DNA from: Phycisphaerales bacterium
GTDB taxonomy: Bacteria > Planctomycetota > Phycisphaerae > WQYP01
Assembly: GCA_027451365.1 (NCBI GenBank)
Contig: DAIDJN010000025.1
Coordinates: 1-45,097, forward strand
Direction of reading: 5' to 3'
Length of the DNA stretch: 45,097 bases
A program made the translations under genes and the position numbers. The notes beneath the pieces were generated by a model. It ran no database searches. It had not been told where the DNA came from and saw nothing but the letters and a program-made list of their open reading frames with translations. Below, piece after piece: positions 1 through 45,097 of the stretch. Each line of letters begins with the position of its first letter. The first letter of the stretch is position 1.

Positions 1-63
1 ATGCCAAAATGCGCGACGATCTTCATTGGATAACCCATCCCGCTGTTTCACTGCTGACTCCTT

Positions 64-141
64 GAAACTCTTCAACAATCAAAGAATCAAAATTTACACC
101 GCTAGAAAATTCCCGCCAGATGGGGTTCGCGGGACGTTTAC
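64..141 (+). mobile_element. IS66-family right-end remnant (copy 1)
   Basis: 64-141 aligns ungapped to 3933-4010 (64/78 identical by hand count). The reverse complement of the end reads GTAAACGTCCCGCGAACCCCATCT, matching the GTAA-initiated terminal inverted repeats of IS66 elements. The second copy lies just downstream of an IS66 tnpC fragment. Confidence 0.65.
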
Positions 142-159
142 GAATATTGGCCGTTGAGA

Positions 160-188
160 TTGCGTTCTGTCAATATGTTTGTAATAAT
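160..188 (+). promoter_or_regulatory. Putative sigma70 promoter for the OLD gene (possibly leaderless transcript)
   Basis: TTGCGT (160-165), 17 nt, AATAAT (183-188) preceded by TGn. ATG at 195 with no Shine-Dalgarno. Confidence 0.35.
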
Positions 189-194
189 TACCGC

Positions 195-2267
195 ATGAAA
201 TTACTAACGGTAGAAGTGAGCAATTATAAATCGGTGCGCCGATCTAATCCCTTTAATATCGGGGATATTACCTGCCTTGTTGGAAAAAATGAGGCTGGGA
301 AAACGGCCTTGCTTGAGGCACTCTATAGGCTTAACCCAGTCGTCCCTCAAGATGCCAAGTTTGACGTAACTGATGACTATCCGCGATCCGATGTTACCGA
401 CTACGAACATGGGATTGAGACCAAGAAACTCCAACCAGCGACAGTGGTAAAAGCGGTTTTTGCTCTTGACGTGCAGACTGACCTAAGGGAAGTGTCGGAA
501 AAATTCGGTGATTCGGTAATTCCCGCCGATGGGGAAACATCGACACCAACACTGACACTTTCCAGAGGTTACGCGAATAAATTGTATTACGATATTACTA
601 TCGATGAATCCGCCGCAGTCAAGGCACTTGTAGTTAATGCCCAACTTCCACAACAGATTGGTGATGAGGCGGCAAGAAAAACTACACTGAAGGAACTTGC
701 GGATTACCTATCGCAACAAAGCGAGAGGCAGGTAAAGGAATATACCGAGGCTAATTCAAAAGCACAAACCATTGCTGATGCAACCCAGAAGGCGAAGGCG
801 GTGGATACGGCAAAGGCACTCGCGGAAACAGAAGGCACAAAACAATTGCGGGGGCTATTAACTGAAGTGTTAAAAGTTGGGATCAGAGAACATATTTGGG
901 ATCAATTTCTGAAGGTTAAGGTTCCGAAATTCCTGTACTTCGATGAGTACTATCAGATGGAAGGTGCTGTTAATCTTGAAAAGCTTAAAGAACGGCTGGC
1001 GAATCCCGGGCAGTTACTGCCACCTGATCGACCAATGTTGGGGCTAATCGATCTTGCCCGGCTTAATATTGACCAATTGATTTCACCGGACCGAACCCAA
1101 TCGCTCATCAATAAGCTAGAGGGTGCGTCCAATCACCTATCGAGACAGGTTCTAAAATATTGGTCACAGAATAAACACATTCAGCTTCAATTTGACGTTC
1201 GGACAGCGCTTCCAAATGATCCACCTGGGATGCAACAGGGTCACAACCTTTGGGGAAAGGTTTACGATTCGGCACATCAAGTTAGCACGGCATTGGGGGT
1301 GCGTTCGCGGGGCTTCGTTTGGTTCTTCTCCTTTCTGGCATGGTATTCGCAGCAACGCAAAACGCAGGAACGACTAATCCTGTTACTGGATGAACCTGGC
1401 TTATTTCTCCACGCAAGTGCACAGGACGACTTCCTTCGTTATATAGAAGCAGAGTTAAAGGATCATCAGGTTATCTATACTACGCACTCGCCATTTCTTG
1501 TCGACGCAAAACATTTTGATCGAGTACGCATCGTAGAAGACAAGAGTATGGAAACGGAAAAACAATTGTCGCCTGACGAACAAGGAACGAAGGTGTCTAC
1601 CGATATACTCCACGTTAGCAAAGGAACATTGTTCCCATTACAAGGAGCGCTTGGTTATGAAATTGCGCAAACGTTATTCATTGGGCCAAACAGCTTAATC
1701 GTGGAGGGTGTGTCGGATTTAATGTATTTACAGACGATGTCGTCTCTTTTAAGTGCAATGGGTCGAGAGAGTTTGCGAAAAGAGTGGGTGATAACCCCGG
1801 TTGGCGGAGCGGACAAAGTGCCTACGTTTGCGGCGCTCATTGGCATTCAAGCGGGTATGAATGTTGCGACCCTTATCGATTTCAAAACAAAGGATCGGCA
1901 GAGTATTGAAAATCTCTACAAGGAAAAACTGCTCAATAAAACACATGTATTAACCTTTCACAATTTCACTGGCACATCAGAAGCTGACATTGAGGATATG
2001 TTTGAGCCGGACTTTTATTTGGGTCTAGTGAATAACGAATACAATAAAGAAATTTCGATGCCGTTAAATGTTGGCCAACTTCCAGAGGTGGGTCATCGGA
2101 TCATCCCACGTATTGAGACGTTGTTAAAAAAATCAGACATTGCACTTAATCACTATAGACCGGCCAGATATTTTGCCGACAATCTTTCTAAGCTTGAGGT
2201 TGCGTTGTCAACAGTAACACTAGATAGATTTGAGCAAGCGTTTATTGCTTTGAATAAACTGCTATAA
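195..2267 (+). CDS. OLD-family ATP-dependent nuclease (ABC/AAA_15-21 ATPase + TOPRIM)
   Basis: Start MKLLTVEVSNYKS at ATG 195. Walker A GKNEAGKT, signature-like SRG, Walker B LLLLDEPG, H-loop YTTHSP, TOPRIM LIVEGVSD, later LID and EADIED acidic motifs. Visibly AT-richer than the core block. Confidence 0.88.
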   Translation: MKLLTVEVSNYKSVRRSNPFNIGDITCLVGKNEAGKTALLEALYRLNPVVPQDAKFDVTDDYPRSDVTDYEHGIETKKLQPATVVKAVFALDVQTDLREVSEKFGDSVIPADGETSTPTLTLSRGYANKLYYDITIDESAAVKALVVNAQLPQQIGDEAARKTTLKELADYLSQQSERQVKEYTEANSKAQTIADATQKAKAVDTAKALAETEGTKQLRGLLTEVLKVGIREHIWDQFLKVKVPKFLYFDEYYQMEGAVNLEKLKERLANPGQLLPPDRPMLGLIDLARLNIDQLISPDRTQSLINKLEGASNHLSRQVLKYWSQNKHIQLQFDVRTALPNDPPGMQQGHNLWGKVYDSAHQVSTALGVRSRGFVWFFSFLAWYSQQRKTQERLILLLDEPGLFLHASAQDDFLRYIEAELKDHQVIYTTHSPFLVDAKHFDRVRIVEDKSMETEKQLSPDEQGTKVSTDILHVSKGTLFPLQGALGYEIAQTLFIGPNSLIVEGVSDLMYLQTMSSLLSAMGRESLRKEWVITPVGGADKVPTFAALIGIQAGMNVATLIDFKTKDRQSIENLYKEKLLNKTHVLTFHNFTGTSEADIEDMFEPDFYLGLVNNEYNKEISMPLNVGQLPEVGHRIIPRIETLLKKSDIALNHYRPARYFADNLSKLEVALSTVTLDRFEQAFIALNKLL

Positions 2268-2477
2268 TTCCTGTTTATTTGTTGTTGGTTTCTCCTTCGG
2301 TTTAGGTCCCATCACCAAAACCGCGTCCGAATATACGCCGATCATTTACACCAATCCGGCTGCTAACTGGTACATCCGCCCCGGCCACCCAATAAAAGAT
2401 ATATGGACGTTGCGTGGCTATACACCACCGCGAGCAGATTCAATCCAGCCATGGCCCGACAAGCCAAAGAGGGTGTG

Positions 2478-2809
2478 GGTGAGGGGACCACCACCGAACG
2501 GCGTTATTACATCAGCAGCCTGCCGGGCTGTAATGCCAAACGTATGGCCGAATGCCTGCGGGGCGACGGGGGTCTGAAAATTGGCCTGCATTGGATACTG
2601 GACGTGGTATTTCGGGAGGACGAATGCCGCATCCGTAAGGGGTAAGGGGCGGAAAAATTCTGTCGGCTAAGCGGGTTCGACCTGAACCAGCACAACAAGG
2701 AAAGCAGCACGAAAGCAATGAGCTTCCATCGCAAACGCAAGCGTTCTGGCAGAAACATGGGGTATTTGCTCTAACCCCTGCTCTCTTGATTCTACATGCG
2801 ATTGCCATG
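2478..2809 (+). pseudogene. ISAs1-family transposase C-terminal fragment with right inverted repeat
   Basis: ERRYYISSL...LHWILDVVFREDECRIRKG, in-frame TAA at 2643-2645, catalytic HWGVEN decayed to DGGLKI. Ends in GATTCTACATGCGATTGCCATG (2788-2809), homologous to the inverted repeat at 40256-40277. Confidence 0.9.
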
Positions 2810-2965
2810 GCCAAGTGGGATAGCGGAAGCAATTGGCAGATTGAATCGGGCGGTCGGCTATGCCACCGAAGCGGGATTTTAATCATCTCTTGCAATTACA
2901 TCGAAGCTGCATTATTTTCGAGAAGTTAAATAAATGGGTTTCGCAATCCTTTTTTGGAGTCAAGC

Positions 2966-3433
2966 ATGTCGGAAAGCCCGACCGAAGTTTCCCTAAAACG
3001 AATGGCTGAAGAAATTTTCAGTTTTACAAAGGAATCGTGGCTTTCGCGCCTGGCTGCAAGGCATCAGGGCGAGGACCCGTTGTCCGAGACTCAGTTTCTG
3101 ACGCTGGATTTCCTGGCCACCTCCGACGTGCCGCAGACAGTGGGCGACATTCAACGCAATATTCATGTTGTGCCGGCGCAAATGTCACGGATTATCCGTT
3201 CGCTGGAAGGAGACTTTGACAGTCCGTTAATCCGCTGCGAACTAAATCAAACCGACAAACGCCGAATTGATGTGTTTATGACCGACGATGGACGGAAGGC
3301 CTATTCAGACTTTTTGAACGATCGATTGGAACGAACCTGTCGGTTGCTGGCCGGAATTTCCGAGCGCGATCGCGCGGAATTTGTCCGCATTTGTGCGGTC
3401 ATGCGGACGGCCACCAAAGTGGCCTCGACCTGA
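2966..3433 (+). CDS. MarR-family transcriptional regulator
   Basis: LSETQFLTL, HTH TVGDIQRNIHVVPAQMSRIIRSLE, wing motif TDKRRIDVFMTDDG. GGAG 6 nt upstream of ATG 2966. Confidence 0.9.
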   Translation: MSESPTEVSLKRMAEEIFSFTKESWLSRLAARHQGEDPLSETQFLTLDFLATSDVPQTVGDIQRNIHVVPAQMSRIIRSLEGDFDSPLIRCELNQTDKRRIDVFMTDDGRKAYSDFLNDRLERTCRLLAGISERDRAEFVRICAVMRTATKVAST

Positions 3434-3625
3434 AGCAATCCACAACTGAGTTGAACTTCGCATTTCCAGAACATCCAGAAACAGCGAGAGCAATTCACGG
3501 CTGCGAGTCTGTCGGTAGTAAGCGTGAATGCCAAGAAAAAGGAACTGGTGGGAACTTTAAAAATCCCGAAGTCGCCTGCCGCCGAAAGCCCGACACGGTT
3601 CATACCTATGACTTCGTCCACGTGT

Positions 3626-4010
3626 CTGTGCGTGGGCTCACCCCGCGGCGGCCAGAACGCCGCCGTCCTGGCCAACAATACCAGCACCTTCCGACGCCAC
3701 CAGTTACGCCCCCCAGTCGTGCTTGATCCAACTGTTGGCCAACCTACCGACTACTTCAAAGGACCAGCTTGCCAGTTGGCTGCCGGACGCCTGGAAACTA
3801 AGACAATTGGGGCAGCTGGCGGAAAACAAAAGTATCCTGCCGACGCGGCAGGAATAACAGCCTGTTTTTCATACATGCCTACGATCCAAATTCAGAAAAA
3901 AACAGAATAGACGCAATTTGTAATGCGGAATCGAAACCGTTGAACAAACAAATAATCCGAATTTACGCCGCCGGAAAATTCCCGCCAGATGGGGCTTGAG
4001 GGACCTTTAC
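3626..4010 (+). mobile_element. IS66-family remnant: frameshifted tnpC C-terminus plus right end (copy 2)
   Basis: LCVGSPRGGQNAAVLANNTSTFRRHQL, then a +1 shift in the C6 run (3709-3714) into LIQLLANLPTTSKDQLASWLPDAWK, stop 3855-3857. This matches the IS66 TnpC C-terminal pattern (LF.G..RGG..AAIL.SL..TCRRH..DPQ.YL..LL.NLP......WLPD.W). The terminus reverse-complements to GTAAAGGTCCC. Confidence 0.8.
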
Positions 4011-4026
4011 GATAAAAAGAGCCGAA

Positions 4027-4629
4027 TCAGGCTTTACCACCCGTTAATTTGCCACCCAGCGAGCCGACACTGGTGGACGGGTTGTTTTCGAGAATTTTCT
4101 CCCATTCGTCGGGCGAAAAGTGGCGGGCGGATTCCAGTGCGGATGGCAATTTTTTGAATTCCGTTCCTCCGCAGATTTTCTCTTGTACCCAAGCGTTATT
4201 GCAAACATCCGGCTCGCAATTGCATTGTTTCCGCAACATTTGCTTACACTTTTCGGTCGTGATGCGATCTGTCGGCCACGCACCGAGGTGTGCAAGTACC
4301 CAGGCATCAAAGCAGGGATTTGAAAGAGCCACATGAAATTTTTTCTGGCGGCATCGCTCTAGGGTCGTGGTCAACAAGGTGCGTTCGGCGTCTCCCTCGG
4401 CATCAAATACGCACCAGATTTCATCGTAGGAACGGTCCTTGGACAATTTTTCGACAGTTTCCAACACTTTTACATGCTTGCCACCGTGGGTTAATTCCAC
4501 ACTAACCGACAACCGCTCGCGTGCAAATTTTAAGCTTTTGAGGGCATTGAAATAGCTTAGCTCAAAATTACCTTCACAGACAATAAGAATCGGGCTGCGT
4601 GTTTGGATAACCCGTTTTCTGGGCCGCAA
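4027..4629 (-). CDS. rloB: RloB-family protein (TOPRIM-like)
   Basis: ILIVCEG, YF, DEIWCVFD, ALSNPCFDAWVLAH and C-terminal NPST motifs typical of RloB. TTG start 2 nt after the ATPase stop. Confidence 0.85.
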   Translation of the reverse strand: MRPRKRVIQTRSPILIVCEGNFELSYFNALKSLKFARERLSVSVELTHGGKHVKVLETVEKLSKDRSYDEIWCVFDAEGDAERTLLTTTLERCRQKKFHVALSNPCFDAWVLAHLGAWPTDRITTEKCKQMLRKQCNCEPDVCNNAWVQEKICGGTEFKKLPSALESARHFSPDEWEKILENNPSTSVGSLGGKLTGGKA

Positions 4630-4631
4630 AC

Positions 4632-5999
4632 TTATCCATCGCGCCCGCCCAAAGCCGGACTGGTCGCCGGCAGCGGCCGCCCCGACAGCGTTGGCCCAAA
4701 GCTCCCAATACCTCCATAGCGGCCCACAAGGTAGTTCTTCTCGAACGCTTCAGAGCTTCGGGTATATTTATCGCGATGGAAATTGCCAAGGCTGAAAAGA
4801 TCAGTCTGGCCTGATGGCGATTTCTCCATAAGCCAAATCTGGTCTTTGCGAAATAATTCGCGGGACATCAGTTGGCTGTGATGCGTGGTAAAAATAAATT
4901 GGGCGCCATTTTTATTATTATTATTATTGGGGTTTTGAAACAAAGCAACTAATTTTTCCGCCAACAACGGGTGTATATTAGAACCAAATTCATCTATCAC
5001 AACCGTTGCGCCATCGCGCACGGCCTGAAAGATATACCAAAACAATTGAGCGAATAACTGCGTACCAAGAGATTCGTCCGAAAAGCCAAATTCAATGCTC
5101 TTTCCGTCCGTCCGGAGGTGCTCGGAAAGCAATTGGACCGGCCGACGTAACCGTGCAAATTGCAGGGCAACTTCGCCAGCGCGATCACCATGATGCGGAG
5201 CAAGTGTTTGACGCAGTTGTTCAATTTCCTGTATCGTCGGATCCGCAGGAGTCTGAACGCGAAATCCATTTATTCCAATGTCTGCATCGCGAATCGTCTC
5301 GATCAGTTGATCGCGAAATAAGCGATCCTCTTGCACGCTCTTCGCCAGATAATTTGGCGGCGCGCCGCCAATCTGGAAAGACGCTATTCGCAAATTTTGT
5401 GACAGGAAGGTGAGAATGTCCCGCAGAAGCGGGACATTGAGATTCGCTCCGGAAGATAAGATTAATGCATTATCGCGCGTTAGCTTGGGGACGTTCTCTT
5501 TGGCCACCCGATCAAATTCGTTTCCAAACTCCACATTGGCGGCATCCGCAACCTTTTGCTCGTGCCGCTGGAACAATACCCGCGGGTCACCAGACTTCAA
5601 TTCCTCCTCCAGTTTTTCAGCCACAATTCGCTCTGAAACCGCGGAAAAGCCGTAGCGAAAGACCCGTCCTCGCATGACAAAAGCAAGCTCGAACCGGCAC
5701 GGCCTTGTCTCCCACGCGGGATCAAGCCGATAAATTTCTATTCCTGGAATTAGACCGCCAGGATTCAAACTAATTGCTGAGAACTGAATGATATTCAGGA
5801 AAACCTGGAACGCCCGCACTAGATTGCTTTTCCCAGATGCGTTATGCCCAAAAATGGCCGCCGTGCGTACTACAGATGGAAATCCGGCCACCGGTGCAAA
5901 AAAGTTCTCCGGCTTGTTCTGTTCCTTACCCTTGATCAGGCTAAGGGTTTGGGCTTCCCCAAAAGAGCGAAAATTCTCAACGGTAAACTCGTATATCAT
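4632..5999 (-). CDS. rloA: RloA-like AAA_21 (ABC-type) ATPase
   Basis: MIYEFTVENFRSF, Walker A GHNASGKS, ESLGT signature, Walker B VVIDEFGSNIHP, AQFIFTTH, FRKDQIW, YLVGRYGG. Directly upstream of rloB. Confidence 0.88.
   Translation of the reverse strand: MIYEFTVENFRSFGEAQTLSLIKGKEQNKPENFFAPVAGFPSVVRTAAIFGHNASGKSNLVRAFQVFLNIIQFSAISLNPGGLIPGIEIYRLDPAWETRPCRFELAFVMRGRVFRYGFSAVSERIVAEKLEEELKSGDPRVLFQRHEQKVADAANVEFGNEFDRVAKENVPKLTRDNALILSSGANLNVPLLRDILTFLSQNLRIASFQIGGAPPNYLAKSVQEDRLFRDQLIETIRDADIGINGFRVQTPADPTIQEIEQLRQTLAPHHGDRAGEVALQFARLRRPVQLLSEHLRTDGKSIEFGFSDESLGTQLFAQLFWYIFQAVRDGATVVIDEFGSNIHPLLAEKLVALFQNPNNNNNKNGAQFIFTTHHSQLMSRELFRKDQIWLMEKSPSGQTDLFSLGNFHRDKYTRSSEAFEKNYLVGRYGGIGSFGPTLSGRPLPATSPALGGRDG
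4912..4928. repeat. (TTA)5 trinucleotide repeat encoding poly-Asn in the ATPase
   Basis: ttattattattattatt gives PNNNNNKNG on the minus strand. Confidence 0.8.
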
Positions 6000-6065
6000 A
6001 AATTATCCGGCCAACTGGACCGACTATAACCGCTGGCCTTTCCATGGCCGAAAGCCCTCTGGGTC

Positions 6066-6093
6066 ATCTTATCCATATCGAATCAAATTGCAA
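6066..6093 (-). promoter_or_regulatory. Putative sigma70 promoter for rloAB
   Basis: Minus strand TTGCAA (6093-6088), 16 nt, TAAGAT (6071-6066) in an AT-rich intergenic stretch. Overlaps the TTGCA-N7-TGCAA inverted repeat at 6088-6104. Confidence 0.3.
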
Positions 6094-6231
6094 ATTTTAT
6101 GCAACTTAAATCGAAAAGTACTAAGTTATAGCCTAAAATCTAGACGATAATACATATTATTCGTCTTTGTAAAAAAAACGCGGTCTTTTTCAGACTGCCC
6201 CAAACCGTCGTCTTATTTGGCAATATGTCGC

Positions 6232-7587
6232 CTACTGCGGATACAGGCGCAGGTTCCGGAATTCAAATGGAACGCGCACCACGGTACGGCTTGAGGGGGC
6301 CAGCCAAGACAGCCGAACGGGCGGGCCGAAATGGATAACCGGCTTCGGCGCAGCCTTGGTCTGCGGCGCGGCGAAAGGCACACCAGATATGCTCGTAAAT
6401 CCTCCGGGCGCCCCAAAAGAGTTGTCCGTCGGAGGCTTGGTTGTATAGACCATTTTTCCCAGACCGGTGGTATGGCAACCGCAGTCACTTTCATAGTCTG
6501 AAAAATAGGCGTGATTCTGAGCATCATACACAATCGGCACCTTGCCGCTGAAAATCACCTGTTCGTCATGATCAGTTATTTTTTTCTGGGCGGCGGTCAT
6601 CGCCTGCCGATTAAACCCAATGGGTGTAACGGCAAAGTGCAAGGTGTAGCGCTTTTTGGCCGCTTCCCAAAGCAGCGGAAAAAATTCCACATTGCACCCA
6701 AGTATCTCGACGGTGTGCGGCGTTTGCAGCGTGCCGGCCGAAAAGGCTATATGCCGGTGGCTATGCAGAAATTCCATTGCCACAGAACCCTTTATCAGTT
6801 TAATCATATTAGAATCGCCCGACGGAGAGGCGATTTGGATTTGCAGGCTTTGCCGCCAAGTGCCAGCCGATGAAGACGATACATAGGAAAACATGCCGCC
6901 AGCCAGCCCTTTGGGCAGAAGCAACGATCGCCCATGATTGTCCAAGGCCCGCGCAATGCGCAGATGCCCCACCGAATAATGCTTGATGGCCGGAGGTATA
7001 AACATGCAGGCACTCAATTGAAGGCAGCCCTGCCGCACCACTTTCGCCGCATTAAAATTTATATTTCCCTGAAACGATGCCCCCGTCGGCTGGAAAAGAA
7101 TGGGCCCGGCACGCGACGCAAAATTGCCGATGATCATCGGGTTCTGCGCAACAGCGGCGACGTTGAGTTCGACCACACCTTTACCGCCAATCCATTGCCG
7201 ATCCAGCACCAGGCCTGACCGCCTGAGAAACAGTCGCATCGCCGACCAGAAATCGGCACGCGTCACATCGAAATTCATCGGCTGGTTCATAGCCGCCGCT
7301 TCAGCTTTCACCACCTGAAACTTTACGCCCCCCTTTTGGCACAACAATTGAAAAACTTTTTCCGCAGGCGTATTTTTCAGATGCAATGTGACGCGGTCTT
7401 GGCTCATTTCAGCCAGAATTCGCTTGGCCGCGGGTGTCCGATGCCCCTGAAGAACAACCGACAACCTTACCGGTTGGGATACAGGGTCTTGCCCGGCGAT
7501 TGCTGGCGAAAATCCACATACCGCCACGGCAAATCCCGATGCGAACGCCAGCGTCCGACCGATCGTTCGATTGATCTTGAGTTTCAT
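6232..7587 (-). CDS. Secreted hypothetical protein (paralog of 7621-9246)
   Basis: 451-aa ORF, SD GGGGAAAGGA, signal peptide ending AIA. STN-like segment VTLHLKNTPAEKVFQLLCQKGG, FWSAM, ALDNHGRSLL, C-terminal VPFEFRNLRL. Confidence 0.8.
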   Translation of the reverse strand: MKLKINRTIGRTLAFASGFAVAVCGFSPAIAGQDPVSQPVRLSVVLQGHRTPAAKRILAEMSQDRVTLHLKNTPAEKVFQLLCQKGGVKFQVVKAEAAAMNQPMNFDVTRADFWSAMRLFLRRSGLVLDRQWIGGKGVVELNVAAVAQNPMIIGNFASRAGPILFQPTGASFQGNINFNAAKVVRQGCLQLSACMFIPPAIKHYSVGHLRIARALDNHGRSLLLPKGLAGGMFSYVSSSSAGTWRQSLQIQIASPSGDSNMIKLIKGSVAMEFLHSHRHIAFSAGTLQTPHTVEILGCNVEFFPLLWEAAKKRYTLHFAVTPIGFNRQAMTAAQKKITDHDEQVIFSGKVPIVYDAQNHAYFSDYESDCGCHTTGLGKMVYTTKPPTDNSFGAPGGFTSISGVPFAAPQTKAAPKPVIHFGPPVRLSWLAPSSRTVVRVPFEFRNLRLYPQ

Positions 7588-7620
7588 GTGGTTCCTTTCC
7601 CCGGCGGTGGCCGGGCAAAA

Positions 7621-9246
7621 TTAGTGCAACGGCGGCAGTGGCACATTGTGAAACACGAATGGAACGGTAACCCGCGTTTGAAATGCCGGCAGCGTCCACA
7701 CCAGGCTTGCAGGCACAGGCAGCGGTTTGCCGGATTTAATTCGCTTCTTAAGCGCCGCAGTGGCAGCGACCGGAAGCGAACCACCTGACGGCATCGAAGG
7801 CGATTCGGCTGCAAGCAATTTTGCCTGCGCAGGCGAGGCCACGCGAATGACACAGGTTAAGGATGTTGGCGGCTGCCCATAATAGTCGGTGGAACTGTAG
7901 TCGGTGTAGCCGCCACCGTTGTTTATCTGTGCGACATAGCGCACATTTTTTGCACCGGAAAATACCAATCCTGCAGACTTCTGAAGCGCGTTTAATACCG
8001 CAAGTTGAGCAACGCTGAGAGTATGCGGCTTTGAACCAAGAAATTGCCGCGTCTGAAGCAGCATGGCAATCGTATAGGCGTTCATGGCGGCGTGATATAT
8101 GGGGCGTCCGAATTCAATATCAAAACCGGCAAAAACCGCGGAGCGGCCGGAACGGTCGGCCAGATTTTTAATGCGCAGTTTCTGATTCCCCACGCCCAGA
8201 TTCCAGAAAAGTTTTCCCCGCGCCAGTTTCACTCTCTGACCGATCTTTTTGGGAGCATTAAGAAACAAATTCATTGAATAGGACATCTGATGATCGTTGG
8301 AATAGGCGATGGTTGTGTTCATTTGGGCCAACTGTGCCGCAAGATTTGCCGCCATATTGGGCGGCAGATTGGCTGGCATTCCAAACGGCGCGTTGAGCAG
8401 ATTCATCCCATTGTTATCAATCACCTGTGACATCGACACTTTTAACTGACCGGGTGGCCGTGGCGCACGCGGTTCATCAAAAATTCGGAGGTTAAAATCA
8501 ATGTTATTAGAAGAAAACCCATTAGCCGGCTGTTTGGTCAATGCAAAATTCCGGCTGAAGGATAGCCCCTCCACCGCGAACAAATACCGCCCGGAAATGA
8601 AATAAGGCTCGGCTGGCCAAAGCAGTCCATCGGAGGGGCTGATCTCGATGGCACCGCCCTGCTTACGCCCGGCATAGCCGAGTGTCCAGCCAGATTGATG
8701 CAGAATGGCTTCCATGGCCTGCCAGAAGGGTACCCTCGTCAGGTGAAGGGTAACGGTGGGCGCTTTGGCGGGATTGGATTTAAGCCAATGATGCGGCAGG
8801 CCGGCCTGATTGCACAGGTCATTGACCGCACTACGCAAAGTGGCATGTGTCAGACTCAGGGATACCAGAGTGGGCAGCGTCGCCTCGGCAATTGACATGC
8901 GTTCCAACAGTGCGTTGATCCGGTGACGCAATACACGCGAATGGCTGGTGCGGGCCATTCGTTGCAACACTGGAATCCATGAAGAATCCAATGTTTTAAG
9001 TCTGTTTTCCGCTGCCGTCTTTTCCGCCGCATTGCTGGAAGCGGCCTGCTGAATCCAGAGCCTGCATTGGGCAATTTGCGCAGCTGACTTTTTGGCTGCG
9101 GGCAGCGCAGTGGCCCGCGCCACGGCCACACTGCCAAGCGCCAGAAATACTCCGGCAATCACCAGCATTGCCGCCATACGGACCCGGCAAGTCGCGATCC
9201 GGAAAGAGCGACGGATCTTTATAGGTTTCATTTTCGATACGTGCAT
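7621..9246 (-). CDS. Secreted hypothetical protein (paralog of 6232-7587)
   Basis: SD GGGGAG 7 nt before ATG 9246, hydrophobic signal, HEAT-like helical N-region. VSLSLTHATLRSAVNDLCNQAG, FWQAM, VIDNNGMNLL, C-terminal VPFVFHNVPLP. Confidence 0.8.
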   Translation of the reverse strand: MHVSKMKPIKIRRSFRIATCRVRMAAMLVIAGVFLALGSVAVARATALPAAKKSAAQIAQCRLWIQQAASSNAAEKTAAENRLKTLDSSWIPVLQRMARTSHSRVLRHRINALLERMSIAEATLPTLVSLSLTHATLRSAVNDLCNQAGLPHHWLKSNPAKAPTVTLHLTRVPFWQAMEAILHQSGWTLGYAGRKQGGAIEISPSDGLLWPAEPYFISGRYLFAVEGLSFSRNFALTKQPANGFSSNNIDFNLRIFDEPRAPRPPGQLKVSMSQVIDNNGMNLLNAPFGMPANLPPNMAANLAAQLAQMNTTIAYSNDHQMSYSMNLFLNAPKKIGQRVKLARGKLFWNLGVGNQKLRIKNLADRSGRSAVFAGFDIEFGRPIYHAAMNAYTIAMLLQTRQFLGSKPHTLSVAQLAVLNALQKSAGLVFSGAKNVRYVAQINNGGGYTDYSSTDYYGQPPTSLTCVIRVASPAQAKLLAAESPSMPSGGSLPVAATAALKKRIKSGKPLPVPASLVWTLPAFQTRVTVPFVFHNVPLPPLH

Positions 9247-9337
9247 GGGCGATCTCCCCAAAGGGATAAAAGTGTCACCAGCGAACGCGTCCGCACCGAG
9301 CTTGGATTTTGACCATTAGGCAGCAAACTCACTGATT

Positions 9338-9366
9338 AAAATACCCGCCGAGCGTGCCAGATGCAA
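9338..9366 (-). promoter_or_regulatory. Putative sigma70 promoter for the paralog pair
   Basis: Minus strand TTGCAT (9366-9361), 17 nt, TATTTT (9343-9338). Confidence 0.3.
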
Positions 9367-9632
9367 CTTGAATTATGACATTGCAACGCATGGGAGGTAT
9401 GCCCGCTATTGTAAAGAGATGGCCACCCGCTCGCCGAAATGCGGTGTGTACCACCGGTCATCAGCGTTCCGTTATTTCAACGGCAAGTCGTGGCAAGAAT
9501 TATTGACATAATCGGTCTGTCAGGGTGCCGGCCCAGCATGACAACCGTCATTCCGCCCCCAGCACTTGTGCCAAGTTTCCCGCCACTTCGCATCCGTGAA
9601 ATTCAGCAACAATCCGGTACCTGCCGTCCGGA

Positions 9633-10979
9633 TCAATCGCGGGCAGACAGCCCGTTCACCGCAGCCAGAATATCGCTGGCGTAACGGTGGGTGGATCCGC
9701 GCATCCGCAGCAGGCAGGTGCGACCGCGAAGTCCCATTTCCCGTGCCCCTGCGGCATCCTGAAGCCATTGGCGGACCGCGCTTGCAAGTGATGCGGCGTC
9801 ATGCACCCGCACAGCCGCCTGGGCCGCGAGCAACGCCTCAACCGCTTCTGCGAAATTAAATGTGTGGGGCCCGAAACAGACCGGTCTGGCCAGCGCGGCG
9901 GCCTCAATCATATCGCTGCCGCCAAGCCTCACCAGCGACCGTCCGGAAAAAATTCCGAACGCCAGACCATACAGTTTTTTCAGTTCGCCCATCGTATCAA
10001 GCAGAACAATATCGGTTGCGGCCAAGGCCGGGCCGACGGTGCCATCCGGCCGCTCTGAACGACGGATTACCTTGAAACCGCGGGCCTCTATAGCCGCATG
10101 AACCGCGGCCACAACTTCGGGCTTGCGCGGCGCAATGGCCAATCGCAAATCCGGATAATCTTTGGACATCGCCTGATACATATCCAGCAGAGGATATTCC
10201 TCGCCCGGACCGGTGGAACCGCAGGCCAACACCTGATGGTGGTCTTGAACGCCTATTGCAATAGCCATTTCCCGCGATCCGGGAATCTGATCTGAAAAGT
10301 CTGCGGCATCATATTTCACGGTCGGAATGATTTCCACGCGATCGGCAGGGGCACCGAGGGCGGTAAACCGCTCGGCGATGGCCTGAGTCTGCACGCCAAA
10401 CTTCGCCACCCGCGCAAACATCGCCGCCACCAGCGGTCGCACCAACCGGTAGCGACGAAACGATTTTTCTGTCAGTCGCCCGTTAATTATCCGCACTGAA
10501 ATACCGCGGCGATGCGCGGCAAATATAAAATTCGGCCAGGTTTCCAATTCGACAAGCACAATGAACTGCGGCTGGACCGTCTCCAAAAACCGATTTACCG
10601 CACAGCTTATATCCAATGGAAAGCGCACCGGAACCACGCGAGCATCGGGCGATTGGCCGTAGATGGCCAGCGCGCGGGCCATGCCGGTATCCGTTGTGGT
10701 GGAAACAACAATCTGCAATCCCACATCCGCCGCCAGTAATTCCTCTATCAGCCGCCCCATCGAAAGCAATTCACCCACAGAAACACAATGCAGGAGAATT
10801 CGCCTGGGTGCGGCCTGACCCGCGGGAACTCTGAGCTTTTCGATGGCGATCGAATCAAGACAGCCAAGCCGACCGGCCCAACCATGGCGGTATTTGCCTG
10901 TGCGGCAGCTTTTATACAGCAGAAACGGAGAGCCTAGAATCAGGCCGAGCAGATAAATGATGTTGAGCATCCAAGACAT
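9633..10979 (-). CDS. waaA: 3-deoxy-D-manno-octulosonic acid (Kdo) transferase
   Basis: N-terminal TM, LHCVSVGE, STTTDTG, FPLD, VELETWPN, INGRLTEKSF, KYD, GSTGPGEE, IAPRKPE, LDTMGEL, GPHTFNF. Start reassigned to MSWMLNIIY. Confidence 0.93.
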   Translation of the reverse strand: MSWMLNIIYLLGLILGSPFLLYKSCRTGKYRHGWAGRLGCLDSIAIEKLRVPAGQAAPRRILLHCVSVGELLSMGRLIEELLAADVGLQIVVSTTTDTGMARALAIYGQSPDARVVPVRFPLDISCAVNRFLETVQPQFIVLVELETWPNFIFAAHRRGISVRIINGRLTEKSFRRYRLVRPLVAAMFARVAKFGVQTQAIAERFTALGAPADRVEIIPTVKYDAADFSDQIPGSREMAIAIGVQDHHQVLACGSTGPGEEYPLLDMYQAMSKDYPDLRLAIAPRKPEVVAAVHAAIEARGFKVIRRSERPDGTVGPALAATDIVLLDTMGELKKLYGLAFGIFSGRSLVRLGGSDMIEAAALARPVCFGPHTFNFAEAVEALLAAQAAVRVHDAASLASAVRQWLQDAAGAREMGLRGRTCLLRMRGSTHRYASDILAAVNGLSARD

Positions 10980-11162
10980 AAGGCTGGCATCATAAGACCA
11001 GCCCGCGGAAGTTGCATCTGCCCGAAAAGTGAAAATCCGCTGAACGCCGTTGTGCCAATACAACCGGCCGCGGTTTTGCAGGATTATGCGCGAAGATCGA
11101 ATGAAAATAATCAGACACCGCCGGCAGCACCGGGTGCGGATGAAAATAGTATGGCTGAATAT

Positions 11163-11191
11163 TTGACAAAACAATCAAAATTGCGCATACT
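11163..11191 (+). promoter_or_regulatory. sigma70 promoter for the acyl-ACP desaturase
   Basis: Perfect TTGACA (11163-11168), 17 nt, CATACT (11186-11191). Confidence 0.6.
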
Positions 11192-11266
11192 AAACAATTG
11201 CTGGGACACAATTTACATCCCTTACGCCGATTGCGCTTTATAAAGACTGGACTTATTGGTGCTTAC

Positions 11267-12265
11267 ATGATTTCATTGGATCGCACCTGCATGGAACACC
11301 TCGAGATTCTGGAGAATCTTGAACCCTGGGTTAACGAAAACCTGAGCCTTCTTCTGCCGATTCAAGACGCTTGGCAACCCGACGATTACCTGCCTGATTT
11401 AACCAAAGAAAACTGGATCAAAGAACTTGCTGACTTCCGCGCCATGGCCATTGAAATATCCGACGAAGCTCTGGTGGTACTGGTTGGCGATATGGTTACT
11501 GAAGAGGCTCTTCCCAGCTATTCCGTATCACTGAATTTAATCGCCCGCGATTACGAAGGAAACAATCCCAAAGCCTGGGCCAAATGGCTGCGAGGATGGA
11601 CCGCGGAAGAAAATCGCCATGGAGATCTGCTTAACGCCTATCTGCGCCTGACCGGCCGCGTGAATATGCGGAGCATTGAAATTACGATCCAGAATCTTAT
11701 TGCCAGCGGTTTTAACCCCAAGGCCTACCCCGACCCATATAACGGACTCGTCTATACCGCGTTCCAGGAACGCGCAACAAAGGTATCGCATTTTAACGTG
11801 GCCAAAATCGCCGGGACGCAGGGCGATGCGAATCTTTCCAATATCTGCCGGCGTATTGCGGGTGACGAAGCCCGTCATGAAAATTTTTACACCCGCGCCT
11901 TCGGTGAAGCCATGAAAGTGGACCCCTCTGGCTGTATTCTGGCCTTCCGCGAAATGATGCGAGGCTTGATCGCCATGCCCGGCCGACTGATGTACGACGG
12001 CAAAGACCCCTCTCTTTTTGATCACTTTGCCATTGTGGCCCAACGCATGGGCGTTTACACGGTGCACGATTACGCGGCCATTATCGACCACCTGGTCAAA
12101 ACCTGGGATATTGCCGCACAAAGCGTCACAGGCAATGCCGCCCGCGCCCAGGAATATCTTTGTCGGCTGTGTAAACGGTATCTGTCACATGCTGATGAAA
12201 TTGCGGCGTTCCAGTTGCGCCAGCCAGCGGTGGAATTCAGTTGGATTTACGACCGCAAGGTTTGA
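11267..12265 (+). CDS. Acyl-ACP desaturase (soluble diiron, plant/DesA1-type)
   Basis: WQPDDYLP, GDMVTEEALPSY, WTAEENRHGDLL, YTAFQERAT, DEARHE (two ExxH diiron motifs), C-terminal FSWIYDR. Start is 11267 or 11291. Confidence 0.95.
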   Translation: MISLDRTCMEHLEILENLEPWVNENLSLLLPIQDAWQPDDYLPDLTKENWIKELADFRAMAIEISDEALVVLVGDMVTEEALPSYSVSLNLIARDYEGNNPKAWAKWLRGWTAEENRHGDLLNAYLRLTGRVNMRSIEITIQNLIASGFNPKAYPDPYNGLVYTAFQERATKVSHFNVAKIAGTQGDANLSNICRRIAGDEARHENFYTRAFGEAMKVDPSGCILAFREMMRGLIAMPGRLMYDGKDPSLFDHFAIVAQRMGVYTVHDYAAIIDHLVKTWDIAAQSVTGNAARAQEYLCRLCKRYLSHADEIAAFQLRQPAVEFSWIYDRKV

Positions 12266-12628
12266 TTGTCTCCTTAGGGCGGACAGATGAAACCAGCAAC
12301 CAGGAATTCTGTCGGTGGTGGTTCGCCCGCCATTTCGGAGCGGGCCTGTTTCGGAACTGGGTTTATATTCTTACAAGCCATGACACACGTCCAGACGTAA
12401 CGAAGCGAATCAGCCCGCATTCACGCACCAGACCCAACCAACCCCGCGTTATGACGAAATGGCGTTAAGTCGCGTTGGCCCATCGCGGCTTGAGCGACAC
12501 TCCTTTGGCTGCCCGTTTACACCTGCACAGCGGGTTTTGGGTCTTGGCCACGAAAATTGGCCGCATCAATAGTTACGGCTTATTGTCAGCAACAGCCAAA
12601 TAGGGTAAATTGCAGGTGGTGGAACGAA

Positions 12629-13456
12629 ATGAAAATCTTGGAAAGGCGGCATATTTTGCTGATCCGCATTGGTTACGACATTTCGTTTGAGCTTACGGGC
12701 TTCACACCCATGCTGCTTCTGCTTCATGTGCGGCCCTGTCAGTATCATTTTATTCAAAACGAACAGGTGCAAGCACATCCGGCCGCCTCGGCCCAGATTT
12801 TTCTGGATCAATTCGGCAATCAGGCCATGCGATTTCTTGCCGCACCGGGCCTTCTTCGATTAAGCAATGATGCCGTGGTTGAAGTGGATGGTCGCGTGGA
12901 TCTTGTGGACCATTCAGCCACGCAGCATCCGATACATGAATTGCCGGTGGATAAACTTCCATTTCTGCTGGCATCCCGCTATTGCGAGGTGGACAAACTC
13001 ATGAATTTCGCCTGGCAGACTTTCGGATCCCTCCCACCCGGCTATCCGCGCGTGCAGGCGGTCTGCAATTTTGTGCACCAACACATTCAATTCGGATATC
13101 AATTCGCCCGCAATACCATGTCGGCGTATGATGTATTTGTCGAACGCAAAGGTGTCTGCCGGGACTTCACCCATCTGGCCATAACTCTGTGTAAATGCCT
13201 GGGAATTCCGACTCGTTATGCCACCGGTTACCTGGGAGATATTGGCGTACCGGCCGACCCGGCACCCATGGACTTTTCCGCCTGGTTTGAAGTTTATCTT
13301 TCCAACAGATGGTATACATTCGATGCCCGGCACAACACCCCGCGCATCGGAAGAATCGCCATGGCCTACGGGCACGATGCCAGTGATGCGGCCCTGACAA
13401 CCTCGTTTGGGTTGACCACCCTTAAAAGCTTTAAGGTGTGGACGCATCAGGTTTAG
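12629..13456 (+). CDS. Transglutaminase-like family protein
   Basis: IRIGYDI, DQFGN, FLLASRYCE, GVCRDFTH (catalytic Cys), RYATGYL, PMDFSAWFEVYL, WYTFDARHN. Start may be TTG 12656. Confidence 0.9.
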   Translation: MKILERRHILLIRIGYDISFELTGFTPMLLLLHVRPCQYHFIQNEQVQAHPAASAQIFLDQFGNQAMRFLAAPGLLRLSNDAVVEVDGRVDLVDHSATQHPIHELPVDKLPFLLASRYCEVDKLMNFAWQTFGSLPPGYPRVQAVCNFVHQHIQFGYQFARNTMSAYDVFVERKGVCRDFTHLAITLCKCLGIPTRYATGYLGDIGVPADPAPMDFSAWFEVYLSNRWYTFDARHNTPRIGRIAMAYGHDASDAALTTSFGLTTLKSFKVWTHQV

Positions 13457-13556
13457 CTGAAAATCACATTGCCTCCCAAGCCAAGGATTGTTGAAAACAG
13501 CAGCTGATGATTTGGACCAGAACTGATCCCGCGAACCGTTGGCGCGGCGAAGCGGA

Positions 13557-14891
13557 TTATTGCCCCAGGGCCTCGGCATGGCGCCGTCGCCAGGAATTCA
13601 TGGTCGGCGAGTCCTCCGCGACCACCCCGTTCGGCGTCACCAGGATCAATTGTTCGCATAATGGATCGCTGGTTTCAGCGTACCAGGCCGAAACCTGACG
13701 GCGAAACTTTTCCACCTGATCGGCACTTTCAATTTTAAACGCCAGCAAGGTATCCCGGTCCGGCATGGCGACCAGAAAATTATCCCCCAGCCGGCTGTGC
13801 AGCTTGGCATGCACGCTGGGCAGAAGAATGCGCGATGAATTCAGGTCATCTTTCCCCGAAAAACTGACCACGCGGCAGTCATCGCAGGACCCGCTGACAA
13901 GCTCCACACTGCGCGTGCGCCGATGCAGATTCAGCATCGCCTGTTTGCGAAGCGTACTGGGCGCAACGCCCCATCGGCGACGGTCCGCATGTGTCACCAG
14001 ATTATCGATCTGATCAAGTCGATAGCATACCAGCAGACCGTTGGTCCATTCCTCGGTGAAAGTGTCCGGTGTGACCGATGTAATCTGATCTTCCGACATA
14101 AGCACCGGCACAATTTTTTCACGCAATGTCTGCCATTCCTCGGATGGAGTCCGCTCATCCGTTCGTTTAAGAAGCAGATCATCCAGAAAACTTTTCGTGG
14201 CCGCGTCCAGCGACTGCGGATGTCCAAGAAAATCCTGCAGCAACGGTGTCACATTGATACGAATACCATCCAGCGAAAGAGTCTGGTCATCCACGACATC
14301 GACCACTTTGGCCGGAAAAAGCCCGCGAGCCTGCAGGGCTACGGCCTTAATAAAACTGCCCTGAATCTGGGCGGTGGCGGGCAGCAGCCGAACACTGGAA
14401 ATAATGCGGTCCTGTGTATTGCGAAGGTCCACCATACTTTCGGACGGCCCGTGGCAGATCGCCAGAAGCCAGCTTTCGCCACAGCCCACCGCCCAGAATC
14501 GCCAGTGCATAAGGGGTTTGTGCCCAAGCATATTGTGCAGCCATGTGGGGGCAAGGCCCGCGGGTTCAATCGCCACACAGCAGACCGTGGGATGATGCGT
14601 GCCGGCAATTTCACGGCAATCGCCTACGGGCCTAACCCCACGGTTGCGACGAATGTTCCGCATCAGCGCCAGTTTAAGATCCTGTATTGCCTGTTTGCGA
14701 TCGATGGTGTTACCCGCCTGGCTTTCCGCGCTTGCGCCACCCGCATATTCCGGAAAAAGCTGAAGTTCCATGGCATGCTGAAACGCATTATCACTTAATC
14801 GCATCTGCCGGTCGTTCAGCAACTCACCGGAAAATTCGGGGGGGACGCGGAGCGCAAATCCGGTTGAAATTACATATCTCCATTCTGTCAT
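13557..14891 (-). CDS. DUF1444 (YtpQ-like) domain protein with N-terminal extension
   Basis: 444-aa ORF. C-terminal IVPVL...GLLVCY...WGV...LRKQAMLNL...DDLNSSRILLP...LVAMPDRDTL matches the DUF1444-type pattern. Confidence 0.65.
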   Translation of the reverse strand: MTEWRYVISTGFALRVPPEFSGELLNDRQMRLSDNAFQHAMELQLFPEYAGGASAESQAGNTIDRKQAIQDLKLALMRNIRRNRGVRPVGDCREIAGTHHPTVCCVAIEPAGLAPTWLHNMLGHKPLMHWRFWAVGCGESWLLAICHGPSESMVDLRNTQDRIISSVRLLPATAQIQGSFIKAVALQARGLFPAKVVDVVDDQTLSLDGIRINVTPLLQDFLGHPQSLDAATKSFLDDLLLKRTDERTPSEEWQTLREKIVPVLMSEDQITSVTPDTFTEEWTNGLLVCYRLDQIDNLVTHADRRRWGVAPSTLRKQAMLNLHRRTRSVELVSGSCDDCRVVSFSGKDDLNSSRILLPSVHAKLHSRLGDNFLVAMPDRDTLLAFKIESADQVEKFRRQVSAWYAETSDPLCEQLILVTPNGVVAEDSPTMNSWRRRHAEALGQ

Positions 14892-15333
14892 ATATTCACA
14901 CTGTCAATCCGATCATTCCCGCCCGGCGGAACATCCGCCGCGCGTCGGGTTCCGGCTGCGAATCATCCGCCCGCTGGCGGGCGGAATGCCCGGACAAGGG
15001 TCCCAAAAAGCCGTTCAGGGATCACCGGTAATAAACCCCTGGCGGGCCGGCATTTGCCGCCGAACCGACACAATATCGGAAAGGCAGAAAGCACCAGTTC
15101 ATGTATCGTCCCGCCTGGGACTGGTTCAATAACAAATTGAAGGGTTATGGGTATAGGGTAGATCGGGGAAGCTGTGACTCGCAAGAAACCAATGATTTTA
15201 TCGGAACAATGTGAAAAGACAGCCCCGGCGATGTATATTCCGGCTATCGCGCCTCAATGGATACCCACGAATGGGGATGCGCACCACCGGGATATCGTCA
15301 ATGGTCAGCCTATTGGATCGGAATGCAAGGTCC

Positions 15334-16347
15334 TTAAACCTGGCGCGCAGTCACAAACCGGGCCATCTGAATAAGGGTCAGGCGGGCGGCTGAATCCGCC
15401 AGAATATCCAGACAATCAATCGCCTCATCCACCAGATTCTGCGCCTTCTGCCGGGCATAGGCCATGCTGACACTGGGAATCAGAAGCTGGCGCACACGTT
15501 CCACACGGTCATGCTCATTGGACTCCAGCAGCCCAATCAGCAGTTCCCGGTGCGATGGAGCGGCATGGGCCAGGAAATGAATCATCGGAAGGGTGAGTTT
15601 TCCTTTTTCAATATCCGTTCCCAGCGACTTTCCCACGGTGGATTGAGTACCCACAATATCAAGTACGTCATCGACAATTTGAAATGCCAGGCCAATCAGC
15701 CGTCCATAGCGGGCCAGCGCCTCCACCGCCGGACCATCCCCTTCTTCCGCAGTTGCGGACTCACGGGCACCAAGTCTACAGGAGGTTTCTATAAGGCTGG
15801 CCGTCTTGCGGTAAATAATGTCGAAATAGGTGGCTTCATCGAGCGCCCAATTGCCCCGATTGAAATTCTGCGTCAGTTCACCCTCGCACACAATATTGGT
15901 CGTCTGTCCGATTAATCGCGACGCGGCCTGGCTTTCAAGACTGCTGCACAGGTGAAAGGCATGGCTGATCAGCAAATCGCCCAGCAGAACCGCGGCCTCG
16001 TTGCCATGCAGATAATTGATCGTCGCCCCGCGCCGGCGCACTTCGGCATTATCCAGAATGTCATCATGAACCAGCGTCGATACGTGCACCATTTCCACCA
16101 CTGCCGCCAGCGTAATGTGCGCGTGGCCGATTCTGCCTGAACCGGCATTGCACGCTTGCACCGCCTGCCCGGACAGCAGAACCAGCACCGGACGAAGCAT
16201 TTTCCCGCGAAACCGGCCCACATGCGTCAGCAACTGTTGAACATGTGGAAGGGCACTGCTTAATTCTGTACAAAACAGATCATTGACGGCGGCAAGATGC
16301 GGATCAAGATTTGCAGCCAAAATAGCTTCATCGGCAAGCGTGGGCAT
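15334..16347 (-). CDS. ispB: Polyprenyl diphosphate synthase (IspB/HepT type)
   Basis: GKMLRP, EMVHVSTLVHDDILD...RRRG, AVLLGD, RKTASL, AFQIVDDVLD, GKSLGTDIEKGKLTLP. Start set at MPTLADE. Confidence 0.9.
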   Translation of the reverse strand: MPTLADEAILAANLDPHLAAVNDLFCTELSSALPHVQQLLTHVGRFRGKMLRPVLVLLSGQAVQACNAGSGRIGHAHITLAAVVEMVHVSTLVHDDILDNAEVRRRGATINYLHGNEAAVLLGDLLISHAFHLCSSLESQAASRLIGQTTNIVCEGELTQNFNRGNWALDEATYFDIIYRKTASLIETSCRLGARESATAEEGDGPAVEALARYGRLIGLAFQIVDDVLDIVGTQSTVGKSLGTDIEKGKLTLPMIHFLAHAAPSHRELLIGLLESNEHDRVERVRQLLIPSVSMAYARQKAQNLVDEAIDCLDILADSAARLTLIQMARFVTARQV

Positions 16348-16673
16348 AGCAGGTTTCCGCAGTCGCAAAACAGACCGGAGGAATTTTCTGCCCTCGCTTC
16401 CGTGCGATGGCTCCAACCGGAAATTCAAATCCTACTGAAAGTATAGAAACCTGCGATACCTTTGTCCAATCATATTTATTTCCCCAACTTTGCAGCCGGA
16501 AGAATAACGGCCAACCTCCCGTCCCGCAACCGGTCTGAAAATTCCACGCCACAACATCAATCCGTGGCAAAAACTTTCGCTTGCACTACCATGACGTTCA
16601 TTCCTCGTACGCCACTCGGTCACACGCGGACGTACGGTCGGCAGATTTTGTGGATTTCGCTCGGAGACACCTT

Positions 16674-17624
16674 ATGCGATATCGTAGCCCGATTGCAGTC
16701 GTGTTAATGGTGATGGCTCTCGTCACCCTGTCGGTAGCCCGGGCAGGATGGCCCGCGGCAAACCGGGCGCCCTCGAACAAAGTCATTCCGGTCTGGCCAA
16801 ATCTGAAAGTACCACAGAACCAGCGGGCCAGAAATCTGCACCGCTGGCCGACACTTACCGAGTATCTTCTGCCGACGGGCAAAGCCAATGGTACGGCCGT
16901 GGTCATTTGCCCTGGCGGCGGTTACGTCTATGAAGCCGTGCGGCATGAAGGCTACGCCATTGCCCAATGGCTTAATACGCTGGGAATTCAGGCCTTTGTC
17001 CTGAATTACCGGCTGCCACAAGGCGGCCTTCCCCCCGGCGGCGTGCCATGGCCGCTACAAGATGTGCGCCAGGCCGTGCGAATTGTCCGTGCCAATGCCC
17101 GGCGATGGCACATTAATCCGAACCGTGTTGGCGTGGCGGGCTTTTCAGCGGGCGGCCATCTGGCAGCCATGGCTGGCACGCTTTTTCTACCCGGCAATCC
17201 CAATGCGGTTCATGCGCTCGACCGTTTCAGCACGCGACCGGATTTTCTGATTCTGGGCTATCCGGTCATTTCCATGATTCCCGGCATCACGCACCCCGGT
17301 TCACACGACGCTTTGCTGGGCCAGCATGCACCGCTGGCACTGGATCGCTACTTTTCCGCAGATTTAATGGTAACCAGCCTCACCCCGCCAAGCTTCATTT
17401 GCCTGGCGCGGAACGATACAGTGGTGCCACTGGCCAACAGCATTCGCTTTTACCGGGCACTTAAACGCAACCACATTCCCGCGGTTCTGCGAATTTACAA
17501 TAAAGGTGAACATGGTTTCGGACTCGGACTGACCGGTACGGATTCCACCCGTTGGCCAGCATCGTGCGCTCGCTGGCTTATGAAAATCGGCATGATCAAA
17601 CATCCGGCTGCGGCAACGAAATAA
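16674..17624 (+). CDS. Secreted alpha/beta hydrolase (carbohydrate esterase/BD-FAE-like)
   Basis: GGAG SD, signal peptide (ARA), ICPGGGY oxyanion loop, GFSAGG nucleophile, NDTVVP Asp, GEHGFG His. Confidence 0.9.
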   Translation: MRYRSPIAVVLMVMALVTLSVARAGWPAANRAPSNKVIPVWPNLKVPQNQRARNLHRWPTLTEYLLPTGKANGTAVVICPGGGYVYEAVRHEGYAIAQWLNTLGIQAFVLNYRLPQGGLPPGGVPWPLQDVRQAVRIVRANARRWHINPNRVGVAGFSAGGHLAAMAGTLFLPGNPNAVHALDRFSTRPDFLILGYPVISMIPGITHPGSHDALLGQHAPLALDRYFSADLMVTSLTPPSFICLARNDTVVPLANSIRFYRALKRNHIPAVLRIYNKGEHGFGLGLTGTDSTRWPASCARWLMKIGMIKHPAAATK

Positions 17625-17636
17625 ACCGAGAACACC

Positions 17637-18716
17637 ATGATTCTGGCTGGAATTGATGAAGCTGGCTATGGCCCGCTGCTTGGACCGCTGGTGGTCTGTG
17701 CCAGCGCGTTCGCCGTTCCCGGCGATATGCAGGATCAGATACAACACGGCGACTTTACGGTGGCTGAAACTTTGTGGCCGTTGCTGAAACGTGCGGTGGC
17801 CCGTAAGGGACCGCTGCGTGATGGCCGCCTTGTTGTAGCAGACAGCAAACTGGTCCACGCAATGACGGGTGGCATCGGCCTGCTGGAACGAACCGTTCTG
17901 GCCATGATTCTTCAGCCTGCCGCGGCCAGAACCGTGGAAGAAATGCCTTTCACTACCGCGCAATTGCTTACCTCATTGGGCGTTCCGCTTCCAAATGGCG
18001 TGCCGCCACTTGCTTCGCCGGCCCGGCCGGAAGGACCAGTCGTCCGCGACTTTCAATTTTTTCCGCCGCAGCCGTGGTATGGCCATGCTGCAGCGGGCGC
18101 CCCAGCCACAGTGCCCGCCTTTACCTCCCGGGCGGGTCTGGGCATTGGAGCATCCATGTTGGCTGGCGCGCTGGCGGCGGCGGACATTTCTCTGGCGGCA
18201 CTCTGGGCAATTGTCGTTGATGAAGATTTATTTAACCGACGGGTGGCCGCAACCGGGAACAAAGCCACTACGCTAGCCTCGGTGACTTTTACACATATCG
18301 CCCTGCTTGCAGACAGATTTGCCGGCCGCGGCCTGCTGCTGGTGGTAGATAAACAGGGTGGCCGCACACATTATGTACACGACCTTTTGCAAACTTTTCC
18401 CGACTGGGCACTCAAGATACTTAAAGAAACGCCCGAAGAAAGCAGTTATTTTCTGCATCATGGACAGCGGCAAATGCTGCTGAGCTTTCGTGAAAAATCA
18501 GAGTTGACTTCTTTTGCAACCGCGCTGGCCAGTATGACCGCCAAATATCTGCGCGAACTGCTGATGGCCCACTTTAACGCATGGTTCTGTGCGCGAATTC
18601 CCGGTCTTAAACCAACGGCGGGTTATTATCAGGATGGAAAACGCTGGCTTGAAGATGTCGCGCCGCATTTGGCGGCATTGAATATAAGCCACGACCAGTT
18701 AGTTCGGATAAAATAG
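17637..18716 (+). CDS. rnhB: Ribonuclease HII-like protein (long form)
   Basis: AGIDEAGYGPLLGPLVV, ADSK, VVDKQGG, ALASMTAKYLRE, TAGYY. Large Pro/Ala-rich insertion. Confidence 0.75.
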   Translation: MILAGIDEAGYGPLLGPLVVCASAFAVPGDMQDQIQHGDFTVAETLWPLLKRAVARKGPLRDGRLVVADSKLVHAMTGGIGLLERTVLAMILQPAAARTVEEMPFTTAQLLTSLGVPLPNGVPPLASPARPEGPVVRDFQFFPPQPWYGHAAAGAPATVPAFTSRAGLGIGASMLAGALAAADISLAALWAIVVDEDLFNRRVAATGNKATTLASVTFTHIALLADRFAGRGLLLVVDKQGGRTHYVHDLLQTFPDWALKILKETPEESSYFLHHGQRQMLLSFREKSELTSFATALASMTAKYLRELLMAHFNAWFCARIPGLKPTAGYYQDGKRWLEDVAPHLAALNISHDQLVRIK

Positions 18717-18912
18717 TTTGCCCGCCACTGGCAATTGGGGTCGTGATTGATCGCCAATTGTCCTCAAAGCGGAAATTGTAACGCCTGCTTCGGCAATCAC
18801 CTGAAGCCGCGCCCGGCGGCCCGGAGCCAGGTGCAAAGCCACAGGGTTTATCGCCAGCGGCATTTGCTTTATGCTTAAGCTGGCCTGAATGCATAATTAA
18901 GGAATCAGCCGC

Positions 18913-20001
18913 ATGGCGAAAGAAAAGCGAATCAATGCTCCCTTCAAACTTTGCCCGGTGATGGTAATTACCGGCGAAGAACAATTTTTTCGCAGACAGG
19001 AATTGGATCAGATTCGTGCGGCGGTTTTCGGCAAAGAACCTTCCGGACTCGGTTACATTCTGCCCGACCCGTCCCTGGGCATCACGGCGATTCTGGACGA
19101 ATGCCGTACCGCGGGCATGTTCGCGCCCAAAAAGCTGGTGGTGGTTTCACCCGCGGATTCACTGTTTAAGGGCGGTGGCAGCCGTGCCGCCGTGGCGGAC
19201 GATTCCGCTGAAGATTCAGCCGATGAAGAACCAGCCGACACGATCGAAAGCGGTTCGGGTTCTGGAGCAGCGCGGGAACTGCTGCTGCGATACGCACAAG
19301 CCCCTGCCGACGGTGCCACATTGGTGCTTGTATGCAATACTTGGCTGAGCACCACGCGCCTGCATAAATTCCTTCAACCCATGGGAGCAATCCGCTGGTG
19401 CGAACCTGTGGACCTCGCCGACGCCGTGGGCTGGCTGACGCGCCGGTGTAAATCTGAATATGGCAAAACCATCACACCACCGGCGGCGAACCTGCTTCTG
19501 GAACTGGTGGGTGCGGATTTATCGCATCTGGATGGAGAACTGGCCAAGCTGTCGCTTTATGATTTGAATTCCACCACAATTACTCCCGAAATGGTCAATC
19601 TGCTGGTCGGGTTCCAGCATGAGCAGCAGGTCTGGGCGCTGATCGACGCATTGGCCGTGGGCAACGCCGCCGCAGCGCTGGCCACACACGATGAACTCTG
19701 GCAGATGGATCACAAAATCGGATACACACTGGTAGGCGCAATTTTTTACTGGCTGGGCCAGGTCATGCGCGCCCGGGAAATGCTCGACCGCCGAATACCG
19801 GAAGCTGAAATTTCCAAAGTTCTGAGGCTTTGGCAGCGCGGCGCGCAAACCATCGCCCTGGCCAAGCGGCTCGGCATAGCCGGCTCGCGGCGCATCAGCG
19901 CGGCACTGCTTAACGCGGATATTGGCGCAAAAACCAGCCTCGGCAACCACAAACGCAATATGGAAATATTCATTGTGCAGCTTTGCTCTCGTACCGCCTG
20001 A
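18913..20001 (+). CDS. holA: DNA polymerase III delta subunit
   Basis: PVMVITGEEQFF, ILDECRTAGMFAPKKLVVV, AANLLLELVGADLSHLDGELAKL, VWALIDAL, LLNADIGAKTS. Confidence 0.88.
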   Translation: MAKEKRINAPFKLCPVMVITGEEQFFRRQELDQIRAAVFGKEPSGLGYILPDPSLGITAILDECRTAGMFAPKKLVVVSPADSLFKGGGSRAAVADDSAEDSADEEPADTIESGSGSGAARELLLRYAQAPADGATLVLVCNTWLSTTRLHKFLQPMGAIRWCEPVDLADAVGWLTRRCKSEYGKTITPPAANLLLELVGADLSHLDGELAKLSLYDLNSTTITPEMVNLLVGFQHEQQVWALIDALAVGNAAAALATHDELWQMDHKIGYTLVGAIFYWLGQVMRAREMLDRRIPEAEISKVLRLWQRGAQTIALAKRLGIAGSRRISAALLNADIGAKTSLGNHKRNMEIFIVQLCSRTA

Positions 20002-20052
20002 TGACTGGTCGCCCGTCGCCTTGCCGGGGATATCTGCTATTATAAATTGAGT

Positions 20053-21366
20053 ATGACTGACCAGAATTCCGAAGCATTCAAATATCCACCAGCACCAGAA
20101 TCAGCCGAAGGCACAGAGTGTCCCCCCCCGCCGCCCCAGACACCGTTTACACGTGCATTATTTCTTTTAATCGCATTCCGCGTCACGCGCAACATTGCCG
20201 CAGGTATGATGATTGTCGCACTCCCCTATCTGGTACTTCATAACCTGCACGACACCTCGCTGACGCTGGGAATTTTGTATGTCGTCGGAGTGCTGTCCAC
20301 CGCCATCCTGGCGGTGGCGGCCGGCCAACTGGCGGACCGCTGGAGCCAGAAAGGAGCCCTCATTATTACGGGGTTTATGGTGCCCGCCAGCGCCCTGATG
20401 GTATATGCCAATCAGTCTCTGCCCATGCTGATGGTTGCTGCGGTGATGGGTGGGTTCGCCGCGACCGGCTCATTGATCGGTGGCGGCATTGGCGGCGCGG
20501 GCCAGCCCGTGCAAAGTGCCATCATTGCACGCATTTCCACGCCGGATAACCGCACACGTTATTATTCGGTTCTGGCCTTCTTAAGTGGTTTGGCTGGCGC
20601 GGGCGGCGCGTTGCTGGTGCCCTGTTTTTCCGCACAAAATACATTTCTGGCAGCCGGGCTAATTTCCCTTGCCGGCGCCGCGGTCGCAATGGCCATTACA
20701 CTTCCCGCCGCGCAGGCCGCGCCAGCCGTCACGCGCCGGCAATCGCAACAGGCAATCCGACATTTCAGCATTACCGGAGCACTCAACGGTTTAAGCCAAG
20801 GATTGGTTACGCCCTTTCTGATTCCCTTTTTTGTGATGGTGTACCACACACCCAAGGCCAGTATGGCGGTGTATACCGCCATCGGCAGCATCCTGGGCGC
20901 GGTGGCATTGCTCACCGCGCCGGCACTGGAGCGGCGGCTCGGATTCGTGCGCAGCGTCACATTTACACGCGCCTTGGGGACCGTGCTGCTGCTCATAATG
21001 GCCTTTTGGCATAATCTGGAAGTCGGACTGATTATTTACCTGCTGACTCCGGCGCTGCGCATAGCTGCACTGCCCGCGCAGCAGACGGCGCTTATCAGCC
21101 GCGTCGAGGGAAATTCCATGGGTCGGGCATTGGCGGCCAATCAGGTCACGCGGCTTTCCGCGGCATCGGCGGCCATGCTCTGCACCGGATATTTATTCGA
21201 TGTATCCTCTGTGGAATCACCGTTCATCCTTTACGCCGGTGTTATGGCTTTTAATATATATCTATACTATCGGTTCTTCGGCCGCCATGGGCTTATGCCG
21301 GCCCAGCCGGACGCCATACCCGCGGAAGAATCACCCGCCCCCGATGAAAATAGCGCAATGACCTGA
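20053..21366 (+). CDS. MFS transporter
   Basis: About 12 hydrophobic segments, motif A GQLADRWSQK, second-repeat PALERRLG. Confidence 0.9.
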   Translation: MTDQNSEAFKYPPAPESAEGTECPPPPPQTPFTRALFLLIAFRVTRNIAAGMMIVALPYLVLHNLHDTSLTLGILYVVGVLSTAILAVAAGQLADRWSQKGALIITGFMVPASALMVYANQSLPMLMVAAVMGGFAATGSLIGGGIGGAGQPVQSAIIARISTPDNRTRYYSVLAFLSGLAGAGGALLVPCFSAQNTFLAAGLISLAGAAVAMAITLPAAQAAPAVTRRQSQQAIRHFSITGALNGLSQGLVTPFLIPFFVMVYHTPKASMAVYTAIGSILGAVALLTAPALERRLGFVRSVTFTRALGTVLLLIMAFWHNLEVGLIIYLLTPALRIAALPAQQTALISRVEGNSMGRALAANQVTRLSAASAAMLCTGYLFDVSSVESPFILYAGVMAFNIYLYYRFFGRHGLMPAQPDAIPAEESPAPDENSAMT

Positions 21367-21644
21367 AACCAGTTGTCATCATCCGCTGTCATTTCCCCGG
21401 CATGCTGCCAATAGTAAAATCGGACCGAACAGAGCCTCCGAGGTAAATGACATTGCAATACGACCGCCTGGCAGCCATTTTCCCGAACCAGAATAACACC
21501 GAAGAGAAGCATCTAGAGGCGGGCGGACGGACGGTCGTGGCACACGGCGATGCAAGAATCACGGCGGGCTTTGATTTGCTGACCGCAAAGCGATCAGGAA
21601 ATGGTGATAAAAATGCGGCGGATGGCTGGGAGGATTATTGACAT

Positions 21645-23270
21645 TTATCCGGTGGCGTGGCCCAGGATATAGCTGGCCGGCCCCAAGACAAGTGCTGCGG
21701 GAAACAGGCCAAGCGCAAATTCCGCAGTCACCAGGACAATAAAAATGCCGCGTTCCGCGGCGGTCAGCCGGGTGAAATGGTGATATTCCGGCCGCACCGC
21801 GCCCAGAAAAATCCGTTCCATGGCCCAGTAGAGAGCCGCCGCCAGAAGTGCAAATCCCAGAGCGGAAGCAAAGGCCGCAAAAATGAAGCTGTGGTTATGA
21901 AACCACCCCGCGGATGTCGGTGACATATCATGGTGAGCCGCGCTGAAATTGGCCATAGCGGCGAACAGTTCCGCCGGAAAGAGGCTCAATCCCGGACAGG
22001 CCATGCCAGCCAGAAAGCCGACGAGTGCCACCGTGAAAAATTCCGGTGATAGCGAGGCAATGCCACCCAGGCTATTGAGGTCCCGGCCGGCAGTTCGCCG
22101 TGCGAGCACATGACTGCTCCAAAGCAGAAGCATAAGCGTGAGGGTATCACCGGAGGCAAAAAGCTCGATCGCCTTAATACCGGCGTGCTCCAACGTGGCA
22201 AACGCCAGCAGGACCATGGCGGCCTGGCTGGTCAGCCAGTAGGCAATAAGTCTGCGCAAATCGCTTTGCGCCAGCGCACAAAAGGCGGCATAAATCAGGC
22301 CGGCAATTCCCCAGGCCAACAGGCCACTCCGATGTTCCGCCAACTGTTGGGCAAATAATGGCCCGACCAGACGCAGGAGCGTATAGACCGCCAGAAGAAA
22401 ATTCCCCCCTACCGCCAGTCCCAAAGCGGATGCGGTACCTTCGGCCATTGTATCCGGCAACCAAATGTGCCCACCGGGCAAGCCCATCCGCACGGCCAAC
22501 GCCAGCATTACCAGCAGGAAAGCGACCCATGGGCCACGGCCGCCGATGAGGTTATCAAACCGACGGATGTCAAACGCGCCAAGTCGTGAAAAAGCAAGCG
22601 TTGCGTGAGTAAGGGCAGGCTCCGCGGCGTGCACCGGGGGACGGATGGCACTCGCAGCCGCGACCGCTGCCACTGAATGGGGAGGATTCAAAAGCCCGGC
22701 ATCTTTGCATTGCAGCCATAAAAGCATGACCGCAATGAACATCGCCATGGCACCAAGTGTAGCGATCATGGCATATTTCATGGCCGCGGCACGGCGCGAA
22801 GGACCGCCCCACAGACCGAACAGAAAATAGCCAGGCAAAATGCTTAGCGCACCAAAACCGGCAAACAGCATCATATCCATGCTGCATATTGCCCCGACCA
22901 GGCACCCGCTCAACACCAGCAGAAGGACATACCAGGTCTTGGTCTGCTCATCAATTACATAGCTGGCCAAGGCGGCAATGAATGCCAGTCCACAGAGCGC
23001 CAGCAGGGTCAGGGCGGTCAGGCCGTCGGCACCCACGCTGTAGCGAAGGCCGCCGAACCAATGAGCGCTTTGCATTAACTGCCAGCCTGCGTGCCAGTTC
23101 AGCAATCGCGCCAGTGCCACGCAGATCGCCAACATGCCGGCAAAAACCGCCAGAGCGGAATTGCGGATCAGCCGGGTGCGTGCCGCCGGCAACAATGCAA
23201 TAATTGCCGCGCCGATAAACGGCAAAAAAATCAGGCAGGTCAAAATTGAACTATATGCAAAAAAATGCAA
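21645..23270 (-). CDS. NuoM-like proton-conducting membrane subunit, degenerate
   Basis: GGAG SD before TTG. LIFLPFIGA, GADGL, YFLFGLWG, AAAMKY, HIWLPD, AQSDLRRLIAY, RD..SLGG, CPG...FPAE follow the NuoM scaffold, but key charged residues are substituted. Confidence 0.85.
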   Translation of the reverse strand: MHFFAYSSILTCLIFLPFIGAAIIALLPAARTRLIRNSALAVFAGMLAICVALARLLNWHAGWQLMQSAHWFGGLRYSVGADGLTALTLLALCGLAFIAALASYVIDEQTKTWYVLLLVLSGCLVGAICSMDMMLFAGFGALSILPGYFLFGLWGGPSRRAAAMKYAMIATLGAMAMFIAVMLLWLQCKDAGLLNPPHSVAAVAAASAIRPPVHAAEPALTHATLAFSRLGAFDIRRFDNLIGGRGPWVAFLLVMLALAVRMGLPGGHIWLPDTMAEGTASALGLAVGGNFLLAVYTLLRLVGPLFAQQLAEHRSGLLAWGIAGLIYAAFCALAQSDLRRLIAYWLTSQAAMVLLAFATLEHAGIKAIELFASGDTLTLMLLLWSSHVLARRTAGRDLNSLGGIASLSPEFFTVALVGFLAGMACPGLSLFPAELFAAMANFSAAHHDMSPTSAGWFHNHSFIFAAFASALGFALLAAALYWAMERIFLGAVRPEYHHFTRLTAAERGIFIVLVTAEFALGLFPAALVLGPASYILGHATG

Positions 23271-23316
23271 TGCGCATCTCCAAAAATCAGAGCCGACACC
23301 AATTACTGCCCGACCA

Positions 23317-25422
23317 TCAGGTATAACTTACGGCCAGTAGAAGGATGAGCAGCGCAGCGGCCGCGAGAATAAAAAAAATTGCCAGCGGAAAAAACCACCG
23401 CCATTTGACCGGTGCCCGGAAATTACCTCCCGCTGGTGACAACAAGCCACCCCCAGACGCCACAACACTGGTCAAACGCCAGTCCAGGGTTGCAAAAACA
23501 ATGGATATCAGCCGGACAATCAACCCGATGGAAACCACCAGCCATCCGATGACCCAACGATCGGCCGCCCCTAGAACGGCGGCCAGGCCGGATATGATCA
23601 CGCGGCTCACGGCACCGTAGAGGTCATAGAAATAGAGTTCGGCATCCAGCCATCGATAAATAAGATTAGGACCAGGCAGGCGGCGAATTTTTTCCGCGCG
23701 TCCGAGGCCGTTGGAATAAATCGCCACAACCACGGCAATGGCCATTGGCCAGGCCCAGGCGAGACGGTTGGCCATTTGAACGGCAAATACACTATGGGCC
23801 CCGGTGGTATAGGGCGGAAACAGGAGGTCGGGCCGTGATTTGGCTAACAGGCCGGAAATGCCAAGAAGGGGCTGGCCGCACATAAGAGAACCCAGCGCTA
23901 ATAGAACCAAAGGAAATAACCGGACGGCCGATTCGCCACCCGGTGCGGCTCCGGTGCCGCGCCACGCTCCGCCAAAAATGAGCCACCACCAGCGAGCCAG
24001 ACCAAAAAGGATCAGATAGCACGCCACCAAGGGCAGCCAGTACAGCAGATTCCCATATTCCCCGATTTGGGCACCAATATGGCGCAGATTTTCAAAGCCG
24101 GCGACCAGCATGTTCGGCTGGCCAAACAGCAACAGCCCCATTGCCGCGCTGCATACAAGTAACGAGGCGGCGGCGGTAACCGGCAGACTGCGCCACAGGC
24201 CGCCGAGCCGTCGGAAATCCGACTCCCCGCCCGTGCAATGGAGCACGGTACCGGCGCAAATAAACAGACAGGTTCCGCTTAAGGCCAGATAAATTGATTC
24301 ATACAGGCCTGCGACATAAGATCCTGTTACCAGGAACAGGATTGACAAGCCCGCCTGTGCGCTGACCAGCCACATCAGACCGCGTTTGATATCACTCGCA
24401 GTCAGGGAGCACAAGGCCCCAAAGCAGAGCGTAGCGGCGGCGGCCATGGCGGCCAGCAGGCGCACATCCACGTTAAGCAGTGGAATCAACCGTGCGGTCA
24501 AATAAGGCCCGGCGACGGCAATCAATAATCCGGCGGTCAGCGCGCCGGTAGGCGTGGCGGCTGGTGTGGTTTCCACCGCCCAGGTATGAAGCGGAAATTG
24601 CGCCGCTTTTCCGGCAATTCCCAATACCATCAGAATTCCGGACCAATCCCACCATCCCAGTCCCATTAATCGTGAAGGACCATCGGATTGCAACACCCCA
24701 ACAACACCGCTTGCGTGCAGAGCCACACCAAGGCTTGCCATGATGGGGGCAACTCCATTGACCTGCGGCAACGCAAGGACCGCAGGATTGCAATGCACCA
24801 GCAGGAGGCAGATTCCCAGAAGAAAAAATGCGTCGCCCATCAGTGGCAGCGGAATCATGCGGCGGACCGAAGCTTCGCATGGTCCCCGCCATGCCGCACC
24901 CGCCATACCCCAGATTCCCACAGTGGCCAAAACACCGGCGGCGAACAATTCCAGCACACTGGCCGCGACCACCATTGAAAACATGCCAAATACGAAAAGG
25001 TTTGACCAGGCAAACCAACCGGGCCGGATCCGCCGGTCGTCCACTATTCCGATCACATAAATGCCGACCAGCAGGGCAATCAGGGCGGTCAGAAGAAAGG
25101 TGACGAGCGTCAATGAATCGACTGCCACCCCCATCCGCAGACTATTGGGATATTCGCGTGCCGCCGCGGACGTGTGTATAGTCAGCCATGTCCAGAGTAT
25201 CGGCTTGGCCGCCCCCAGGTGGCCCATCTGCCCCATATGACCTCTGGCCAGCAATTTGCGGGCGACCGTCCAGAGAGCCAACCCCAGACTGGTCGAATAG
25301 CCCCCGATGGCCAGGATAGCGGCGTGACGTGGATTGCGCCCTAAGGGTGTCAATACCAGCGCCACAACCAGAAGTGGCACAAGGGTGGCAATCGCCAGCC
25401 AGATGTCAGAGTTGTGTAACAA
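23317..25422 (-). CDS. NuoL-like proton-conducting membrane subunit, degenerate
   Basis: VDSLT, NLFVFGM, MGD, GKAAQFPLHTW, TPTGAL, AGPYLTAR, SDIKR, LFICAGTV, ESDFRRLGGL, and a long C-terminal amphipathic helix (LYFYDLY...DRWVIG) follow the NuoL scaffold. Confidence 0.85.
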   Translation of the reverse strand: MLHNSDIWLAIATLVPLLVVALVLTPLGRNPRHAAILAIGGYSTSLGLALWTVARKLLARGHMGQMGHLGAAKPILWTWLTIHTSAAAREYPNSLRMGVAVDSLTLVTFLLTALIALLVGIYVIGIVDDRRIRPGWFAWSNLFVFGMFSMVVAASVLELFAAGVLATVGIWGMAGAAWRGPCEASVRRMIPLPLMGDAFFLLGICLLLVHCNPAVLALPQVNGVAPIMASLGVALHASGVVGVLQSDGPSRLMGLGWWDWSGILMVLGIAGKAAQFPLHTWAVETTPAATPTGALTAGLLIAVAGPYLTARLIPLLNVDVRLLAAMAAAATLCFGALCSLTASDIKRGLMWLVSAQAGLSILFLVTGSYVAGLYESIYLALSGTCLFICAGTVLHCTGGESDFRRLGGLWRSLPVTAAASLLVCSAAMGLLLFGQPNMLVAGFENLRHIGAQIGEYGNLLYWLPLVACYLILFGLARWWWLIFGGAWRGTGAAPGGESAVRLFPLVLLALGSLMCGQPLLGISGLLAKSRPDLLFPPYTTGAHSVFAVQMANRLAWAWPMAIAVVVAIYSNGLGRAEKIRRLPGPNLIYRWLDAELYFYDLYGAVSRVIISGLAAVLGAADRWVIGWLVVSIGLIVRLISIVFATLDWRLTSVVASGGGLLSPAGGNFRAPVKWRWFFPLAIFFILAAAALLILLLAVSYT

Positions 25423-25649
25423 CCTAGATCTTCCCGTTCATACCAATTCCGCCAATCTCCATGGTCATACTTTAACCGCCCGACGCCCCAGCGGCCAGAT
25501 GGCTGGCTCCGTAGCATGTTATATAATGGCCGCGGCTTTGCCGTCATGATCTTACCCACGGGCCAATGGCACCGGTGCCCCACCAACAGGCGATATCCGC
25601 CCATACCAGCCGTTAGGCGCAAACCCGCCATCTGCGTTACCATTTCTCC

Positions 25650-28298
25650 ATGAACCTGATCTGGCAACACCCGGCATTGCTTTTCAGCCTGGCGCTGGCA
25701 CCGTTGCTGGCCCTGGCACTTGCCGGACTGCGAGGAAAACAGACTTGGGCAGGGCAAACAGCTTTTCTTGCCAAAAGTCTGTGGCGATTAACTGCCATTA
25801 CCGTGCTGGCTATGATTCTATTAATTCTTGCCGCCGCCGGGCCGGTGATCCAGGTCAATCGACCGACGGATCAACTTGTGGTACTCGTGGACTGTTCCGC
25901 GGCGGCCCGAACCTCTCCTTGGCACACTCCGGGTAAACTGCGACGATTGCTTTTGCGTCACCTGTCGCCGGAAACGCGGGTCACGCTAGTTGTCTTTGCG
26001 CGTCATCCGCATCTGGTCAAACGTCATATTACTTTAGGCAGCACTGCGGACTGGCCACGGCGGTGGCCGGTCGCCCAGCATGTTTGCGGTCGGCTGGAAC
26101 GGGCGCTGGCGTGGCGCGATTCGGGTGCGGGCGGACCCGGGCGCCATTTACCGCGATGGCTTCTGACGACCGGCTTGGCCGACTGGCCCGATTGGCCGAA
26201 CGCGCATCGGCGACAAAATCGGCACCTTCCCTATTTTCTCACCGTTTCCACGGTGCGCCCGATAAAGCCGGATGCGGGCATTCTATCTTTTCGCATCACT
26301 CCGCTCCCCGGCTCGTCAGCAAAAAAGCCGGGGTTTGGCATACGCGCAGCAATAGCCGCCACCGATACGACGCGTTTGACCGCCGAATTGCAGCGCGACG
26401 GGGTATCCATTGCCGCTGGTAAGTTGCGATTCAAAAAGGCGGGGGAAAAGATTTTTACGGCGAGGGATTTTCCACCGGAAAACACCGCCGCTCCCATCCG
26501 CTACACCATTTATTTGAAAACCGGTGACCCCTGGGCAGAGGACGATTCGGCCAGCGGCTACGCGCCGCAAATTGGGCCGCCCCGAATTTTGTTGATAAGC
26601 CGCAAAGCCACTTCCGCATTGGTTCCGGGCGGGGCGGCTGCCGGCACCAGACCGAAATTCAATTCGGTTACTGCGATCAGACGGATTCGTCCGCAGGCTT
26701 TTCCCGATCGCATTGCAACCCTGGCCAAATATCAGTTGATATTGCTGGATAATATCGCACGCGGCGAATTGCCGGCGCGCAGCGGACGGGTAATAATGCG
26801 GTATGTCACCAAAACCGGCGGCGGCCTGCTGATAGCGGGCGGCACACGCGCATTTGGCCCCGGGGGCTACGCATTACCGACAAACGCGGGTGCGGTGTGG
26901 CCCGTCGAACAGCTTTCGCCACTGGCATCCGCGCCCCCGCGGCGATCCGCAAGGGATGTGGTTTTTTTGCTGGATTCCAGCGGTTCAATGGGCCAGAGGG
27001 TCCCGGGCCACGCTGGCGAAACACGATTTAATCTGGCGGCCGGCAGTGTGGAGGCGGCGATTCATCTGCTTAAGCCGTATGATATTGCTTCAATTGTCAC
27101 TTTTTCCGGCAGGGCACATTTGCTGGCTTCGGGGAAACGCCAGGTCATCAGTTCCGCAATTGCAACCCGCTTGGCAGACGTGCGGCCAACCGGTCCAACG
27201 AATCCGGATGCGGCACTCCCTGTGCTGGGCCGACTGCTGAAGAAAAACAGCCTGCTGATTCTGCTGACAGATGGTCATATACCGGTTATCACGACCAGGA
27301 AATGGGAGGAACTGATTAAAATGAAGCGAGCCACATTTCTGGTTGTGGCGGGCTACAAGCACGAATCGACCGCCTTCGCCAATCTGTTGCGCCAGACCGC
27401 TGCGCGCGCGATCGCCACGCGAAACCCGGCCGACTGGGCATCGCTCATCAGACAGGCTGTGGGAAAATATCTTGCGGGTAATGCCAGACGCGGCCCGATG
27501 CTCTGGCAAGCCACGCCAGCCACGGTTTCCGGAACCACAACCCACTGGATTCGCACTTGGCTTAAAAAGGGCGCGGCGCGGGCCGCCGCGGGCCGCAATC
27601 TGGACCATCCGGGCCGCAAGGGGGTACCGCTGGCGGCGGAATGGCGGCGCGGTCTGGGCAAAGTCGGCGCGATCGCTTTTACGGATCATTCCATTGCATT
27701 TGCTCATTTTGTAAACCTGATGATTCATCAGGTCGCGGCGGCACCGGGCGATCGCAAATTTTCCATCCGCACCAGGCGCATGGACGGCCGCTGGCGGATT
27801 TCCATAAACGGCCGAAACGGAATGGCCTTTATCAACCATGCCCGAATCCGGCTGCGACTTATTTCCGGCACTGCGGGAGACATCGGCGGAAACAAAGAAA
27901 TGACACATATATATTCATTTGTTCAAACGGCGCCAGGCGAATACAGGCTGACATTGCCGACACGCATACGGACACTTGATGCCGTGGTGTTTGCCATAAG
28001 AAAGTCCACCCGGCTGGCGAATTCGGGGGCGCAAAGCCTCGCGGACGAAATCATCGGTCGCATTGCCCCGGCCACCGTCCCCCCGACCTGCCTGCCGGCG
28101 ACCGGGCACTGGCGGCCATGTCCGTGGAGTAATGTGGTCATGCTGCCGCTCAACGCGCCAGCTTCGGGAAAAAAATGGCAGCCGCAATTGAAGGATGCGG
28201 CATGGCATTGTGGTCAAATACTGCGGATTGGAGCGATTGGTTTGATTCTGCTGGCGTTGTATGTGGCCAGGGGACCATCCCACGTTCGCCATGACTGA
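25650..28298 (+). CDS. Membrane-anchored vWA + GATase1-like domain protein
   Basis: Two N-terminal TMs, degenerate vWA (LVDCSAA), GATase1-like (YQLILLDN, GGGLLIAGGTRAFGPGGY), intact vWA (LLDSSGSM, GPTN, LLTDG), WRRGLGKV, C-terminal TM. Confidence 0.85.
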   Translation: MNLIWQHPALLFSLALAPLLALALAGLRGKQTWAGQTAFLAKSLWRLTAITVLAMILLILAAAGPVIQVNRPTDQLVVLVDCSAAARTSPWHTPGKLRRLLLRHLSPETRVTLVVFARHPHLVKRHITLGSTADWPRRWPVAQHVCGRLERALAWRDSGAGGPGRHLPRWLLTTGLADWPDWPNAHRRQNRHLPYFLTVSTVRPIKPDAGILSFRITPLPGSSAKKPGFGIRAAIAATDTTRLTAELQRDGVSIAAGKLRFKKAGEKIFTARDFPPENTAAPIRYTIYLKTGDPWAEDDSASGYAPQIGPPRILLISRKATSALVPGGAAAGTRPKFNSVTAIRRIRPQAFPDRIATLAKYQLILLDNIARGELPARSGRVIMRYVTKTGGGLLIAGGTRAFGPGGYALPTNAGAVWPVEQLSPLASAPPRRSARDVVFLLDSSGSMGQRVPGHAGETRFNLAAGSVEAAIHLLKPYDIASIVTFSGRAHLLASGKRQVISSAIATRLADVRPTGPTNPDAALPVLGRLLKKNSLLILLTDGHIPVITTRKWEELIKMKRATFLVVAGYKHESTAFANLLRQTAARAIATRNPADWASLIRQAVGKYLAGNARRGPMLWQATPATVSGTTTHWIRTWLKKGAARAAAGRNLDHPGRKGVPLAAEWRRGLGKVGAIAFTDHSIAFAHFVNLMIHQVAAAPGDRKFSIRTRRMDGRWRISINGRNGMAFINHARIRLRLISGTAGDIGGNKEMTHIYSFVQTAPGEYRLTLPTRIRTLDAVVFAIRKSTRLANSGAQSLADEIIGRIAPATVPPTCLPATGHWRPCPWSNVVMLPLNAPASGKKWQPQLKDAAWHCGQILRIGAIGLILLALYVARGPSHVRHD

Positions 28299-28314
28299 TT
28301 GAAGATGTAAAAAC

Positions 28315-28355
28315 AAAAAAACCCGGCGGGACTGGAGAGCGGCGTCCCGCCGGGT
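28315..28355 (-). terminator. Rho-independent terminator between the convergent vWA and GH39 genes
   Basis: Perfect 12-bp stem ACCCGGCGGGAC/GTCCCGCCGGGT (28321-28355) with an A-run at 28315-28321, a U-tract on the minus strand. Confidence 0.8.
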
Positions 28356-28513
28356 CAGCGGATACTAGTCACTGTTGGGCCATCCCGGCAAACCATACAT
28401 CGGCCTGAAACGTGGAGAATATTAAGAATTATCCGAATTATATCGCCGCCCGATAATATGGCCCCGGCGAACGCGGCAGGTGACGAGGTTGAAGAAGGTT
28501 TTCGGACCAAGCG

Positions 28514-30268
28514 CTACCATCGAAACACCGCCAGGGCGACATCCTGCCGGCGCAACGGGAAAGAAAACCTTGATTTACCGCCGACCACCGTGGCCGTTAC
28601 CGACGGGCCAAAGCGGGCCAGCAGACCGGCACGGCGCAGCTGGTTGTAAACAACAGGATTCGGACGGGCGGGCGAACCAAGCTTGCGCCAAAGCGTCACG
28701 GCATTGCTGTGATGTTTGCCGACCAGGTACAACTGGAAATTGGCATGATGTAAATCTGCGGGCAGGCCAGATACCGCCAGATTGATCATCGCGGAACTGT
28801 GTGTGGTGTCCATATCGGAATAGTTCCAGATCAGGACAGCCAACTGATGCCGACCGCGGGAGGCAATGGCGGACACATCGGACCCGTGTGGCACCCCATG
28901 GCCAAGGATGGCATCCAAGGGCAGACCGCCCGTGGATTTAGCCAATACCTGCTTGCCGTGCATTTTTGCCAGCATTCGCATGAGGTTCATGATTGGCAGG
29001 TCTACTCCATTCATGGCTAAAGTGCGATAGGCGGGCGTCATGGGCATATTTTCAAATTCAAACGCCCAGGTCAATTCGCCCCGCAGATTGACATGCAGTT
29101 TCCGGGCCAGAGCCAATGAACGAGCAAAAATTTCCGCGTCGTATGCGGCGTAAATGCTTCCATAGCGATAGCGGTTGGCTTTGGTAACGGTCGCCGGACT
29201 TGCGGCCAGCCCCTCCGGATCGCATTCGCTGACCACAATCGGCAAATGCCGGATGCGGGGAAATCCGGCAACTGTCAGGAATCCGGCACGCAGGTCGTGC
29301 AATTCCGCAGCAAGGCCCATGCGCACATGACCCTGGCGCCAATGCGGCTGGCCCTTGGCGTGAAAGCTGACAAAATCGAGCGGAGCACCAATTTTGCCAG
29401 TTGCGGCATTGGTTCCAAGACTGCAATGCAATAGAAAACCCTTCAGGAAACGCACCGCGCGCGGCGATCCGGTTCCCGCAACGGCTGGCCCCCCCACCCG
29501 GGCATCGGGAATCGCGCGACGGATGGCCGCCGTGCTGTAATCATACAGCTTGCAGTATTGCGCCAGCGTGCCATGCCAATACGGAATGTTCGGCTCGTTC
29601 CATATTTCCCAGTACCAGCGGGAAACTTCCGCCTTGCCGTAACGATGCAGACAGTGCCTTGCCCAACGGTACACCAGTTGACCGAACTTATGATAGCTTT
29701 TCGGCGGATAGGACCAGCCGGTGAAAAGCGGCTTGTGGTTGGTGGGAGTCCAATGTTGCTGATAAGGGTGCGGGTGCGAACTAAGGGCTTCGGGCATGAA
29801 GCCGACTTCCACAAACGGATGCGCACCGCGGCGAATATAAGTATCAAAAATGCGGTCCACAATTTTCCAATTATAAACCGGCTTGCCGGCGGAATTTAGC
29901 GTATAGACATCGGTGGCGCTCCATTTTGGAACGGGGACCGCCGGACCTGATGTAAGCAAATTATGGCAACGAAAAAAAATAGGGTTAGAACCCATATCCG
30001 CAAGCTGGCCAATCAGCCGGCGTCCGTATTTCATATAGGTGTAATCTGCTTCGTCGTAACCAAAGAATCGCCAAATTGGATTCCATGCACCAATCGCCCG
30101 GTCCGCATGGACGGTTATGGCAACGGCCTGGTTGGTTGGAGGGGGATTCGTCGTCGCCCGTAAGTCAATCTGCGGGGATAGCAGAACAAACGCGATGCAG
30201 AATGCCGATAAGACCCAAATCGCGGCTGGCGGAACCGGTCGGATAACCTTAAAAAAATGGAAACACAT
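28514..30268 (-). CDS. Glycoside hydrolase family 39 (beta-xylosidase-like), secreted
   Basis: GGAGG SD, signal peptide, FFGYDE, RCHNLL, PFVEVGFMP, WEIWNEPN (acid/base), DFVSFHAKG, VSECDPEG (nucleophile), LTWAFEFE. Confidence 0.93.
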   Translation of the reverse strand: MCFHFFKVIRPVPPAAIWVLSAFCIAFVLLSPQIDLRATTNPPPTNQAVAITVHADRAIGAWNPIWRFFGYDEADYTYMKYGRRLIGQLADMGSNPIFFRCHNLLTSGPAVPVPKWSATDVYTLNSAGKPVYNWKIVDRIFDTYIRRGAHPFVEVGFMPEALSSHPHPYQQHWTPTNHKPLFTGWSYPPKSYHKFGQLVYRWARHCLHRYGKAEVSRWYWEIWNEPNIPYWHGTLAQYCKLYDYSTAAIRRAIPDARVGGPAVAGTGSPRAVRFLKGFLLHCSLGTNAATGKIGAPLDFVSFHAKGQPHWRQGHVRMGLAAELHDLRAGFLTVAGFPRIRHLPIVVSECDPEGLAASPATVTKANRYRYGSIYAAYDAEIFARSLALARKLHVNLRGELTWAFEFENMPMTPAYRTLAMNGVDLPIMNLMRMLAKMHGKQVLAKSTGGLPLDAILGHGVPHGSDVSAIASRGRHQLAVLIWNYSDMDTTHSSAMINLAVSGLPADLHHANFQLYLVGKHHSNAVTLWRKLGSPARPNPVVYNQLRRAGLLARFGPSVTATVVGGKSRFSFPLRRQDVALAVFRW

Positions 30269-30290
30269 GGGCAACCTCCAGAACCATATT

Positions 30291-30358
30291 GATAATGCCG
30301 GTTATGGATGATAACCGAAGGAAAACGGGTTGTCCTGGCAGCCCGCATCGGCATTATC
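30291..30358. other. Multi-stem inverted-repeat element upstream of GH39
   Basis: GATAATGCCG (30291-30300) and CGGCATTATC (30349-30358) form a perfect 10-bp inverted repeat enclosing GTTAT-ggatg-ATAAC and CGGGTTG..CAGCCCG hairpins. Confidence 0.45.
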
Positions 30359-30608
30359 GGACAGGAAGTGCCGGTCCATCCGAAAAAGATTATAATTTGC
30401 CTGAAAGGATGCATTCCCGACGGAAACTATATAGAAACTCCCGATCCGCGGACCAGTAAGGGAAGATACCCGCTTTACCGAATTTCCCCAACGAACTAAA
30501 GGTCAGGTCGGGATTTCACAGCCCCTTGGTTAGGGCGAAGCTCGCGGTAAACAGGGATTAAGGTCCGGGACCGGGCCCTTTATTGGTTGTCCGCTTCGCC
30601 CGATTGGC

Positions 30609-30638
30609 TTGACCCGCCGTTACCTGCCTAAGTAAGAT
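30609..30638 (+). promoter_or_regulatory. Putative sigma70 promoter for the S41 protease
   Basis: TTGACC, 18 nt, TAAGAT. Confidence 0.35.
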
Positions 30639-30777
30639 TCATAGGCTGGTTTTCGCCAAACCGGTGTCAAAGGGACGGGTCATTCATGGAAAGGCCCGGA
30701 ATCAGCGGGCTATTGTAAGGATTTCGCTTATTTTTCGGTCGACCTCACTCGGCTGGATATTTTTCAGGTGGTGTAGC

Positions 30778-33066
30778 TTGTCGCAAGTTGTTCAACGTCG
30801 ATTACAGATTTTCGCCCTTTTTTTGACGGTTGCCGCGGCCGGATTCGGACTCGTCGCGCTGTTAATGCCGCGCGACGTTCATGCCCAAGCCGGCGGGAAC
30901 AGTTATGCGCAACAAGCCCGGCAGCTTATAGAACAGCAAAACCTGTCGGCCTTGGCCGCCATGGCCACGCCGACGGGACCCGCATCGGATAATCAGCAGG
31001 TTGCCAAGTGGGTCAAGCAATATGTAACGGTCATGACCAGTCAGGCAAAACTGACTGAGTCGGAACTCAACAAACAGGTTACCCTGGCCCGCAAATACTT
31101 GAAGGCCGGCAAGAAAATGCTGGCCTTTGAGCACATGCTGGCCGCCTATGCCATGTCCACGGACAAGCCGACATTCAAGAAACAGCCTTGGGTTCAAAAA
31201 TTGACCACCATTATGGCGGGCCGGGCCAAACGCTATGACAAAGCCGGGCGCTGGCTTGAATCACTTGAAATTTATAACGAATTGAATTCGGTCTACAAAA
31301 TTTCGCGGCGGTTTCATGCCCAGTTGCACCGCGTGATTCGCCGCACGACGCTGGTGGCCAAATATGCGCCGAAGGCGTTTTATGCCATGCAGAAGGCGAC
31401 GAATCAGCGGCTGCTGAAAAAAATGGGAAAGCCGAAGAAGGCTGGCACGCAGAATGCGAAGCCGGATTCAAAGGGTGGAAAAGCCGGAAAAGGCTCTGCC
31501 AAACCGGCCGCGGGCGTGGCACCGGTTTCCCCCACTTTTCAGGTACCCCACACTTTTCATAAATGGCAGAACAGTGTTGCGGGTATTCATCAGGACATGA
31601 TGCTTCAGGCTCTGGAAGAAGCTCGACATGAATATGTCACACCGGTCAGCTACAACCATATGCTGACAGGCGGACTGCGGGCGCTGCTGCTGATGGACGA
31701 CACCCCGGTGCTTGCGGAAAGCTTTCCGAAGATCAGTGACGCGGCGCGCCGTCGGGCGTTCCGTGACGCATTGAATCAGGAAATGGCCCGCGCCAAATCG
31801 GCGACCGCCATCGATGCCGACAGCATGATTCACATCTGGGAACGCATCCTGACGGCGGACACACAAAGCGTCCAGATTCCGACCACGGTGGTGACGCGGG
31901 AATTTGCGGATGGCTGCTTCCAGAAGCTGGACAAATTCAGCGAAATTTTCTGGCCCAGCGAAGTTCAGGAATTCGACAAGCTGATTAACGGCGTATTCGG
32001 CGGTGTGGGCATTCAGATTGAACCGCACAGCGGGTATTTGCGAGTCATAAGCCCGTTAAGCGGCACGCCAGCCTATAAGGCGGGCATTCTGCCCGGCGAT
32101 CTGATTGAAACAGTGGATGGAAAAAGCATTTTCGGCGTATCGCTGAACAAGGCTATTCAAGAGATTATGGGCAAGCCGGGCACGATGGTCACCCTGGGAA
32201 TTCACCGTGGCACGGCGCGCACACTGCTTTTGTTTCCGCTCAAGCGGGCCAATATCCGGGTGCATTCAATTAAGGGATATGCCCGCGGAAAATCCGGCAA
32301 TTGGCATTATATGATTGCACCGCACAGCCGCATCGGCTACATCCGCATGACGCAGTTTCAACAGGACACTGCGGGTGAAATTGCCAATGCCCTGACCCAC
32401 CTGATGCGGCATCATATGCGCGGACTGATCATTGACCTGCGGTTTAATCCGGGCGGACTGCTGGAAACAGCCATTAATATCTGCAACATGTTCCTGCCGG
32501 GTGGAACGATTCTTTCCACCAAGGGCAATGCCAATCCGCGACAGGTCTGGACCGCAACCGGCAATCCGCTGGTGCCGCTGAATATTCCGATCATCATTCT
32601 GGTGAATCAGGACAGCGCCAGCGCGTCGGAAATTTTCAGCGGAGCCATGAAAGACCATCACCGGGCCACAATTCTGGGGCACCGCAGCTACGGCAAAGGA
32701 TGCGTGCAGAACATCTTCCCGCTCGGACAAAACAGCACCGCACAAATGAAGCTGACCATGGCCTATTACTACCTGCCAAATGGCGAATGTATTCAACGAC
32801 AGCCATTCGCCCGCACATGGGGCGTTGAACCGGCGGTGACGGTGCCTTTTGCGCCGCGGCAGCTTAATGAACTGCAGATTCTTCAGATGGATAATGATAT
32901 TCTTCTGAAAAAACCGGCCAAGGATAAAGGCAAAACGAAAACCGCGGCGGAAAAAAATGTCTGGCGCATTCCGGAGGAAGCGTTTGACACGCAGTTGGAC
33001 ACGGCGATTATGCTGTTGCGGCTGCAAATACTGCAAACGCATGGCGTGGCCCGGGCAAACAATTGA
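30778..33066 (+). CDS. ctpA: S41-family carboxy-terminal processing protease with long N-terminal helical region
   Basis: LDKFS, PDZ (FGGVGIQI, GTPAYKAGILPGD), IGYIRMTQF, IIDLRFNPGGLL, SASASEIFSG (Ser), SYGKGCVQ (Lys), DTQLDTA. Probable TTG start at 30778 after CAGGTGG. Confidence 0.93.
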   Translation: MSQVVQRRLQIFALFLTVAAAGFGLVALLMPRDVHAQAGGNSYAQQARQLIEQQNLSALAAMATPTGPASDNQQVAKWVKQYVTVMTSQAKLTESELNKQVTLARKYLKAGKKMLAFEHMLAAYAMSTDKPTFKKQPWVQKLTTIMAGRAKRYDKAGRWLESLEIYNELNSVYKISRRFHAQLHRVIRRTTLVAKYAPKAFYAMQKATNQRLLKKMGKPKKAGTQNAKPDSKGGKAGKGSAKPAAGVAPVSPTFQVPHTFHKWQNSVAGIHQDMMLQALEEARHEYVTPVSYNHMLTGGLRALLLMDDTPVLAESFPKISDAARRRAFRDALNQEMARAKSATAIDADSMIHIWERILTADTQSVQIPTTVVTREFADGCFQKLDKFSEIFWPSEVQEFDKLINGVFGGVGIQIEPHSGYLRVISPLSGTPAYKAGILPGDLIETVDGKSIFGVSLNKAIQEIMGKPGTMVTLGIHRGTARTLLLFPLKRANIRVHSIKGYARGKSGNWHYMIAPHSRIGYIRMTQFQQDTAGEIANALTHLMRHHMRGLIIDLRFNPGGLLETAINICNMFLPGGTILSTKGNANPRQVWTATGNPLVPLNIPIIILVNQDSASASEIFSGAMKDHHRATILGHRSYGKGCVQNIFPLGQNSTAQMKLTMAYYYLPNGECIQRQPFARTWGVEPAVTVPFAPRQLNELQILQMDNDILLKKPAKDKGKTKTAAEKNVWRIPEEAFDTQLDTAIMLLRLQILQTHGVARANN

Positions 33067-33110
33067 ATTTGCATCCAACGACACCGCCCCGGTTGCAACA
33101 GGAGCCTGGC

Positions 33111-33383
33111 ATGACGAAGCGAAGAATCATAGCCGATACCATCAGCGCCGCTGCCGCGTTGGGCGCTGCGGGTGCTTCGATGTATGTCAGTGTGCGATAT
33201 CTGGCGCCGCCTAAAGGGCTTACAGACTGGACAATTCAGATCACCGGCGCGACGACGGCGGGAATTTTTGCGTTTTTTCTGGTGTGGGGCCATTTTCAGG
33301 AAATTCCGCGCCCGCCTCTGGATGACACAGGCTTGGATCAAGCCGTTCCACCCGCGAATTCGCCGTCGCCGGAAAAGGCGTAG
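33111..33383 (+). CDS. Small two-TM membrane protein, unknown function
   Basis: AGGAG SD 6 nt before ATG 33111, 90 aa, two hydrophobic helices, Pro-rich tail. Fills the gap between ctpA and the convergent vWA gene. Confidence 0.65.
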   Translation: MTKRRIIADTISAAAALGAAGASMYVSVRYLAPPKGLTDWTIQITGATTAGIFAFFLVWGHFQEIPRPPLDDTGLDQAVPPANSPSPEKA

Positions 33384-33464
33384 CGGATATCTTGCGCCGC
33401 CGGCGTGCGCGAAATCTCCAACGGGTCGAAATCTGGTCAGGCATTCGATTCGGAGATTTAAAAA

Positions 33465-36401
33465 TCAGATAAGGCCAGCCCGTTTGCGCAATACCCATTC
33501 AAGTGTGATTAAACCGGCAAACAGCGTCAGCAGCAGATAGTGCATGAATTTTGTCCAGCCGCTGCGCGGGTGCAGGAACAGGCCCGCCTGCTGAGGAATT
33601 TTCAGCGTTTGACTTAATTTTGGCAGCCGTCGGGCCAGCATATTGGCATAGGGTCCGGATGTCATCAGTCCGCCGCCGGCCAGAGCGATGCGGCGCATGG
33701 CGGCAGGGTCGCTGCTTAAATCAGCCAATTCCAGATTCTGTTGCGGACGAACTCGAATAATCAGGTGTCGCACCACGGCGGTTGGATCGTTCTTCATCTG
33801 GTGGGCAATTTTCGATCCTTGCAGGGTTATGCTGTAGCGGCCCGGTTCAAGCCCGGCAAGGTTGCCATAATAAAATCCGGGCGCATTGGGCGTATGAAGC
33901 ATGGGCGAGTCCTGACGCAGCGGCGCGGCCGTCCGGGATTCGGTTGTTGCGGCGGATGCAATTCGCCGAGCCACGGCGCGAAAGGCTTTATGTGAATCCG
34001 GCAACAGGTCCAAACCAAGCACTTTAGCGCGAACATGGACAGTCTGGCCGAAGGTATAGACAGATTTATCTGTGCCGAACCGTACATATTTTCCGCCGGC
34101 CGGCAGTTCAGATCCTGCCGCCCAGCGCATCACCTGGGACCAGAAATTATTCTGGACATCCTGGCCATGTACGTAGCGCAGTCGCCAGGTCTGGTCGCTG
34201 GCCAGGTACAGCACGCGGCCCGCCCCGGCGCTCATGGAAGCAAGCAAAGCCCTGTGCCGGTCGGATTGTGCCGCGGTACCGGCTTTTCCGCCGGTCGGAG
34301 ACATGGTCCAAAGCACGCGCGCCTGCCGACGGGCGGTGGTAAAAGGGCTGTGCCAGTACCAGCGGGGCATGGCCTGCCAGATTCCGGAGTTGGCCTGACC
34401 CTCTCCAGCCAATTGAGAAACCTGCGAGCCGATGCCTTCGGGGGCCAGCGCGGGAATAAATCCATCCTGACTGTTGTTGGCCAGCACCGCGCCCATGGAT
34501 GGCCTCTTAAGTTTTACGGGCATAAGTCCGGCCAACGGCGAGCCACGCCATGAACCGGGCATGTATTGCCCGCCGGCAATCAGAACCAGTGCCGCACCAC
34601 TGTTGCGAACAGCCGACGCCAGCGACTGCTGGTCCAGGACAGGAATTGCCGCAGGGGGAACATCTCCAAGAATAATGACATCAAAAGCGGCCCAAGCGGC
34701 TTTGCCCGCGGGCAGGCCGGTGGCGATGTAGCTGGGATTTGTGGGTGACGCGATTACGGCTGGCGGCGGTGTAACACCCGCAATCTCAATGGGATGCAAT
34801 AGAATCGCCTGCAATTTTACACGCGGATTACGCGATAGATAATTCACCAGATACTGGTACTCCCAGCGCGGCTGGTTATCCACCAGCAGCACGCGAAGTT
34901 TGTCGCGACGAACCGCCACGCGAAAATGGCGGACCACCGCGTGGGGTGTCAGCGTTTCGGGCAATGGCGGTATGCGAATGGCGTAGCGGTACACCCCCGG
35001 CCGGGGCGGGCGCGTGCTGAAACGGACGCGGCGGCTTTCATTCGGGGATTGGGCGGTAATGATGCGCGTCTGAAGGACCTTGCCGTTTCGCGTCAATTCA
35101 ACGGTCACACTTTTACCCACCAGCTCCTTAAGATGCACAAACACAACGGCGCGAATCCGCTGGTTTTTGAATATCCAGTTCGGTGCGTTGATACTGTGAA
35201 TGGTGGCCGCCGGGACGGGCTGATCGGAGCCGATGCAAATGGTAAATGTTCGCACACCGCGGGCGCGAAGCAATCGCGCCAGTTCCACGGGATCAGGGCC
35301 GAAATTTCGCCGACCGTCGGAAACCAGAACCACGCTGGCATGCGAATTGGGCCCAAGGTGCTGGGCCAGTTTGGCCAGTCCGGCACTTATATCGGTCGCC
35401 TTTCCGGTGGGCGTAAGCTGGGCCGAAAGCACCGCCCGGATATTGCCTATTTGTGGTCCGGCGCGGGTGGAAGCGCGGGCCGCAAAACTGACCAGTCGCG
35501 TTGGCCGGTTGGAAATGACGGAATAAAAATTCATAGCCCTGCCGCCCTTGCGGGTCAAAATCGCGCGGGCAAGCTGGGAACGGCTCATGGCCGCGATGCG
35601 ATTCATCGCAGAGGACACCGCCGCATCATGGGCATGGCTGGCGAGAAAATTCTGATCCTGCCGGTCGGCGATCGATGCCAGCTGGTCAATTCCCGTTTTC
35701 AGATCAACCAGCATCGCATTGAACGGCGGCGCTGTAATCTGCTTTCCCGAGGCTTGCGCGGAAAGCGCCTGGATTGCACGGCCCATCATCTGCCGGACAG
35801 AGTTCAATTGGGCGCGAATCCCTCCAAGCACGGCTGGTCCGTTCAACTGGCTGCTTACCTTACCCAGCCGCACATCCCAGCGGCGCATCAAGTGTTCCAT
35901 GCGGCCAAGGTTCTTACCGCGACCACTGGAAGAAAAAATCAGATTCAGGCGGCGGAAACGACGGTCCAGGCGGATCAGTTGTTGATCCAGCAGTTCCAGT
36001 CGTACGCGGGTGGTGTCAAGTGAGTCGTTATAGACGCTATGCGGAATCAGTTTAAGCCTCGACGCCCAGCGAAGGCGTTCCACAGGGCGGGCCTGGGCAT
36101 CCTTGAAAGCCATGGAGGCGCTGTGATCCAGCACCAGCCATAGAGTTCCAGCCGAGCGGTCCACTTTTACCCAGCGGATCGCCGGGGCAAAAAGAAGAAT
36201 CGCCAATAATGCCAGTTCGGCCAGCCGAATGGCGGTCAACGTCGCAATCGTACGCGCGGGCGCAATGCTCCGCTGCGCCCGATACAGGTAAACAATCAGT
36301 CCCAGCGCCACAAGCAACACGGCAACAAGCAGCCAGACCGGAAACGCCGGATGGGCGCTTAGATGCCACGGAAGCCTTTGGGTTGTTGCGTTTGTGGTCA
36401 T
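33465..36401 (-). CDS. Membrane vWA + GATase1-like domain protein
   Basis: Two N-terminal TMs, LVLDHSASM...ATDI...VLVSDG MIDAS, PRWEYQYL, FDVIILGDV, GAGRVLYLASDQTWR, FWSQVMRW, C-terminal LEWVLRKRAGL. Confidence 0.88.
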   Translation of the reverse strand: MTTNATTQRLPWHLSAHPAFPVWLLVAVLLVALGLIVYLYRAQRSIAPARTIATLTAIRLAELALLAILLFAPAIRWVKVDRSAGTLWLVLDHSASMAFKDAQARPVERLRWASRLKLIPHSVYNDSLDTTRVRLELLDQQLIRLDRRFRRLNLIFSSSGRGKNLGRMEHLMRRWDVRLGKVSSQLNGPAVLGGIRAQLNSVRQMMGRAIQALSAQASGKQITAPPFNAMLVDLKTGIDQLASIADRQDQNFLASHAHDAAVSSAMNRIAAMSRSQLARAILTRKGGRAMNFYSVISNRPTRLVSFAARASTRAGPQIGNIRAVLSAQLTPTGKATDISAGLAKLAQHLGPNSHASVVLVSDGRRNFGPDPVELARLLRARGVRTFTICIGSDQPVPAATIHSINAPNWIFKNQRIRAVVFVHLKELVGKSVTVELTRNGKVLQTRIITAQSPNESRRVRFSTRPPRPGVYRYAIRIPPLPETLTPHAVVRHFRVAVRRDKLRVLLVDNQPRWEYQYLVNYLSRNPRVKLQAILLHPIEIAGVTPPPAVIASPTNPSYIATGLPAGKAAWAAFDVIILGDVPPAAIPVLDQQSLASAVRNSGAALVLIAGGQYMPGSWRGSPLAGLMPVKLKRPSMGAVLANNSQDGFIPALAPEGIGSQVSQLAGEGQANSGIWQAMPRWYWHSPFTTARRQARVLWTMSPTGGKAGTAAQSDRHRALLASMSAGAGRVLYLASDQTWRLRYVHGQDVQNNFWSQVMRWAAGSELPAGGKYVRFGTDKSVYTFGQTVHVRAKVLGLDLLPDSHKAFRAVARRIASAATTESRTAAPLRQDSPMLHTPNAPGFYYGNLAGLEPGRYSITLQGSKIAHQMKNDPTAVVRHLIIRVRPQQNLELADLSSDPAAMRRIALAGGGLMTSGPYANMLARRLPKLSQTLKIPQQAGLFLHPRSGWTKFMHYLLLTLFAGLITLEWVLRKRAGLI

Positions 36402-36412
36402 AACACTCTGTT

Positions 36413-38665
36413 TCAGCTTTCCGATGCTAAAGAATGGACGACATGGCCGGGAAGACCGGCATCAGAAACGTCGCCACCGACTGCCAGCCGGGCCATCCGC
36501 CGACACCAGAATACTTCGGCCACCAGCATCAGCAGCACCAGCAATGCCAGCAGCGGCCAAAGCGGCGTGCCACTGCGTACCGCACCCAATGCGCGGGAGA
36601 TTCCCGCCGCGGATATGGTGGCCTTCACATAATGGTTATGCAGCAGCCACGCTTTCTGGACTGCGTTCATCGGCTTGGCGGACAATTGCGCCGCGTCCAG
36701 TCCAACGGCGTAGTAAACCGGCGCGTGGCTGCCGGAAGGCTTCAGATGAAGCGTATAAAGGCCGGGACTGTCGGTCTTGTTCCACGTTACCAGATAACGC
36801 CCTTGACTGGTCAATTGCGGAACCGCCGCTTCTACTTGCCCGGCCGGATTCACAATTGTCGCGCCGGTCACGGCGGGCCGGGACGGCCCGGTCCAGATAA
36901 GCGTATCACCGGAGTTCAGATAATGGCGATCAATAAATCGGCGTTTGCCTAAAGCCAGGGAATCGACAATCTGGTTGATAAGGGGAACAAAGCTGCCCGC
37001 CCGCGTGGGCCAGTCATTCCAGTGGCCATCCACCGGAAATGTGGACATGGCAACCTGACCGCCCAGGGTACCAACGGGACGTGAAATAAACAGTGGATCT
37101 CCGGTGCCCGTGGCCAGAATCACCTTGGCCGCCGGGTCGGTGAGTTTGTATTTCCACCATTTCGTAAGCGTTACGCCGACAATTCCATTGCGGTTAAGAA
37201 TCGCCAGCGGCCGCACCAGCCGGCTTCGCTGATCGGCAATAAGTATGGCGGGCGAATGTGCGGACGATTCGATCGTACGCAGTTGGCCCAGGGCAAAACC
37301 GCCTGCGGCCAAGGCGTGATTCATCACTTTCGGATCGGTCCGTCGGCCAAATATGAACCATACGCCGCCACCCGCGTGGGCAAAATTATAGATACGCCGC
37401 ACGAATTGTGCCGGGAGCAGCGATGCATCATTGACCACGATGGCGTCGTACCCGCGGAGCTTTTCGGCGACGGCCTGCTGTACGCTGACCACGTGCGGAT
37501 CGGCCAGCGCCAGCCTCGCCGAATGATTGGAAAACGGATTCAGCGCTGCGCGGATAAACCGGCTGGCACGGAACGTTCCAACGGCGGACAACTGGCTGTC
37601 CACCACCAGCACGCGTATCCGCTTCCAGACGCGGACCGCGGCCAACGAGGAATTGTCCGCCGCCAGGGCATCGTGCAGTGGCGTGCTGACTTTTATCCAG
37701 TGCGACCCGGGGTGGCGGAAGCGGTATTTAAAGACGACTGTTTGGGTCTGGCCCGCGGCAAGTTCGGGCAAGGTCTGATGATCAACCGGAGAACCGTTGA
37801 CATTCAGCACCAGCGGAATAGTGGACAAAGGAAGCGGACCGGAATTCGCCACGGCACAGTATATTTGCGCCGGATGTCCGACGCCGGGAAGTGCGGGTTG
37901 AACATGCAGCGCACCGACGGACACATCCGATCGTGCCTGCGTCATTTGAACCGGCAGGTTAAAAACACTGTATTTGCCCGCGGTCTGTCGGCCATTATCC
38001 AGCGAAGTCCGCCAGAGAACCGGATGGTCCACCTGCCAGGAGACGCGCTGCTGGCCAGATATGACAAAAATAATCTTCTGGTAATTGACGCCCCGGCGGG
38101 AAAATTGTCGCGCCAAGGCAATTGCTTTAGGTATGGACGAACCGGTTAAACCCTGCGGCATATTCCGCAGGACATTCAGGAGTTTGCGATTGATGGCGGC
38201 CGAATTGGCGGCGGAAACAGGCTGGCGCGTCAGGGAAACCGGATGGCGCTGTGCCAGAATTACAGACAGAGTATCCGATGGGCGCAGACGGGCGGCAATT
38301 TGCCCAACCACATCAATACTGCGCTGAAACAGAGTTTTCTTGCCATCGATAAATCCGGAGGAAACGGAATGATCCAGCACCACGACCACATCGCTGGCGG
38401 CATTGCCGGAAAGCGGGTTGAACCGCCCCACCGGCAGCAGCGGCTTGGCCAACAGCAGGGCCAGCAGGGCCAGCAGGGCCATCCGCAGCAGCAGCAGGAG
38501 CCAATGTTCAATGTCGCGGCGCTTTTTCTGAACCACTTCACTGGCCTGCAGGAACATCATCGCCCCCCATTCCACAGGCGTGGTGCGGCTGCGATGCATC
38601 ATGTGAATGATGACCGGGATACCTGCAAACAGCAGGCCACCGAGCAGCAGGGGTATTTCAAACAT
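36413..38665 (-). CDS. BatA-domain / vWA / CARDB-like membrane protein
   Basis: BatA N-terminus IPVIIHMM...WGAMMFL...WLLLLLR...AKP, VLDHSVSS, Ig-like insert (LAADN), GGGVWFIFG, WNDWP...SFVPL, C-terminal LWP...EVF. Confidence 0.9.
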   Translation of the reverse strand: MFEIPLLLGGLLFAGIPVIIHMMHRSRTTPVEWGAMMFLQASEVVQKKRRDIEHWLLLLLRMALLALLALLLAKPLLPVGRFNPLSGNAASDVVVVLDHSVSSGFIDGKKTLFQRSIDVVGQIAARLRPSDTLSVILAQRHPVSLTRQPVSAANSAAINRKLLNVLRNMPQGLTGSSIPKAIALARQFSRRGVNYQKIIFVISGQQRVSWQVDHPVLWRTSLDNGRQTAGKYSVFNLPVQMTQARSDVSVGALHVQPALPGVGHPAQIYCAVANSGPLPLSTIPLVLNVNGSPVDHQTLPELAAGQTQTVVFKYRFRHPGSHWIKVSTPLHDALAADNSSLAAVRVWKRIRVLVVDSQLSAVGTFRASRFIRAALNPFSNHSARLALADPHVVSVQQAVAEKLRGYDAIVVNDASLLPAQFVRRIYNFAHAGGGVWFIFGRRTDPKVMNHALAAGGFALGQLRTIESSAHSPAILIADQRSRLVRPLAILNRNGIVGVTLTKWWKYKLTDPAAKVILATGTGDPLFISRPVGTLGGQVAMSTFPVDGHWNDWPTRAGSFVPLINQIVDSLALGKRRFIDRHYLNSGDTLIWTGPSRPAVTGATIVNPAGQVEAAVPQLTSQGRYLVTWNKTDSPGLYTLHLKPSGSHAPVYYAVGLDAAQLSAKPMNAVQKAWLLHNHYVKATISAAGISRALGAVRSGTPLWPLLALLVLLMLVAEVFWCRRMARLAVGGDVSDAGLPGHVVHSLASES

Positions 38666-38909
38666 GACAGCGTCTATTTTTCATGCAACTCAAATCGGCA
38701 AAATCCGCAAAGCGCATTGTAACCCGGCACTCTCCGGCTTTGTACCCTATCCGTAGGATTAACGGTCTAACCCGCATTATATTGGGGGCGGGGTGAAAAA
38801 TGGTGTGATTTCCTCATATAGTAGCTGGCCGTCGCACGCCCCGATCGGGCGGCCAACGCATCACAAAGCGCTTACCCGCCCGAATTTTTTGGCTTGTAGC
38901 TGCCGAACT

Positions 38910-40127
38910 TTAGTGCAACGTCACGACCACCTGAAATGGGGGAACCGACGGGATGACGATGGCCTGCTGCCATTTTTTGCCTTTCAGCCGCATTGTTGCA
39001 CTGTAATGGCCACCCGCCGAAAGCCACAGAACCGATTTGCCGTCAACAGGCAGATCGGCGATTAATCGCCCTTGTCTGCGGAGAATCAGATTGGCCGTCG
39101 TCGGCATATTGTGGGAATTCACCAACCGGACTTTCACCCGGACACGATGGAAATAATCAGATGTCACATCTTCCGCGTAGACGGTGCGGTCTTGAAGATT
39201 CCAGACCATAGGGAACCAGTCGCCATTTTTGCCGGCGTTACGTCTGAAGGTTGCCGCATAAATACGGTGGGCGTAAATGCCATCAATCAGGATATTGCGT
39301 GCCCCGTATGCCAGCGACGCGTTGGCTAAAAACCACGTTTTATCCGGGGGCGAAACCTCTGATGCGCCCAGGATATGCCATTGCCCATCCCAGAATTCCA
39401 CCCAGGTATGATTGCCGGCGTTATTGCCATTGGCATCACCCCGATGAATGGCCCACATCGGTGTACCGACAATGCGAGCGGGCACGCCCACACTGCGGCA
39501 GGCGTCTACCAGCAAAATGGATAATCCGCTGCACGACGCATAATGGGCCGCGATAGATTCAGAAGGGCTTTGATTCGGTTTAGGCCGCTTGTCCGCACTG
39601 TAACGCACATTAAGCAGCGGGAAAACAGCTTTGTTCAGCACCAGAGCGGCCTGGGTAGCCGTTCTGCAATGGGCCACCAGGGGACGGCATAATGCCGCCA
39701 GACGCGTGCGCCAGGATTCGCGGATTTCATCCAAATTTGCGTAAGGAAGCACATATTGAAAAAATATCGCACGCGGGACTTCTTTTCGCCAGGGGGCGGC
39801 CTTCATTGCGGCATACGATTGTGAAACATCATTTGCCAGAAATGCCCCGGTGAGTTTTTGCAGATCCGCCCTGGGCATATTTTCCAAAAGGTATTTCATG
39901 CCGGGCCGCTGGCCGGCGGGCAACATTTCCAGCGCCTTAACCAGGCTGTCGCGATTGGTTCCCGCCGCCTTAAGTGACGCACGTAATGCCGCCTGATGCT
40001 TTAAGGAAATTGCCGCCCCACCCGCTCCAGTATCCGAAGCATTCACTGAGCAGCCGTATATTGCCAAAGCCAGAGGGATGGCCAGAAGCCATGCTGTTGG
40101 CATACGGACGAATGAATATTGACGCAT
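38910..40127 (-). CDS. Transglutaminase-like domain protein, probable lipoprotein
   Basis: GAGG SD, signal ending AIYGC, AGTNR, YLLENMP, YVLPY...E.RESWR, NQSPSES, ASCSGLS (Cys), RSVGVPARIVG, GNHTWVE (His). Confidence 0.88.
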   Translation of the reverse strand: MRQYSFVRMPTAWLLAIPLALAIYGCSVNASDTGAGGAAISLKHQAALRASLKAAGTNRDSLVKALEMLPAGQRPGMKYLLENMPRADLQKLTGAFLANDVSQSYAAMKAAPWRKEVPRAIFFQYVLPYANLDEIRESWRTRLAALCRPLVAHCRTATQAALVLNKAVFPLLNVRYSADKRPKPNQSPSESIAAHYASCSGLSILLVDACRSVGVPARIVGTPMWAIHRGDANGNNAGNHTWVEFWDGQWHILGASEVSPPDKTWFLANASLAYGARNILIDGIYAHRIYAATFRRNAGKNGDWFPMVWNLQDRTVYAEDVTSDYFHRVRVKVRLVNSHNMPTTANLILRRQGRLIADLPVDGKSVLWLSAGGHYSATMRLKGKKWQQAIVIPSVPPFQVVVTLH

Positions 40128-40255
40128 GGTGTAACCTCGTGAATCGGAGCAGGGCGTTTCGACAATTTCGCACAGCAGATAAGTCTGACGGTCGGCAGTA
40201 TATCGCAAGATGGTCTTTACTGAAATTGACTGCACGGTCGGACTGGGGAACAAAC

Positions 40256-41112
40256 CAGGGCAATCGCATGTAGAATCAAGCGAGCAGGGTTTGGAGCAGG
40301 TAGCTGATGCTTCTGCCGCAACGCTTGCGTTTACGTCGGAGGCGCATGGCTTTCGTGCTGTTCTCCTTGTTGTGCTGGTTCATGGCAAACCTGCGTAGCC
40401 GACTGAAGTTTTCCGCCCCATACCCCTTGCGGATTCGGCATTCGTCCTCCCGAAATACCGCGTCCAGTATCCAGTGCAGACCATTTTCCACACCCCAGTG
40501 GCCCCGCACGCATTCGGCCATACGTTTAGCATCGGTGCCCGGCAGGCTGCTGATGTAATAACGCCGTTCGATGGTGGTCCCATCCCCGGGCAAAACTTTG
40601 CCGCAGGATATTGCCGTCCAGGCTTAGCAATTTAACATTGGTTTGCTCATGAAGGGTAGCGGTCCATTCGATTATCACCCGTTCAAGCTCCGAGGGGGTC
40701 AGAAGGGAGAAAATGCGACCGAAGGTATCATGCGAGGGTATTCCGCCGGGAAGTGTGAGCAAATCGCGGAAATCTTTCTGATAATCTTTGCAGAAATCCA
40801 GCACGTCCAGCCAACCCTCTGCGCCGCCAAGAACGGAGCAGACAGCCATGATAATAACTTCCGATAGAATATGAACCCGCTTGTGACGCAGCGAGTCAGT
40901 CACGGTTCCGGCTAAAGACAATAGTTCTCCGAAGGCTCGGTCTTCCATGACAAAGCTCCTGATGCAAGGGTCTGATTGTACAAATACCTTGCGCCGCCGC
41001 GCTGGCGCCAGATACACTCTGGCACAACGCCTATTAACCACATCGTTTTAAAAAGCGAAAATTCGCGAGCGCGAATTATTAGAGGAGCAGGATTCTAAAT
41101 GCGGTTGCCCCG
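40256..41112 (-). mobile_element. Internally deleted ISAs1-family element (857 bp) with both terminal inverted repeats
   Basis: CAGGGCAATCGCATGTAGAATC (40256-40277) versus reverse complement of 41091-41112, CGGGGCAACCGCATTTAGAATC (19/22). No target-site duplication visible. Confidence 0.9.
40276..40948 (-). pseudogene. ISAs1 transposase pseudogene (central deletion, frames out of register)
   Basis: N-part GAEGW...LPGGIPSHDTFGRIF...LSLDGNILRQSF is joined in a different frame to the C-part ERRYYISSL...RGHWGVENGLHWILD..FRED. Confidence 0.9.
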
Positions 41113-41455
41113 AGTCGCTGGCACGGTAAAAGCCCGAGGCAAAACATTATCGCTAACGGAAAAGAAGCCTTGTGCGGTGTCGTGTTTCAAAAACATTATT
41201 GCGTCCTATAAAGGAAATTGCGAACAATACACCACTAAATAGCTATAAATTCGTCATCATTGTGCCATTCACCGGATGTCGCAAAATCAAATGAGAATTA
41301 TTCAATTTTTTTCTTGTAATTGCCGCGTTTCCGTTCTATACTGATGGCAAGACAATGCAGGTCTTCTTTTGATACAGGCACTATCGTGCTGAGGGCCGGG
41401 GGACGTATCAGGTGTGTTGCCTGACAAGTAGCCGGTTGGACACAGGAGTTTTGTG

Positions 41456-42376
41456 ATGGGCATTTTATTTCAGGGCAAGCGACCAGCCGCAGCGGCAATG
41501 ATTGTGGCAGCCATGGCTGCCGCTGGGCTTGGAGCGAGCGCGGCAAATGCGACCGTTCTGTTTACTGACAACTTCAACGCCACGGGTACCACCAACACCA
41601 ATAACCTCAATTTCAATCTATCCGGTCGCGAGGGTGGGACGCTCGGCACCGGTGGCAACATCACTTGGTCAGGAGGCGGCAATACCCAAGTGGGCAATAC
41701 CACGGGCGGCATCAATAATGGTAATTATCTGCTGACCGCCTTCGCCGGAAGTGCTTCGCCGAATGCCAATTTTGTTGGCAGCGAAACGGGGCCCATCACC
41801 ATAAGCTTTGACGAAGCGGTGAATGTCGGCGCATATTCAGATACCACCATTTGGGGATCTATTGTGGTCGGGCTTGATTCCACCCATCAGACTTCCTTTA
41901 TTAATGCGGGCAACGCCAACGACTTTGGCATTCTGTTCCGCAGCAACGGCGGAATACAGGCGTTTCAAGGCGGTAATGTAATTACTGGTGGGACCGCCTT
42001 GCCAAATTGGGACGGTGGCATCGGCACGAGCGACCACACCACTGACATGAACCCAGTCACGCTGGTGATCTCCGGCCAAAATGGAACTGGATCCGGGTTC
42101 ACCGGTAGCGGCACTGAAATCCAGGTGTATGCCGGCAGTACGCCAACTTCGACGCCGTCGCTCATAGCAACCTATTCAACAGCCGCTGGTGGCGGGCTTA
42201 CAAACGCCCTGACTACCAACTACATTAATTTCGGCGCGGTCGGCAACGGCATCGCCGGTACGGAAAATCTCAGCGTTTCGGAGGCCGTCCCGGAACCAGC
42301 CGCGATTGCCACATTGGGCGTTGGCTGTATCGGGCTGCTTTTGGCCCGTCGCCGCAATACCAGAAACGCAATTTAA
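41456..42376 (+). CDS. PEP-CTERM sorting domain protein
   Basis: CAGGAG SD, signal peptide (ANA), G/T/N/S-rich body, C-terminal VPEPAAIATLGVGCIGLLLARRR. Confidence 0.95.
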   Translation: MGILFQGKRPAAAAMIVAAMAAAGLGASAANATVLFTDNFNATGTTNTNNLNFNLSGREGGTLGTGGNITWSGGGNTQVGNTTGGINNGNYLLTAFAGSASPNANFVGSETGPITISFDEAVNVGAYSDTTIWGSIVVGLDSTHQTSFINAGNANDFGILFRSNGGIQAFQGGNVITGGTALPNWDGGIGTSDHTTDMNPVTLVISGQNGTGSGFTGSGTEIQVYAGSTPTSTPSLIATYSTAAGGGLTNALTTNYINFGAVGNGIAGTENLSVSEAVPEPAAIATLGVGCIGLLLARRRNTRNAI

Positions 42377-42389
42377 GCGAGGCTTGACT

Positions 42390-42411
42390 GTACTGGCTCG
42401 CGAGCCAGTAC
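42390..42411. repeat. Perfect 22-bp palindrome
   Basis: GTACTGGCTCG|CGAGCCAGTAC, 13 nt after the PEP-CTERM stop. Confidence 0.9.
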
Positions 42412-42427
42412 TGACTTTGCGCAACCA

Positions 42428-42470
42428 GGGCGGCTGGGGATGTAACAATCTCCGGCCGCCCTTTTTTTTT
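42428..42470 (+). terminator. Rho-independent terminator of the PEP-CTERM gene
   Basis: 14-bp stem GGGCGGCTGGGGAT/ATCTCCGGCCGCCC (two G-U pairs), 6-nt loop, then T9. Confidence 0.92.
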
Positions 42471-42956
42471 CTAACTGATACGGCTTGTCCGGCTTGGGAG
42501 TTAGAAGAATTTGCAGGCGATGCGTGGCCTTCTTTTCCTTGGGGACGGACGCGACGAGCCATTCGCTTGCGACCTTAAACGAACCGTCGCAGCTTCACCT
42601 GCCTTGAACGAACCGGATACCTGCGGGGGGCAATTAACCGTCAGAGGTTATTTGATGGATGAATGTCTATGTATTCGAAACCTAAACATGCAAGTGGAGT
42701 CATAAATGGGGGCTGGATACAGGAACAGTTGCCGTATACCTTGGATATCTGCTCTCAACTCACTCCCGTTCGCTCGTCCTGAGGCGAGCCAGAAGGCGAA
42801 ATCCCGGTGGGGCAGGAGCCGCCAATCGGCATCGATCTGTGATCTGTGGAAAATTGATCACGGCCTTCTGATTTCTGCCTCCCACCTCGCAAATTCGAAC
42901 CCCTGGCATCCAATTTCCCATCCACACGATTGTTCCACGCCCACAATTTCTACGGC

Positions 42957-43865
42957 TCACAACCTCTTCATCAGATCATTTTGTTCCAGCACCTGCATCA
43001 ACTGCAGATACACCGCTGCCGGATGTACAGCCTCCGGCGGCAAAAGTCCCGCCGCCTTGGCGGCGCGAGCCAGACGCAGCAGCACATCTGCAACATCCGA
43101 TTCAGGAATCCCCTTTACCTTCACACCGCGAAAATTGCTTAGCAGACACTGTATTGCCTTGGGGAGGCGCTTATCATCAATGGCACCATTATCCTTCAGG
43201 TACGGCAGTTTCCACGATGTTGTCTTGCGGGCATCGCCCACCCACGCGAAACAACGCGCTGGCAATGTGTATTTGGGGTGCACCAGCACTCCCTCCAACG
43301 GTGGGCCCGGCGATGCAGTGGCCGGTTCATTTTTAATTGGGATTATCGCTTCCAATGAGTCGTCCCCCTCAAACGGACGATAAATTCCATGCGAACTTAT
43401 CCACCACAGCGGCTCCTGCGGCACCGGAACGCCGAGGTTTACCGCCACCCGATGCTTCAGGCCGCCATTCAGGTAATCCGCCGCATAAAAGACGCACCCG
43501 TCCGTCACGGCCAAACGCGTAATGCGCTGGGCATCGGCATATCTTCGGGCCTGCTCCAATGCGGCAGCCAGTGATTGCTGGCCAAGCCGCAGCGTACCGG
43601 GCCTTTTGACTTCAATAACCAGATACTTCTGAAGATTTTTGCTTAACACAATGTCGGCATATTCAATCTGATAAGTCAGGTCACCCTTTTCCCAATCCAA
43701 TACGACGGTCAACAAATCCTCGACGATCGCCTCCGCCACTTTCTCCGATTCTTCACCATGCCTCAGCCGGTCCTGCCGCGTTTGCAGAAACGTCGGCCAC
43801 GCCGCTCGCATGCGCTGAATGCAATTCTGATAGCCCGCAAGTCCTCTATAATCCACCGCAGACAT
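42957..43865 (-). CDS. HsdR_N-like PD-(D/E)XK nuclease fused to a C-terminal WKLP-motif domain
   Basis: GGAGG SD 7 nt before ATG 43865 (302 aa). SEKVAEAIVEDLLTVVLDW, YADIVL, LVIEVKRP, ALEQARRYA, LAVTDG are HsdR_N hallmarks. A Pro-rich linker leads to LPARCFAWVGD...SWKLPY. Confidence 0.8.
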   Translation of the reverse strand: MSAVDYRGLAGYQNCIQRMRAAWPTFLQTRQDRLRHGEESEKVAEAIVEDLLTVVLDWEKGDLTYQIEYADIVLSKNLQKYLVIEVKRPGTLRLGQQSLAAALEQARRYADAQRITRLAVTDGCVFYAADYLNGGLKHRVAVNLGVPVPQEPLWWISSHGIYRPFEGDDSLEAIIPIKNEPATASPGPPLEGVLVHPKYTLPARCFAWVGDARKTTSWKLPYLKDNGAIDDKRLPKAIQCLLSNFRGVKVKGIPESDVADVLLRLARAAKAAGLLPPEAVHPAAVYLQLMQVLEQNDLMKRL

Positions 43866-44210
43866 AGGTGATCCTCCATAGAAATACCGACGACCTTTAT
43901 ATGGGAAAATGGCATTTCTGATAAGGCGAATATCTGCCGGGGCAAGAATCAATACACGCGGCCCCAAGTTATTTCCTAGCTCCGATCAATGTTACCGGCG
44001 GATTTGGTCGCCAGCTATCTTCCGAAGTCCGAGTTCGGGCAATTCAATCTGCCACCATGCATTGCCAGCCCTCGGCCGGCGACGATCTAAGAGATTTCAT
44101 TTCCGAATCCGAAGACCAACATAAATTTCATCCTGCGTGGGTCTTGCAGACAATTGAGACGGATGGCACAACACCACCATTGGCAATATACTTGCCGGCC
44201 AGAGTATAAA

Positions 44211-44345
44211 ATGTCGCAACAGGAAATTACAATTGGAGAGTTGGTCCGCGGTTTCGCCGCAAATATTAAAATATTAAAATCGCCGGAAACCAATGAGGCC
44301 ACGATCCGCCACAATTACATCGACGGCTTCTGGCGAACCTTGGGC
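44211..44345 (+). pseudogene. N-terminal stub of a type IIG (Eco57I-like) restriction-modification enzyme
   Basis: MSQQEITIGELVRGFAANIKILKSPETNEATIRHNYIDGFWRTLG matches the pattern I.ELV..F..N....KS...NE...R..FID.F...LGW. Similarity stops at LG. Confidence 0.65.
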
Positions 44346-44806
44346 AGGCAGTACCGCACCTCCTTGCAAAATTTTCGCTGCAGGTCGCTATCGCCCAACG
44401 CGAGGCCCGCTTCTTGATTGGCAGTCAACCCGTCGTCAGGATACCGGGCGACCCCAGCATTATGGCCGAGAGGCTGTCGCTCTGGCTGCCGATCTAACAA
44501 TGTGGCCGTAAGGCCTAATTTACTTGCATCGGCCGACGACCTGCGGTGGCTCGATAATGGATATGTGCAGGAGATCAACCGGGCCGTGGTCGCGCAAAGC
44601 TTGGGGGTAGCCTCTGAATCGCGCGAGTATCTTCTCCCATGGACTCAACAGAAATAAAACCGTCGAAATTGGGGTTTGGGGAATCCTAGACATAGTAGAA
44701 CTCCCACAGGTAAATCCGTCACCACTCTTGCGACACGGCTGGCGGGCGAGGTGCCCGCCCCCCTGATTAGAGCAGCGGGTTCAGGTGAAAACAGGGAGTT
44801 ACAATG

Positions 44807-44855
44807 GACTAAAGACCACTGATCACTGATCGCTGATCGCTGATCGCTGATCAAT
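44807..44855. repeat. Heptamer tandem repeat (GATCGCT)n
   Basis: gactaaa gaccact gatcact gatcgct gatcgct gatcgct gatcaat. Confidence 0.9.
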
Positions 44856-45097
44856 CATAATCCGGCCTGCGGCTGGCTTTCCGGCGAAATTTGTCCTGGC
44901 ATTATTCATAAAGGTCTGGGTTAAGCCGTTGGCCAAAACCACTTCCGCAACCCTCGCCGGGCCATAGAACTGCCAACTGGCAATCACCGCACTGGTCGCC
45001 TGTTCAATTATCTGGTTTCTGCGATACAGCACATCATAGCTGCTATTCACCAGCCGATTGTTGGGATATTCAAACTGTGTTGCGGGCATGGAGGTGA
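44823..45097 (-). pseudogene. RHS/YD-repeat protein fragment entering from the window edge and truncated
   Basis: FEYPNNRLVNSSYDVLYRRNQI...IASWQFYGPARV...LANG fits the YP.GR....YD.L.R / Y.G..R...NG pattern of RHS repeats. The frame is open to the window edge and stops inside the heptamer repeat. Confidence 0.6.

Follow-up and report, generated by a model that had tools for sequence, protein, structure and literature searches.

The paired NuoL-like and NuoM-like genes that we designate nuoL2 and nuoM2 (products L2 and M2) are what is left of a headless complex I that Phycisphaerae carried as a second enzyme. We tentatively favor, at just short of an even chance, the reading that this orphaned distal end of a coreless enzyme is maintained by selection as a non-pumping scaffold, likely sealed to protons, that works without complex I. 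The pair lies in a 45,097-nucleotide stretch of Phycisphaerales DNA, the whole of which was analyzed and is called the window here. There, nuoL2 encodes 701 residues (23317-25422, minus strand) and nuoM2 encodes 541 (21645-23270, minus strand), each with its proton axis largely replaced. The 46-nt spacer between them (23271-23316, minus strand) carries, as read from the sequence, GGAG 7 nt 5' of the TTG start of nuoM2. An earlier model-made account, hereafter the sequence-only reading, described two intact, co-oriented open reading frames 46 nt apart that stand alone in the window. We concur: both frames are open on the minus strand, and the Pfam domain PF00361 is found in both products and in none of the 27 other window ORFs scanned. 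Our literature search found no description of such a pair.

AlphaFold2 models of L2 (mean pLDDT 83.0) and M2 (mean pLDDT 85.4) display an antiporter-like fold with broken helices and, in L2, a lateral helix. The top Foldseek matches of L2 are NuoL/NdhF chains, and the M2 model superimposes on E. coli NuoM (3rko_M) with Z 49.8 and rmsd 1.8 over 481 residues. The top NCBIfam models are NuoL for L2 and NuoM for M2, both under curated cut-offs (TIGR01974, 141.8 against 407.5 bits; TIGR01972, 207.7 against 263.8), and Mrp models score far under the Nuo models. The pair thus shares fold, helix order, L-then-M gene order and lateral helix with NuoL and NuoM of complex I, from which it differs in its largely replaced axis, the absence of its own redox core and its retention where complex I was not found. 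Unlike the Mrp antiporter subunits MrpA and MrpD, it has no MrpB-G partner set, and its sequence is not MrpA/D-like.

Assembly error is ruled out, since in one sequencing run (X2) a single gap-free contig covers the stretch, with all 27 listed variants lying outside the axis codons. The four DNA runs holding the stretch are mine drainage metagenomes of one study, pH not given, with the source sample possibly among them; the sequencing-run search listed no RNA runs. A promoter scan returned no sigma-70-like sites, and terminator matches were at about chance level. Among the matches listed, no dedicated neighbor gene is conserved across L2/M2 loci, and the conserved neighbors considered as partners reflect ordinary synteny only.

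Origin of the second complex I and repeated loss of its proton axis

All genomes compared are drafts, in which absence means not found. M2 is present in 43/45 genomes of the family, with one nuoM2 per locus, intact operons included. A second NuoD occurs in nine of the 45 and a second NuoH in seven, with the axis intact wherever it was checked; neither was found in 31 main-clade genomes or in three partly degenerate ones. In one clade of eight genera, of which 30 genomes were checked, the second core is missing and neither L2 nor M2 keeps the axis. The ancestral second operon was nuoI-A-B-C-D-H-J-K-L-M-N without nuoEFG, its NuoL bearing a long helix of the 2M type.

The sequence-only reading had called for a tree. 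L2 and M2 group with the intact second-operon copies and nest among them, sister to the intact copy of genome G012 (SH-aLRT 100), in a branching order resembling that of the canonical subunits; the M2 tree was built without G023, a fragment, and G055 was left out. A single origin of loss for the main and partial groups was rejected with the axis columns dropped (p-AU 0.0005), and the axis has accordingly been lost at least twice in the family. A FastTree tree without 29 near-duplicate rows and short rows, in contrast, joins the two groups. In the sister family, where loss was scored when three or more of the seven M2 axis residues were gone, the axis was lost in 0/56 genomes with NuoH2 versus 6/9 without. 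The correlation is a repeated one: where the core is missing, L2 and M2 persist and shed their axis. No M2 match at E<=1e-60 was found in 38/103 sister-family genomes, which makes the job dispensable class-wide. Some orphan copies in that family look ragged.

Proton-axis residues and selection

MAFFT alignment to E. coli K-12 NuoL and NuoM reproduced the substitutions that the sequence-only reading had recorded. In L2, E144, R175, H254, H334, H338, K342 and K399 have become V164, L194, A297, E375, L379, G383 and L439 (codons within 24106-24933, minus strand), leaving D178 and K229, such that seven of nine axis residues are replaced. In M2 it is six of seven, with A141, R261, M275, L292, Q349 and D375 in place of E144, K234, H248, K265, H322 and H348 (22146-22850, minus strand). 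M2 was said to keep only E407; E407 is indeed kept, but so are K173 and H241. Across axis-less rows, E144 is retained in 6/31 L2 sequences and E407 in 10/31 M2 sequences.

A slowly decaying relic without function would fit the long branches, the faster change than in canonical copies (the rate of L2 is about double that of L1) and the ragged orphans of the sister family. Such decay is at odds with frames that stay open in eight genera while synonymous sites near saturation, with the near-universal presence of M2, and with dN/dS values that, within genera of the main clade, all fall below 0.25. Genus medians, calculated only from pairs with dS 0.05-1.5, are 0.125-0.237 for L2 and 0.04-0.245 for M2, the lowest being that of M2 in genus g6. 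We regard a relic as very improbable, and for the main clade that reading is largely refuted. The sequence-only suggestion of a repurposed module is supported in that the pair is under selection, unlike a duplicate in decay.

What is selected could instead be a conduit or binding protein for non-proton cargo (a gas, for example CO2 or O2, a cation, a lipid or a quinone), as proposed for NdhF3 and CO2, a possibility that we find doubtful. Several core residues of M2 are newly fixed across axis-less genera (R261 in 30/30 rows, Q349 in 30/31, and also W345, W384, H/Q387 and E485), and M2 is under tighter constraint than L2. W345 and W384, in TM10-TM11 (22119-22238, minus strand), are clade-specific, being the majority residue in 8/8 axis-less genera, invariant in a 14-row alignment, and S and F in intact copies. 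Tryptophans are bulky, however, and suggest filling; at most axis positions the residues vary widely, a pattern that fits loss and not a new site; and no enzyme partner adjoins the genes among the matches listed.

In the available part of one source, non-polar swaps of channel residues are suggested to create a channel for CO2 in NdhF3 (PMC6981117), and cyanobacterial NdhF3/NdhD3 (NDH-1MS) resembles our pair as a paralogous distal L/M pair whose channel charges have become non-polar; lateral channel residues of L2 have been exchanged for non-polar ones, as in the NdhF3-type CO2 module. Yet, by the same partial source, NdhF3 keeps ion pairs, NdhD3 still carries protons and both sit on an NDH core with CupA, whereas here both subunits are affected, independently of a core, and L2 is without E144 and R175. 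No CupA/CupB carbonic anhydrase was found among the window ORFs scanned. DabB of the DAB2 carbon pumps is also NuoL-like, apart from complex I and without E144, but, in the portion of the source available, it keeps and needs a His/Lys pathway and partners DabA (PMC13144422). Those residues are lost in L2/M2, the pathway is not intact in L2, and no dabA adjoins; the genome's dabBA is on another contig.

Returning to the proton-sealed scaffold, excerpts of published experiments have isolated Nqo12/Nqo13 conducting protons, with K385I or K235M blocking conduction (PMC11496545). By extension, an uncoupled antiporter-like module would leak protons; because M K265 and L K399, both naturally changed here, are leak-blocking positions, sealing would be favored, especially in mine drainage. 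In the window's genus the seal may be imperfect, given the buried acids kept or gained in M2 (E369, D375 and E434) and, in L2, the retained D178 and K229 and the presence of E375. An approximate count based on E. coli helix limits, nine buried charges for the window's M2, was set aside in favor of one based on the helices of the predicted model.

Persistence with and without complex I

The canonical nuoLM that the sequence-only reading proposed to look for exists elsewhere in the window's genome, within nuoJKLMN. In genome G000 (93% complete), A, B, C, D, H, I, J, K and N are single-copy, and first-complex queries give the better scores for H and I; from these single copies we conclude that L2/M2 have no NuoA-K and N partner set of their own. 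Profiles for cryptic J2, K2 and N2 in G000 matched canonical copies only, and a weak K2 match on contig C30, presumably a microcompartment shell protein, was without likeness to NuoK on reading. The one NuoK/MrpC-like gene in the genome lies within the nuo operon.

Genus g6 goes further. The pair is present in 6/6 genomes, while NuoH, NuoD and M1 were each found in 0/6, NuoA in 0/2, and NuoB and NuoF above the cut-off in 0/5. One nuoJ-nuoK fragment binned with G050 of g6 is 100% identical to G003, from another genus, and G050 carries a separate copy of the flanking gene; the fragment was therefore treated as misbinned.

These genomes weaken the sequence-only suggestion of a non-pumping replacement arm for complex I. 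In a related reading, L2/M2 would replace NuoL1 on the canonical enzyme (N1-M1-M2-L2) as a low-gear arm whose proton yield is reduced where the pH gradient is steep. The habitat guess does fit the mine drainage runs, the long helix might reach across two M subunits, the terminal helix TM16 is retained in most genera, and canonical M1 is altered in 22/22 main-clade rows. The same M1 change, however, occurs in intact G012, and a Q-x-G-R motif before TM16, found in 12/12 intact L2, is missing from axis-less rows. TM16 itself (L2 residues 677-700; 23323-23394, minus strand), the predicted dock to the NuoN/J/K side, is present in the window but deleted in g6 and in G010, whose L2 stops three residues past the second acid of the lateral helix. 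The available part of one study likewise reports that E144A/Q in L or M abolishes E. coli complex I activity, and that the enzyme, once it lacks E144 or K234, stops rather than becoming uncoupled (PMC3046159). As all six g6 genomes keep the pair under strong selection, while none was found to have complex I subunits itself, we disfavor a replacement arm and consider it improbable.

A hydrogenase-4-like complex without nickel ligands might offer another anchor, with L2/M2 as its accessory arm. A hyfE-like gene occurs in 27/31 main-clade genomes, 5/6 of g6 among them, versus 2/14 others, but kin share genes, which reduces the count to one event. The gene was not found in G054 (94% complete) or in the independently degenerated G011, G017 and G044, and the complex already contains three antiporter-like subunits. 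We give this arrangement little probability.

The lateral helix and a proposed non-pumping role

The extended lateral (HL) helix of L2 (residues 595-658; 23449-23640, minus strand) is continuous in the model. It bears a 26-residue insert of the 2M type that is absent from the sequence-only reading. The HL segment has 84 residues in L2 against 58 in canonical NuoL of the same genome, and 83-92 in 43 L2 rows, counting a proline-rich tail in g6, against 57-59 in 36 L1 rows. Each of its two repeat units has a conserved acid: D621 (23560-23562, minus strand) is D in 30/30 covered axis-less rows and 12/12 intact ones, and D647 (23482-23484, minus strand) is D/E in 30/30 and D in 12/12. M2 K173 and H241 are likewise retained in 30/30 axis-less rows. 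In complex I, NuoL D563 contacts NuoM K173/H241, a contact for which our literature search found no passage; D621 aligns two residues away from D563.

By this conservation, D621 likely grips M2 and D647 likely grips a second M-type subunit. The long helix would still clamp both, the second probably being another M2 where other NuoM is absent. Complex prediction with two M2 copies (residues 6-505) scored 0.00 both times it was run and speaks neither for nor against this. The insert has been postulated, in the available part of one source, to span a fourth pumping subunit, and it is reported from one-M operons too (PMC9040806). The 2M complex I of Nitrospira and Ca. Manganitrophaceae described there has the same insert, but its operon combines two nuoM genes with a redox core, where our pair has one nuoM2 and no core. 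Furthermore, additional proton pumping is ascribed to 2M complexes, whereas the L2/M2 axis is lost.

That the pair has shed its axis residues under purifying selection, even in g6, makes a new, non-pumping membrane job likely. We guess that this job is structural, most likely packing against the alternative complex III-oxidase assembly via a TM1-TM2 face that has become conserved in M2, though we hold that particular guess to be unlikely. An ActC-like gene (43/45 family genomes) and COX1 (42/45), both 6/6 in g6, are near-universal and do not single out the partner. Still somewhat short of even confidence, we picture a proton-dead NuoL-NuoM-NuoM pseudo-antiporter that arose several times in Phycisphaerae after core loss and is needed without complex I, its intact ancestors being 2M complexes that used one nuoM twice.

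The purpose of the L, M and N subunits of complex I is taken to be ion pumping. A strongly selected pair without pumping residues, outlasting both complex I enzymes, points to an unknown function of the fold. Several such proteins are labeled ordinary NuoM in databases, and pumping capacity is thus over-called in these genomes. The family also offers graded natural mutants (axis intact with the core, partly lost, fully lost, and lost with no complex I), a series that separates pumping from assembly residues, tests the need to seal orphan modules against proton leak and tests the role of the 26-residue helix insert in one-nuoM operons. If our reading is true, the antiporter-like subunits of complex I have a second, proton-free job, which evolution has isolated here.

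An intact NuoL/NuoM pair without most of its charged axis

The NuoL-like and NuoM-like products of the window, L2 and M2, are encoded on the minus strand by two intact ORFs of 701 and 541 residues with 46 nt between them, as the sequence-only reading had described. Their best model matches are NuoL and NuoM, at scores below the curated cut-offs. Alignment to the E. coli K-12 proteins reproduced every substitution that reading had listed in the central charged residues of the proton pathway (the axis; E. coli numbering), though that reading had overlooked an insert in the lateral helix. Because confident AlphaFold2 models (pLDDT 83.0 for L2, 85.4 for M2) match NuoL and NuoM structures, the fold of both proteins is predicted to be whole. 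An independent-looking assembly from run X2 covers the stretch without gaps, and the four runs containing window DNA are all mine drainage metagenomes from one study. The observation on the pair is real.

The fold and ancestry of such proteins are already known. The closest parallels in function, NdhF3 and DabB, each retain some of the proton machinery and have an enzyme partner (PMC6981117; PMC13144422). We found no description of an axis-less, core-independent NuoL/NuoM pair in the literature searched, mostly open-access main texts, and mention elsewhere is possible.

The genome that holds the window (93% complete) has nine PF00361 matches: the window pair, three within the hydrogenase-4-like cluster of contig C54, one dabB on C70, and canonical L, M and N, which sit on C81 as part of a nuoJKLMN operon and include the canonical nuoLM that had been suggested as a check. 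Its canonical NuoL (L1) has all axis residues. NuoA, B, C, D, H, I, J, K and N occur once each, scattered, and complex I genes lie on six contigs (C10, C58, C63, C76, C77, C81); C58 carries another nuoEF-like set, whose G is short. Canonical NuoM (M1; C81:35703-37400, locus L004) and its relatives have lost H248, H348 and two residues ahead of K265 throughout the 22/22 rows of the main clade, the axis-less eight-genus clade of the 45-genome family. The same losses occur in G012, whose pair is intact. L1 is unchanged; this is a modified working complex I, possibly adapted to acid. Canonical NuoN of G013 and G024 carries H305N. C54:20899-31267 is a hydrogenase-4-like cluster whose large subunit lacks the CxxC motif, and a hyfE-like gene occurs in 27/31 main-clade genomes versus 2/14 others.

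Elsewhere in the window, a 359-aa ORF (17637-18716, plus strand) has a match to positions 1-31 alone of the RNase HII family; G012 has a 377-aa homologue, upstream of its intact L2. Positions 120-9261, with AAA ATPase genes, an RloB-like gene and lower GC, are likely a defence island; its long ORFs 6232-7587 and 7621-9261 had no Pfam match. A transposase (40276-41041, minus strand) is present as two overlapping ORFs with DDE_Tnp_1 and an associated domain.

Descent from a second complex I

Relatives have a second complex I system beside the first. G032 and G036 carry it as an operon, nuoI-A-B-C-D-H-J-K-L-M-N, without nuoEFG; within the family it is reduced to JKLMN or scattered. The trees place the window pair in this second system: the 15 axis-less rows of L2 fall into a single clade, as do the 14 of M2, each with SH-aLRT 100 and with the intact G012 copy as sister. 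The branching order of L2 and M2 resembles that of the canonical subunits and so fits vertical descent. The orthologs whose existence had been in question are widespread, with an M2 match in 43/45 family genomes.

The lateral-helix segment is ~26 residues longer in all 43 covered L2 rows than in 36 L1 rows. L2 shares this extension with 2M complexes (Nitrospira; Ca. Manganitrophaceae), of which it is a signature (PMC9040806). The insert is a repeat whose two acidic residues, D621 and D647, are kept in 30/30 axis-less rows; these would be two retained M-binding sites, with the N-side anchor lost. Axis-less rows lack the Q-x-G-R motif that intact L2 has. L2 in g6, one main-clade genus, has a proline-rich tail in place of TM16 (6/6 rows), and that of G010 stops three residues past the second acid; the part beyond this acid is thus dispensable. 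M2 keeps K173 and H241 in 30/30 axis-less rows and has fixed new residues in TM1-TM2 (RLIR, G45) and TM10-TM11 (W345, Q349, W384). The headless second operons of G032, G036 and G038 (L066, L067, L064) combine an intact axis, a 2M-type insert and a single nuoM, whose product may be used twice per complex.

Axis loss and the redox core

Among the family genomes (n=45), a second NuoD occurs in nine and a second NuoH in seven, with the axis intact in all where checked. Neither was found in the 31 main-clade genomes or in the three partly degenerate ones (G011, G017, G044). Across the main clade (31 rows, from 30 genomes and an additional contig, with G055 left out), L2 keeps R175, H254, H338, K342 and K399 in none, E144 in six, H334 in five, D178 in 16 and K229 in 14. 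M2 keeps E144, H248, K265, H322 and H348 in none and E407 in 10, and K234R is present in 30/30 rows. We take M K265 and L K399 to be the Nqo13 middle and Nqo12 terminal lysines. Intact rows (12 L2, 13 M2) have all axis residues but one. Where a second-system NuoN survives beside an affected pair (L051:6000-7568 in G015; L073:4440-6188 in G011), it too has lost axis residues.

A single origin of the main and partly degenerate groups was rejected (AU test, p=0.0005), although FastTree joined them. In a sister family, M2 matched in 65/103 genomes at E<=1e-60, a cut-off that may miss more diverged copies. In the 56 genomes with a second NuoH, M2 lacks no more than one of the seven axis residues; in 6/9 without it, three or more are lost, the six including one unpublished genome (G106) and kin not being independent. 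Four or more axis residues are lost in 35/155 database proteins examined, a set whose query profile was biased toward axis-less proteins; 22 of the 35 fall outside the 13 main-clade rows, and the FastTree tree needs seven changes. P0096 and P0122 are axis-less NuoM paralogs outside the main clade, and one P0096 cluster member is labelled Candidatus Acidiferrales.

Persistence of the pair and its possible role

Decay, proposed as the alternative should dN/dS lie near 1, is scarcely credible: genus medians (Nei-Gojobori, custom script, pairs with dS 0.05-1.5 only) were 0.125-0.237 for L2 and 0.04-0.245 for M2, looser than the canonical copies (L1 0.024-0.204; M1 0.067-0.137) but far from neutral. 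M2 was most constrained in g6 (0.04).

All six g6 genomes (G006, G020, G049-G052; five 91-93% complete, one 65%, none closed) carry the pair. Complex I was not found in them: NuoH, NuoD and M1 in 0/6, NuoA in 0/2, NuoB and NuoF above cut-off in 0/5. A mere assembly gap is unlikely, because in this family the complex I genes are spread over several distinct loci. We rejected a lone nuoJK piece (G050:C30) as a remnant; the contig is likely misbinned, its compared proteins being 100% identical to G003. G045:C309 and G047:C71 are likely misbinned too; each carries an additional L2-M2 locus, and the one in G045 is 87-88% identical to the window. COX1 and an ActC-like gene occur in 6/6 g6 genomes, and in the window's genome they share an operon with c-type cytochromes, in line with the alternative complex III noted for the class (PMC11266412). 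A replacement arm for complex I is an improbable role for the pair, and service as a Hyf accessory a shade more so.

Coupled pumping by L2-M2 is very unlikely, because in E. coli activity does not survive mutation of E144 or of the TM7 lysine in either L or M (PMC3046159). In isolation such modules let protons flow down a pH gradient, and this conduction is blocked once the Nqo13 middle lysine or the Nqo12 terminal lysine is replaced (PMC11496545). An intact pair orphaned from its core would therefore leak protons, which would explain why the axis is lost whenever the core is. Transport of another substrate ranks second and is unlikely. Buried E369, D375 and E434 in the modelled window M2, not common across genera, count against full sealing. 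The leak argument accounts for the loss of the axis, not for the retention of the pair; for this we prefer, tentatively and at a little short of an even chance, a sealed structural role for L2-M2.
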